The notes under the pieces were generated by a model. It had not been told where the DNA came from. It saw only the letters and a list, made by a program, of their open reading frames with translations, and did no database searches. DNA of 64,000 nucleotides. It comes from Mytilus trossulus (taxonomy: Eukaryota). The stretch is from NCBI RefSeq assembly GCF_036588685.1, contig NC_086382.1, positions 25,048,001 to 25,112,000 of the forward strand, in the 5' to 3' direction. Numbering within the stretch: the first letter of the stretch is position 1; every line of letters starts with the position of its first letter. The translations under genes were made by a program, and so were the position numbers. Below are positions 1 to 64,000 of this stretch, piece by piece.

Positions 1-220
1 CACAACGTCTCACGAAGCAACAGATAATGTTGACCAAGACGAGACCACAACGTCTCATGAAGCAACAGATAATGTTGACCAAAACGAGATTACAGCGTAT
101 CATAGAGAAATAGATAATGTTGACCAAGACGAGATTACAGCGTCTCATGGAGAAACAGATAATGTTGACCAAGACGAGAATACAGCATCTCATGGAGAAA
201 CAGATAATGTTGACCAACAA
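1..220 (+). repeat. Coding minisatellite, 45-bp unit (ExTxSHEATDNVDQD), copy A
   Basis: About 5 visible units of GAGAxxACAxCGTCTCAxGxAGxAACAGATAATGTTGACCAAGAC. Confidence 0.9.
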
Positions 221-1232
221 GAGACGAAACCAAATTTAAAATTATACGAAATTGCATTGATGTTTTTTTTTACTTTGTATGATGTTGTCATCTGTGCTGC
301 TGACATTTGAATTTGTTATATTTTTTATGAAAGTAGCGACATATACAATGGTTGGACTAATTTTAAATTCATCACATGCCATGCAGTACATATCGACCAT
401 TTCTTTAGCATGGTTGTATTACAATAGATGTTTTGGTGGAATTAGTCAGATTTATAAGAACTTTAATAAAGCTGTTCAAACCATTCTATATAGGGTGAAC
501 GAACTTCGAGCGGACGAAATAACAAAACAAGAAATGAAAGACCATAAAAACAAAGCATTAAAAGTTAGCAATAAAAGTATGTCCAGAACAGAGAGGAGCA
601 TCGGTACTTATGATAGAGATCCTAAATTCAAGACAAAAGGCGTAGTTTTATTGTTTGATAAATTTGATAAACAATATACAACGAAACAGTTCTTCTTCAA
701 CATTTGTAAAAATATACCAGATGGACCTGGACCATACAGTAAACACTATGGTATAGCTCTGAGACAATTTTTCGTCATTTTCTTATTCTTACTGTTCGTG
801 ACGCTTGTTGTAATAGCTTTTGGTGATTCCTACAGCGTATCTTTTCCAAATCAGCTGTTAGCAACTCTGGCCGGCGGAGTGGTGCCCTGGATTCTTATGA
901 AAACTAATATATTATTCTCACAAGATGACCCGCCTGACGTAGATGAAATTTGTGAAAGATATTTTCACAAACAGAAAAATAGTGAAAGTGATTCAGAAGG
1001 ATTGTTTAATATGTTTAAGAAGACTTTTGACAACGAAATTGAAAAAGACAGCAAATGGTGGATCATAGGTGATATGGATGTGGCCGATGAATTGACTTTG
1101 GACGTAGAACCATCTGAGGCTGATTTACTTATATGGAAAGGGAGAGAATCAACGTGTACGAAAAAAAAACCAGTTGAGAATCCGACAGAAATTAAAGACG
1201 AAGATGAAGGGCTGATAAAAAAAGACCAATAG
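1..1232 (+). pseudogene. Multi-pass membrane protein paralogue A, 3' part of the large exon (5' end outside window); +1 frameshift in T9 run at 263-271
   Basis: Near-identical to 22948..24178. The upstream frame (codons from pos 2) encodes the same 15-aa repeats as copy B. A has T9 where B has T8 (ATG TTT TTT TTA), shifting into ORF 279..1232. Could be a homopolymer error rather than a true pseudogene. Confidence 0.75.
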
Positions 1233-3907
1233 CTGATAATTTTCAGTTACTAGTAGTTACAATCACCAACTTTCGAAAATAATATGATCGTAACTGCAAT
1301 ATTTATCAAGAATTTATTTTTTTATAAAATTACTTTTGTTAAAAGGGAAAACATAAACAACTGAACCCCTATTGTCAGATGCACGCGTCGCTATACTAAG
1401 TGCTATACTCTCATAGCCTTTTTTCCTTTTCTTTTGTTTGAAAGAACTACTGGATTGGTGACATGTTGGTCCAGTTCTTTTGAAATAGGTAAAATGTGTA
1501 CGGCAATATTGTTAATTCTACCATGACGTCTGCAACTGATTTAGTTCACTTCTCGATATTTTTGGAATGGGTGTTGCTTATATTTAGTGTGACTTCATTT
1601 GTTGTGTGCCCAAAATAAGAAGCCTTGTGAGCTGTACTGAATGAGAGTTATCATACAAATTGTACCTGCAAGCGCAAAACGACGAGTTCGATTTATAAAG
1701 CTGGATCTCCTTACCCTTTCAGAGCACCTGTTGTCGCCCGGTTTTATGTTTGGTTTTAATTGATATGTCTCTAGGTTTATTTATGTGTGGTGTTCTGTAA
1801 TTTGTTTGGTGTTTCGTTTTTTTTCTGCTTTTGTGTATCCCATGGCGTTGTTAGATTTGTCTTCGCCTTTTTAGTTTGAAGATCCATTTTGTATAGTTAG
1901 TCTTCTTTATTTGCTCCTATAAATATATTACGATGTTTCTCTCTTTCGTAGAATTTTTTTGGGGGGAAAATATTTGATAGTCTCTGTTTTAATTTACAAG
2001 TTATCTCTATTTTGGACGATTTAAAGTTTGACATATCTCACAGTTATATATCTATTAATATTGAAAACTGTATGTAAATAAAAGGTGTTTTATTCACCAT
2101 CTAGTGATTGTGATGCATGTTGTTTGGTGTGTTGTCGGCTTGCCATTTCATTGACGTACTTAAGTATTTTCTACTTCTCCTTTAGCTTGCATTCGTTCAT
2201 GTGTTTATGTTTAAATCGGAAATATGTTTTGTTACATATTTATGTTTGTGACTGGATTTGCTTATGATGCCCAAATCTTCAGATTACACTGCATAACTAA
2301 AAGACAATGTGGGGTGTGTGTCAATGAGACAGTTACTAAATGACACATGCACAACTACAATGTAATAACTAAAAATACATAGTGTCAAATGATTCTTTTT
2401 TTTATCTCAAATTAAAAATATTGTTCAGTGACGCTTTTGTTGGAAGCCATCAGTAGTAATAACATGTACCTGTTAAATAATGGAGTTTTGTATTATCTGC
2501 ACACTGACAGTGTTATACTGATTGCAATGTGTAAGATTATGAATTGACAATAGGATTTTATATACATTGGTATCGTTATACATATATAAGTTATGAGCCA
2601 CAATGTCATCGTAATTGGCGATTGACCTTGGCAGAAATGTTAACGATATCTATACACAGAAAACTCGTTCACCTGTTAACTTGCTGTTTAAATTATGTTC
2701 ACCGTCCGTAGACAATTTTACTCATGGCAGAGGCAAGCTGTATGAAGCGTTACCTCAGACATTGTGAAGTCGCTATAAGTTTTGCTTGATATCAAAAGAT
2801 GTGACATGAGAATCACCTAGCGACTGAATTTTAGAATGGTGTTGTTTGTATGAACTTTATATATTCGTGTATGTATATTGTTATGTTTTTGGCAAAACAT
2901 TTTTTTGACCTAGTGTGTTGTACCCTATTCATTCTACATTGTATATATCGACTGTACATGCAATTTTTAATTAAAATTTAATTGAATCGAGTTACTTTTC
3001 TAAGTCACGTATTTCTACAAACTAACCTAGATTAACCAAGCGAACAGTAGTGGGTACGAATTTGCCGTTGAGTACACAAAGAATGATGCCACTTCTGTTA
3101 TTACAAATTGTAAAATGGATCAAGACAAATACAACGATAATTAAAATATTTGGAAAGGACGAGTTCATACATTTATTGATGTAAGGATATACTGTATATC
3201 TGGTACTGGTGGTTAATAAGCAGAAACCGGAATATTTTAGTGAGTCCGTCTACATTGCAATCTTAATATACAACTAATTCAAACAATTAAACTTGATTCA
3301 AATGCCTGTTTCCTTTAAATATACATTTAAATTAGGGATACTGGCTGTCTGTTACAAACTAGCAAGCATTTTAAAAGAATGTTTACAGTTGAAAGTCTAT
3401 GAATAAATAACTGAACTAAAAAAGCAAATCATGACATATTTAAGGTGGCCCTGGTTTTGAGATATAATTAATGGAAAATTTGGAGGGCAGTAATATTGTT
3501 GTTGAAAAGTAGATCATATGCTGTTGATGTATGGAATTCTCTTCTTTCATTTTTTTCTACTTATTGATGTCTAATATTTTGATTTTACTTTTCTAACTTG
3601 TATAGATATAAGAAGATGTGGTATCAGTGCCAATGAGACAACTCTCCATCCTATTCATAATTTGTAAAAAGAAAACAATTATACATAGATCAAAGGAGCC
3701 TTGATTCTCACTGAGTACCAACCAATAAAGGGCCAGAAAACAACCCAAACAGGAAAACCAACAGTCTAATCTATAAACAAAACGAGAAACTTTTATGAAG
3801 CGCATCAACAAACCACCACCACTGAACAGGCTATTGGCAGATGCATGCAAATGCAGTGGGTTTAAGTGTTTCAACAGGTGCAAACCTTCTCCTGAAACAG
3901 TTGTGTA

Positions 3908-4532
3908 AAGTCCCGGCCCAGTCCCACTAGATCACGATCGCAACACGCTCACTGCTTTCTTAAATAAATTCAGATCGTGGTAAAGTCGCGATATGAGCGA
4001 TATGAAAATGTAAAATTTCGTTACTTTCACGATGCTACTACGTCCTCATTGTTTTTCTGGTCCTGCTATCGTCATATCGCGCGTATTCTGCGACCTCAGT
4101 ATGCTTATCAAGATATTTCTACGCTCATCACGTTATCACTACGACCATACCACGAGTTATCCGATTGCAACACGATGTTACCGCGCTTCTACTGCGATTA
4201 TAGCGCGATCTTACCACAATTTTACTACGTTTATAACGTATTCTTACTACGTTCTCAGCAATAACGTCAACATCGTGTTCCATGTCAATACAGTTCCATT
4301 CCTTCTATTTCTGATTACTACTTAGATTTCAAGGAAACAATAAAGTCATGCCACCAAAATCTACTAGAACACGTGGGCGTGGTGGTAAGGGTCGATGTAG
4401 ATGCAGAGGGGGCTCTGATAATCATGATCAAACATAGAAGTCAGACCGACCAATTCAACATAAATTACAACATATTGCTGGTCCATCAAGCTCAAATGAC
4501 GATATTAAAGTGATCGATAGCAGAAATGACAC
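3908..4532 (+). mobile_element. Truncated left end of a PIF/Harbinger-like DNA transposon
   Basis: GGCCCAGTCCCACT terminus, ACGAT/CTACG-rich subterminal region, then a decayed ORF start MPPKSTRTRGRGGKGR at 4348. No right TIR seen. Confidence 0.4.
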
Positions 4533-4540
4533 ATATGTAT

Positions 4541-4652
4541 AAAATTGAGAATGGAAATGGGGAATGTGTCAAAGAGACAACAAAAAACAACAGCAGAAGG
4601 TCACCAACAGGTATTCAATGTAGCGAGAAATTCCCGCTTCCGGAGGCGTCTT
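4541..4652 (+). repeat. Dispersed SINE-like repeat (AAATTGAGAATGGAAATGGGGAATGTGTCAAAGAGACAAC family)
   Basis: Same sequence recurs at 5058, 10226, 14257 and 44794. Confidence 0.8.
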
Positions 4653-5057
4653 AATAGAATGAAGCATGTGTTTTTGAAGAGGTTGTATAATGCAGTACTT
4701 ATTTATGTTCATAATTCGGAAGCGATATAGAATTTTATGTTCTAATGATTTACGAATGTGAATCATACCAGGAAAGAGCGGTGAAGTCGATAATAAACTG
4801 ACCACTTACTAAATAGAAAAAGACAAACAAATATCAGTTCTCAAACATAACATATAAAACAAAAGACTGGGAACTGTAGTAGAAGAGTAAATTGATTCTG
4901 CTGCAAGCAGCATTACCGATCGTGTTGATCAGGTACGTACAAACACGGTTATAAGACGGGTAATTCTATACCTGCAATGTCGCTTCAATTTTGTATAAAC
5001 ACAATTTTTTTCATATATCAAACTTGAAATAAGCTTGACAAAACAATAAATTGGAAT

Positions 5058-5300
5058 AAAATTGAGAATGGAAATGAGGAATATACAAAAGAGACAACAA
5101 CCCGACCATAGAAAAAACAACTGCAGAAGGTCATCAATAGGTCTTCAATGTAACGAGAAATTCTCGCACCCGGAGGCGTCCTTCAGCTGGCCCCTAAACA
5201 AATATATACTAGTTCAGTGATAATGAACGCCATACTAATTTCCCAATTGTACACAAGAAACTAAAATTAAAATCATACAAGAATAACAGAGACCAGAGGC
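5058..5300 (+). repeat. Dispersed SINE-like repeat, same family
   Basis: Near-identical to 14257..14460 (GAAGGTCAxCAAxAGGTCTTCAATG...CCCGGAGGCGTCCTTCAGCTGGCCCCTAAAC). Confidence 0.85.
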
Positions 5301-5385
5301 TTTTTACCATATTCAAAGTAGGTCACTTTTATTTGTCATCCCACAACTATCATCGCTAGAATACAAATGTTGAGGGATTTATATA

Positions 5386-6078
5386 GACAATAACTGTTAA
5401 GGGTCTTTAAAAAGCAGCTGTATTTGTACGAGGCTAGTAAACAAAGTGTATGCGAGCTTTTAGCGACCTATTACATCTGCTTTGCGCCAAGTACAAAATC
5501 AGCTGATTTTTAAAGACCCTAAACAGTTATTGTCCTTATCCTGCAATTAATGCTGTATATTATTTGTGTTTTGAAAGACACAAAAACACACGTTTTTCAT
5601 TTAATTTCGATTTCAAATCACAGTAAAAACACAGATAACAAAACATTGTCAAATTTGAAACAGGAGTGTACGAATGGTCCTACGGTTCAGACTCGACATT
5701 CACTCAACATGCATGCTGAAATTGACATGGTTATTCTTGTCACACAATCATACACATTCAAGTTTTGAAATTGATAGTTGTCATCGTAAAAAGACTGCTG
5801 TTCATGTGTGTATGATCGTGGTATGTTATCAGAATATTGGTGTGATTCCCATTGCTATAAAAAATGTTTGAAAAAGTCATTGTTAATTTGCAATTAAAAC
5901 GTCATTGGAATGCGACTAGTACTGCATGCAATGCACATTCTGAGGTCAAGCAGGTTCAAATAATACTCAGTTCCGCATTGGGCAGAGCTTTAAAGCGATA
6001 TCTGTATAGTATACAGATACAGTATAGCGATATCTGTAGGGTTGTATCTGTATAGTAGAACACCCAATTGCAGGATAA
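5386..6078. mobile_element. Non-autonomous element: ~150-bp terminal palindrome plus 13-bp inverted repeats (Crypton-like architecture)
   Basis: GACAATAACTGTT..AGGGTCTTTAAAAA.CAGCTG (5386) mirrors CAGCTG.TTTTTAAAGACCCT.AACAGTTATTGTC (to 5534). TTATCCTGCAATT (5536-5548) pairs with AATTGCAGGATAA (6066-6078). Confidence 0.55.
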
Positions 6079-6349
6079 CTATATATATTTGTACCCAAAT
6101 TACTGATAGACTTATACATATTATGTGGTACTTACGTATTGTCTTTTGGTAACAGATATTTGTTAAAACTTTAAAGATCACGTCAAGTCCGACAGACACA
6201 ACTTACGCATGTTACACTCTAGACCTTCCAATTCAAAACAAATTAAGCCGTTAGCTTTCTCATTTTAATTGCTTTATTATGAAGTTTATAGTTTTCGTGT
6301 CATACGGTATGGGTGTTTATCCATGCTGACGGTCGTTATGATGCATTAC

Positions 6350-7360
6350 ATCTCCTTTTCTCTTTATATTCATTTGGTAGTTGACTGGATAATGGAGAAG
6401 GCAACAACTGAAAATCATGGTATACAGTGGGGACTAACAACATTTTAGAGGACATGCACTTCGCTGATAATATCAGCCTCTTTTCTTATACACATGGACA
6501 CATGCAGAAAAAGACAGATAAAGTTACACCAGAGGCAGCAAAAGAATAACTGAAAATAAATGCAATAAAACCTAAGATGATGAAGATAGCTACAAAAAAA
6601 AAACCACAATAACTGTGAACGGAAAATAATTCGAAAAAGTAAATTCCTTCAACTATCTTGGTAGAAGAATTTATGCAGAAGTAAATATTGAAGAAGTCAA
6701 TATCCGTATTGAAAAAGCAGCTGCTGCCTTTAAGAACATGAATAACATATGGAAAAAATGCAAAATTTCTAGAAAGACAAAGATTAGATTATATTGGAGC
6801 ATTGTTAGATCAGTTTTGCTGTACTGTGCAGAAAAAGGAAAACAACTAAAAAAGTAGAAAGTCAAATAAGAGAATTCGAAGGACGCTGTTAGAGACGAAT
6901 TATTCACATCAGTTGGTCAAATGTAATTTCAAACAGTGACTTATCTTAAAAGAACAAGTGTGAAGAATATAGTGAAGGAGATCATGAGAAGGATATCATG
7001 AGAATAAGATCATGAGAAGGATATCATGAGAAGGAGATCATGAGAAGGAGATCATGAGAAGGAGATCATGAGAAGGATATTATGAGAAGGAGATCATGAG
7101 AAGGAGATCATGGAGATGGAAATATATTGGACATTGCGAATGGATAACAACCATCATGTGAAAAAGGTGTTGACACGGACACCACAAGAAACAAAAAAGC
7201 CTGGTAGACCTAAAGGCACTTTGAGAAGAGATATAGCAGTAGAGGTAAAAATACATGGTTACACCTGGAATCAGATAGACAAAATTGCAAAAGATAGAAC
7301 GAGTTGGAGGTCCCTTGTTGATGCCGTATGTGTTCAAAACATAATGCAGATTAAGTAAAA
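6350..7360 (+). mobile_element. 5'-truncated, decayed RTE-clade LINE (3' half of reverse transcriptase)
   Basis: Translates as LVVDWIM..GIQW..LEDMHFADNISL..MQKKT..LKIN, FNYLG, KPGRPK..T.RR and DRTSWRSLVDAVC, with stops and frameshifts. Confidence 0.85.
6975..7112 (+). repeat. 14-bp minisatellite (GAAGGAGATCATGA) x ~10 inside the LINE
   Basis: Direct tandem units visible. Confidence 0.9.
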
Positions 7361-8816
7361 GTATTGGTTATAAATTCTTAATGCGACAAAAAGGTAAATT
7401 TCCTGACCTTAAAGTAGCTCAGCTGCCTCAATTATATCATCATAAACATATATACATCATATTTATTCTTTTACCTTAACCAAAAAATTATATTTCTTTT
7501 TAAATGACTGTTTCAATATTCAGTGTATGTAAAGTGCGGATCCTAAAATATCATTTTTACTGTATATGCCATAAATGTCTAATGTAGAATGATAAATAAA
7601 CAGACGAACTTTTTTTAATTTTTGAAGAAAATGAAGAAATTTAGTTAAAATGTATATGTTCAGAAATACATAATACTTAATAAAACAAAGTAAGAGATGC
7701 GAGCGGTGTTTTATCGCGCCTAAAGCAATCCAGCTGTGAAATATATACCAAAATAGGTGAATATTTAGGACATTTCACGAACAGATCGTGCAGGTGCTTT
7801 ATAACTAACAGATAAGATGTTGTTGCAGTAAAAAATATTCATTTTAATACAATTATTAAAGTCGTATAACGTAGAATATGTTTTGTCATTCAGTTTCTTC
7901 ATAATTAACTAAATTCCACTATGATGATTTCGTAATGCTAGTCATGTTTACTGTCAAATAATGATACTATTCTTTCATTTTCACTGTGGAGCGAATCATT
8001 AGTATTGTATATGCGGTGCATTTTCACTGTATAATTATTTATTTTTATCTATTACAGCTCATTTCTTTAAGCATGTAGAGCAAGACTTTAGTTGATTTGC
8101 CTGCTTTTTTTTTTTATTGAATAATCATTATGATAACACCCAATTTAATTCAAATATTAAAAATACAGGTTAAACTATGCCTATTCATATTGTTTAAAAA
8201 TGTCAATCTTATTTACAAAGTGTGTATAAACAATTATACAAACAAAGCAAGCAAGCCAACCAAAGTTTTGCTTTACATGCATTAGAAATTAGCTGTACAG
8301 CCTTAATTTAGCCGACTTGCTCAAACAATAGATAAAGTAAGAGAAAGATTTGATAAAATTTAACTTACGAAGGAAAGTTTGGTTTTAAAACACTCTAATA
8401 AATTCAATAGAAATAACATTCATTTCAAATGTATTCCATTTAGTTTCTTATAAAGCGTATAGGGATCTTTATCCTTATTTTTATATCCATTTCCATGACA
8501 GTTCACCACTAATTACGTACATCTTGCACCTTAGTTTTCCCGTTTAAAAGGTTTTACACTGGAGCCCTTTATAACTTGCTTTTCGGTGTGAGCCAAGACT
8601 CCATGTTGAAGATCGTACTTTGACATGTATAATGGTCTACTTTGATAAATTGTGACTCGGATGGAGAGTTGTCTCATTGTCACAAACGACATCTGTATAT
8701 ATATATGGCTCAAAAACGAAACGAGACGGGATAAAAAGGGATAAAAAAAATTCCACGCTAATTTTTTAATATATTTATAATGGGCTTAATACGAGTCAAA
8801 ATAGAGTAAAATAGTG

Positions 8817-9075
8817 GGTCGCATTTGTGTATAAGCGTCACGCCGGATTGCCGACTTTTTGCAAGCGTGACATGTGAAAGTCAAATTATTGTGTAGTGAA
8901 AAACGGGAAATGAAGTCTAGCGGGACACGGATAATTACAAAAAATTAGAACTGCATAGTATAAGCGGGATACGGGAATCTGACAAAACAATAAGCGGAAT
9001 ACGGAAATCTGACAAAACAGTAAGCGGGATCCGAGATCAGAACACCCCCCCCCCCCCTCCCCCCCAATGAGACCG
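8817..9075. mobile_element. Degenerate MITE with ~30-bp internal tandem repeats (TAAGCGGGATACGGGAATCTGACAAAACA)
   Basis: Imperfect ends GGGTCGCATT / AATGAGACCG; about 3 internal repeats; C-run. Confidence 0.45.
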
Positions 9076-10982
9076 CAGAATAAGATATTTTTGTATATTC
9101 ATCCTATTGTTACAGTCATGCCTTCAATAGCAAATGTATCCCATGCATGCATTTTTTTTGTCCTTTTTTCAATTTTGTGGGGTCCAAAATAGACAAAAGT
9201 CCTTTAATATAGATATTTGGAATTCGTTGACATGCTGAATCTAACCGTGCATCTAGCTTGGGGATTTTTTGCCTAGTTGCTGAAATAGCCCACATAGAGT
9301 TCCAAAGGGTCTAAAATCAACAAAAATGAATTGTAGCATGCATTTCGTGTATAATAACCCAAATGTGCATGGTTTTACCTCTGCGGTAGTATTCATTCGC
9401 GGATCTAGAATTTTTCAAGTAGGGGCCCACTGACTGCCTAAGAGGGCCCGCTGCTGTCACGCTCCAGTGATTCCATATATAAGTTAAAATCAAGGAGAAA
9501 CGTAATCTGAATAATATAATATGACATTTTGAGAATCGCTTTGAAAAGCTATATATTTGATGAAGAATGAATGAGGAGTTTGTATTTCAATTTGAAAATA
9601 CATGTATCATAAATCCTAAAGTCATCAACTAAGTTTTTTTTTCATTTGTTGCAAGTGCATTTATCACATAATTATACAATAAAAATTCCTCGCATTTTTG
9701 AAAATTCTACATTAATAATGACTGCACTAACAGTGATAATTCATCGCATCTATAGTTAAAATGGATCGCTTTCAATAATCGATATGCTATATCATGATGC
9801 TTTTATAACACTTATTTGAACTTTAATGCTATGTTTGTATATTATAAAGACATATTACAATGAAAATATGTTAAAACTTAACTTAAAATCCTTTAACTTG
9901 ATATTTTCAAAACGTAAACAAATACAGTTTTCCCATGATCCTTTATTCTACAATAGACATACCCGCATATAACAGTAAAAATGAACTAGCTGGATTCGCA
10001 CTTGATATACACTGATATTGATAAATCGGTTTTAACACTTGCTTTTTTAAATTGTAGGCAACAGAAATGACAGCACTCACGAGTTCTTACGTCTAGTGCA
10101 CATTTAAATGCAATTTGCAGTCTCGTTGCATGATTGTGTATTTTACGAAAGTGCTAGAAAAAGATTTACTAACCTGCAAACATAAATTTCGAATAAGACC
10201 ATGTTTAGTTCAAATGAACATGAAATAAATTGAGAATGGAAATGGGAAATGTGTCAAAGAGACAACAGTTTAGCTGAGATATTGTTGAATGGCTAAGAGC
10301 AGAACAAATTAGACACAAACACAATAAACTGATGTTGGGTTTTTTACAGTACCCTAAAATAAGTAAAGGTCATTAACGTTAACGTGCATTAAATAGTTTA
10401 AATTCAAACAGATCATTTTACCAAGCTACAGAAGATGAAATATCTGAGTAAAAGGTGACAGTAAAAACCAACATAAACGGTTATCATGACGATGAGTAGT
10501 TTTACTTCTAATTGTTAAAAGCCACACGTGAGCCTATAGCTGTTAATCTAGATGTCATTGGGTCTCTTGTGGGGAGTTATCTCATTAAAATCGTAACAAA
10601 AAATCATTGTAACATATTTGGTAAACAATGAAGCAGATCTTTGTTTGTTTAAATGTTGTTTTAAAACTTTGACACCCATGCTAAACATAGTCGTGGTATA
10701 CACTGATCCGTTAATTTGAGATTTAATGATAACGGGTTGCACACATAGAATATAAGTGCACTTCTATTTAATTCTAAATTTAAAAATCCGAAGAAGAACT
10801 TATATAGTGTTGTAACCTTGACTTTGAATGCAAACAGTTTAATTGGAATATGTTAAAACATGTATTATGTGAACAAGTTAACTGAATTTTAGAATTATAG
10901 TACAAGTTTGAATGCTGGATTAAATGCACACCTCTTAACTTAAAAACAATCATACTTCAATGTACTCAGAGCAAACTAGACC

Positions 10983-11049
10983 ATGGAAATCAAAATGTTA
11001 ACCTTGTTGTTTATTATTCACATTTTATTTCTGCTAATTCGTACTGCAG
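10983..11049 (+). CDS. Paralogue B exon 1, signal peptide MEIKMLTLLFIIHILFLLIRTA
   Basis: ACCATGG start, hydrophobic peptide and CAG|GTAAGT donor. Phase 1 matches the acceptor at 21165. Homologous to exon 48961..49024. Confidence 0.8.
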
Positions 11050-11300
11050 GTAAGTTAACAGTAAATCTTAAATGACAGTTATGTTTATTCTAAAACTTCC
11101 TATTTTACCAAAACAACATTTATAGAAGAAAATATCCTGTGATATCTGTTTACAAAACTTTTATTTTTTTCGAAAAAATGAGGATTTTCTCTCCAAGGCA
11201 TAGATTACTTTAGCCGTATTTGGCCGACTTTTTGAAATTTTGGATCCTTAATGCTCTTCAACGTTTTACTTGTTTGGCTTCATACATATTTTGATTTGAG

Positions 11301-11343
11301 CGTCACATATGAGACTTATGAAGACGAAATGTGCGTATGGCGT
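11301..11343 (+). ncRNA. Degenerate minimal type I hammerhead ribozyme motif in a Penelope/retrozyme-type repeat (~11170..11375)
   Basis: cgtca-CATATGA-gacttatgaagac-GAAA-tgtgc-GTA-tggcg. The CUGAUGA core is mutated; same family as 61633. Confidence 0.6.
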
Positions 11344-12486
11344 ACTAAATTATAATCCTGGTACCTTTGATATTAAACATTTTTAGCAACTCATTCTATA
11401 GATAGATAGTTTATTCTCATGAAATAATGCAAATACAAAGGTTTCAGAGAAGTTGAAAAATAATATATATAAAAATAAAAATGCATTAAAAATAAATAAA
11501 ATTCAACATGTTCAAAATATATAAGATTATTGTTTTTCAGATTTAAAATTCACTTTAGAAAGGGAGTCTTTTTAAATAATGATATATGTAAATATAATAT
11601 TTATGTTTTCTGTAAAACCATAAATATCTTTATTTGAAACATTGATTCGTACATAATTTTGTGTAGATTACGGTTAGAAATGATTCTGGCCTAACTAACA
11701 TACAAATATCTTGTCTAATGGGGGAAGAGGGAGAGAAAGGGAGGGGGATTGAATCCAAGTGTGTCCAAAATCACGATGATTCTAACAAAACGTATCTGAA
11801 CATTATCAAGGTGCTGGACATACATGTATTTGCAAATTTTTGAAAATCGGCATTCTTAAAGGAACAGACTGTGCCGCTCTTCTTGCTACTTGTTCCTTTG
11901 TTTACATGAAGCGAACTTCATACATGAACTTTTGATGAGGAACTAAAAGAAGTAAAAAGTAAATTCAGCAGACACATTTATATATATAGTATGCGTGATC
12001 ACTAAAGATTTTGTAAAAACTGGTTGATTTTTCCGAGGGCAAACAATCGGAAAAGAATGAGTAAAATTTTAACATGTTAAAGTGCGATGGTTTTTTTATA
12101 TATTTCAAACGTTTTAAAGTTTGAAGATACCACAATTCGTTTTTGTAACACCTCTCCTGTATTTTCATGGCTGTAACTTAACTAAAGTATTATTGCGAAT
12201 TTTGAAACAACTTCAGTATGGGTTGCGTCACATTTTTATTCTGATTTTGTGAATAGGTTTGCAAGATGAAATCCAAAGTTAAAAACATATTAGAAATTGA
12301 TCCCGTATTATAATTTTCCTAACCATTGCAAGGGTTTGGTTTGAACATTTAACTTTTTTGTTGAGTTCTTTTAACAAAAAAACACATTTCGATTACTTTT
12401 TTACCTGGTTTCATTCAGTTCGGCGTTTGTATTCTAATTCATGAGATTCATGTTATCACGATCCTTAAACAAAACAAAACAAAACT

Positions 12487-12810
12487 TTACGACAAAAGAG
12501 ATGATTTCAGCTTTCCAATTGTAAACTTCCCATGTTAAGTAACAAAATTCAAGCAGCACCTGCATACGTTATCACATAAGCAACACGACGGGTGACACAT
12601 CTGGAGCAGGATCTGCTTACCCACCCGGAGCACCTGAGTCTAGTTTTTGGTGGGGTTTGTGTTGCTAATTATTTAGTTTTCTATGTTGTGTCATGTGTAC
12701 TATTGTTTGTCTGGTTTTTTTTTTTTTTTCATTTTTAGCCATTGGGTTGTCAGTTTATTTTCGATTTATGAGTTTGACTGTCACTCTGGTATCTTTCCTC
12801 CCTCTTTTTA
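12487..12810 (+). mobile_element. Penelope-like element fragment plus associated GGAGCAGGATCTGCTTACCC repeat
   Basis: YDKRDDFSFPIVNFP...AAPAY motif. The repeat part recurs near 1700, 18095 and 24650. Confidence 0.65.
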
Positions 12811-14256
12811 AGCTTTTCACAAAGCCACACTAATGAAATATTCTTAATCTACGAACCGATTGCATGCTTTTCTCTCTTGTGACATATTTAAAGGACTTGA
12901 CTCTCGTAGAGGGAAACACTTACGTTCGATGGAGAGCATATACATTTAAACTAATCATCTCGCTTAAATTTTGTGCTGATGAAATTCCTTCCACAAAAAT
13001 TGTTGTTAGGTTTATTCCAATCTGATAAACAAGTTCAAAACATCGTTTAACAACTAATATAATACATTGCTTGGTGTTTATGAATATTTATTTAACAATA
13101 GTCAGGAGGCAGGTTAGAAAACTGTTTAAATGTATACCTTTATGTCGAAAACAAAGATATCAATGTACTTAAAATGTATGGCATTAGACTTAAAAAATTG
13201 TTAATTTAAAATAAGACATTTCCCCAACTATTTGGAAAATAATGATTAAAGCTTGTTGAAATATTCATTTAATCACTTGGCTATAGAATGATAGTATCAA
13301 AAATTAAAGATATAGTAATGTGTATACACAACAATAGCAAACAAATAGGTTTAAACAAAATAGATCACAATCTCCTGCATATTGTTAAACTACAGATATA
13401 TCCATAACTGGTGGGACATGTGGGATTATATAATCCAAATGAGATATCATGTCTTGTACAGATTAAAACATTAAACTCAACGCTGAGATGGACACATTTG
13501 AATTCAAATGTGCGTAACGTATCAAAACGCAATAATTATTCAAAGATTTTAATTATCTGTGTATCAACCGAATCTAGTGTTTAATCTTCAAAGTCGTAGT
13601 ATTGATGTATATATATTCTTAAAGGGGCACTAGGTATGAGATATATAAAAAAAAAAAAAAAAAATATTATGTTTTTTGCTCAATCATTAATGAATTGCAA
13701 ATAGTGAAATAATAATTCGATTTAAGCAGCCAGTATGGTTCAATTTCGACAAAATAGCTTAAAAACTTTGATTGTCAATTATTCACTTGCAAGTGAGTTG
13801 ACAAATCAATAGATATGAAACTATTGACATAAAGAGAGGTTTACTCTAGAATGTTTGTATGTATTGCACTAACTGAAAATTTGTCTCGTTAATTGATATT
13901 GATGAAATTCATTCTGGCGGATTGGCCAATAGTTTGCGGCCGAGCTGGACAAGAAAGTACCATACTTCTTCCACACTTTCTTGTAAGAGATCTTAAAAAT
14001 TGCAGTATATATGTAATATATACACAGATCATATTCCCCTTCTTTTGTGTATTTATTTCGGATATACAATGTATCGTATATAATTCCATGAGTTTGAAAC
14101 GTTATTTTTATTAAAATTATACATTGGACCAATATGATACCATTATGAACGCCATGGAAATAATCAAAAGTATAATTATACGTTAACAAGTTTGAGCTTT
14201 CTAAAAATCTATGGACTGTTTCGCTCTATCATAATTGTAGGTAATATGTGTACACA

Positions 14257-14460
14257 AAATTGAGAATGGAAATGAAGAATGTGTCAAAGAGACAACAACC
14301 CGACCAAAGACGAAAACAACAGCAGGAGGTCACCAACAGGTCTTCAATGTAGCGAGAAATTCCCGCACCCGGAGGCGTCCTTCAGCTGGCCCCTAAACAA
14401 ATATATACTAGTTCATTGATAATGAACGCCATGCTAATTTCCAAATTGTACACAAGAAAC
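14257..14460 (+). repeat. Dispersed SINE-like repeat, same family as 5058
   Basis: High identity to 5058..5260. Confidence 0.85.
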
Positions 14461-16099
14461 ATGACTTCATGTGGTTGTTTATTTAGTATTTGGTATTTTT
14501 AGAAATTGATTGATGTAAAGGGATTTACTGTAAGAGTGTGCGTTATTAACTCATGCTTTAAAATTTTGTGCACTTTTATTGTTAAAAATTTAAGCATTTA
14601 CAATAAACACAACCCTGAAGGTTTGCCTCTCTGGAGGTGTTCATAGAATGGTAAAAGTAATAAAATAAAGATAATGTGTTTTTGTAAACAATGTGTAGGA
14701 AAATTGTTTAGCAAAACAAATGGTGCATATTGGAGATTAACAAAGCAAAACAAACACCTAATTATAATTATTACTTTAAAATTGCATAATAAAACAAATA
14801 TGAATTAACGAAAGCTGACCGGAACTGAAATACACATTGTAAATTTCCGGCATTTAGACAAATAAAGTCTGTATTTTTTTTATTGCATTAAGCTAATAGC
14901 TGTTGCTGTCTCAGTCGCATTATAAAGCAACCAATCGGAATATATATATAAGTGATCAGTAATTATTTCAAAATGGCGTGTATGTCGACTGAAACTAATA
15001 GCTCCGCATCGTGATGCAAAGCAAACACTTTCTCACGAATATATCTTAAACATGTTAGATATCAGTTTCTATTCATTACATTTGATATGGCAAACAAGAA
15101 ATAATTAATTATTTGTAAATCTGTTCTCTGATAACATTAAAAAATTTAAAGGGACTTTTCTTAAGACTTTCTTTAACATTGTTATCTAGTTTTTACGGGG
15201 TTCAATGTTTATCAGTTTTATCTTGTTACTGTGAAGAGTAAAAATTATTTTGTTTTAAATTGTAATTGAGTTTGTTTGTGTTCCTCGATACCTTTTCTCC
15301 TGGTATATACTTTGGTTTGTTTATGCCATCATTAATCATAGCGTGAAAATTTAAAATGTTGTATAATCCGTATCCTTTCATTTCATTTTTTGTTTTTCCA
15401 TAATTGTCTTAATATAAAATCAAAGAGGAAATCGTAATTTCCCTTATACAAAAACAAGGAGATGTGGTAGGATAGCTAATGAGACAATTAGCCAACATAG
15501 TCCATATAATGTGGTGTAAAGTTCCATGATATCACTGTACAACCGTCAAGATAATGAGCGAAACTTATTCCGTAAAACCAGCTGCAAAAGTCACTGACAT
15601 GACACAATTTGAAACAAATAAGGGACATAGTACGACAGTTTCGATCCCATGATGATATGTTTACCTTAGCAATCCAAAAATGTAATAAAACGTATAACTT
15701 TATGTCAAAATTTTATCCATTACTCAAGATGTCGGTTTTTGTGACATATCTATCCTTTGAATAAACACACCAAACTTTGTTTATTTTATTTCAACAGATA
15801 AACAGAAGCGGATTTTTTACAACCTTTATGAAAATCCTCTTCACATGAAAAAAACTCTGACTTACACCAGTTCTTTGGAAATATTTTTTTTACAAGTGTC
15901 CGGATTTAAAAAAAAAAGGCATTTTTTGCAATAAATTTTATTTAAAAACAATTTCAATGTTGACCTATTCATAAAAATAAGCAAGAAAATAATCTTCATA
16001 CGTAATCAAACCTACTACCATTAAAAACCAATTGTTCAGAGAAGATTTGAAGGTCCTTCCACCAAAAACCATGTATTTTAATATGAAAGTTGTAAAATT

Positions 16100-17320
16100 A
16101 AGTTTAGAATGTCATTTTAATCGTCAAATGATAGCTTATTGTACGCTGATTCCAAAAATATATGGTTTCTATACAATATTTTTTTAATAATGGAGATAAT
16201 TTGTTACTTCCGGTTTGAAAAATGTTACTTCCGATAATATTTGAATATCTACTTGACACTGATTCCAAAAATATCTGGTATTATATACTTTTATATTTCT
16301 AAAGTACAAAAAAAACTACTTCTGGTTTACACAAGGTCACTTCCTTTTTTTTCAAGGTGAAATGGTTTGATATCTTTTGCCAAAAGTCTCATGGCTATAT
16401 AATGTATACATATGAGGTAAAAGCAAAGGTCAAAGTCTAGAACAACAAATTAAGCTATGACCTTGAGATTAATTCCAAGGTCATAAACCAAGGTTCTCAA
16501 TTGTATTTGGTTAATGAGTTATATCCCCATACGCGTATTTTTAAATATCAGAGTGGAGAAAACTCCTTTTACGTTCAACATACCCTTGCAATCAAAATTT
16601 ACGTGTTACGACATGTCGCAACTAACAATTTAGTGAAAATAATTTGTTGATATTTTATATGGTTTTTGGGAATAAGTGAAAATAAGCCAAATTCAAAAGT
16701 TAGAATATGACCTTGACCTTTGACCTTGACTTTTTTTTCTTTTTTTTGGACCAAGGACCTCAAATCAAAAGATCCTAGGTCTCTTTTACATATGGTTTAC
16801 AAGATAGAAATACATATCACTTAAATCAAATGCATAAGGGGAAATTACTCTCATATGGAGCGTTCATATTGCTACGGTCAAAATGGGACAAATCATGCGG
16901 AGAATATAACGAGCAATTTCGTAAATAAATTTGTCGTAATATTTTACGGTTGCGAAGGAGTAGTGGACACTAGGAAAACAGTGTTTGGTGAGATAACTCC
17001 TACAAAGAAATGTATTCGGTTACGCAGGGTTAATTTCAAAGCGAATAAACTGTTCGATATTATATACCAAATATCTGACATATTGCGAAACAAATATTTC
17101 TGGTAAGAACAAAATTAGTCGGGAAAAAAATAAATCAGAAGAAAAACAATAGGTCTTTCCATAGAAAAGTGGAAAGGCCTAATAATCAGAAGAAAAACAA
17201 TAGGTCTTTCCACAGAAAAGTGGAAAGACCTAATAATAATCAGAACAAATACAATAGGTCTTTCCACAGAAAAGTGGAAAGACCTAAAAATCAGAAGAAA
17301 AACAATAGGTCTTTTCACAG
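16100..17320 (-). mobile_element. Helentron-associated (HINE/DINE-like) non-autonomous element; left boundary approximate
   Basis: TGACCTTGACCTTTGACCTTGA motifs and a terminal tandem array of stem-loops. Confidence 0.4.
17133..17320. repeat. Tandem array of ~51-54-bp units, each with hairpin AGGTCTTTCCAC-AGAAAA-GTGGAAAGACCT (3.5 copies)
   Basis: Directly visible; explains the repetitive ORF 17115..17318. Confidence 0.88.
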
Positions 17321-18949
17321 ATATTTCACAGTTTGACGATATTTTCCGTTAGCAACGTCATTGCCTCCCTTGTAATTGTATCGTATGACCTTAGACGACA
17401 AAAAGGGCTTGCTGTTTGATTCACTAATTAACGAAAACTAAATACGACATGTACCAACCAAAGAAAAGTACTTATAATAATTGGTAAGCCATGCTTTTTA
17501 GCGTTCAACCCTTGCTGACATTGGTGTAACAGTAAAACATTACACTTGTTTACCAGGGCGAAATATTAAATGGGTTAACTAATTTGAATTATTTTGAAAT
17601 TTTAAACGCATAATTCAATGATCAAAACATTGTGTAATTAGCTATAGTTCCCAAATCAAAATGAATGGCTATTTTACCGTTAAGAACATCATTTCCTTGA
17701 AATCTAAATGTTGTATTTTTATTTAGAACAACACAACGATGTGTTGCATTTTACTTCTTTGTGTGGAAGAAGGAATAACCAGCTATTGTTCCTTATTGCT
17801 TATTACTAGTCTCTTCTATAAGATTGTGTTTAGAACATTTGATCTAATCAAAATGTTCGATTTGTTACTAAAAAGTAAAATCACAAAAATACTGAACTCA
17901 GAGGAAAATCAATTTTGGAAAGTCCATAATCGCATGGCAAAATCAAAAAACAAAACGCATCAAAAACGAATGGACAAGAACTGTCATATTCCTGACTTGG
18001 TACAGGCATTTTCAAATGTAGAAAATGGTGGATTAAACCTGGTTCTATAGCGCTAACCCTAATAATACAGTTCTAAGAGATAAATTAATATATTGAGCAG
18101 GATCTGCTTACCCTTCCTGAACACCTTGGATCACCCCCAGTTTTGGTTTGGTTCGTGTTGTTCAGTCTTTTTTGTTGTGTTTTGTATAATTTTGTTTATC
18201 TGTTTGCCTGTCTGGTTTTTTTAATTCCTTTTTAGTTGTATTTTTTTTGTTTGACATGCAAGAAGAGCCAAGAAAATATCTTTTAAACGATTCATAAAAA
18301 AATAGTTCTTATAGTTATCAAAGGTACCAGGGTTATAATTCAATACGCCATACGGCTACGGTAATCTATGCCTGGGATAAGAACATTCTTAGCTTTTCTT
18401 AGCTTTTCGAAAAATTCAAAGTTTTGTAATAAGGACATTTACAAAAATGACCATATAATTGATATTCGTCTCAAAATGAGCTGACTACTGTGCTGGTGAT
18501 ACCCTCGGGAACGAAATAAAGACAACAGCAGTATACCGATGTTCAAAACTCATAAATCGATAGAAAAAAAAATCAAATGCGGGTCACAACCGAGGGAAAC
18601 GCGTTAAGTATAAGATGAAAATGACGACACAACATTTAAATGTAACACCCACAGAAACGAACTAAGTATTAAACAAAACTTGATGAGAATAACAAATATA
18701 ACATCAAAACTAACTACATGAATTTGGGATAGAAAAGTACCGTGACGCGTCTTATAATAATGTAAATTTACGCTCAAATATAAGAGGAACGAAACGTCCA
18801 CCAGCATTGTCATCGACCGACTATCATAATGTTGTAGTTGCATATCTTTAGTTTGATTTTATAAGTCTAGAAATATATAAACTGTAATATGTTTTCGTAT
18901 TGCTTTCAAAGTACTATAAGGGAGGCAAAGGATTCCAATGGATTATTAC

Positions 18950-20100
18950 AACTGGTAAAGTCGAAAATTTTATTGATAACGATATGGCTTTACAATTCGT
19001 AAATATGAAGAAAAGAATCTTTGGTTATATATCTTAATTATTATTGCAACTCTCTTTTACAGCAGTATACTACTGTTGTCTTTTTTAAAGGGAATAATGA
19101 TAGAAAATACAAGCCCTTAAAAAACGTAGAAACCAGGAGATATATCATCTGTATATTGTTGCTACATAGAAATTGAACATTCACAATTGGGAAATTTATG
19201 TATGAAATCAGCCGCATCTTTATAAAGATACAAGTCGGCAAACAAGTTGAACTTTCAGGTTACATGGGAATGCCGATTGGGTGTTGAAATACTACTTCCC
19301 TCTTACGTAAGAAGTCTTTTTTTTTTATCAAAATATCAAGAATCATGAGCATGTCAGTTTAAGAAAGTTTTACGACTTATCTCTCCCTAACACTAACATT
19401 TGTTATTTATATAAAGTGAAGAAATTCCAACATTTCTAATACTGTTGTAAGATTGAAGAGTCTTAGATTGTATGTACCCTTAACATTCTCTTTCAGTAAC
19501 CACATCTGATTCACGCCACATTTAGAAAGGTGGTTTCACAATATGTTTGAAGCCGAGATTTGATAACTGATAAATTAAAAGTTGATAATTTCAAAAGTAG
19601 TTTCGTGGATCACTTTGAAGAACCTGCAAAATAAATTTGTTTGTAATGACACTTATGAAGTTAAGGTATCCAAAACAGTAAAGGAAGACCAACTTCGTCA
19701 TCTTAAGTAGAAATTCCAAAGGGACATAGAACAAACCTATGCTTTTCTGGAATTCCCTCCTTAGTAAGTAACTATTTGCAAAAACGATGTTGCATTGGGA
19801 TTTATCTGCGGGGACAACAATGCAACATGTTTGGAGGTAAGAGAATCTGCATCTTCTTCCTCGAGTTCAATTGTCTGGCTCAATCATTGAATGAGTGCAT
19901 CAGTATTTTGAAGTTCAGTTTCACATTGATTTATTGATCTCGGTATTTTAGGCCTTCAGATAAAACATTACGCAGATTTGTTATTGCCTATGTTAAGATC
20001 ACCAGTAATTTTGTGACCAGATAATTTAAGAATTGGGAACTAGCACAGATGCAATTAGTATGGTTAGACTTAAAGTTTTCAATATCAAAATTATTCAACA
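18950..20100 (-). mobile_element. Heavily deleted Penelope-like retroelement relic
   Basis: Minus-strand motifs in order: GHKITGDLNI..LRNVLSEG, IVVPADK..NIVF, FQHPIGIPM..LFADL, NFPIVN..FLCSN. Confidence 0.7.
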
Positions 20101-20131
20101 CATTTATAAAATTTATTATTTAAGTCGCAAC

Positions 20132-20291
20132 ACACCTTATCGCTAATCCCGGCTGACCCGGTAGCTTGAACTTTTGACGCATACAACAATCACTTTTCCC
20201 TTGTGGCGTTAGATATTTTGTTTTATGACGTCAAAATTTTACGGGAACCTGTGTGATATTCAGTAAAGGTGGACAAATAGCGATAAGGTGT
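20132..20291. mobile_element. 160-bp MITE
   Basis: Perfect 14-bp TIR ACACCTTATCGCTA / TAGCGATAAGGTGT. Confidence 0.75.
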
Positions 20292-21164
20292 ATTGGTTTG
20301 GTATATGTATGACATTTATAAGATATAAAAGATACAGGCTGATAATCAAAATATGCAGGTATTTTTTAGAGAACATATTACTGATAATTATTGCCCAGGT
20401 TGATTGCATTTAGACCTTTGTTGGCGAAGCTAAGTTTTAGAAAGTTTGTTTATAATTTTGTCTTTTTCAACGCGAACTGGTTTGGATAGTCTGTAACTTG
20501 CAAAGCCGAGACAGTAGTCTAGACTTCAAATGGGTTTATGAGGGGGTATCAGTGAATGATGTTTTGAAAGGGGTAACAAATAAAGGTCCGTGTAATGAAA
20601 ACCTAACTTCTTTTGTATGACCATGATTGCGCAGAGAATTAAAATATAAATCTTTGATAATTTATGCGAGTATACTTACTAATTCTCCCAAAGTGATGTA
20701 TTATGCTACAGTCCGTTACGAGATAAAGCTTAACAGAGATGCTAATACGCTAAAACGTAACTTATCTTTATATATGCCCATGTTAAATATAATAAATGGC
20801 CACATTAAAATAAAACAAAAAAAAGTCACAATTTACTACTTGAACTCAATTACAATTCTCTTTTAACATTACATTTTAAGAACTTGTTGTGTCCATTTTA
20901 TCAATCAGTAAACATAATTAAAGAATGTTCTGTCCTGTATCAAAACATTTTTCGATTATTTCTTCTATAGATTTAAGATTTGTGCGATCTTAAAACCGGT
21001 GATCAATTTGTTAATTTTAGATATTTTAAAATTCAAAAGCTTACATATATGAAAACAAGGAGTTGGGAAATGAATGCCAAAGAAACAACAACCTATCTGA
21101 TACTTCTATAGTATAACTATATGTGAAATACTAGTAAGTTTCAGTATTAAACTTTTTTTTTCAG

Positions 21165-24100
21165 ATTCTCAATCAAAAACAGAATGTACGCTGAAGTTTA
21201 AACAACCGAGACATGGTCAAAGGAACTTACATAAAACTGCCAAGTTACTAACAATAACATTCAGTTTAGACAACGCGACAGGGATACCACATTCTGTTAT
21301 TGAAGATAGCGATTTGTTTCAACCGTTACAATGGAAACGTGTCTCAGGAACTCATGGTAACGGGCTTCTGCAATTAATACCAATCTACGAAATGCTTTCG
21401 CTATCACTTCTTAGCTATGAAACTGAAGATTCGTTCATTGATTTACAATCTAAACCTACAGGTTGTATTACTAACCTGACAGATTTGGAATACGAAATGG
21501 TTTTTCGGCAGTTTTTGTTGAATTTTACAAAAGAATACGAGGAAATTTGTAACGAACATATAGAAAATATATCTGGAGAAGCAGAATTTTATTATGAATG
21601 TTGTCATTATGATTATAACGGGAAAATGCAGTGTAACCGTGTTTTGAAAAATAAATGGATGAGGGCTATACATTATTGCTCTTATATAGTGATTGCAATT
21701 GTGTCGTTGTATTGCCCCTTGTTGATTCCGCCGTCTTTGTATAATCCAAATTTTGGTCCGAAACAGTTTGTTCATTGTCTTAAAGACCATTGCACTTTTA
21801 CTGTAAGTATAACCCAAACAAACTGTTGGAAAGAAATATGTAAAAGATTTAATAGACTAATGAATATTGACAAAAAGTATGTACCATACTATAAATTTGA
21901 AAGTATGACCAAGTTTATAAAAAAAGTTAAAAACATGGACGCTGAAAAGGGGCATCAATTCAAATTGTTACAGGTGTATTTCAATGTCGATCCTTCCGAA
22001 ATTGTTGCCGAAAATGAAGTGCCGATAAGCCTAATTAGCGCATTACGTGATCTTTTGTTTGGATGCGGTATGGAAAATGATGAAGGTGTGAGAAATGGTA
22101 GTCAAACAAGCGAGGTGGAAAATGAGGAAAACCAGACATCTTGTTGCAACAAATTTGAAACAAAAATACAGACAGCATGTTGTCAAAACAGTAAGATGAA
22201 ACATCACGAAGGTGTGAAAGCATGTTGCCAAGCAAATATATTTGGTGCATGTGTTTACATTAATTACCCGTGGTACAAGTTATGGGGCTTTCTACTTTGA
22301 TTCGTTTTTGCAGTAGCTATATGCCTACCTTGGATCATACGTGTTTGTATATTTTATGTTTACGAATATGATATACGAGAATCAAGACACAAAGCAGCAG
22401 AAAGAAGAAACTTTCCTTTGCGTATAGAAAACAATTTAACCTATTACGGAACACCAATTCATGTTGTATTCATCTTGTCATATGCTCTGATGTGCTTTGG
22501 CTACTTATTTTTAGAACTAACCAGTGTAATTCTGTTCAAGAATATTACAAGTTTACTTCGGAAAATTCTAACAGAAATTTTTAGCGGTATGTGTAATCGG
22601 TCCAAGGGGAAAGTTATTCGGTGGTCCATTAAAGTATTGTTGAAACCCTTCACTGCATGTGGAATGTTTGGAGTAGTATTTGCAGTACCGTTCTGGATAT
22701 TAGCAGTACCTTTTACTTTCACCGTATCTGCATACTATTTATTTCCAACATTTTATATCACTATTAACTTTTTATGGGTATTTGTAAATATTTTTCGAAC
22801 GTGCAATTTGAAATCGGATAAAAGTTCCAAAAAAAAAGTGGATAAACACTGTTATTATAGATTTTTCAGTTTTCAAGATATCTGTTCTGACAATAGAGAG
22901 ACCACAACGTCTCACGAAGCAACAGATAATGTTGACCAAGACGAGACCATAACGTCTCACGAAGCAACAGATAATGTTGACCAAGACGAGAATACAACGT
23001 CTCATGAAGCAACAGATAATGTTGACCAAAACGAGATTACAGCGTATCATAGAGAAATAGATAATGTTGACCATGACGAGATTACAGCGTCTCATGGAGA
23101 AACAGATAATGTTGACCAAGACGAGAATACAGCATCTCATGGAGAAACAGATAATGTTGACCAACAAGAGACGAAACCAAATTTAAAATTATACGAAATT
23201 GTATTGATGTTTTTTTTACTTTGTATGATGTTGTCATCTGTGCTGCTGACATTTGAATTTGTTATATTTTTTATGAAAGTAGCGACATATACAATGGTTG
23301 GACTAATTTTAAATTCATCACATGCCATGCAGTACATATCGACCATTTCTTTAGCATGGTTGTATTACAATAGATGTTTTGGTGGAATTAGTCAGATTTA
23401 TAAGAACTTTAATAAAGCTGTTCAAACCATTCTATATAGGGTGAACGAACTTCGAGCGGACGAAATAACAAAACAAGAAATGAAAGACCATAAAAACAAA
23501 GCATTAAAAGTTAGCAATAAAAGTATGTCCAGAACAGAGAGGAGCATCGGTACTTATGATAGAGATCCTAAATTCAAGACAAAAGGCGTAGTTTTATTGT
23601 TTGATAAATTTCATAAACAATATACAACGAAACAGTTCTTCTTCAACATTTGTAAAAATATACCAGATGGACCTGGACCATACAGTAAACACTATGGTAT
23701 AGCTCTGAAACAATTTTGCGTAATTTTCTTATTCTTATTATTCGTGACGCTCGTTGTAATAGCTTTTGGTGATTCCTACAGCGTATCTTTTTCAAATCAG
23801 CTGTTTGCAACTCTGGCCGGCGGAGTTGTGCCCTGGATTCTTATGAAAACTAATATATTATTCTCACAAGATGACCCGCCTGACGTAGATGAAATTTGTG
23901 AAAGATATTTTCACAAACAGAAAAATAGTGAAAGTGATTCAGAAGGATTGTTTAATATGTTTAAGAAGACTTTTGACAACGAAATTGAAAAAGACAGCAA
24001 ATGGTGGATCATAGGTGATATGGATGTGGCCGATGAATTGACTTTGGACGTAGAACCATCTAAGGCTGATTTACTTATATGGAAAGGGAGAGAATCAACG

Positions 24101-24178
24101 TGTACGAAAAAAAAAACAGTTGAGAATCCGACAGAAATTAAAGACGAAGATGAAGGGCTGATAAAAAAAGACCAATAG
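21165..24178 (+). pseudogene. Paralogue B exon 2: uncharacterised ~9-10-TM membrane protein (1026 aa if intact); single in-frame TGA at 22298-22300
   Basis: T-run/CAG acceptor, with G|AT giving DSQSKTEC. ORFs 21314..22300 and 22418..24178 share one frame, and the gap translates to FVFAVAICLPWIIRV, homologous to paralogue C. Confidence 0.85.
22898..23167 (+). repeat. Coding minisatellite, 6 x 45 bp (15-aa acidic Thr/His unit)
   Basis: ETTTSHEATDNVDQD-like x6, in frame; absent from paralogue C. Confidence 0.93.
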
Positions 24179-27100
24179 CTGATAATTTTCAGTTACTAGT
24201 AGTTACAATCACCAACTTTCGAAAATAATATGATCGTAACTGCAATATTTATCAAGAATTTATTTTTTTTATAAAATTACTTTTGTTAAAAGGGAAAACA
24301 TAAACAACTGAACCCCTATTGTCAGATGCACGCGTCGCTATACTAAGCGCTATACTCTCATAGGCTTTTTTCCTTTTCTTTTGTTTGAAAGAACTACTGG
24401 ATTGGTGACATGTTGGTCCAGTTCTTTTGAAATAGGTAAAATGTGTACGGCAATATTGTTAATTCTACCATGACGTCTGCAACTGATTTAGTTCACTTCT
24501 CGATATTTTTGGAATGGGTGTTGCTTATATTTAGTTTGACTTCCTTTGTTGTGTGCCCAAAATAAGAAGCCTTGTGAGCTGTACTGAATGAGAGTTATCA
24601 TACAAATTGTACCTGCAAGCGCAAAACGACGAGTTCGATTTATAAAGCTGGATCTCCTTACCCTTTCAGAGCACCTGTTGTCACCCGGTTTTATGTTTGG
24701 TTTTAATTGATACGTCTCTAGGTTTATTTATGTGTGGTGTTCTGTAATTTGTTTGGTGTTTCGTTCTTTTTCTGCTTTTGTGTATCCCATGGCGTTGTTA
24801 GATTTGTCTTCGCCTTTTTAGTTTGAAGATCCATTTTGTATAGTTAGTCTTCTTTATTTGCTCCTATAAATATATTACGATGTTTCTCTCTTTCGTAGAA
24901 TTTTTTTGGGGGAAAATATTTGATAGTCTCTGTTTTAATTTACAAGTTATCTCTATTTTGGACGATTTAAAGTTTGACATATCTCACAGTTATATATCTA
25001 TTAATATTGAAAACTGTATGTAAATAAAAGGTGTTTTATTCACCATCTAGTGATTGTGATGCATGTTGTTTGGTGTGTTTTCGGCTTGCCATTTCATTGA
25101 CGTACTTAAGTATTTTCTACTTCTCCTTTAGCTTGCATTCGTTCATGTGTTTATGTTTACATCGGAAATATGTTTGGTTACATATTTATGTTCGTAACTG
25201 GATTTGCTTATGATGCCCAAATCTTCAGATTACACTGCATAACTAAAAGACAATGTGGGGTGTGTGTCAATGAGACAGTTACTAAATGAGACATGCACAA
25301 CTACAATGTAATAACTAAAAATACATAGTGTCAAATGATTTTTTTTTATCTCAAATTAAAAATATTGTTCAGTGACGCTTTTGTTGGAAGCCATCAGTAG
25401 TAATAACATGTACCTGTTAAATAATGGAGTTTTGTATTATCTGCACACTGACAGTGTTATACTGATTGCAATGTGTAAGATTATGAATAGACAATAGGAT
25501 TTTATATACATTGGTATCGTTATACATATATAAGTTATGAGCCACAATGTCATCGTAATTGGCGATTGACCTTGACAGAAATGTTAACGATATCTATACA
25601 CAGAAAACTCGTTAACCTGTTAATTGCTGTTTAATTTATGTTCACCTTCCGTATACAATTTTACGCATGGCAGAAGCAAGCTGTATGAACCCTTACCTCA
25701 GACATTGTGAAGTCGCTATAAGTTTTGCTTGATATCAAAAGATGTGACATGAGAATCACCTAGCGACTGAATTTTAGAATGGTGTTGTTTGTATGAACTT
25801 TATATATTTGTGTATGTATATTGTTATGTTTTTGGCAAAACATTTTTTTAGACCTAGTGTGTTGTACCCTATTAATTCTACATTGTATATATCGACTGTA
25901 CATGCAATTTTTAATTAAAATTTAATTGAATCGAGTTACTTTTCTAAGTCACGTATTTCTACAAACTAACCTAGATTAACCAAGCGAACAGTAGTGGGTA
26001 CGAATTTGCCGTTGAGTACACAAAGAATGATGCCACTTCTGTTATTACAAATTGTAAAATGGATCAAGACAAATACAACGATAATTAAAATATTTGGAAA
26101 GGACGAGTTCATACATTTATTGATGTAAGGATATACTGTATATCTGGTACTGGTGGTTAATAAGCAGAAACCGGAATATTTTAGTGAGTCCGTCTACATT
26201 GCAATCTTAATATACCACTAATTCAAACAATTAAACTTGATTCAAATGCCTGTTTCCTTTAAATATACATTTAAATTAGGGATACTGGCTGTCTGTTACA
26301 AACTAGCAAGCATTTTAAAAGAATGTTTACAGTTGAAAGTCTATGAATAAATAACTGAACTAAAAAAGCAAATCATGACATATTAAAGGTGTCCCTGTTT
26401 TTGAGATATAATTAATGGAAAATTTGGAGGGCAGTAATATTGTTGTTGAAAAGTAGATCACAGACTGTTGATGTATGGAATTCTCTTCTTTCATTTTTTT
26501 CTACTTATTGATGTCTAATAGTTTGATTTTACTATTCTAACTTGTATAGATATAAGGAGATGTGGTATCAGTGCCAATGAGACAACTCTCCATCCTATTC
26601 ATAATGTGTAAAAAGTAAACAATTATACATAGATCAAAGGAGCCTTGATTCTCACTGAGTACCAAACAATAAAGGGCCAGAAAACAACCCAAACAGGAAA
26701 ACCAACAGTCTAATCTATAAACAAAACGAGAAACGTTTATGAAGCACATCAACAAACGACCACCACTGAACAGGCTCTTGGCAGGTGCATATAAATGCAG
26801 CGGGTTTAAGTGTTTCAACAGAACAGGTGCAAACCTTCTCCCTAAAATGAAACATTTGTTTAAAGTCCCGGTCAAGTCCCACTAGATCACGATCGCAACC
26901 CGCTCACCGCGATCTTAAATAAATTCAGATCATGGTAAGGTCATATATCCGCGATATGAGCGGAATGAAAATGTAAAATTTCGTTACTTTCACGATGCTA
27001 CTACGTCCTCATTGCTCTTCTGATCCCGCTAGGATTATACTACGTTCTCACCACGCTTATTCTGCGACCTCAGTACGCTTATCAAGATATTTCTACGCTC

Positions 27101-27513
27101 ATCACGCTCTCACTACGACCATACCACGAGAAATCCGATTGCAACACGATCTTACCACGCTTCTACTGCGATTACAGCACGATCTTACCATGATTTTACT
27201 ACGTTTCTACCGCGATCCTACTACGTTCTTAGCAATAACGTCAACATCGTGTTTAATTTCAATACAGTTCCATTCCTTCTATTTCTGATTACTACGTAGA
27301 TTTCAAGGAAACAATACAGTCATGCCACCAAAATCTACTAGAACACGTGGGCATTGTGGTATGGGTTGATGTATAGGCAAAGGGAGCTCTGATAGTAACG
27401 AATCATGATCAAGCAAGGAAGTCGGACCGACCAATCCAACATAAATTACAACCTATTTCTGGTCCATCAAGCTCAAATGACGATATTTCAGTGATCGATA
27501 GGAGAGATGACAC
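22948..27513 (+). repeat. Segmental/tandem duplication, copy 2 (partner 1..4532)
   Basis: Colinear near-identity with the start of the window. Confidence 0.92.
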
Positions 27514-28061
27514 CGATGTGTCAATAGATATAGGAAGATATGGTAGGAGTGCCAATGATACAAATCCCCATCCAAGAAAACATATATAAAAGTTAACCAT
27601 TATAGGCCAAGGTAGGGCCTTCAACACGGAACATTGGCACACACCGAACAGCAATGTATAAAGGGCCACACAAATTACTAGTACTAGACGTGTAAAACCA
27701 TATAATCGGGAAAACCAACGGTATAATCTATATAAAAACGAGAAGCATGGCTGGGTCGTTAGAGAAAATGGACAAGAAGTCCTAATTGCATACAGACAAA
27801 CAAAACCTGGAGAGATTCAATATATTTTATGTGAAAATGACAAAAATTGTTTGTAACAACACGTGCATCATTCAAGAGGTTGGAAGTGTTTTAAGTAAAT
27901 CAAATATATTAATTGAATGCTAATTTGATAAATCCTCTATCATCAGACATATGATTTTATAATTTATCAATTATATTTTTGTTTCCTATTTTCTAATTAT
28001 TTCAAATATAATAACTTGGCATTATGTCCGAATACTGAAATTCTCACTGATGGTATTAATC

Positions 28062-28250
28062 ATAGATATAGGAAGCTGTGGTATGAGTGCCAATGAGACA
28101 ACTCTCCATCCAAATAACATTTTATAAAAGTAAACCATTATAGGTCAATGTACGGCCTTCAACACGGAGCCTTGGCTCACACCGAACAAAAAGCTATAAA
28201 GGGACCCAACCTTTACTAGGGTAAAACCATTCAAATGGGAAAAACCAACA
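28062..28250 (+). repeat. Dispersed repeat (AGATGTGGTATGAGTGCCAATGAGACAACTCTCC family)
   Basis: Recurs near 3603, 8530 (-), 26546, 27523, 32660, 34765 and 45180. Confidence 0.8.
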
Positions 28251-29844
28251 TATATTGGTGTCAACCATAATTCTTTAATGAAGTTTGCTGTTCTGTTTCT
28301 AAAAGTTTATATTTAAACCATTGAAAATTTTGTGAGAAATTATTCTTTCTAGATTGTTTATAAAATTAATATTGTCATTTTTTTTCATTGGCATCATTTT
28401 GGAATGAACATAGTTGATTACTGCTATATAGTATTTCGTCTGTGGTTGAAAGTTTTCGCATTGGCAATCATGCCTCATCTTATAATAATATCGAGCATGA
28501 CACCTACGAATTGTTCCGAATATAATAGAAAAATTCAAAGCTGTACATGTTCTCAGCGGAATGCAAAATTGTTTATGATTTCAAAATGTGCAAATACATG
28601 TTGACTTGCTTGTAAACAGATTTCATTGAATATTCTAGCAGGCTAAACCTATCAAAATATCCTTGTTGATGGCAGGAAGAATCGACTAAGATTACAACAG
28701 TTACTGATGTGTTGTTGGTCATGTTGATTAGTTAGTTCGATTTGTTTCTCACAGTTAATACTATATTGACCATGTTGCAAACACTACTTTGCATTGGTAA
28801 CAAATGTATACACTATGTCGATTTTATTTGAGTTTCTATGCGCTATACATAAACACACGAATAGAATGCTGAGGTTGAAAGAAAGTAGAAATTGTCAGGA
28901 GGAAAACTGTTTGGGTTTATGATTTAATTGGCAAAATTGTAAATATGTTTGATGTATTGAAGATTCAGATTCAATATTTTGTGTTCGTCTCATTACTTGC
29001 AAAACACAAATAAACAGTACCTACAGAGTATATACACAATATGAAGCCTATAAAACAGATATATGAGTTTGAGATTAATCAAAAGTTGTAGACTCGGTAG
29101 AAAGTTATTCTTATAAGATTTTTCAACCTATCTTTCAATAAGTTCGCTTGACTGTTTTGCAATCAGCAGAATTAAAAACCAACAAACGTGAACTTCTTAT
29201 GTTCAATGGGGGTTTCCTTAAGGTATTCTTCTCAATATTTCCTACCAATGTTGATAGCATGCGGTGATGTAAAAAAGGTCGCCTTTTATATCATCAGTTT
29301 TCCCCCCAGTCGGATAGGCGTGTGAAAAAAGCATTTGAAAATAAGTTAATATTTTGTAACAGATATGTTTATTCTACAAAGTCTATAATGTATATACTTT
29401 TCTGCAAAAAAACATGGCATTGGTGAAAATTGTTTTTAAATATCATTGAAATCAGTTATCAAGTAACTTTTTTTTTTCATGAAGAAAAACAAATTATATT
29501 TGGTTGTGAAAAAAAATCTGATTTCTGTAAAATAGCAGCTTGTTTTAAGAAAAATAATCATGTATACGGAATAAACAAAGTTTAGCAACAACTAATTTGT
29601 TTTTCATATTTTTAATCATAAACTAGAATTGTCTTTAACATTTTTCAAACAGTAATACATTATTGTAATATAAAATAACCATTAGGTTCAATCGTTTTCT
29701 GACAAAACCTGATTAACAAAATTTTCTCTATTTTGAAACCGCTATAATTTGTCCAATAAAAAAAAATTAAAATAAATTACTCTGCTTATAAAAATGCAAT
29801 ATCACTGTCTAAAATTTTTGACCTTATTATTTATTTTTCAAAAC

Positions 29845-30160
29845 TTATTCGATACTTAGGTTAGATGAGTAGCAAACATAATTTACTCGAGTTATATCAG
29901 TTTTACAGGAAAATTCTGTCTTCAATTGTCCATTCAAATAAACAAGAATCTTCTTGAAGTCTTTCACGTGAATCCTAAGTTCAAAAGAATTTTGGAAGTA
30001 GTCGTTAACCACGTCTTTATCCTTTAAAACTGTTTCTTTCCCCCATTTACCATGGTGACGGGTATTCATAACAACTTTCGATTTAGGTCCTCTTGGGTTG
30101 AATTGAAAAGTAATATTTTCAGTATCGTCTTTATCCTCTAGAAGATTGACAGCAAACCCA
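29845..30160 (-). CDS. Galectin, last coding exon
   Basis: ttcatttttatattcaaaag acceptor; GFAVNL...FQFNPR...VVMNT..GKWGKE...F.LRI...VYLNG galectin CRD signature; AATAAA ~10 nt after the stop. Confidence 0.85.
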
Positions 30161-30301
30161 CTTTTGAATATAAAAATGAAACTTTGTAAATAGAGATCAA
30201 ATCATTTACAAATAAAAACAAAAATGTATTGCATGCTTTACAATAATTATTTAACATAATGTTTGCATAAAAACCATGAAATACCAGGATTGAGATGATG
30301 T

Positions 30302-30346
30302 ACGCCAGAATCACATTTGTCAACAAAAGACTCATCAATGACGCTC
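30302..30346 (-). ncRNA. Degenerate hammerhead motif in the galectin intron (sense to the gene)
   Basis: Minus strand gagcgtca-TTGATGA-gtcttttgttgac-AAA-tgtga-TTC-tggcgt; core mutated. Confidence 0.55.
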
Positions 30347-30912
30347 GAATCAATAAAGTTTAAAAAAAAAAAAAAAAAAAAAGAAGCCAAATAGAGCATT
30401 GAAAGTGCGAAACTCTTGAAAGGCAAAATAGCCAAGATAATTTAAGGTAACCGATTCGTGGGGTACGCTATTTGCTCCGCCCCATCGACGATAAGGACGG
30501 GACAGGATGATAGTGTGTGCGTGCATGCTCCGCCCGACCAACGATTACAATGCGCTAGATCTTACCAGTATGCACAGGGTTAGCAGATTTTAAAATTGTC
30601 TACCAATTACTTCTACGTACTAAAATGTGAAGATGATTACTTCAAATTCGGAAGAGCCTATAAAAGGCTGAAACATTAGTGTGTTTGATATGCTATGCTC
30701 CTTGAATTCTTTCTAAGCAAGATTTTGCAAAGGAGAACATACACAGTGTATATGTAAATAAACAATTTTAATGGTGCTAGGTGTTGCTGAAACTAAAACA
30801 ATACTACAGAATTTAAAGTAAAGAATAATCAAAATTAATACTCATTTTGGTAATTTGATTTTACTGTGTGTGATATAACTATACTGTGTCTAGATTTTTT
30901 TTAAATACCTAC

Positions 30913-31004
30913 CAATCCAAAGACGAGTTTTTGTCATTGCACGAGACTTTAAAACGGAGGTCGCCGCCAACTTTCACTTCCTGTCCTAACGTTGAGAGCT
31001 CTAG
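30913..31004 (-). CDS. Galectin, middle coding exon (LELSTLGQEVKVGGDLRFKVSCNDKNSSLD)
   Basis: tttaatacag acceptor and TG|GTAGGT donor; phase 2 joins 30160 in frame. Confidence 0.75.
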
Positions 31005-32254
31005 CTGTATTAAACATTAAACTATTTGAAATTACAAAGCAATATATTTAATACCATATAATGGGAACGAATTCCAGACCTATATTTCAGTTTCTATCAT
31101 TTGTGTCTTGTATGCCCATTTTCGAATAACTCGTAAAGTTAGACTTTGGTCTTATGCTGTGCTGTCACAACACTAATTAATGTTCGGGTAAAGTAAGACG
31201 CCCACTTACATGTTTAAACCAGCAGTATTGTGGATATGCCTGTCACAAACATAGGTCATGTTACTCATTGCTTATCGTTTGTTGCTGTATATCATATTTG
31301 TTTTTCGTTAATTGTTTCCTACATAAAGCCATTAGATTTTTCTTGTGTTCATTTTTTTTTTTGCATTTTCATAACGGAGCCTTTTATAGCTTGTTTTGTG
31401 GTTAAGGTTACCTCATCGTTGAGGAGGTTACGATTATTTATAGATTGAAGTTTTTATTGTTTCCTTTGCAATCTTACTACATCATCTTATATTTAAATTA
31501 CCATAAAGTATTACTCACTCATTCACATGCACATACATATTGCAAACAGAATTTAAAAAAAAAAAAAATATCTAATGTATAATATTTAAGATAAAAAAAA
31601 AAAAAGAATTAATACATAAAGATGGTTGTTTAGGCATCTTTTGTTCTATGGCTTAACTTAAAAGACATCGTTTTGTTCCATCGATCCCTCCTCTATCCTT
31701 ACCCCCTTCCCTCTCAAAACAAAAAAACACAATACCGCAGCCTAAATTGTGTCCGAATGGATGTATCAAAAAGTCCAATTATTTCTCTTTTAACCTTGTT
31801 AATTTTTCTGTAAATTAATTCTTTTCAGTAAACCAGATTAGAAACTGATTAAACTTTCTTCGGGACGACGGAAAGAGAAAACATACTCTACTGAGATGGT
31901 TTTGTTGCTCACGCTTTTAATAGATTTCTATTTACAGTTTTGAAGACTTCTCTTTTCAATATTTCGATTTTGGCTAGTTTTGTCATTCTTTTACCTATGA
32001 GTTTTGAATGATTCAATTAATAATATCCTCCGCCTTTTTATCCTTGATTTGCCTGTAATAAACCAGTCTATTTGATAATTTCACACAATGGTATCTTCCG
32101 CCTATTTCGCCCTGCTTTTGGTGTCTGTAATAACCAGTTTAAGTGACAACGTCCACAAATATGTTGTGTTAAATATCTTATATTATAAATCGTAACAATG
32201 TTCCTTTCATTGGCAAAAAATGAAAATATTTTTCAAATGAAACTGCATACTTAC

Positions 32255-32263
32255 AAAAAGCAT
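32255..32263 (-). CDS. Galectin, first coding segment (MLF) within the 30-bp exon 32255..32284; a possible 5' UTR exon ends at 34417
   Basis: Polypyrimidine/TAG acceptor and ATG CTT TTT|GTAAGT, phase 0; total protein 138 aa. Confidence 0.6.
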
Positions 32264-32824
32264 GCTCGAACTAACAGTTGATACCTATACATATGAAAGA
32301 AAAAAAGATGCAATTAATAGTGGCGTCAACTTATTAATTAGTCCGTTAAAGTTAGTGTTTTTTTCGATGACCATATTATTATCAAAATCATTAAAACGAA
32401 ATTTAAGTATCAAAAACATACAAATTATGTCATAAAAAGTCTATATCAGTAATATTTCAGATGATAAAGGAGGAAACGCATTTTTCTATCTTCTTTTATA
32501 GTATAACGAAACAATAGATACATATATGCAAAGTTTTTCCAAACTCTGTGACATCAATATAGAACAGAACAGAACAGAACATATTTTATTTCCAATTAAG
32601 GGCCCACAAGGGGCATACAGAGCATACATGAATAAGGAAAAAGAATATTATATATAAGAAGAGGTGGTACATGTATGAGTGCCAATGAGACAACTCTCAA
32701 CCTAAGTCACAATTTGTAAAAAAAAAACAGTATTGGTCAAAGTATGGTTCTCAACAAGGAGCTTTGGCTCACACCGAACAGCAAGAGATAAAGAGATTTT
32801 TCCTTTTTTTTTCAATTTAAACCT

Positions 32825-33064
32825 TCAAAAGATCGATGTAGGATAAAAAAAACTTAAATCAAATAGTTTGGGGGTGGGGTGGGGGGGGGGGGGGTCAATA
32901 TTGCTTCAAGTTTTGTTAATCTAAAATCGATTTTACATATATCCCTATTGGTCAATCATTTTTTCCCAAATTAAGTTAAGAGGGGGGGGGGGGGGGGGGG
33001 GGGTCAGTGAAAAAACTATGTGAATTAAGTTTTTTATCCTTCATTGAACTTTTGATGTCGTCCC
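32825..33064. mobile_element. PIF/Harbinger-type MITE with damaged left end and two G-runs
   Basis: TCAAAAGATCGATGTAGGATAAAAA mirrors TTTTTATCCTTCATTGAACTTTTGA; right end GTCCC|TTA. Confidence 0.55.
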
Positions 33065-35524
33065 TTATACTGTAACTTGACATGAAAACTTTCAATGTAT
33101 GGCTTTATAATCATGTAATGCTAGTTAAGCGTTACTAGCAAAGCTTGAATTTCTTACATTTTCTGATTATTGTGTTAGCAAGGTTCTTCATTTCATCATT
33201 CTTTATTTTTCTTTTTTTTCCCCTTTTTTTGTTTCTATTTTTTGGAGGTATTTCTTTCTTCTTCTTTTCTCGTTACACTCTATTATCTATATGCTAGCAC
33301 CTTTGTCTTTATTACATATATAATCATATTTTAACACACCATTAATCGCTTTTTTAAAATACTTTTAGTTCATACTTTTCTACTATTTCTTTCCCATTAT
33401 TTTCTTTTGAGTTTACTATGTTTGTTGGGTAATATTTGTGTATCTCTTCCCTCAAGAGCTCGACATATAGGATTGAGTGCACATACTGGTCGGTCCTAAG
33501 CAAAAACGTGTCAGGATATTAGGCAGTTTTGTCTTCTTTCAGACGTTTACAGACATAATCAGCTTGTCTATCTAGTACAGTATGTAACACTTATTTGATA
33601 AAAACATCGTTAAAACAAATTAATAATTTCCTAAACATGTGACGTTGATACAGAAACAGAAAGTAAAATACACAGTTGCTTGTTGCCTATGTACTTGGAG
33701 ACAGGACATTTTTTTTTTAGCCCTCTCTCTTTTTCAAAAATTCATTATTTTGTTTTAAATATCAGTGACCTCTACGGAAAGTAAATTTGGAAGAATTGCT
33801 AGTTATTTTTAGAACATTTATGTTTATATGATACAGGAAAACACGAATAGATACTGATATTAATAGAAGACATAACCATGATAACGGGTTTTGCCAAAAT
33901 AGGGAAGCGAACTTGTTGATCTCCCTTTCAACATGTTCAACAAGGATAATTAAAATATCAGCCTATATTTCTATTGTCTCCAAAAATGTGTTACGTTTGA
34001 TAGTTCATTAAATAATGCTATTCGACAATATTTGGATGAATTCATTATACTAATCACTTTAACATTCATGACCCAAATTCTTTTGACAGTATAATTTTGT
34101 ATCGTCAAATTAAATGTAATTCCAGTTCATCATTTTAATTGATATTAAAAAAATGCAATAGAAATATCTCTTTCCGTTGTCTTTCAACAATGATTTTAAA
34201 TTTCAACTATTCACTGGTATTTTCATTGGCTGACATTACTGCAGACAGTACTCTTTAGGGTATACATCTGTCCTAACTTTATCATAAATTATTCTAAAGG
34301 TTGCTGCCACCACGAAGAATGACAGAAACGGAATGACAATAACTTAGTATTAAATTTCATAACCTTGAGTTCAACAAAATTTTAGAAACCTATTTCGAAA
34401 AAGACGAAGTTCTTACCTGATGAACAACGAACTCTTAAAGTCAACAAAAATTATTCCAGAAATGTTTCTTATGGTAGACGCGTAACAAGACGATTTGCAC
34501 AAGACGATTTGCGTGACAAGTACACATTAAGCAATGATTTAGATGTACTACATGTATTCGTGTTACCGTTGATCTTTATTGAGAGGGATTACTGTAACAG
34601 TTCTATTCATACCTATTCTATTCCTTATTATCTACTTTAACATTATGTCTACCAACTTAAATGCTTTTTATGTTTTTATAACATTTATACATCTTCATAC
34701 AGAAGACATTTTAATTACATTCTATTAGGAGTTTTACCAAACAAATTAAAATTTTTATAACATAGATATAAAAAGATGTGGTAGTAGTTATGTCTATAAG
34801 ACCACTCTCCATCCAAGTAACAATTTGTAAAAGGAAACCATTATACTTTTAGGTTTAAGTACGGCTCAACATGAAGCCTTGGCTCACACCGAACAGCAAG
34901 CTATAAAGGGCCCCAGAAATAACTAGATTTAAACTGGAAAATCCAACGGTCTTATCTATATAAAAGAAGAAGAAAAAACCGGAGAAACGAAATACACTTA
35001 TGAACTTCAACTACTGAACATCAGATTCCTGTTCAATCCATTTTCAAAGCAGATACAATTTTCTCAAGTATCGTTCATGACGTTTGTAATCAGTTAAACT
35101 ATTTAGTAGTCCATAAATAATAATGAAAAAAAAATCCACCTCCGTTTTCTTAATAATATTTTTACATTGTGTTGTACTACTAATTTTTGACACAAATTAT
35201 ACCAAAATTATAGAAAACTTCATTGGGTCTAACTCTAAATATGTACATTTTTACGTTAAAGGGGCCTTGAAATCTTTTGACAGCTTCCGACATGCGAATT
35301 CTTAAGTTTCTTCAACTGGACTAAATAACTACTTTACTTTAAAAATTCATGACCCAAATTTTGTTTACAATCAACAATGTAATTTCATGCAATTTTAAGC
35401 ATGAAGAAATACATTTGGAAGAGGTATACAAAAAAAATTTGTTAGTACCACACTGTCCATACTAGTGATTACATTCGTGTTCACATGAGAGGTGAGAAGA
35501 TGCGGTACACAAGCCATGACATAA

Positions 35525-35805
35525 GGGAGCTACCATTTGATTTTTAGGGGGGGCTAGGATGAAATTTGAAACAAATAGACAGGACAGGAGATTTGAGTAA
35601 AAACAAAAGGCAGGATGAGACACTTTCAAAAAAAAAAAAAAAGTCAGGATGACAATTTATGTAAAAAAAAGTCAGGATAAACTAAAAAAAATAGCAGGAC
35701 TGGATAGAGTGAAAAATAAAAAGGCAGGACAGAGATTACAACTAAAAAAAATGCATGACAACATTTTTCATCCTAGCCCCCCATAAAAATCAAATGGTAG
35801 CTCCC
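35525..35805. mobile_element. PIF/Harbinger (Tourist-like) MITE
   Basis: ~40-bp TIR GGGAGCTACCATTTGATTTTTA..GGCTAGGATGAAA; TAA TSD on both sides; internal AAAAAGGCAGGA repeats. Confidence 0.85.
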
Positions 35806-38126
35806 TAAGATCAGCAGAAAAGGATGGAAGACATCTACAGTAATGTTTGGTAATATTCATTAGACGTGTCTCGGTACTTATACATCCCGTCGTTGTATTA
35901 TTGCGATATGGTACATTTTTGTATTATTATCTTTAATGTATGCCTCTATGCACTTTGTCTATATATGCGTTTTTGTTTTCTTTGTTGACATATTTGCCTG
36001 GTTTTAAAGTAAATAAAATTATAACATAATGTTGACTGCTGTATTCCTTTTTTGAAATATGTTCCTTATGTTTTCTTTATATTTTCGTAGTTTATCTGAA
36101 CGTCTTACGTATTTTTATTATCGTTAAGTTTCGGATTTCATATGTTCGTTTCTGACAACCGTGCATATGTATCATTGAATCAAATAATATATTAATTACT
36201 TGTTTATAACGTGTATTGTTTATTTTAGTATTGTGGCAGATGCATTCTTGTTATGATGTATTATAAGACACTTGTTAATGAATTCATATCAGCGTAGTTT
36301 AATATGATTAGTACGCATAAAATAATGATTACGTTGCAAAAAACAAAACAAAAATACATGTTATTATAGTATTTTCATTTCCACTGCAATGGTTACAATT
36401 ATTTTTATAATTTTTCGCATTTCTGAGGATTTTTGTTGAGTTTGTTTCTTTTATTTTTTAACTCTAATTAATGTCTTTTCTTTGTTCATTCTTTTTGTGG
36501 TACATTTTGTAGTTTAGGAAAAGGGGTAAGGATTGGGAGGGTATTATGTTCAAATTAGAGTTTTCTTACATTGTGATGGAAAAAAAACGAACGATCGTGA
36601 AGAGAGCATGTATTTTTCCGCGATAACAGTAAATTAAGTGTTTTTGTTTTATCCGATTAAACAGCAGTCTTTTCTTAATCAAACGAGGCATTTCGCACAT
36701 AAAACACTTTTTGAATATCTGAAAATAAAATAAAACAGGTTCAAATACACTGACGTCGGATAAATTACTGATGTTATCCACTGAAAGAAATGGAACAAAA
36801 GTTGGTTGTTTTAAAAACAAAACAGTCTCGGTCTTTTACTTCGCTGTACAATATAGAACAATGCGAAGTTTTGAATAGTGGGCTAGAAAACGGTCTGCTA
36901 GGAAGGGGCACTCGGATGCGTCTCACTCCTAGTGTCGCCCTTCAGCTCTAATAATAAATCAACTAATTACATATAATCATTGGTAGGTAAACGTCAAGTG
37001 GCAACTATTTCATGAATGTTCAGGCCAAAACTGCAATTATACATAAAGATTCGAAACGGTTCAAGAATTTAGCCTAACTTGGGTGTCTGAACACATCACT
37101 AGGCGACAATGGATAGTTACCAGGGAGAGGCGCGGTATCGCTGCAAATTATAAAACGTGCCTAGGCATATGTTTTTGGGTATTTGTTTTTAATTATGGTA
37201 TTTTTGCAGTTGCGTATTTTAGGGAGTATTTCTTTTAATCTTTTCTATTTGTGTGAAGGGGAAACTTATGTATTTGCCTTGGTATTTTCTTTAGGTTAGA
37301 TAATGCTAAGGTGTATTTCTTTTTTTTGGATGGATGGGCGTGTTGTTTCAGCACAATCGTTAATTTTTAGGTTATTTTCTTCTTCTGACAAGCCTACTTT
37401 GTAGAGTTACCCCCTTCACTCTGTTGGTATTATATTTTTGTTTTATTATCTTCGCCTCAGTTGACAATGGTTTTTTTTCGAGGTAACATACATGTAAAGG
37501 TACTGAATGTTCTATTATTTTTATCTTGATAACTATTGCAATTTATCGTGATATACTATGATAATTACTAGCTTTCATTGACATTTCTTTAAGATAACAG
37601 AAACAAAGATATTGTCTCGTGGACTAAACTTTTTTTCTTCAAATTTTATATATATTTTGTATGAAATGAGAAAAATACAGAAAAATTCCCCAACATTTCT
37701 TTATTAGAGTTTAGTCACTTGATACACTTTTGTGTTATCATTGTACCTTGTAGGTTTACATGTACACTTTCTGTTCTTCTGTTTGTATGTTATATGTTTT
37801 GCAATTATTTCTTTTGGTGACACAACACTCTACTAAGTACATTACACTACACTATCTCCTCATAATGTTTGTGGTGGATCCAGCAATGTTCATATATAGG
37901 GACGGACATAAGAGGGGACATGCTCCAGTCGTGATTCCCGAAATAATCAACCAATTGTTTTCCAACAAAAGGGAGGCTGGGGTTGAGGTGCCTGGCCCTC
38001 CTAGATCTGCCTTTGCATGTTACTCTTCTTCAATGTTTACTATCAAATTTTATTTAGTAGATTTAATAAAGGTTAACATTTTCACATATAAAACCTAAAA
38101 TGATACTACATAGTTCACGCCATAAA

Positions 38127-38368
38127 CTAGTTAACATAAAATTTAGCTCCGTTTCCAACTGAGGACCCTGCATCTATTGGACAACTCATCATGTCAATTT
38201 CATCTTGTTCAAATGTTGATGGATCTAAATGTCTAGTTGTAAATGTTGCAGTGTTGTTGACATTAACACGAACAAAGGTAGTTAGTTGAATGAAGTTCAT
38301 GGCCACAGGAAAGATCGTTGTCATGGAAGTAGAGAAATGTATAGAACTATCTTTCGCCATTTTGAAAC
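38127..38368 (-). CDS. Tandem VirK-like domain protein, exon 5 (last)
   Basis: ctattttcag acceptor, phase 1; FKMAKDSSIHFSTS...ATFTTRHLDPSTF...MSCPI...GAKFYVN*; AATAAA at 38049-38054. Confidence 0.85.
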
Positions 38369-38547
38369 CTGAAAATAGACGGGTTATTTACGGCACGATT
38401 GTAGTTTTCGTAAATGAGTGTTTTTATCTTTAGAATAAAGAAAACTAAAAAGATCCAGAACAACTGACATTTTCAGCTAAAGACAATTCTTTTAGATTGG
38501 ATTTCGTTTATGCCATTCTTTTTTTTTAAACCTGTTATAATAATATA

Positions 38548-39116
38548 AAGGTCCCTTTGTAGCCCCAACATATAGCAGTTTTACAAAATTGATAAAATGT
38601 AAAATTTTAGTTATTTATTGGAAAGTAGAATGCTTCTGTTACATATATATGGGCTGTTTTTGACAATACAAAGCACATATTGTGGAATAAGCATCAATAA
38701 GTCATGCTAAATTACTGAAATCTTCACAATTCTAGCATTTTAGTTAAATTTTAAACGGTTTCCGTCTTAAATGAAAGAGACCGCATTTCTGTTCATTCTT
38801 AATATTGAAATGTAAGTTGTATGTGATTATAACACATAACATATGTATTAAGGTTGAGGATGAACACGGATGCGGCCGCTTTCATTTTTGACAAAAAAAA
38901 CATCTGAAAAGTGACATATTTTGGCATATTTGATAGATTTTTCATGTTTGAGCTTGAATCGAAGCGTTATTAATACTAAACCAGTTAAAATCTTTCACAT
39001 AAACTGATTGAATCAACTGTAGTAGGCACTTAAGTGTTTAAAAAGTGTCCAAAATCATTCGTCAGATGAACCTGAAATTTGGGGCTAATATCGGTCCTTA
39101 CCGGACTGACTTCTTT
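38548..39116 (+). mobile_element. MITE, copy with eroded left TIR (intron 4 of the VirK-like gene)
   Basis: Colinear with 40486..41066. Confidence 0.8.
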
Positions 39117-39531
39117 CATTGAAACTTTGGTTTTGTTTGACTCTTGTAATATGATCATCACTTTGGTTATTATTTAGTTTTTTTCTGCTCGTTTTGAGTG
39201 CTCACAAAACTATTTTTTCAATAACATCAAGTGTGAAAATGTTTATTAATCCCTAATAGTTATGTTGTTTTGAAAGATTTGATGTCAGATTTTAGATTCA
39301 TTTATATTTTATTATTTTTGAGAAAGAAAACCCAAACAATTTGGTGCTAGGCGTGTACAGTTGGCTTTTTTCTAACTATGAACATGCATTTTGATACCAT
39401 GTATTGCATTGCTACATATGTAGGTTGTTATTTTTTTTCCAAGACATCCATCGAATTATATATTCAGACAATAAATATATGTTTGATGTCTTCTTTTCAA
39501 AGTTATTGTATAAACTTTGTTAAATTATTAC

Positions 39532-39701
39532 CTCTGATCGTGTCTCCTAATATGCCATGATAGCAGTTGCCTTGTCCCGCAGCACATTGACATTCTGTTA
39601 TATTTACAACCCATCCGACTTCCTCACCAGAAGTCAGCATCGTCTGGATTTCCGGAAATGACGTCAGTTGTCTTTGTTTTGCTTGATTCTTTACCCATAG
39701 G
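39532..39701 (-). CDS. Tandem VirK-like domain protein, exon 4 (not in ORF track)
   Basis: tctttacag acceptor and AG|GTAATA donor; LWVKNQAKQRQLTSFPEIQTMLTSGEEVGWVVNITECQCAAGQGNCYHGILGDTIR; phases 2/1 fit the neighbouring exons. Confidence 0.85.
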
Positions 39702-40485
39702 CTGTAAAGATTAAATGATAATGTTTAACTTTAGTCATGAACACCCGACCCGAAATATATAAAAGAACGTAAAACTACTTGAAAACGTAATCCATTATAG
39801 AAGGTAAAGTAAAATTATTCTTAAATTCGATTACGGCGAATTTTTGACCGAGGGAGTTGTTTTTTTTAGTTTTTCAATAAATCTGAAGTGATGTTATTAT
39901 GCTATATGTAATCACTGGCATGTTATCAATCATGTCAATTCCAAATTGTAATGCAAACAGTTCTTAGCGTATTTTCTAGATTTAATTTCATCAGAAACAC
40001 AAAATTAAAAGGCAAGGATGTAGATCATCACTGGAATAAATGAAAATATTATCACCTTAGATAAACTCAAACAATAGTTTTACCGATAGCAGGTCAACTT
40101 TGTTTGACATATTCCCAAAGAGACTCGTGTAATTGTCGACTTAATTTTAATATTTGTATTTATTTTTTTCTTCTTTCCCTGGAGGATGTACGTTACTCTG
40201 TTTAAAATAACAAGCTTTTAAAAAGACTATTATATATCAAAAGTTAATCAAAGAAACGAAAAAAGCAAAGAAAAACTATGGGTCAATGTGTTCGTTTTCG
40301 AAATATAAGCCATTTAAAACTTGGCGGGAAATAAATCTCTCTAGAATTTTTATATATTTAACATTGGCACCTTTTTTTTTGAAAAAAACGATTAATAAAA
40401 AGCAAGGATTTTATAAGATTTTCAAAGAAGATATTTTAAACTATGTTTAATCAAATAATGGAACGAAAAGTTGGGGTTAATGGGC

Positions 40486-41066
40486 AAAGGAGTAGGTCCG
40501 GTAAGAGCCCTTTTTGGCCCCAAAATATAGCAGTTTTACAAAATTGTTAAAATGGAAACTTTTATTTATTTATTGGATAGAAGAATGGTTCTGCTACATA
40601 AATATGGGCTGTTTTTGATAATACAATGCACATATATTTGGTACTAGCACCATTAAGTCATGCTTGATTACTAAAATCTTCTCAATTCCAGCATTTTAAT
40701 TAAATTCTAGACGGTTTCCGTGTGAAACGAAAGTGGCCGCATTCGTGTTCATCCAAAAAATTGAAATGGAAGTTGTATTTGGTGATAATACATAACATAT
40801 ATAAAGATTGAGGATGAACACGGATGCGGCCACTTTCATTTTTGACAAAAAAACATCTGAAAAGTGACATTTTTTCGCATGTTTGGTAGATTTTTCAGAT
40901 TTGAGCTTGAATCGGATCGTTTTAAATGACGAAATAAGTTAAAATCTTTCACAAAAGTTAATTGAATCAAATGAAATAAAAAAGTGTTTCAAAAGTGGTC
41001 AAAATCTTTCGTCAGATGAATTTGAAATTTGAGGCCAAAATCGGTCTTTACCGGACCTAATCCTTT
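40486..41066 (+). mobile_element. ~580-bp MITE (intron 3 of the VirK-like gene)
   Basis: TIR AAAGGAGTAGGTCCGGTAA / TTACCGGACCTAATCCTTT; internal inverted GTGGCCGCAT.CGTGTTCATCC pair. Confidence 0.85.
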
Positions 41067-41217
41067 GTTTAACATGGATAAAACCAGAGGATGCCGAATA
41101 TCTGTCAAAAATAAAAAAAAAAAATGTGGGTCGAACTTCCTTAAATAACATTTTTCTTAATTTGACAAGGTGTTTGTCTTTAATAACGCAAAATCTGCCA
41201 CAGAAAACTACTCTTAC

Positions 41218-41353
41218 CTTCCTTGTCCTTCTGTCCATTTACAATATGTTCCTGCTATGTTGTCTGTAATATTTATATATACTCCAGGTTGTGCCCAAAA
41301 CACCTTTGCAGTATCATTTACAATCCAAAATGTATGTATTTCTTTATTTAGAT
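41218..41353 (-). CDS. Tandem VirK-like domain protein, exon 3
   Basis: aatttag acceptor (weak) and AAG|GTAAGA donor; LNKEIHTFWIVNDTAKVFW...TYCKWTEGQG; phases 1/2 fit. Confidence 0.75.
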
Positions 41354-42492
41354 CTAAATTTAGATACATATTGTTATTAATTTTCTTTTCAAACACTATT
41401 TTCTCTGAATTTTTTTCGGAAAAAATCCTTATGATTTATTTTTGCATATGTTGTAACGAAATTAGATATAGAATCGATATTCTTACAATGACGATATTTC
41501 TGCAAATCAGCACAAGAAGATAGTTCATTCTGTGAGACTGTGAAATGTTGTCAACCAATGGAATTGATTGACTGCTAAATGTGGCCAACCAATGATTGAC
41601 GTAACATTGAACAATGTAATACACAGTCGCAGCTCAAGTATTTGGTGTTTGTGTTACTTCTTTAATAATCTGTTTTACAATTGCGAGAAAAAACACACTA
41701 AGAAAAAGTTTAAAAGAATTGATGTCCTACCAAAACTTTAACAGTTTTTCCATTGGTATTGTTGTTATGTTTTATTTCTTTTAAATTCATTGCAGATATT
41801 TGTTTTTTTCACTAATTTTTTGCATTGATTGTTAATCCCTAGACTCTTTGTGTTACTACATGTTTTGTTTGTTAAAAGGGTCAGGGGTAGATAATGAAAC
41901 ACAAAAGAAAAACACAAATATTGTGCAAATAACGTATGGATCATAAATTTATTATCATGAGAACCACTTCCATGATGTCTGTAAAATAATGTAAGAATTA
42001 TTACATTTTTTACGTCTACAAAGTCTGAATGGTTTTTAAATGTCTGGTTCAAATAAAGATATACTTTGTCTCTTACGATCAAAAGACTTTTGTATTGCTG
42101 TTCATGTTTGTATTTTATTTTTCAATTTGATTTTCGGTAAATCGGGTTTGTTTTAAGAACCGAGACACATTTCATATTTCCCAAGGAGCCTCATGAGCTA
42201 TTGTAAAAAATGAGAGACGTGAATAACATATAAGGATTGATTAATGAAAGGTGTTGAATACCAGTTTTACAATATGATGCTATTTCGAGGCGAGTCAGTT
42301 TTTCATATAGTGTAGGAAGCTGTAGAGCTCGGAAGAACTACCGATCTTCGGTAAGAAAACTGACAATCCTAGTCAAATAAGACTGGACTAGAGTACACCT
42401 GTCAGGTGATGATTTTAAACTCAAAACCTCAGTGTTGACATGCTGGCACAGTAATACGATTAATAAAAGGAAGAACTACAACTGATAATTAC

Positions 42493-42716
42493 CGTTTTGG
42501 TTGATGTAGTCTACGTTACTGAATATCAACTGTCCTGCATCCTCTACTGTATTTTTACTGGCACTGAAGTATTTGATTTCACCACCAAATACGGGAATGT
42601 CTTTAAATGGAGGTGAAGCGGATTGTAGACAACTCGATATGTTAAAAAAGTATCTCACTTGTGCGCCATTTTCTAGGTAAGAAACAAGCGAGTCGTAGGT
42701 TTGTACTGGAATTGAT
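42493..42716 (-). CDS. Tandem VirK-like domain protein, exon 2
   Basis: ttttttgtttag acceptor and CG|GTAATT donor; SIPVQTYDSLVSYLENGAQVRYFFNISSC...FGGEIKYF...LIFS. Confidence 0.85.
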
Positions 42717-43220
42717 CTAAACAAAAAAGTTATAGCATGTAGACAGATGTTTTAGAAATGAAATGAATCAAATCCTCCAATCATGTAACAGTTTACTGAA
42801 TTCGGTAAAGAATTACAACATGTACAACATGTGCTAAAATGGAGATTTTCTAGTAAACTTTTTGATGATCATGCAGTTCTTCGCATCAGGTTATTTACGT
42901 TTCATAGTCAACGCCCAAGAGTAAAAACGATCGACTTAAACGAAGTTGTTATACACAACCTGCCCAGTGCAATACATTCTGTAATATCTACGTTATTCAG
43001 AGATTTTAATCCTGTTTGTAATTTTTCCTTATCGGGATTCAACGAGTAAAGAGTATAAAAGTGCAATAATTTTCCTTTTTAATCGTTTTAGCGTACAGCA
43101 ACTGATTGTACGCAATGGTTTTTCATAACGAAGTAAATTCCAACAAACATTAATTTATTGCTATACAAAATCATTCAATGACATCATGATAAAAAATGAA
43201 AGACGTTTAAAAGAACTCAC

Positions 43221-43318
43221 CGTTGATTATCTGAAATCAAGAACGAAGATATAAGACAAATATTAAGACAAAACAGGTAAACTATGGAATTAGCCATTAT
43301 GACATCAGACTTCTTCAT
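43221..43318 (-). CDS. Tandem VirK-like domain protein, exon 1 (signal peptide/anchor)
   Basis: MKKSDVIMANSIVYLFCLNICLISSFLISDNQR; CG|GTGAGT donor, phase 2; five exons sum to 870 nt = 289 aa + stop. Confidence 0.8.
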
Positions 43319-43374
43319 ATTTCCGTCAAGAAAATTCTTCGAGTGATAACTTTGATGCAATGTTACCTAAAGAA

Positions 43375-43457
43375 CTGATAACCTATTTATATAACAACAT
43401 AAGACCTTGTGTTAACCACGTGGTCAAGGTCATATCATACGATATGTACAAAGTCCA
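43375..43457 (-). promoter_or_regulatory. Candidate proximal promoter of the VirK-like gene
   Basis: TATAAATA (minus strand, ~43385-43392), TGATAA 43375-43380, CACGTG 43417-43422, TCAAGGTCA 43424-43432, CAAAGTCCA 43449-43457. Confidence 0.5.
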
Positions 43458-43628
43458 AAGTACTTGCAGACATTCCATACTTTAAAACGTTTCCGTGAAT
43501 GTGAGATGGATTGGTCATTATGAGAAATTCAGTTTTCTTTGGTGAATTAACGTTTGTCTTTAGTTCATAACCAGCATTCAATAAGGAAGGTCAATTCAAT
43601 TATTGGGGAAATGGGGAGGGGTATATCT

Positions 43629-44791
43629 GTAGGACTCGGAGATGCGATGGGGACGCTAAAATGCGATGGTCACGCTGAAGTGCGATGGTCTACGCCGAAG
43701 TGCGATTGTCCGTACGCTGAAGTGTGATGGTCTATTTTACGCACTATCGCTAGTTGAACCTCCTTTCTACAGACGTTCACATATTATTATAAGTATTTTT
43801 TTCATGTATTTCTGTCTTTTTAATTTACATTTATTTTTTGTCTCTGGTGGTCCTTAATCCAGTCACATACTAAATGCGAGTTCGTACTCTTCGATTTCCT
43901 ATATATATATACGTTGTTTATCTGTGTATGCTTCGTGTATACATTTTCATTTTGAAGAAGAATTTACATCTGTAGAATAGAACGTATTTCGAGAATATTT
44001 CGCACCATCGTACGTTAAACAGAACTGTTAACTTTGTAGATTTCCCCTATCCACCAAAAAAATATTTCCCGTTTGTGTAGTTTTTTTTATATTATAAGAC
44101 CTGCATCATGTCAAAAACTGCGAGTAGTCCTATGTTTTGTTTCATTTATTATTGTCGATTTCCTGATACAATTATAGTTATTTTGTTACCTTTTCTGACA
44201 TCGGACACCATCTTCTTTTAAACTGAATTTGGTTATGTGTATTTTTGAAATGTGTTGTTTGTTATTCAATTTACATTGGATAGAGGTAAAGTGGGATGGG
44301 GTTAATTTTTCACTAATCATGTTAAAAACCGTCGCACTTTTGCGCCTGTGCAAAGTCAGGATCTTCTGGACTTTGTTTGTCTTGTATGTTATTAAATCAT
44401 ATTTAATTTTTATGATAAGGCGTTTAGTATGACGTTTATTTTCATCGAACTAGTTAGCACACTTTTTAGTTTATTAACCAGTTGAATTCCGTTTCTAGAT
44501 GTGGGCTTTTTCGCTGTGTTAAAGTACTCTTTTGTTGGTTCGTTTTTTTTACTCTTTAAGCGAGTTGTTGTCTCTTTGACACATACCCCATTTCAGTTTC
44601 AATTTTTACATTGACATATACACCGACAAGAAAAGCTTAGCAAATACGATTTTTTTAAACCATTGCACTTCGGCGTAGCTATCAGGAAATAGAGTCTCAA
44701 TGAAATTATCGCACTTCGGCGTGTTCAAAAACGCACTTCAGAGTCAAACCGTCGCGCATCTCAGCGTGACCATCGCGATTTAGAGTCCTAC
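43629..44791. mobile_element. Non-autonomous TIR element with subterminal tandem repeats
   Basis: GTAGGACTC / GAGTCCTAC ends; repeated ACGCTGAAGTGCGATGG on the left is mirrored by ATCGCACTTCGGCGT on the right. Confidence 0.65.
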
Positions 44792-45989
44792 GTAAAATTG
44801 AGAATGGACATGAGGAATTTGTCAAAGAAATAACAAAACGAACATAGAACAGACAACAACAGAAGGTCAATAACAAATCTTTAATGCAGCGAAAATTCCC
44901 GCACCCGGAGGCGTCGTTCAGTTGGCACTTAAACAAATATATATACTAGTTCAGTGATATCTATTTCAAGTACCTGTTACCAATTCAACCTTTTTCATGT
45001 GCATGAATGTTGACCAAAAATATTCTGTTGGTAATATTTCACAAAATCAATGTGGTTAAAATGCATCATTTTCTTTGAATTTCAAAAATAGTTAAACGAA
45101 CTAAACATGCCAAAGTTGTATTCATACTTTCGCAAAAAACTGTCACAAATATAAAAAACGACAACCAATGTGCTATTATTGCCAATGAGACAACTCTCAA
45201 CTAGAGACCAAAATAACACAGAAATTAACAATTATTGGTCACCTTACAGTCTTTAACAATAAGCAAAGCCCATATCGCATAGTCAGATATAAAAGGTCAC
45301 AAAATGACAGTGTAAACAATTCAAACTGAAAGCTATCGGCCTAATTCATGTAAAAAGTTGAAAGAAAGCTGGTTTACAGTTCTTTGCTTTGAATATTTGA
45401 AGATGAGGAAGCGCTTTTCTTGCTTTATTTTCAAAGAAATTGCTTAAACGTTAAAACATTTACCAGACAAGAACACTGCAAAACAACAAAAGTCTGAAAT
45501 AGCCTATATATGTACTCCACTGTACTGATTTTTACTCGACCAGTTTGAATTCGTCTGTATTTTACTCGACATTACACGAATTCAGTCTTTGTTATTCTCA
45601 ACGTATTTTGTCAAATGTCTAATCGTTTGTAAATCGTTTTTTGTTGTTGTATTTGTGTGTTATGATAAAGACAATTAATCACCTATTTCATCTATACGAT
45701 TTTGTTTTTGTATTGGATATATTTTGTTTAGTATTATATAGAACACCGACATAGCTAGGTAATACAATTAATTATCTAAATACTACCACACTAATATATA
45801 TAAGAGGGACGAAAGGTAACAGAGGGCCAGTCAAACTCATAAATCGAAAATAAACTGACAACGCCATGGATAAAAACGAAATCGACCATCATTGTAAATT
45901 TCTAGATGTGAGGCCGATTTAACTGTAAATGTTTTATCCTTTATTTCTAGGTCAATGGGATAGATGCGTTCGACATAGTCACCAAATTT

Positions 45990-46240
45990 TGAAATTTTGA
46001 ATTATTTAGTGAAAGAACATCATCTATATATATAAAGGATATCTTTCTTCCTGAAATATCCTGTATGAAGTCGGCCTTTTAATAAAAAAGTAACAAGTTG
46101 TCAAGAAGAGGGACATAATTCATTCCCATTAGAATACCAATAGTCTGTTAACAAACACGTACTCCGAACATAACAAGTATGTTGTCAATCAAGAAATCAA
46201 GCATTTTGATAATATCATTCCAGAGAATTTGTTGTCTGAA
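45990..46240 (-). mobile_element. Penelope-like RT fragment
   Basis: Minus strand DIIKMLDFLIDNILVMFG.RV..QTIGILMG..VPLL. Confidence 0.75.
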
Positions 46241-47276
46241 TCGAAATAAATGGGAGAATATAAACTAATATTGTAATTTCATGCTGTATCATTTTTACAA
46301 ACCAAATCATAAATGTCTATCTGAATTCTATACTATTTTGGGGGAAATTTTATGAAATTCAAATGTGACGTCACTGTGTGCGTTGATCTCTTCCGCTAAC
46401 TCGGATGTGACATTTTATGTGCTGATTTATGTTGTTTTATGTTTTCGTTTTTAGTCTCTGGTAAGTCGCTATTTCGGTATTACCATGCACATCTATTATA
46501 TAGTCCTTTTTTGTAAATGTTTTGTTTGCAAAAGTATGAATTAGTTTAAATAAAAGGATGTTCTTATGACAGACATGACACCTTACTCGTCCTTAGCCTT
46601 ATTGGTACTATTTTTTTGGAACTCTTTGTCCTCAATGCTCTTGAACTTTAATTTGCACTTATTTGGGCTTTCGAACTTCTTTGATCTGAGCGTCTTGTGT
46701 GAACGATACGAGCATCTGGTGTAATGGATTATAGCCTAGTGCCTTTTGATAACTATTATTCGTTTGTTTCTCTGTCCTATACGTTCTCCCATTTATTTGT
46801 ATTGTGGTCCTATCATGTCATGTTGTCATTTTAATGTTATATTTAACATTTTCATGAAAACGGGAGCATTGGCTAGCCACAACAACCAGGAAAATCACTA
46901 CAAACGTTTAATCTTTCTTAAATGAGATATATATGTATTATTATACTTTGGGTCTATGCTTTACAGAAATTAATAAAGCAAAAATCTTGTTAAGGGATGA
47001 AGTATAACAAGATGTATAAACTTTGCCCTTTTGCTTTGGGCAAACTATTTCAAAAGATTTCACATAGGCAGTGAGTATTAAATTCTAAATACTGAATAGC
47101 ATTCATCTGAAATTATAGCATCCTGTAAAACTGAAATCGCAGTGCCCTTTGAATTCATTAGATAAATAATACACGAGTAAAATAGCTTTCTTTTTACCTG
47201 TGAAACACAGATGTACTGAGGTTAATAAATATCATGAAAGAGCTTTTTGTATGCCATATCAAATACTTTATCTAAA

Positions 47277-48072
47277 TATATCATGCTTACAAGGGGTATT
47301 TGCAAAAATACCGGTTGAGAGGTAAAAATTTCCAGAGCCGTTAGGCGAGGGAAATTTGATTACCTCGAAACCGGTATTTTTGGCAAATACCCCTTGTAAG
47401 CATGATATAATTGTTTAATTCCACCGAATGTTCCACATCAGATAGTTTATTATAATCAGGTATCATATGAAATTTCGACTTGAATGTATAATTTTTGTTT
47501 ACAGTGCAGCTGTGCTATTTGCGCAGTCCGTATAATCATTTCTTATCATTGTTTTATATACATTCATTGAGTCATTGACTGTATATATATATCTCCCTTT
47601 TTATGATAAAAAGCTGGTTCTCGGCTGACTACTACACTTTGTTTATCAGTTTCAATGAAGCGTAATACAAGTGGATTCTAGTTTTATGTGACCGGTTGAC
47701 AAATCGTTTCCGTTTAAATTATGACGTCATTCTTGAAATTTTTACGTCATTCGCTCCAAATTCAATAATGATGCTTTTTATCCTAAATATTTCATCTGGA
47801 ACCATATATTTAGAATGACCATGAATTTGTCATATTAAAATCGAAATAATTCAATCAGTTATTTTTAGACATGGTATTCCCCATCTTTCATGGTATTTGC
47901 TAGGGTATTTCCCATCTGCCATGGTATTTGCTAGCAAATACCCCGGCACATGGAATTCCCCAATGGCAAATTCCCCAGCAGAGAAATGAAAATCTCAATA
48001 TATAGAAATTGGTGAAAAATACCATGTTTCTCAACCAATCAAAATACAGCATTATTACATAAGGTGGAATTA
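47277..48072. mobile_element. Non-autonomous element: 133-bp terminal palindrome plus short inverted repeats (Crypton-like architecture)
   Basis: TATATCATGCTTACAAGGGGTATTTGC (47277) perfectly mirrors 47383-47409; central GCCGTTAGGC; TAATTCCACC (47416) pairs with GGTGGAATTA (48063-48072). Confidence 0.6.
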
Positions 48073-48235
48073 TGACAAAAATCATAAAAATGTGATTAAA
48101 ATATTTTTTTACTGTAGCTTCAGAACACATTTACTTTTAAGATGGTTATCAAGGATTGCTCTAGAATTTTTATTATTATGATTGTATTAAATTCTTGGTT
48201 TCGACAAAATAGAGGTATAATATTTAAATCATTAA

Positions 48236-48508
48236 GGTGGTACCTAACACTACAGGGAGATAACTCTGTAAAATCAGATAAACGTTTTAATTTCGTTGTG
48301 TTGTTAAAGGAATATTTAGCTTCTCAATGATCAAAATAAGTGTTTGCCAAACTGCTATATAACCAGTGTAATTTTTCTGATAAAACGGTTGGTTCAATTT
48401 TTTTAGAATTTTTATATTTTTGTCAAAGGGTCAAAGTAAATACTTTGTCAAAATTTCAAGAAAATTAAACGAGCCAAATTAATTTTACTTAAAGTGTTGG
48501 GTACCACC
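48236..48508 (+). mobile_element. Kolobok-like MITE
   Basis: TIR GGTGGTACCxAACACT; TTAA on both flanks. Confidence 0.8.
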
Positions 48509-48960
48509 TTAAGTTCCTTTTGAAAATATATAATAAAAATAATTACCGCCTTTAACTAAAATCATCTGACCCCACAAATATATACATTCAGTTTATTGTT
48601 TCTTTAAAAAAAAAAAAAAAGACAAGTAATAGAAAGTAAGATAAATTATCATGGCACAAACAAAATGACTTGTCATGTTTATAAACTTTCTGATATATAT
48701 AGTTATCATGGTTATAGATGAAAAGGGATCAGAGTATATTCAAAAACAATAATCGAAAGAAAAATATTTTGATACAAGGACATATCAATGACACACTTTG
48801 TTCTATACAAATGTGATCTCGTTCAGACACGACAACCGACAATTTTTTTCAAAAGAAAGACATTTTCTTCAGAAAGATAGAATACACCCATTCAAGGTTT
48901 AAATATTTGAATGTGAAGAAATTACAGTTTTGTCAATGCCATCGAAAACTAAATTAAAAC

Positions 48961-49024
48961 ATGGACGTGTATTTATTAACGTTGTGGAATATTTACGTTT
49001 TATTTCTAGTAATTCTTGCTGTGG
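48961..49024 (+). CDS. Paralogue C exon 1, signal peptide MDVYLLTLWNIYVLFLVILAV
   Basis: AACATGG start and GG|GTAAGT donor; phase 1 matches acceptor 54146; similar to B exon 1. Confidence 0.8.
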
Positions 49025-49771
49025 GTAAGTACACCATTAACGTCGTTTTGAGCATTTTTGGGGAGAACCAAACAGTGTAAATTCGTTTATAATTTCACAA
49101 ATTTGACCTGTAGACAAACCACACATATGTCCAGGAATAATTTCATTAGATATAAGCAGTTAAAAAATACTAAATCTAATAATTAAAATGTTGATAACTC
49201 TTCACAAATACATGTAGTAAATTGTTAAAGCGTTCAGCTGATTTTAAAGCGTAAACTCTCTTCTGTGTTTTGAAAATAGATTGAAAAGCAATGTATCAAA
49301 AACAAATTGTACTTCATTAATAGTTTTATAACTTTAAATGTGAGCTTTTTGTAATAAAAACATTAGATACTTTTCATAGCCTTAGTACAGTATATAACGT
49401 TTCTACATGTAGCTAAATTGGTAACAAAAATAGTAATGATAGTCTAACCTTTCAAGCGTACAATCTATGCTGAGTTAAAAGACCCAAAATGTATAGTTTA
49501 ATTAAGTGGAGGCTCGTTGTTATACAAGTGTTCGATCGGTGATCATGAACGTCAACAAAGAAATTTACTACTTGAGATTGCTTTTAAGTAAATTCAATCA
49601 TTATGTCATGCGGTATTGGTTACTATTGTGTTTTTTCTATTGATACCGTTATTTAACAATGAATTGATATTATATTATGATATCTTTAGCCTTCGAAATT
49701 TATGTGCATTTAGTATTATAATTTTTATCTTTCATATATACAAAGAAATGAGAAATTGAATATGAAACTAA

Positions 49772-52700
49772 TAGTACGGGGACCAAGAAAGGAAAAGTCG
49801 CTTATTTAAGGAGTTTAATTGTCATTCGGACTATAAGGCTATAAATCACAGTATTGGTAGTTCAAATGTTAAGCTTAACATTTTAGCTTGTCGTCAAAAA
49901 CTCGTACGGTGCAATTTTCGTAAAATGGTCTTTGAAGTACATTAGTTTACTTGAACGAAAAATCGACTAAGAAAAGCTTGAGGTAAACATTGTAAAATAA
50001 TATCCGTTATATGTTTTCTGTTATCATATACATTGTTGTTACACCTTATTTATGTTAATTTAACGAGTTCCAAAAATGTTTAGCAAAATTAATTCGTTAT
50101 TAAAGAGTTTTTGTAAAAGTTTAACACTACGAATACAAATGCATTTAATAGAGTACGTTCCAATTTAATTTCATAATTTTTTTAACGCAAAATGTAAAAT
50201 AATTAACATTTATATGATATTTCATACATTTGTACCTTTATTAATCAATAATATATAAAATTCATTTATCTCAGAAGCACTATTTCAGCAATTCAAGCCA
50301 GACAAAATTCTTACGTTCATATGACGGAGCTATTTTAATCTCATACACAGCCTTTTATATATACATATACGCAATTGGGATGTGATGTATTACTTACACA
50401 TTTACATACTGGGATATGTTTTTTGAAGCAGTAGACATTTAGCTGTCAAATGTTAGAGCAGAATGAGAGGGTAATTGGTCTCTTCCTTGAGATCGTCATC
50501 TCAAATGTAACATTATATTTTTGTAAGCAACCGTACCGCACGAAGAAGGATACTCGATATCCTGCAATGTTCTGAGAATATTCGATCACCTTTTATAGAT
50601 AGTTACTTTGCTTTTTAGACAGATTTCTGGACATTTTAACAGTACTATGACATGGCAACAGAAAAGCCCGTTATAAAAGTCTCAAAGGAATTAGGTGGTA
50701 TTGTAGGCATAACTAATCAAAAGTCTGCGTTTGCTAGATGGACCCTTACTAGACATTTCATAGAATCAATTAGTCGTGTAATGCTGAAAAGGGATGGAAT
50801 TGCTGCAAATTATTCAAATTTACAAGAAGAAACAAAGCCAACAGCAATGAAAAAAGATGAAGAACGTGTTATTGCCATTGTGAACCATCTAAATGATCCA
50901 TGACTGATCTCTTTGGTGTGGAATCCCACCCTCAATGTCTTATCAATACCTCTTCTTAAATGCACGTTTTAAGACATATTCGATGTTCTTTGCTAACAGT
51001 TGTCGAGGAAGACTTGAACATGTCTAAACATTTTAAGATCTTAAGATCACAAGGAATTTTCATAGTCGAATATCAAAGTCAAACACAAACCTTAAATATA
51101 ATCGGGGGAAAAACTTTCAGTTTGCATAAATCCATAACTTGTGATTAGACGTGCAATAATTTCGGCAAAATGTAGAGATGAGGGATGTTATCATAGAACA
51201 TGTATTGTAGCACCCATTTCACTATCCCCTTTTCAAAATGACGGCACCATGAGATAGTCGGATTCTGAGAAGCAATTCGAATCTTAAGTCTCTTGTGGAA
51301 AACTTTGACAACTCCCATGAGATTCCACCTGATGTGAGCTTTACATAGTCAGAACGTTTGTTAATTTCGAAATGGTCAAAATTATTTATATTAACACTGT
51401 TCATGGCTGTCGTAGCTTGTTCAGCACTCAATAGAAGGCCTATATTCAATGCATTAAACTTTGACACGGAGTTTAGGGAAATGTGAAAGTCTGGAAAAAC
51501 AATCCTACGGACCTCTTATACAACTGTAATTGTTTTGTGTGTTCGCTTCTATCGAAAAAAAATAGGTCACATACACGCGGGTTGTGGTTGCAGATGTGGA
51601 ACATTAACAGTGTAAATGATGAGCGGAGATTTTCATCCATTCAATAACTATGTTCATCTTTTTCCCACAATTTGTAAAGTATCGCCTGCTGTACATGTAC
51701 TTACCTGATGCGACGCAACTTCGTTTCTGTTTGAAGTGGGTATACAAACTGTCTACAAGATTTCGAAGGACACACACGACTATTACAGTTGTTTTTAGAG
51801 TTTCTGTAAAATTGACGATAATGAAGTCCTTGTTTTGGCATAAGAGATAATTTCAAGGTTTGTGATCAAAACTATCTCTTTTAAACTACTCCATCATTAT
51901 AATTATTTAAGTTTGCCACTAGTAAAGATGTAAGTTTAGTCAGGTAACCTTCCTGCATGACAGCACTGAAACAGTGTGTTTTACGTACTCTGTTTCAAAC
52001 TAAGAATTTTTACCGCATTACACATTGCTAAACCCCTATCCGGTCAAACTTAGAATACGGTTGGCGAGGGTAAAATGATGCATTACACCCAATGTATTTT
52101 AAAGGGCATATTTCAGCAGAATTCTTGCAGGATCTTGTGTCTTCATCGAAAGCAAAATCTGCATGTGAAGGAGCCATGTGTTTGTTTACTACAAAACCTT
52201 ACATGTCCAGGGCTTTGATCCTGTAAAGGGTCAGAATTATGTAGAAAATTTTAAATCATGATTCTTGACAATAAATCAGAAGACATAAATTCTGTTGTGT
52301 GGATCTCTTTGATTGGAATGTTGAATCTATAATATTAAAATTACGAAGTCCAATTTTTCAGCCGTCATTACGTAAAAACGACGAATCAAATAATTCAACT
52401 TTATATATCACTAATATAGTACAAAGGTGTAGATTGAAAATTACACCACTCCAGGTCCTTTTGTTTTCCACGTAATTAATATTGCCAATAATTAAGAAGC
52501 TCCGGGTCGAGTCCGATACCGATACCAATAGTATATTCACCTGTTACTATTACCTACTCTGTACGTTCCGCATCTGACAGGCGCACCACCGAACGGTGTA
52601 TTGAGGGTTAATATGCTATATACACGGGTCATAATCACAGGGTTGACACTACTATATTGTCAAATAGCTACCTATTGTAGTATTTTAATAAGTAAGACTT

Positions 52701-53595
52701 TCTAAGATAACAAGACTAAAAATGAAGAACAGTTTTCAATTTGTTAGTGGGCATACATGGCGTAAAACAGCGAATCAAAGAATTCATCTTTATTTATAAC
52801 TAATATAGGACAATGTTGTTGATTAAAAATACTCCATTCCAGGACCTTTTGTTTTCCAAATAATTAATATTACCAATAATTGATTAGTTCCAGTTCGACG
52901 GGTTCAAACAGAAAAATTTGAAAGCAGAGAAAACAGTGTATCTTATAATCGGCATGACTTTATAAGATGACAATACTAGAACTAAAATATATAAGGCTTG
53001 CGCATAGTTATATACCTTAATTCAGTCACGGACCCGCAATATTACGGGTGTGTTCTAGTTGTAACTATTTTTGAAGCATTGAGTGTTTTTTAGTTTTAAT
53101 GAATTTCATGAATGATCTTATGCAAACTATGTCTTTATGACAGTAGGATGCAGGTTAAAAATAATATTTGTCATGTATTGATGAGGGTGAATGTCAACCG
53201 GCAAGGTAACTATTGTAATTTTTAACAGAATATGTGTTGATCTTGTGTAATAGAACAAGTATTTGAAAAACGCCGATTTCCAGAAAAAATCGATTTCCTT
53301 TTCATTTTTTTTTAAATTTCAAGATAATTCAGTGATAATTGACATAAGAAAATGTCTGTATCTAGAATTTAACCTAAATTACTTAATATTTCTTCAAATT
53401 TTGAAAGTATGCAGTAAAAAAAACCACAAAATTTGATCTTTGACCTCTTTTTATGCAAAACTGTTACCACATTTCTTTTTGACGACATCGATATTTCAAT
53501 AGTACTCATTTTTCCGAATCCAATGATATTTAATATAGCCATGTAGTATGTTTGACGATTAAATCTAAAAAATATTGGGTCTGGTCACCGTACTA
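49772..53595 (+). mobile_element. Decayed Academ (AcademX-like) DNA transposon in intron 1 of paralogue C
   Basis: TAG-starting TIR TAGTACGG(G/T)GACCA and TAA TSD on both sides. Relic protein GGIVGITNQKSAFARWTLTRH, an HGC-type nuclease remnant near 51400 and a Cys-rich tail near 52120-52190. Confidence 0.7.
52325..53059 (-). mobile_element. Helentron/HINE-like element nested in the Academ relic
   Basis: Minus strand starts ACTAGAACACACCCGTAATATTGCGGGT (hairpin) and ends ATAGAT; internal duplication 52375-52500 vs 52770-52885. Confidence 0.5.
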
Positions 53596-53692
53596 TAAAT
53601 TGACGTGGTAAATTTCATATAGTACCTGACTAATGTATCAATGAATAATATCAGCGTGTTTTGTTGATTTGAAAAAAATATGTATATTTAAA

Positions 53693-53923
53693 GGTGGTAC
53701 CCAACACTTTAACTTAAATCAATTTGGCTCGCTTTTGACAAAAATATAAGAATTTCAAAAAATTGGAACCAACCGTTTTATCAGAAAAATCACTGGTTAT
53801 ATAGCAGTTTGTCAAACACTTATTTTGATCTTTGAGAAGCTTGATATTCCTTTAACAAGACAACGTAATTAAAACGTTTAGCTGATTTTACAGAGTTATC
53901 TCCCTGTTGTGTTAAGTATCACC
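53693..53923 (-). mobile_element. Kolobok-like MITE, inverted copy of 48236..48508
   Basis: Reverse-complement match with an internal deletion; CACC|TTAA end. Confidence 0.8.
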
Positions 53924-54065
53924 TTAATTTGGTAAGTATTATTTATTTCAAAATAAAACTCAAATGAAAAGGTCATTAAGTTTATATATATACAGTCTCT
54001 AATGTCGTATAGCTAATGATACGCCGTTACTTATATATCCTCGGATTTCAAATGTTTGGCCTTTA

Positions 54066-54107
54066 GCGTTCCTGATGAAGGGAACTCCAGAAAAGCGCTT
54101 CAGACAC
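54066..54107 (+). ncRNA. Minimal type I hammerhead-like motif ~40 nt upstream of the paralogue C acceptor
   Basis: gcgttc-CTGATGA-agggaactcca-GAAA-agcgc-TTC-agacac; core present, stem I mismatched. Confidence 0.5.
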
Positions 54108-54145
54108 ATTGAAATGTTGTTTTCAATTTTTCAAACTCTTTTTAG

Positions 54146-56816
54146 ATTCCAAGAAAAAAACAGAATGTCAGTTGATGTTGAAACAAACCAAAGATGGTCA
54201 GAAGAACTTGTCACGAACTGCTGAGTTGCTGACAATAACATTTATCTTATCCAACTCAACCCACCTCCCCCATTCCGTTGTTAAAGATACCATTTTATTT
54301 CAACCCCTGCAATGGAAGCGTATCTCGGGAACTCACGGAAAAGGACTTTTGCAATTGAAACCAGTCTACGAAATGCTTTCTTTGTCACTTTTGAGCTTTA
54401 AAACAGAAGAAACACGTATAGAATTACTGACCGAACCACTAGGCTGTGTAGGGAACCTGACAGAATTGGAATACGAATATATTTTTCGGGATTTTTTGCT
54501 GAACTTTTCAAAAGAAAACGATGAAATATGTAACGAACATGTCGGAAATATATCTGGATATGCAAGCTTTTATCATGAATGTTGTCATTATGATCACCAT
54601 GAAAGCATGAAGTGTGACCGAGTTTTAAAGAACAAATGGATGCAAGCTATACACTACTGCACTTACATTGTGATGATTATTGTAGTATTGTATTGTCCTC
54701 TTCTGGTCCCATCATCGCTGTATAAACGGAATTATGGTTCCAAAAAATTTGAACATTGTCTAGAAGATTCCATCGTTTTGATTGTCAAAACAGCAGACTC
54801 CACCACGTCTAGCTATTGGACGAAAATACGAGAAAGAATTTGTAAACAAAAGGATAATGGAACCACCATAGTTCCATACGCTAGATTTAAAGGTATGACA
54901 AACTTTAAAAAAATGCTTAAAGATTTGGATAAAGAAGACAAGTATGAGGTTACGGTGTCCAAAATATATTTCCGTGTTCGGGATGAAGAACTTTTGGCCG
55001 CAAATGAAGTTCCAAACAGTGTATTCAAAGTATTATATGATTTGTTATTTAAATGCAATATAAGAAAGCAGGATTTCGTTTCTACCTGTTGTAAAGCAAG
55101 TGTTTGTGGTACTCATTGGCCACATGGTATCACGTATCCATGGTACAAGTTATTGCGCTTTCTTCTCCACTTTATTTTATCAGTGGCTGTATGTTTACCT
55201 TGGATTATACGAGTTTATTTTTTCTACGCTTACGAAAATGAGATACGGGAATCAAGACTTCAAGCAGCAGAATCGAGAAGTTTGCTAGTGCGTATAGAAA
55301 ACAACTTAACCTATTATGGAACACCATTACATGTTATATTCATTATATGTTATGCTTTCATGTGCTTTGGTTATATTTTTCTTGAACTGACCAGTGTCGT
55401 ATTATTCAAAAATATCCAGTGTGTAGTACGCGATATTTTAACGAAATGTTTTGACGGTATGTGTGATCGGTCAAAGCAAGAAGTTTTTCAGAATTGTATC
55501 AAATTTTTATTGAAACCTTGCAAAGCATTTGGAATTTTTGGGATGTTACTTTCCATCCCATACTGGATATGTATGGTTCCTTTAGTATTTGCCTTGAATG
55601 CTTATTATTTTTTCCCGACAGTATACATAGCATTAAATTTTTTATGCTTATTCCCGCATGCTTTTCGAAGGTGTTTCTGTAGCTCATATATCCCCAAGAA
55701 AAAACAAGAAAATTCAGACGATGAAGCCGACGAAAAAAAATCTATTTGGTCCAATTTACCATTCAACACAACAAAAACATATTCAAACATGGACATTGGT
55801 TTGATGTTTATTTTACTCTGTTTAATGTTATCATCTCTTCTTTGACAGTTGAACTTATAATCTTCCTGATTAGGGTAGCAATCTATACAATGGTGGGAGT
55901 AATTCTCAATTCATCACACGCCATGCAATACATATCGACAATTTCATTAGCGTGGTTGTACTACCGCAGATGCTTTGGTGGAATCAGTCAGATTTATAAA
56001 GACTATAATAAAGCTGTTCACAAAATTCTATATAGAGTAAATAAACGAAAGCTGGTTGAAATAGCCAAAAAGGATACAAAGAATCAAGAGCACACAGCGT
56101 TCAAAGTTAGTGTTGATGGGTCAAGGAAAATATGTGTTGATAATGTGAAGGATAAGTTAAACACAAAAAAGAACAACTCTTGTAGCAAATGCTGCTATCA
56201 AGTTGATGACAGAGAGATTAAGAAAAAGATAATTGATACCTCAGATGGAGCTCCAAAAATAAAAACAAACGGTATCATTTTATTGTTAGACAGGTTTGAT
56301 AAACAATATATTACGAAGAAATTCTTCTTCAAAGTTTGCAAGATAAAACCGGAAGGACCAGGACCATTGAGTAAACACTTCGGAACAGCTCTAAGGCGAT
56401 TCGGAATGATTTTCATTTTTTTAGTATTTGTGACGCTAGTCGTCTTAGCGTTTGGAGATTCCTACAGTCTTACGTTTTCAAATCAGTTGTTAGCGACGCT
56501 AGCTGGAGGAGTAGTACCATGGATTCTAATGAAATTCAATATTTTATTTACTGCAGCTGACCACACAGATACAGATGAACTAGAGGAGAGATATTTCAGC
56601 GAACAAAAAACATTTGAACTTACTGATGACAGTGAAGTAAGTGTGAAGGGAGCATTCAAGAAGAAATTAAATGAAAAAATCAGAGAGGATGAAAAATGGT
56701 GGACCATTGCTGACATGGATATGAAATGTAAACCAACTAAATTATTGAAGGATGACAAATGTGATTTAGTTGTTGGTATTTTGAAAAACAATAATGACAA
56801 GTACACTGCGGTATGA
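54146..56816 (+). pseudogene. Paralogue C exon 2 (911 aa if intact); -1 frameshift at T-run 55841-55843
   Basis: ctctttttag acceptor gives DSKKKTEC. ORFs 54109..55845 and 55746..56816 are the two halves of the B homologue: CTT CTT TG ACA in C vs GTG CTG CTG ACA in B. May be a sequencing error. Confidence 0.8.
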
Positions 56817-58433
56817 ACTTGTTGAGGCTTAAAGCGTTTTGTCTACATTTGTTAATTACATATGTGATGTTGTTTACAAACATTTTCTAACTACACAATG
56901 TATGTACTTTACCTTATGACAATGCTATCATTTTTAATATGAAAATATGTCGATGTGATACGATTGCCAATGAGACAATCATATCTCGATGTCAAATGGT
57001 GGAAGTGTAAGCAAGACCAAAGACCAATATTATACACGTATGCACTTTATCTTATGGTATTTGAACACATGTTTGGTGTAGAGCTAATAGTTTCAACAAC
57101 ATCGAGTATTTCCTCTTTTCTAATGTGAATATTCCATTTCTATAGTACAAATTGTAGCATCACCAAAATAGGAAGTGTATATCTCCGTGTTATTATAATA
57201 TTCAAGAACTATTGTTTCTTATTTTTATCTTACCAGTTAAAAGGTAGCTTCTGTTTTGTATCTAGGAGGTTAAAAGGGGTCAATTGATGTCATCTCACCG
57301 AATACGTCATGAACGTTTTCCTAAATTGTTTCTGCATTATGATATATATTTTTATGCGTCATAGATGACAAACTAATATGTTTTAATTGAAGTTGCCACA
57401 ATCATTTGTTTATCATCGATTGTGAAATTATAATATGAGATGTCTCTAGCTTCGAATAGGCTAATTCCAGGAATAACACGATGAGTGTCATATCTGAGAT
57501 AAATATACTTTTTACGAGGTTTACGTTTTTTGTTCTCGTTGTAGTGTTTCGAGTATTAATTGTCTTTATTCTGTTTTTGCAATAATGCTGTCGGTATTTC
57601 TTCCACTCATGATTTCGATTGTCCATTTGGTATCTTTTGCCTCTTGACCTTTTGAAATATGTTAATGTACTTGTTTGTTATGAATATTGTAATGTATAAT
57701 TATGTTACATCTACTGATACTTTTTGTGAATGTTAAAATGCATTACGTATCAGTATACTTTTAAGTGTTTTAATATACTAAATGGTCTACTTTTACAAGT
57801 TGTGAGGGATAGTTGTATCATTGACATTCATACCACATATCCTATATATCTAAAAGACTCTTAAGCGTGAATCAATAATTTTTTCACTATATTGAAAAAC
57901 TTATTATACCTTCTCTAAACATTAGAAAATATTTTAAAAATATTTCTATTACATGTATGAATACTTAATCTCATGAAACTGTCCGTATGTTTTTTATTCA
58001 ATAAGTCTTATATTTGGGTTGGAAAAGGTAGGACAAATGCAAAACACAAAAGGGTATAGAAACATGAGTACATGAAACCCGATTCGCGATAAAAACGAAA
58101 GTTCTGAAATATTATGGGTACTCACACGAATCAATGGATGGAAAACGGCTGAAGGTGTAGTTTATTTGCCAAATGAGGGTATGAATAAAAAAAAGGACGA
58201 AATAACGTTTACACTTTTTGAAGATTTTCAAACCTATATGCATTAGGCTATGCAATTGTTCTCACTGATTATTACAATGGGCGATGCATTGACCTGCCAT
58301 ATGCATTTTCTTCATATTTAACGATGTTTAATTTACTTTTGGTGTATCTTACCGTTGGGTTGATGTCAAATTGACATATATCCCGAATACCAATTTCATC
58401 ATACCTCACATTGCGAATACAGTATATTCTTTA

Positions 58434-60028
58434 TGCCCGCGTCACACTGTCCCGATTTTTATATACGATGAACACCCGAATGCGAAAATTGTAAGTTCGT
58501 ACGAAGTTGGTCCCGATCTCGTTAAAATACCAAAAAGTGACCGAGGCAATTACGATGAATAACGAAGTCTATATGATGGTGCCGAAATTATATACAATAG
58601 CAAAAGATGGACATACGACGGTTAACCGAAGACGTGTATTTAAGCTTCATATTTCAGCCGAAGCCTTCATGATGATCACGAAGGCTACACGATGGATTAC
58701 GACTGCTACACGATTGATTACCATGATGGCGCGATGGCCATACGATGTCTAAAAGACGTCGTGTACAGCTTACGGTGAATCTAAATTTTTGACACTCTAA
58801 AACCAATATGTTTCAAAAGATTTTAACCACATTTGGTATATTGTTCCTACTTTTAATGATCTGAAATGTTTTACGTTCAAGGGAAAAGGTTAAGGTTATG
58901 CAGATGAACTTGTTTTTTTCTCCTTGAAATAGCATAATACACAGGAAATTGGTTGCTCATATTTTTGCCTGCTGGTTCTAAAGACAATATTAAAATGTGT
59001 GCACTAGTCTAAATAATCACCCATAATTATGCCCATGTTTACTGATCTATCTTAAAGGTAAGGTAATGGGTTCGTTGATCCCTTTTATTCAAAAAGACAA
59101 AAGGAAGGATGTGGGGAAAGCAACAAATGCGGCAAAATATGACATATAAAAACAAAATGGTTATAGAGTAAACATTCGTGTGACAACAACTCAGACGATA
59201 CATAAAAAATCAGAATAATGAAGAATAAGTTGGTTTCCATATATTGGTGTACCTGCAGTGTTGGTGTACGATGCGCTTTTATGATTTTCATTATGTTACT
59301 TGATATAAAAAATTGACAAAATTTTTTATTTTACTTGTACAAGTAAATCCTGAGCTTTTAATAGCTGCTCTTTTTGTTCCATTTGAATTAATAGAAACAA
59401 CGCTGTCGCCTTCTTGTTCTCATAGAATCGTATGATATGAGCTCCATGTTTTGTGAACGTCTTTCTTAACTGTTGTCTTAGACTGACCAGTGCATATCGC
59501 GCATGGCACTTTAAATGTATTTTAGGGCGAAAATTAACTCACATTTAGCTGGATTTATTACCGTCGTAGTTCCATCTTGTGGCCTTCGTAATTTTATTCG
59601 ATGGCAATATGACGGAATTACGAGGTCTTCACGAAGTCATGTTTCCATCGTAAGACCTTCGGGTAGCTTCGTGATTCATTCGTGTAGACATCGTAATGTC
59701 AAAAATGCCTGATGGAAACGATGGAAAGACGAATGCAGTACGATGTTCAAAGATGCATTCCCGGTGACATTACGATGGTGTGGATGTTGTTACGAACTCA
59801 ATACGAATCCGCAACATCGGACGCACCTTCGGGGATTTTTTAATATGTTAAAAATTTAGAATCCTTCCCGAAGTTGTCCCCGAAGGCTAGAAAAAGTGGG
59901 CGATGGTTCTACGATGGTTAAAAATTGCACTACGAATAGCCCCATCTGGATACAATCAGTCCCGATTTTGAAAATTTTCATAATCGTGTTGCCATCGGTG
60001 TAAAAATCGGGACAGTGTGACGCGGGCA
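58434..60028. mobile_element. Non-autonomous PIF/Harbinger-like element, 1.6 kb
   Basis: Perfect 28-bp TIR TGCCCGCGTCACACTGTCCCGATTTTTA; flanks TTA / ATA; ACGAT-rich subtermini. Confidence 0.8.
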
Positions 60029-60311
60029 ATACAAATAACTGTATGAACACTAATGACCAGTATATTGTCTGGTTTTTATTTTCATATTTTGATTTCACGC
60101 GGTGCATGTCATCTGTCAGTGTCAAAATCAATACAGGCACAGCAAAACGCCCATAGATATACAATATTAGCTCAATGTCAAAAAAAATTTAAACTTTTTT
60201 GTATAAGGATTAGAAACTCGGAAAGGGTGAGTCCTTTCTCAGTGTTTTTCTCAAAATATTTCTGTGACATTAACCTAATATCGTTTTTATACTGCAACAT
60301 GAACTAATATA

Positions 60312-61536
60312 CACATGGAACAACGTATTGCAACATCTTGATTTTTTAAAACTTAAAAAATCAGTCTCTTTTTTTGGATGGAATATGATAAAATATCTTT
60401 AAAATAATATTGAAACGTAGTTAATGATAACATTGGCATTAAAACGAACAAAAAATGTATGATAAAAAAAAGTTTTATTTGACCAAAATTTTTAACAAAA
60501 TGAAGTGTTTTTTGTACACAAAAAATGCATTTTACAACTTTTACTATAGTCGAATTTTACAATGTCAGACATTTCAAAATTAATCTTTAGATGAGTTTTC
60601 ACATCATGGTTGATCGTTATACGGCAAAGAATTAGTACTTTGTGCGCAGCTTCAATTCAAACAGATAACTGCATCTTAACGTCTTCTGATTTCTGCCATA
60701 AGGCGAATAATTTGTTGCTAAGGAAGCAGCAACCATTGTTGACGAAGGGTATTGTTTATTTCATGACGTTTGAAGTGCGGTGTCCTTTCGTTTACCTAAC
60801 GCCCAATAGTGTTCCATATATGCTCGATATAGTTCAAATTCGTGCTACGATTGGGCCAAGGAAGATAAACCGAATTCCGTTGGAACAACGGATCTTCCTC
60901 CACGACGCTAGTTTCCAACTTTGGCGAGCTCTGCACTATATTGGATACGGGCATCAGTGTGTCTGTGCGTAGGCTAAGGTCCCAAAAGTGGTATTAGCGC
61001 ACGATAACCAGTAGCGATGAGCCGATCTAGAAAAGTTCTTGTTTAAAGGCTCCTGTATGGTCATCACTCTCTGTTCAAGATTGTATTGTTTTAAATGGGT
61101 TTCCTTCTGACCAACCTTCGTTATGCTTGATTATAGTGGGTCTTCTCAAAACAACTTATAGTGGAATGTAGATGACCAACAATACGTGCAATTGTCACAG
61201 CGACATACCTGCTTCCCTCATGCTGATTATCTGCCATCTTGCTGCAGTTATGAGTTGTGGATGACCAATTACAAGGTGTCGATCACATAAATGTATAAAC
61301 TTGATTATTTTAAGTGTTGAAAACAATGAGGATAAAAACATGTGGTATAGTGTTTACGAGTACAGTAGCTGCATGTGCAGATAAGAACTGATAGATTCGA
61401 TATTTATTGATTAAACTGAGGTGATTTTTAAATAATGTTTAACTTGTTCTATTTCAACAAAATATTAAACAAAAAAAATAAAAGTGTTTTTTTAATTTGA
61501 ATTTCAATTTGGTGTTGCAATACTTTTTTCCATGTG
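60312..61536 (-). mobile_element. Decayed Tc1/mariner transposon
   Basis: TIR CACATGGAAxAAxGTATTGCAACA and TA TSD; minus-strand relics MREAGMS..IARIVGH (HTH) and CRARQSWKLASWRKI. Confidence 0.8.
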
Positions 61537-61632
61537 TATACATTGATAGGTACTTAATTGTTTCACAGAATTTGGAATCCTCAATTATCTTCAACTTTGT
61601 ACTTGTTTGGCTTTATAAATATTTAGATATGA

Positions 61633-61684
61633 GCGCTACTGATGAGTCTTATGTAGACATGTAGACGAAATGCGCGTCTGACGT
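61633..61684 (+). ncRNA. Minimal type I hammerhead ribozyme motif in a Penelope/retrozyme-type repeat (~61565..61720)
   Basis: CTGATGA 61639-61645; stem II GTC...GAC with an 8-bp duplication in the loop; GAAA 61667-61670; palindromic GCGC loop III; GTC cleavage triplet 61676-61678. Confidence 0.72.
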
Positions 61685-62361
61685 ACTAAATTATAATCCT
61701 GGTACATTTGATAGCTATCATGATGAAATTGACAATGCACACATATAGCTATGTCACTATGTTAAGGAAATTAACACAACTAGTGTCAGTCTGAATAGCA
61801 ATGAACAGTGCTTTTATTTTTGTTATTCATCTACATTTTTATCTTACTAAACATCCATAATAGTATTGAATGCTGTCTGTTGACGAATTTGTGTATCTCT
61901 TTTGACCCACAATATACAATAATTTTATAAAATTTGAACAAACTTTCGGCATCATAGAATACTTATAATTATTTGAATCATTCAGACTTTTCAATCTAGG
62001 ATTGTCAATTAAAATATAAAGTTCGAATGAATAAACAGCGACGAAAGATACCAAAGAGGCATTTAACCTCATATGTCACAAATAAACTCGACAACGCATT
62101 GGAAAACACCCAAAAAGATACAGAACAGTTTACAGAACACAACATATACAACAAAGACTGGGCAACATGAGCCCCGGAAAAATACGGGATTCATCGAGAG
62201 ATCCTGATTTGTAAACAAGTCATGAAATTTTAACATGAAATATCTTTAAACAAAATCAGATTACACAAATTAAATTGAGTTATTTAAAATCATGTATTCC
62301 AATTCAACAAAATATTAAATATGGTTAATCGAATTCTGGAAAATCAACCTTCATTTTTATA

Positions 62362-64000
62362 TCATTCGATTGCAAACAAAAAGGCTTCATTGAATCGATT
62401 TGCAACCAACAATTTATTGGTAGATTTGTCATAATGTAGAGCCCATAGCAATCTCAGTCCATCTTCACTTGATAAGAGTTGTCTGTAGTGTTGTCCATCA
62501 GGAGAAATAACGACCACATTGTTAGAATCAAATCCTGCTACATACACGTTACCATCATTGTCTACAGATATACTTAATGGAGACATCAGAACATTTCTAT
62601 CACAGAACGTCCACAGTGTGTTACCATGGTAATCACAACAGGTTACACTGTGATTTCTATAATGTGTGTAGTACAGTTTGTCACCTAATGCTGCAACGTA
62701 CGCAAAATCTGGAAGTTGGGTTTTGCTAACATTGGTAATTGTTTCATCATTCAGACTGATCATCTGTATTCCTTTTTCTTGGGCACAATAAATCAAATGT
62801 CCATCTTTGTATACTAGTCCAGAATTATATGAATTCACTGTTATTGATTTCTTCAGTTTGTGCTTCTTTAAGTCGATTATATTAATCTGATTTGAACAGC
62901 CAGAAGTTACAGCAATAGAATCATCACCACTAAATACCACATTAAAAGTGGGACCGATTTTCTTTATTTGAAAATCTTTCGATCCGTCAGACTTGAGCAC
63001 TTTTATCTTTTGTTGGCTAGAACTCGAGAATACCATCTTATCGCCAGGAAGCAGTGAACAACTATGAACATTTGACAACCCTGTATTGATACGTTTCTGT
63101 AATTTCAGAGTTAGGTTATCAATATTTCTGGTTGGAAAAGCTATCATAATCTGAGCTTGTCTATCCTTCCTTTTCTGAATGGAAAAATCACATGGATCAG
63201 AACTGACATTAATTTCCCCAAACTTCTGTACGATGGCAGATATTTGCTGCAAAGACTTGTTAATCTGGAATGAAATATTGACTTGATTTGTGGATCCACT
63301 TGTGGTAATCAATTGAATAAATTTTTCTTCGGTTGAAATATCTTTTTCGATATTTTTCATGGTTAAAAACGTTTGAAGGTCAGGCGCATGCTTTTTAATA
63401 CTAGCAATGTTTTCTTGTACCTCAATGATATCTGATTCCTTCTTTTTCAGAGTAGTCAATAATTTTTCTATTTTTCTATTTTCTTGTTGTTCAACTCTCA
63501 CTAGTTCGTTAATCAAGTCATCTTGGAGTTTATCAAGGTGATGATTTATATGTACCCTGCTTTGTTTTATTTCGGCTTCAATTTCTCTCTTCTTATTTTC
63601 TAGCAATGTTAAATTTTCTCTCCTGTTAGTGTGGAGTTGTTTAATATTCTGGACGACTTCCAGCAGGGTCTGTTCGAATTCGTAAAAAGCGTTTGAAGTT
63701 TTGATGTTCTTTACGAGTACATTTATGTCCGTTAAACTTTTACAGTCGGTGTGAGAATTCTCACATTTCTGACAGCATGGACAATCGTGGTCTCTACAGA
63801 AAAGTTTGAATTTCTCATTATGAAGTTTGCAGGTCTGGGCGATGTGTATGACTTCGGTCGGTAATGTTTTGTATTCGGCGATAAAAACGGTTTCATGGCT
63901 TTTTGACGCCTTGGAATCAGAGTTATGATTTTCGCGCTCTTTATCAAGTCCTTCATCACATTCCGAACACCATACTACTGAATGTTCATTAATCTGAAGA
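62362..64000 (-). CDS. TRIM-like B-box / coiled-coil / NHL-like beta-propeller protein; start lies beyond the window
   Basis: The frame is open from 63999 to the stop. WCSECDEGL (B-box1), CKLH..FCRDHDCPCCQKC..H..C (B-box2), coiled coil, and propeller motifs PLSISVDNDGNVYV and VVVISPDG. Confidence 0.88.
   Translation of the reverse strand, partial: LQINEHSVVWCSECDEGLDKERENHNSDSKASKSHETVFIAEYKTLPTEVIHIAQTCKLHNEKFKLFCRDHDCPCCQKCENSHTDCKSLTDINVLVKNIKTSNAFYEFEQTLLEVVQNIKQLHTNRRENLTLLENKKREIEAEIKQSRVHINHHLDKLQDDLINELVRVEQQENRKIEKLLTTLKKKESDIIEVQENIASIKKHAPDLQTFLTMKNIEKDISTEEKFIQLITTSGSTNQVNISFQINKSLQQISAIVQKFGEINVSSDPCDFSIQKRKDRQAQIMIAFPTRNIDNLTLKLQKRINTGLSNVHSCSLLPGDKMVFSSSSQQKIKVLKSDGSKDFQIKKIGPTFNVVFSGDDSIAVTSGCSNQINIIDLKKHKLKKSITVNSYNSGLVYKDGHLIYCAQEKGIQMISLNDETITNVSKTQLPDFAYVAALGDKLYYTHYRNHSVTCCDYHGNTLWTFCDRNVLMSPLSISVDNDGNVYVAGFDSNNVVVISPDGQHYRQLLSSEDGLRLLWALHYDKSTNKLLVANRFNEAFLFAIE

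What the first reader, a model, noticed from the sequence alone, without database searches (positions are those of the whole stretch)
38127..43318. Spliced animal gene encoding a secreted protein built from two VirK-like (bacterial-type) domains
Seen: five GT-AG exons with matching phases (2,1,2,1) give an uninterrupted 289-aa protein with a hydrophobic N-terminus, TATA box and polyA signal. It has two internal repeats, VQTYDSLVSYLENGAQVRYFFNISSC..GGEIKYF..LIFS..YCKW..G and LTSFPEIQTMLTSGEEVGWVVNITEC..GDTIRGF..IHFS..SCPI..G.KF. It also has five N-x-S/T sequons. Established: bacterial VirK-family proteins (Agrobacterium Ti plasmid, Xanthomonas, Legionella) are small exported proteins of unknown function. 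I recall their pattern as L..Y..L..AL..G..V....D...C ... GG..I..F ... FS ... C.I..G..F. Inference: this is a duplicated, glycosylated, intron-containing VirK-fold protein in a mollusc, from either old horizontal transfer or patchy retention. It may be an undescribed secreted or lysosomal host-microbe or digestive factor. The ORF track misses exons 1 and 4 entirely.
Basis: partly seen in the sequence, partly recalled or inferred. Interest (0 to 1): 0.85.

Follow-up and report, generated by a model that had tools for sequence, protein, structure and literature searches.

The report
Mussel gene with doubled VirK domain
This is a real, spliced and transcribed mussel gene for a secreted protein made of two copies of the VirK module, a fold otherwise described only in small exported proteins of host-associated bacteria; its function is unknown in both bacteria and bivalves.

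Summary
Five GT-AG exons on the minus strand (43318-38127) give an open 289-aa frame with intron phases 2,1,2,1. It has one N-terminal hydrophobic signal-like segment, five N-x-S/T sequons, a TATA-like box and poly(A) signals. Spliced contigs from four runs in four studies carry all four junctions exactly.

The VirK reading also holds. The Mytilus edulis orthologue P0024 (87% identical, same junctions) scores 34.1 bits on Pfam VirK PF06903, above the 23.7-bit cut-off. Its AlphaFold model matches Legionella VirK/NttG (5XTA) at Z 11.2, rmsd 2.1 Å, with 117 of 120 residues aligned.

The N half is a diverged copy of the C half (hhalign 96.9%). Both cysteines of the module are invariant in all 32 bivalve and bacterial domains aligned.

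The two-domain family turned up only in oysters and mussels, always as "uncharacterized protein". This genome holds three intact copies plus relics. I found no paper on animal VirK.

Origin is unresolved: old bacterial transfer is likelier than patchy retention. Function is inferred only: a secreted, glycosylated, non-enzymatic binding protein.

Exons were searched singly and P0024 served as proxy.

The parts
43388..43393 (-). TATA-like box (TATAAA within TATAAATA), 75 nt upstream of the ATG
   Evidence: The furthest 5' reach of the spliced contigs is 43348, about 40 nt downstream of the box.
43221..43318 (-). Exon 1, coding part (98 nt). It holds the start codon and a hydrophobic signal-peptide-like segment (residues about 11-30). 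The 5' UTR extends to at least 43348.
   Evidence: The junction 43221/42716 appears in contigs of X2, X5 and X7 (joints table) and X1 (contig pieces).
42717..43220 (-). Intron 1 (GT..AG, phase 2)
   Evidence: a joint that skips 504 bases, ends CT..AC on the + strand.
42493..42716 (-). Exon 2 (224 nt): first 74 residues of the N-terminal VirK-like domain, with the L..G helix, first Cys, FGG turn and IFS strand
   Evidence: 107 bits on the bivalve N-half profile; 15.6 bits on the C-half profile. Paralogous exons are 55% identical.
41354..42492 (-). Intron 2 (GT..AG, phase 1)
   Evidence: a joint that skips 1139 bases, in all 4 runs.
41218..41353 (-). Exon 3 (136 nt): rest of the N-terminal domain, with two sequons and the second Cys (C145)
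39702..41217 (-). Intron 3 (GT..AG, phase 2). It contains one copy of an abundant interspersed repeat (40503-41066).
39532..39701 (-). Exon 4 (170 nt): linker plus the first part of the C-terminal VirK domain (Pfam profile positions 2-33)
   Evidence: PF06903, 15.4 bits, E 0.02. (18.8 bits on a profile of 8 bacterial VirK proteins, HMM positions 23-59).
38369..39531 (-). Intron 4 (GT..AG, phase 1). It contains the second copy of the interspersed repeat (38548-39116).
38127..38368 (-). Exon 5, coding part (242 nt including the TAG stop): rest of the C-terminal VirK domain with the invariant N-N-T sequon, the C-P-I motif and the terminal F
   Evidence: 10.4 bits on the bacterial VirK profile, positions 74-142, colinear with exon 4. 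It is 89% identical to P0024 residues 204-282.
38049..38067 (-). Poly(A) signals ATTAAA (38067-38062) and AATAAA (38054-38049) in the 3' UTR
   Evidence: Contigs cover the 3' UTR down to 38096. The true 3' end cannot be read from contigs.

Best explanation
This is a functional bivalve gene (Mytilus-like genome).

SHOWN:
- It is transcribed from a TATA-type promoter and spliced at four GT-AG introns.
- It encodes a 289-aa protein with an N-terminal hydrophobic export signal and two tandem modules of about 120 aa.
- The C-terminal module is a complete VirK (PF06903) fold, like Legionella NttG/Lpg1832.
- The N-terminal module is a faster-evolving internal duplicate of it.
- Each module keeps the family's invariant cysteine pair (C62/C145 and C190/C272 in the window's numbering). 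The second module has an extra pair (C192/C199).
- The gene belongs to a small, locally duplicated family in this genome. The family is shared by oysters and mussels.
- The listed sequence differences suggest purifying selection.

INFERRED:
- The protein enters the ER, loses its signal peptide, forms one disulfide per module, is N-glycosylated and is secreted.
- The residues shared with bacterial VirK are only Gly, Cys, Leu and Phe, with no conserved nucleophile or acid/base set. It therefore most likely acts by binding an extracellular partner rather than by catalysis, with the tandem modules giving two binding surfaces.
- Its domain most likely reached an ancestor of oysters and mussels by old horizontal transfer from a VirK-bearing bacterium. 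Host-type base composition, intron gain and duplication of a phase-2/phase-2 cassette would have followed.

My confidence in each step: real expressed gene about 0.97; VirK homology about 0.9; secreted glycoprotein about 0.8; HGT origin about 0.6; non-enzymatic binding role at a host-microbe or digestive surface about 0.3.
For: Gene and transcript. There is a unique open splice solution. All four junctions appear in spliced contigs of 4 runs from 4 studies, one of them recorded as gut metatranscriptome RNA, and unique intron stretches have zero depth. No intronless copy exists in the genome.

Orthology. The exons map colinearly onto M. edulis P0024 at 1-25/27-100/102-145/147-202/204-282, one split codon apart each time, with 87% identity.

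VirK.
- P0024 scores 34.1 bits on PF06903 over profile positions 2-96 of 98; the cut-off is 23.7.
- Four of the other full-length homologues score 29-35 bits.
- The window's exon 4 scores 15.4 bits.
- Exons 4 and 5 are colinear on a bacterial VirK profile.
- hhalign of the C halves against 8 bacterial VirK proteins gives 95.3%, E 2.3e-8, over 113 columns.
- In a PDB profile search the top hit is 5xta 'VirK protein' over the full domain, E 0.096.
- The AF2 model has pLDDT 78 and pTM 0.77.
- The only significant Foldseek hit is 5xta_A: E 2.3e-6, target TM 0.81.
- VIA-align gives Z 11.2, rmsd 2.1 Å, 117 of 120 residues; the next hit has Z 3.0.

Duplication. hhalign of N half against C half gives 96.9%. 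N domains form one clade (100/98) and the same subfamilies recur in both halves.

Invariant signature. L, G, C, G, F and C are conserved across 32 domains.

Constraint. Of 19 listed exonic differences, 11 are synonymous and 8 are not; 79% nonsynonymous would be expected at random.

Family range. Named members are all Ostrea, Crassostrea/Magallana, Saccostrea or Mytilus.

Base composition. Exons are 37% GC, introns 30% and the window 33%, so the gene has host composition.

Bacterial VirK. It is an exported T2SS substrate of unknown function (PMC5700972, PMC6617341). It was found in 5 of 401 evenly sampled genomes of the Agrobacterium phylum, including the seed genome.
Against: - The window's own protein was tested only exon by exon. 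No single exon reaches the Pfam cut-off.
- The N-terminal module has no direct significant link to bacterial VirK (hhalign 6%). A model of exon 2 alone gave only Z 4.2 to 5xta.
- Signal-peptide cleavage, disulfides and glycosylation are predicted, not observed.
- No donor lineage emerged. The sampled bacteria form their own clade (96/93), separate from the bivalve domains.
- The one exhaustive search used the N-domain profile, which is the half least like bacterial VirK. VirK-like proteins in other eukaryotes could have been missed.
- A separate VirK-like ORF on another contig (L001) shows the fold's history in this genome is not a single simple event.
- Lack of conserved catalytic-type residues is weak evidence against an enzyme.
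- The tissue of expression is unknown, apart from presence in gut metatranscriptome libraries.
Confidence: 0.8

Rival explanations
1. Vertical descent with patchy retention. The VirK fold would be ancient, present in early animals or eukaryotes, and lost almost everywhere except in pteriomorph bivalves. No bacterium-to-animal transfer took place.
For: - Identity to bacterial VirK is only about 20-23%.
- The sampled bacterial sequences form a clade apart from the bivalve domains instead of enclosing them.
- The gene has introns, host base composition and an old internal duplication.
- A second, unrelated-looking VirK-like ORF exists on contig C6.
- My search for eukaryotic VirK was indirect.
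Against: - An exhaustive HMMER scan of 1.84 billion representative proteins with the N-domain profile found 18 hits at E<=1e-10. Those that carry a name are all oysters or mussels.
- The literature describes PF06903 only in bacteria (PMC554113, PMC5700972, PMC6617341).
- This scenario requires very many independent losses.
Confidence: 0.3
2. Artefact. The VirK-like sequence would be bacterial contamination or a mis-assembly, and the exon model a chance product of AT-rich DNA.
For: None beyond the bacterial affinity of the domain.
Against: - There are four canonical introns, two of which carry a repeat that is very abundant in the four runs laid.
- Spliced transcripts are present in four studies.
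- The contig is 78 Mb long.
- Orthologues with the same junctions lie on large (up to about 98 Mb) contigs of other bivalve assemblies.
- Synonymous differences are in excess.
Confidence: 0.01
3. The similarity to VirK is convergent or spurious. The protein would belong to some other animal beta-rich fold.
For: The PDB sequence-profile hit is weak (E 0.096). The N-terminal half gives no direct VirK signal.
Against: - Four independent lines point to VirK and to nothing else: Pfam above its cut-off in several homologues, hhalign at 95.3%, Foldseek and VIA-align with a large gap to the next hit, and the language-model nearest clusters being bacterial VirK (a lead only).
- The cysteine pair and the Gly/Phe signature sit in the same columns.
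Confidence: 0.04
4. The protein is an enzyme, for example a hydrolase acting on food or microbial polymers in the gut lumen or lysosome, and not a binding module.
For: It is a secreted-type protein. Its mRNA is present in gut metatranscriptome libraries. Bacterial VirK is co-secreted with degradative enzymes (PMC5700972).
Against: No polar catalytic-type residue is conserved between the bivalve and bacterial domains; the invariant columns are L, G, C, G, F and C. No structural similarity to any enzyme fold was found. No activity is known for any VirK protein (PMC6617341, PMC5700972).
Confidence: 0.12

Closest known systems
Bacterial VirK family, Pfam PF06903 (e.g. Agrobacterium fabrum pTiC58 VirK, ATU_RS23755; Xanthomonas citri XAC0435)
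   Same: Same domain. The orthologue passes the Pfam cut-off. The L..G helix, the GG turn, the F-S/A strand and both cysteines are shared. Both have an N-terminal export signal and both are exported proteins of unknown function (PMC5700972).
   Different: The bacterial proteins are single-domain, about 145 aa, intronless, and exported by Sec/T2SS. The mussel protein is a tandem two-domain protein of 289 aa, encoded by five exons, with conserved N-glycosylation sequons and an extra cysteine pair. Identity is only about 20-23%.
Legionella pneumophila NttG / Lpg1832 (PDB 5XTA), the only solved VirK structure
   Same: The fold of the C-terminal module matches: VIA-align Z 11.2, rmsd 2.1 Å, 117 of 120 residues; Foldseek target TM 0.81.
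   Different: It is a type II secretion substrate of an intracellular pathogen of amoebae, with a single domain and 20% identity. Its activity is also undefined (PMC6617341).
Bivalve 'uncharacterized proteins' with an automatic PF06903 tag (M. edulis unnamed protein P0024; M. californianus LOC127724898/9; Ostrea edulis LOC125648488; Crassostrea virginica LOC111105219; Magallana gigas LOC117681295; Saccostrea echinata LOC133191559)
   Same: These are true orthologues and paralogues. They share the two-domain architecture and the signal peptide; P0024 also shares the window's exon junctions.
   Different: None in kind. The window's gene is one more member. None of these has a published description that I could find.
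VirK/YbjX family (DUF535) of Shigella, Salmonella, Klebsiella and Vibrio
   Same: Only the name.
   Different: It is an unrelated family described as membrane-associated (PMC12562796, PMC13109725). It is listed here to prevent confusion, because most 'VirK' literature hits concern it.

Membership tests
VirK (Pfam PF06903) | Score on the Pfam HMM at or above the gathering cut-off (23.7 bits) | tested here: inconclusive
   For the window's own sequence, searched exon by exon as required, only exon 4 hits (15.4 bits, profile positions 2-33). An intron splits the domain. The 87%-identical orthologue P0024 scores 34.1 bits over positions 2-96 of 98. P0002, P0005, P0009, P0010, P0025, P0026 and P0027 score 29-35 bits.
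VirK (Pfam PF06903) | VirK fold as in the solved structure 5XTA | tested here: met
   AF2 model of P0024: the C-terminal module 155-281 aligns with 5xta_A 1-120 at Z 11.2, rmsd 2.1 Å; Foldseek E 2.3e-6; the next hit has Z 3.0. This was tested on the orthologue, not on the joined window protein.
VirK (Pfam PF06903) | Conserved sequence signature: L..G helix, first Cys, GG turn, F-S/A strand, second Cys near the C-terminus | tested here: met
   L, G, C, G, F and C are invariant or nearly so across 12 N halves, 12 C halves and 8 bacterial VirK proteins. The window has these residues in both halves.
VirK (Pfam PF06903) | N-terminal export signal; exported protein | tested here: met
   There is a single hydrophobic segment at residues about 11-30 and none elsewhere. 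All full-length homologues start the same way. Export itself is not testable here.
VirK (Pfam PF06903) | Single-domain architecture of about 145 aa in bacteria | tested here: not met
   The protein has 289 aa and two tandem modules, and is encoded by five exons in an animal genome. It is therefore a variant architecture, not a typical member.
VirK (Pfam PF06903), N-terminal module specifically | Direct similarity of the N-terminal module to bacterial VirK | tested here: inconclusive
   hhalign of the N halves against bacterial VirK gives 6%, E 0.006, but in the right register. The model of exon 2 alone against 5xta gives Z 4.2, rmsd 4.9 Å, colinear. The link is indirect, through N half against C half at 96.9%.
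Horizontally acquired gene (bacterium to bivalve) | Animal sequences nested within a bacterial clade, and the domain absent from other eukaryotes | tested here: inconclusive
   With 8 bacterial sequences the bacteria form their own clade (96/93) and no nesting is seen. The family was found only in oysters and mussels, but other eukaryotes were not searched with a VirK profile.

The most novel reading that the evidence does not exclude
A bacterial type-II-secreted, virulence-associated module (VirK) was captured by an ancestor of oysters and mussels. It then gained introns, was duplicated into a tandem two-module secreted glycoprotein, and is now used by the animal at a mucosal or digestive surface. 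One possible role is to bind the same class of target that bacterial VirK proteins bind, acting as a competitor or sensor. If so, the bivalve proteins would be the first animal members of the family. They would also offer a tractable eukaryotic handle on a domain whose function has never been determined in plant pathogens or Legionella.
Probability: 0.3. Interest if true: 0.7.

Novelty: new variant of a known kind. Interest (0 to 1): 0.5.

Why it matters
VirK (PF06903) is a well-known unknown. It is induced with the Agrobacterium vir regulon, strongly secreted by Xanthomonas during infection, and is a type II secretion substrate in Legionella, yet it has no assigned activity (PMC5700972, PMC6617341).

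Showing that oysters and mussels carry expressed, constrained, intron-bearing tandem versions of the same fold does three things. It extends the family to animals. It adds a likely case of old bacterium-to-bivalve gene capture followed by domain duplication. It also provides a second, independent biological setting in which the module's ligand could be sought.

For genome annotation, it gives a name and a domain model to a set of 'uncharacterized' bivalve genes. It also flags that several current models are truncated or chimeric, such as the M. californianus fragments and Magallana gigas K1QTH4.

Tried and rejected
- NCBIfam on the single exons gave nothing relevant.
- Pfam on exons 1, 2, 3 and 5 gave no hit, because the domains are split by introns.
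- tblastn of P0024 against 72,556 plasmids gave only chance-level rows with E >= 2. Agrobacterium virK was therefore fetched through its annotation instead.
- The large bacterial repeat proteins in the representative search have many short stretches. They include a VCBS-domain protein, a Planctomycetota hypothetical protein and an unnamed 673-aa repeat protein. I take them as composition-driven repeat matches, not relatives.
- The C6 VirK-like ORF (L001) found no database protein in its length range and is single-copy.
- A model of exon 2 alone, the only by-reference way to fold the window's N-terminal module, had pLDDT 67. It gave no significant Foldseek hit and only Z 4.2 to 5xta, so it is inconclusive.
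- The FEBS Letters paper on the 5XTA structure is not held.
- One genome search failed because 'of' needs a G handle; this was corrected.
- I did not attempt to infer a donor.
- The joined 289-aa model was translated only inside local scripts, to check the frame, sequons and codon effects.

Full report
OBSERVATION

Exactly one combination gives an uninterrupted frame. The exons are 43318-43221, 42716-42493, 41353-41218, 39701-39532 and 38368-38127. Their lengths are 98, 224, 136, 170 and 242 nt. All introns are GT..AG with pyrimidine-rich acceptors, and the phases are 2,1,2,1. The product has 289 aa.

My first try was off by one base per exon and gave stops, which shows the frame is not trivially open.

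The protein has one hydrophobic segment (residues about 11-30) and five sequons (N58, N120, N135, N186, N247). It has eight cysteines: two in the signal segment and six in the mature part. A TATA-like hexamer lies 75 nt before the ATG, and ATTAAA/AATAAA lie 59 and 72 nt after the stop. Exons are 37% GC, introns 30% and the window 33%.

TRANSCRIPTION AND SPLICING

A run search returned 15 runs from 5 studies, each holding about a tenth of the sampled words. I laid four runs from four studies on 38000-43500.

All four junctions appear as joints with CT..AC ends on the + strand. These are 38366>39530 (cut +2), 39701>41218, 41353>42493 and 42716>43221. Three of them stand in the joints table for all four runs. 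The 42716>43221 joint is listed there for X2, X5 and X7, and for X1 it shows in the table of contig pieces.

One 809-nt contig in X2 runs through exons 5, 4, 3 and 2, and the joints table shows it reaching 41 letters into exon 1. In all four runs, depth is zero in the unique intron bins and non-zero over every exon.

Three runs are only guessed to be RNA. X7 is on record as metatranscriptomic RNA from an invertebrate gut.

Exon-wise searches of the whole 1.3-Gb assembly find each exon only at intron-containing loci, so there is no intronless DNA copy that could mimic the joined form.

These are contigs, so the strand, the transcript ends and the expression level cannot be read from them.

Of the 19 exonic differences listed between the contigs and the window, 11 are synonymous and 8 are not. 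At random, 79% would be nonsynonymous, so the listed sample is consistent with purifying selection. It is a partial sample: 56 further differences were not shown.

HOW THE PROTEIN WAS SEARCHED

The joined 289-aa sequence therefore went to no search, family or fold tool. I translated it only in local scripts to check the frame and its features.

The in-frame exon references were:
- 43223-43318
- 42494-42715
- 41220-41351
- 39533-39700
- 38130-38366

As a full-length proxy I used a database protein found with the exons. P0024 is an 'unnamed protein product' of Mytilus edulis, 282 aa long. The five exons map onto it colinearly at residues 1-25, 27-100, 102-145, 147-202 and 204-282. Each gap is exactly one residue, the split codon. 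Identity is 247 of 285 residues, or 87% (BLASTP 85% and 89% for exons 2 and 5). P0024 therefore uses the same junctions.

IS IT VIRK?

Evidence from the window's own exons:
- On Pfam, only exon 4 hits, and it hits VirK PF06903 (15.4 bits, E 0.02, profile positions 2-33 of 98). An intron splits the domain.
- On a profile I built from eight bacterial VirK proteins, exon 4 scores 18.8 bits (positions 23-59) and exon 5 scores 10.4 bits (positions 74-142). The two are colinear and together span the mature bacterial protein.

Evidence from the full-length homologues:
- P0024 scores 34.1 bits over profile positions 2-96 of 98, against a curated cut-off of 23.7.
- Seven further oyster homologues score 29-35 bits.
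- A profile of eight homologues finds 5xta 'VirK protein' as the top PDB sequence hit, over the full domain, but weakly (E 0.096).
- hhalign of the C-terminal halves against the bacterial alignment gives 95.3%, E 2.3e-8, over 113 columns.

Evidence from structure:
- An AlphaFold2 model of P0024, made with a 12-sequence alignment, has pLDDT 78 and pTM 0.77.
- Foldseek against the PDB gives a single significant hit: 5xta_A (Legionella lpg1832), E 2.3e-6, target-normalised TM 0.81.
- VIA-align gives Z 11.2, rmsd 2.1 Å, with 117 of 120 residues aligned (model 155-281). The next entry is at Z 3.0.
- The protein-atlas look-up also puts bacterial VirK clusters nearest, with a score of 0.85. This is a lead only.

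THE TWO HALVES

Across the family, N halves and C halves align at hhalign probability 96.9%, E 1.6e-10, over 105 columns. On the window itself, exon 2 scores 15.6 bits on the C-half profile and exon 4 scores 19.8 bits on the N-half profile.

In a joint alignment of 12 N halves, 12 C halves and 8 bacterial proteins, the invariant or near-invariant columns are L, G, C, G, F, (G), F and C. Both cysteines are present in all 32 sequences. In the window's numbering the pairs are C62/C145 and C190/C272, with an extra C192/C199 in the second module.

The N half has no direct significant link to bacterial VirK (hhalign 6%). Folding exon 2 alone gave a modest model and only Z 4.2 to 5xta, although it was colinear from residue 1. 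The N module is best called a diverged duplicate of a VirK domain.

In a maximum-likelihood tree:
- The N halves form one clade (100/98) on a long branch.
- The bacteria form one clade (96/93).
- The same subfamilies recur within both halves.

The duplication therefore predates the divergence of the family's subfamilies.

Exons 2+3 total 360 nt and are flanked by two phase-2 introns. This would allow an in-frame cassette duplication. The introns inside the two modules lie at different domain positions (about 76-80 and about 50-52), so they are probably independent gains. Both points are my inference.

FAMILY AND DISTRIBUTION

I searched a profile of the three exon-2 paralogues against 1.84 billion representative proteins. 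It gave 23 hits at E <= 0.001, of which 18 had E <= 1e-10.

Every hit that carries a name is from Ostrea edulis, Crassostrea/Magallana (gigas, angulata, virginica), Saccostrea echinata or Mytilus (edulis, californianus). All are 'uncharacterized', and the full-length ones found by the word-based searches carry a precomputed PF06903 tag. The remainder are unnamed metagenome or Logan fragments. The four or five large bacterial repeat proteins in the list are composition-driven matches.

In this genome the family comprises:
- the window's gene;
- two tandem paralogues about 220 kb away on the same contig, at C10:25306472-25309344 and 25310698-25315320, where exons 2 to 5 were found by similarity;
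- a degraded fragment near C10:25259569-25260509, with a stop and a frame break;
- an isolated exon-4-like piece with a TGA on C11.

An earlier first-stage note of this scan (s1-829906) describes the tandem pair. I had found them independently.

A separate single-copy VirK-like open frame on C6 (L001) scores 27.4 bits on Pfam. It resembles the bacterial profile (hhalign 91%) more than the bivalve family. No database protein matched it in the length range searched.

PF06903 was found in 5 of 401 evenly sampled genomes of the phylum that holds Agrobacterium, counting the seed genome, so it is patchy in bacteria too.

WHAT IS KNOWN

- Pfam VirK was described as restricted to plant-associated Proteobacteria (PMC554113).
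- In Xanthomonas it is a signal-peptide-bearing, T2SS-secreted protein induced in planta, 'no known function to date' (PMC5700972).
- In Legionella it is the T2SS substrate NttG/Lpg1832, with 'activity and role of infection undefined'. Its only non-Legionella homologue at the time was in aquatic Francisella halioticida (PMC6617341).
- The Shigella/Klebsiella/Vibrio 'VirK/YbjX' family is unrelated.

Full-text searches found no paper on an animal VirK-domain gene. I searched for VirK together with bivalve terms, Crassostrea, Mytilus, HGT and metazoa, and for the oyster gene identifiers. The search covers open-access text only.

Horizontal acquisition of structural genes by bivalves has a precedent (PMC10691215).

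MECHANISM

Shown: a constrained, spliced mRNA that encodes a protein with a signal-like N-terminus and two VirK-type modules.

Inferred from general cell biology:
- import into the ER and cleavage of the signal peptide near the conserved Q-K/R motif that precedes the first module;
- one disulfide per module at the invariant cysteines;
- N-glycosylation, since the sequons at N135 and N247 are invariant in the 12-sequence alignment (N128/T130 and N240/T242 in P0024 numbering);
- secretion, since there is no second hydrophobic segment and no retention-type C-terminus.

The conserved columns are structural residues only, and no enzyme fold is matched. I therefore favour a non-catalytic binding role, bivalent through the tandem modules, at an extracellular host-microbe or digestive interface. 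This fits the extracellular life of bacterial VirK, the locally duplicating family and the presence of the mRNA in gut metatranscriptome libraries. It remains a low-confidence inference (about 0.3).

ORIGIN

I put old transfer from bacteria at about 0.6 and patchy retention at about 0.3.
- For transfer: the very narrow animal range, and the otherwise bacterial family.
- Against: the low identity, the lack of nesting in my small bacterial sample, the indirect search of other eukaryotes, and the extra C6 locus.

Contamination is excluded by the introns, the repeats inside the introns, the spliced transcripts and the orthologues in several large assemblies.

VERDICT

The gene is one member of an unpublished but database-visible bivalve family, and is a new architectural and taxonomic variant of the VirK family.

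Interest is moderate. A specialist in VirK/T2SS effectors or in bivalve HGT would find it notable. However, the function is still unknown, and the genes are already annotated, without a name, in related species.

- The single representative search, the three homologue searches, the single run search and the single read-laying run were all spent.

Noticed in passing
window 38548-39116 and 40503-41066: Two copies of an interspersed repeat of about 570 nt, 84-88% identical and in the same orientation, lie in introns 4 and 3. Contig depth over them reaches hundreds to tens of thousands in all four runs, against about 5-40 over the exons. This points to a very abundant, transcribed element (SINE- or MITE-like). 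It also explains much of the 'share of words' by which the runs were found.
   Followed up: partly
L001 = G000:C6:51126085-51129342; open frame at L001:1477-1899 (-): This is a separate, single-copy VirK-like open frame of 141-151 aa with no in-frame ATG before the domain, a plausible acceptor and a terminal stop. It scores 27.4 bits on PF06903, over the cut-off. It matches a bacterial VirK profile (hhalign 91%) better than the bivalve two-domain family (56-68%). No database protein matched it in the length range searched. It could be a second VirK-derived gene or a relic.
   Followed up: partly
G000:C10:25306472-25309344 and 25310698-25315320 (L014, L016): Two tandem paralogues on the same strand, in which exons 2 to 5 were found by similarity. 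Identity to the window's exons is 53-55% (exon 2), 36-39% (exon 3) and 33-34% (exon 5).
   Followed up: yes
G000:C10 about 25259569-25260509 (L015) and G000:C11:44723253-44723438 (L005): Degraded family relics. On C10 there is an exon-4-like piece (87% identical over 16 aa) and an exon-5-like piece with a stop and a frame break. On C11 there is an isolated exon-4-like open frame with a TGA inside the match. I describe them only and did not repair them.
   Followed up: partly
P0010 (Magallana gigas K1QTH4), P0004 and P0032 (Mytilus californianus LOC127724898/9): These public gene models of family members look faulty. P0010 joins the back of one paralogue to the front of the next. P0004 skips parts of the exons. 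P0032 starts inside exon 3.
   Followed up: partly
window 279-1232, 21314-24178, 54109-56816 (+): Three related sets of long open frames (317-586 aa), hydrophobic in many segments and apparently multi-pass membrane proteins. One copy has an acidic tandem repeat of about 13 aa (T-S-H-E-A-T-D-N-V-D-Q-D-E) around 22.9-23.2 kb. They look like a tandemly duplicated gene family flanking the VirK-like gene.
   Followed up: no
window 62362-63606 (-): A 414-aa intronless open frame with a coiled-coil-like front half and a repeat-rich back half that looks like a beta-propeller (NHL-type by eye). It resembles the TRIM-like genes that are expanded in bivalves. I did not test it.
   Followed up: no
window 38190-38282 (exon 5): Six of the eight nonsynonymous differences between the transcript contigs and the window fall in residues 239-269 of the C-terminal module. 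The rest of the listed differences are mostly synonymous. This may mark a variable surface patch.
   Followed up: partly
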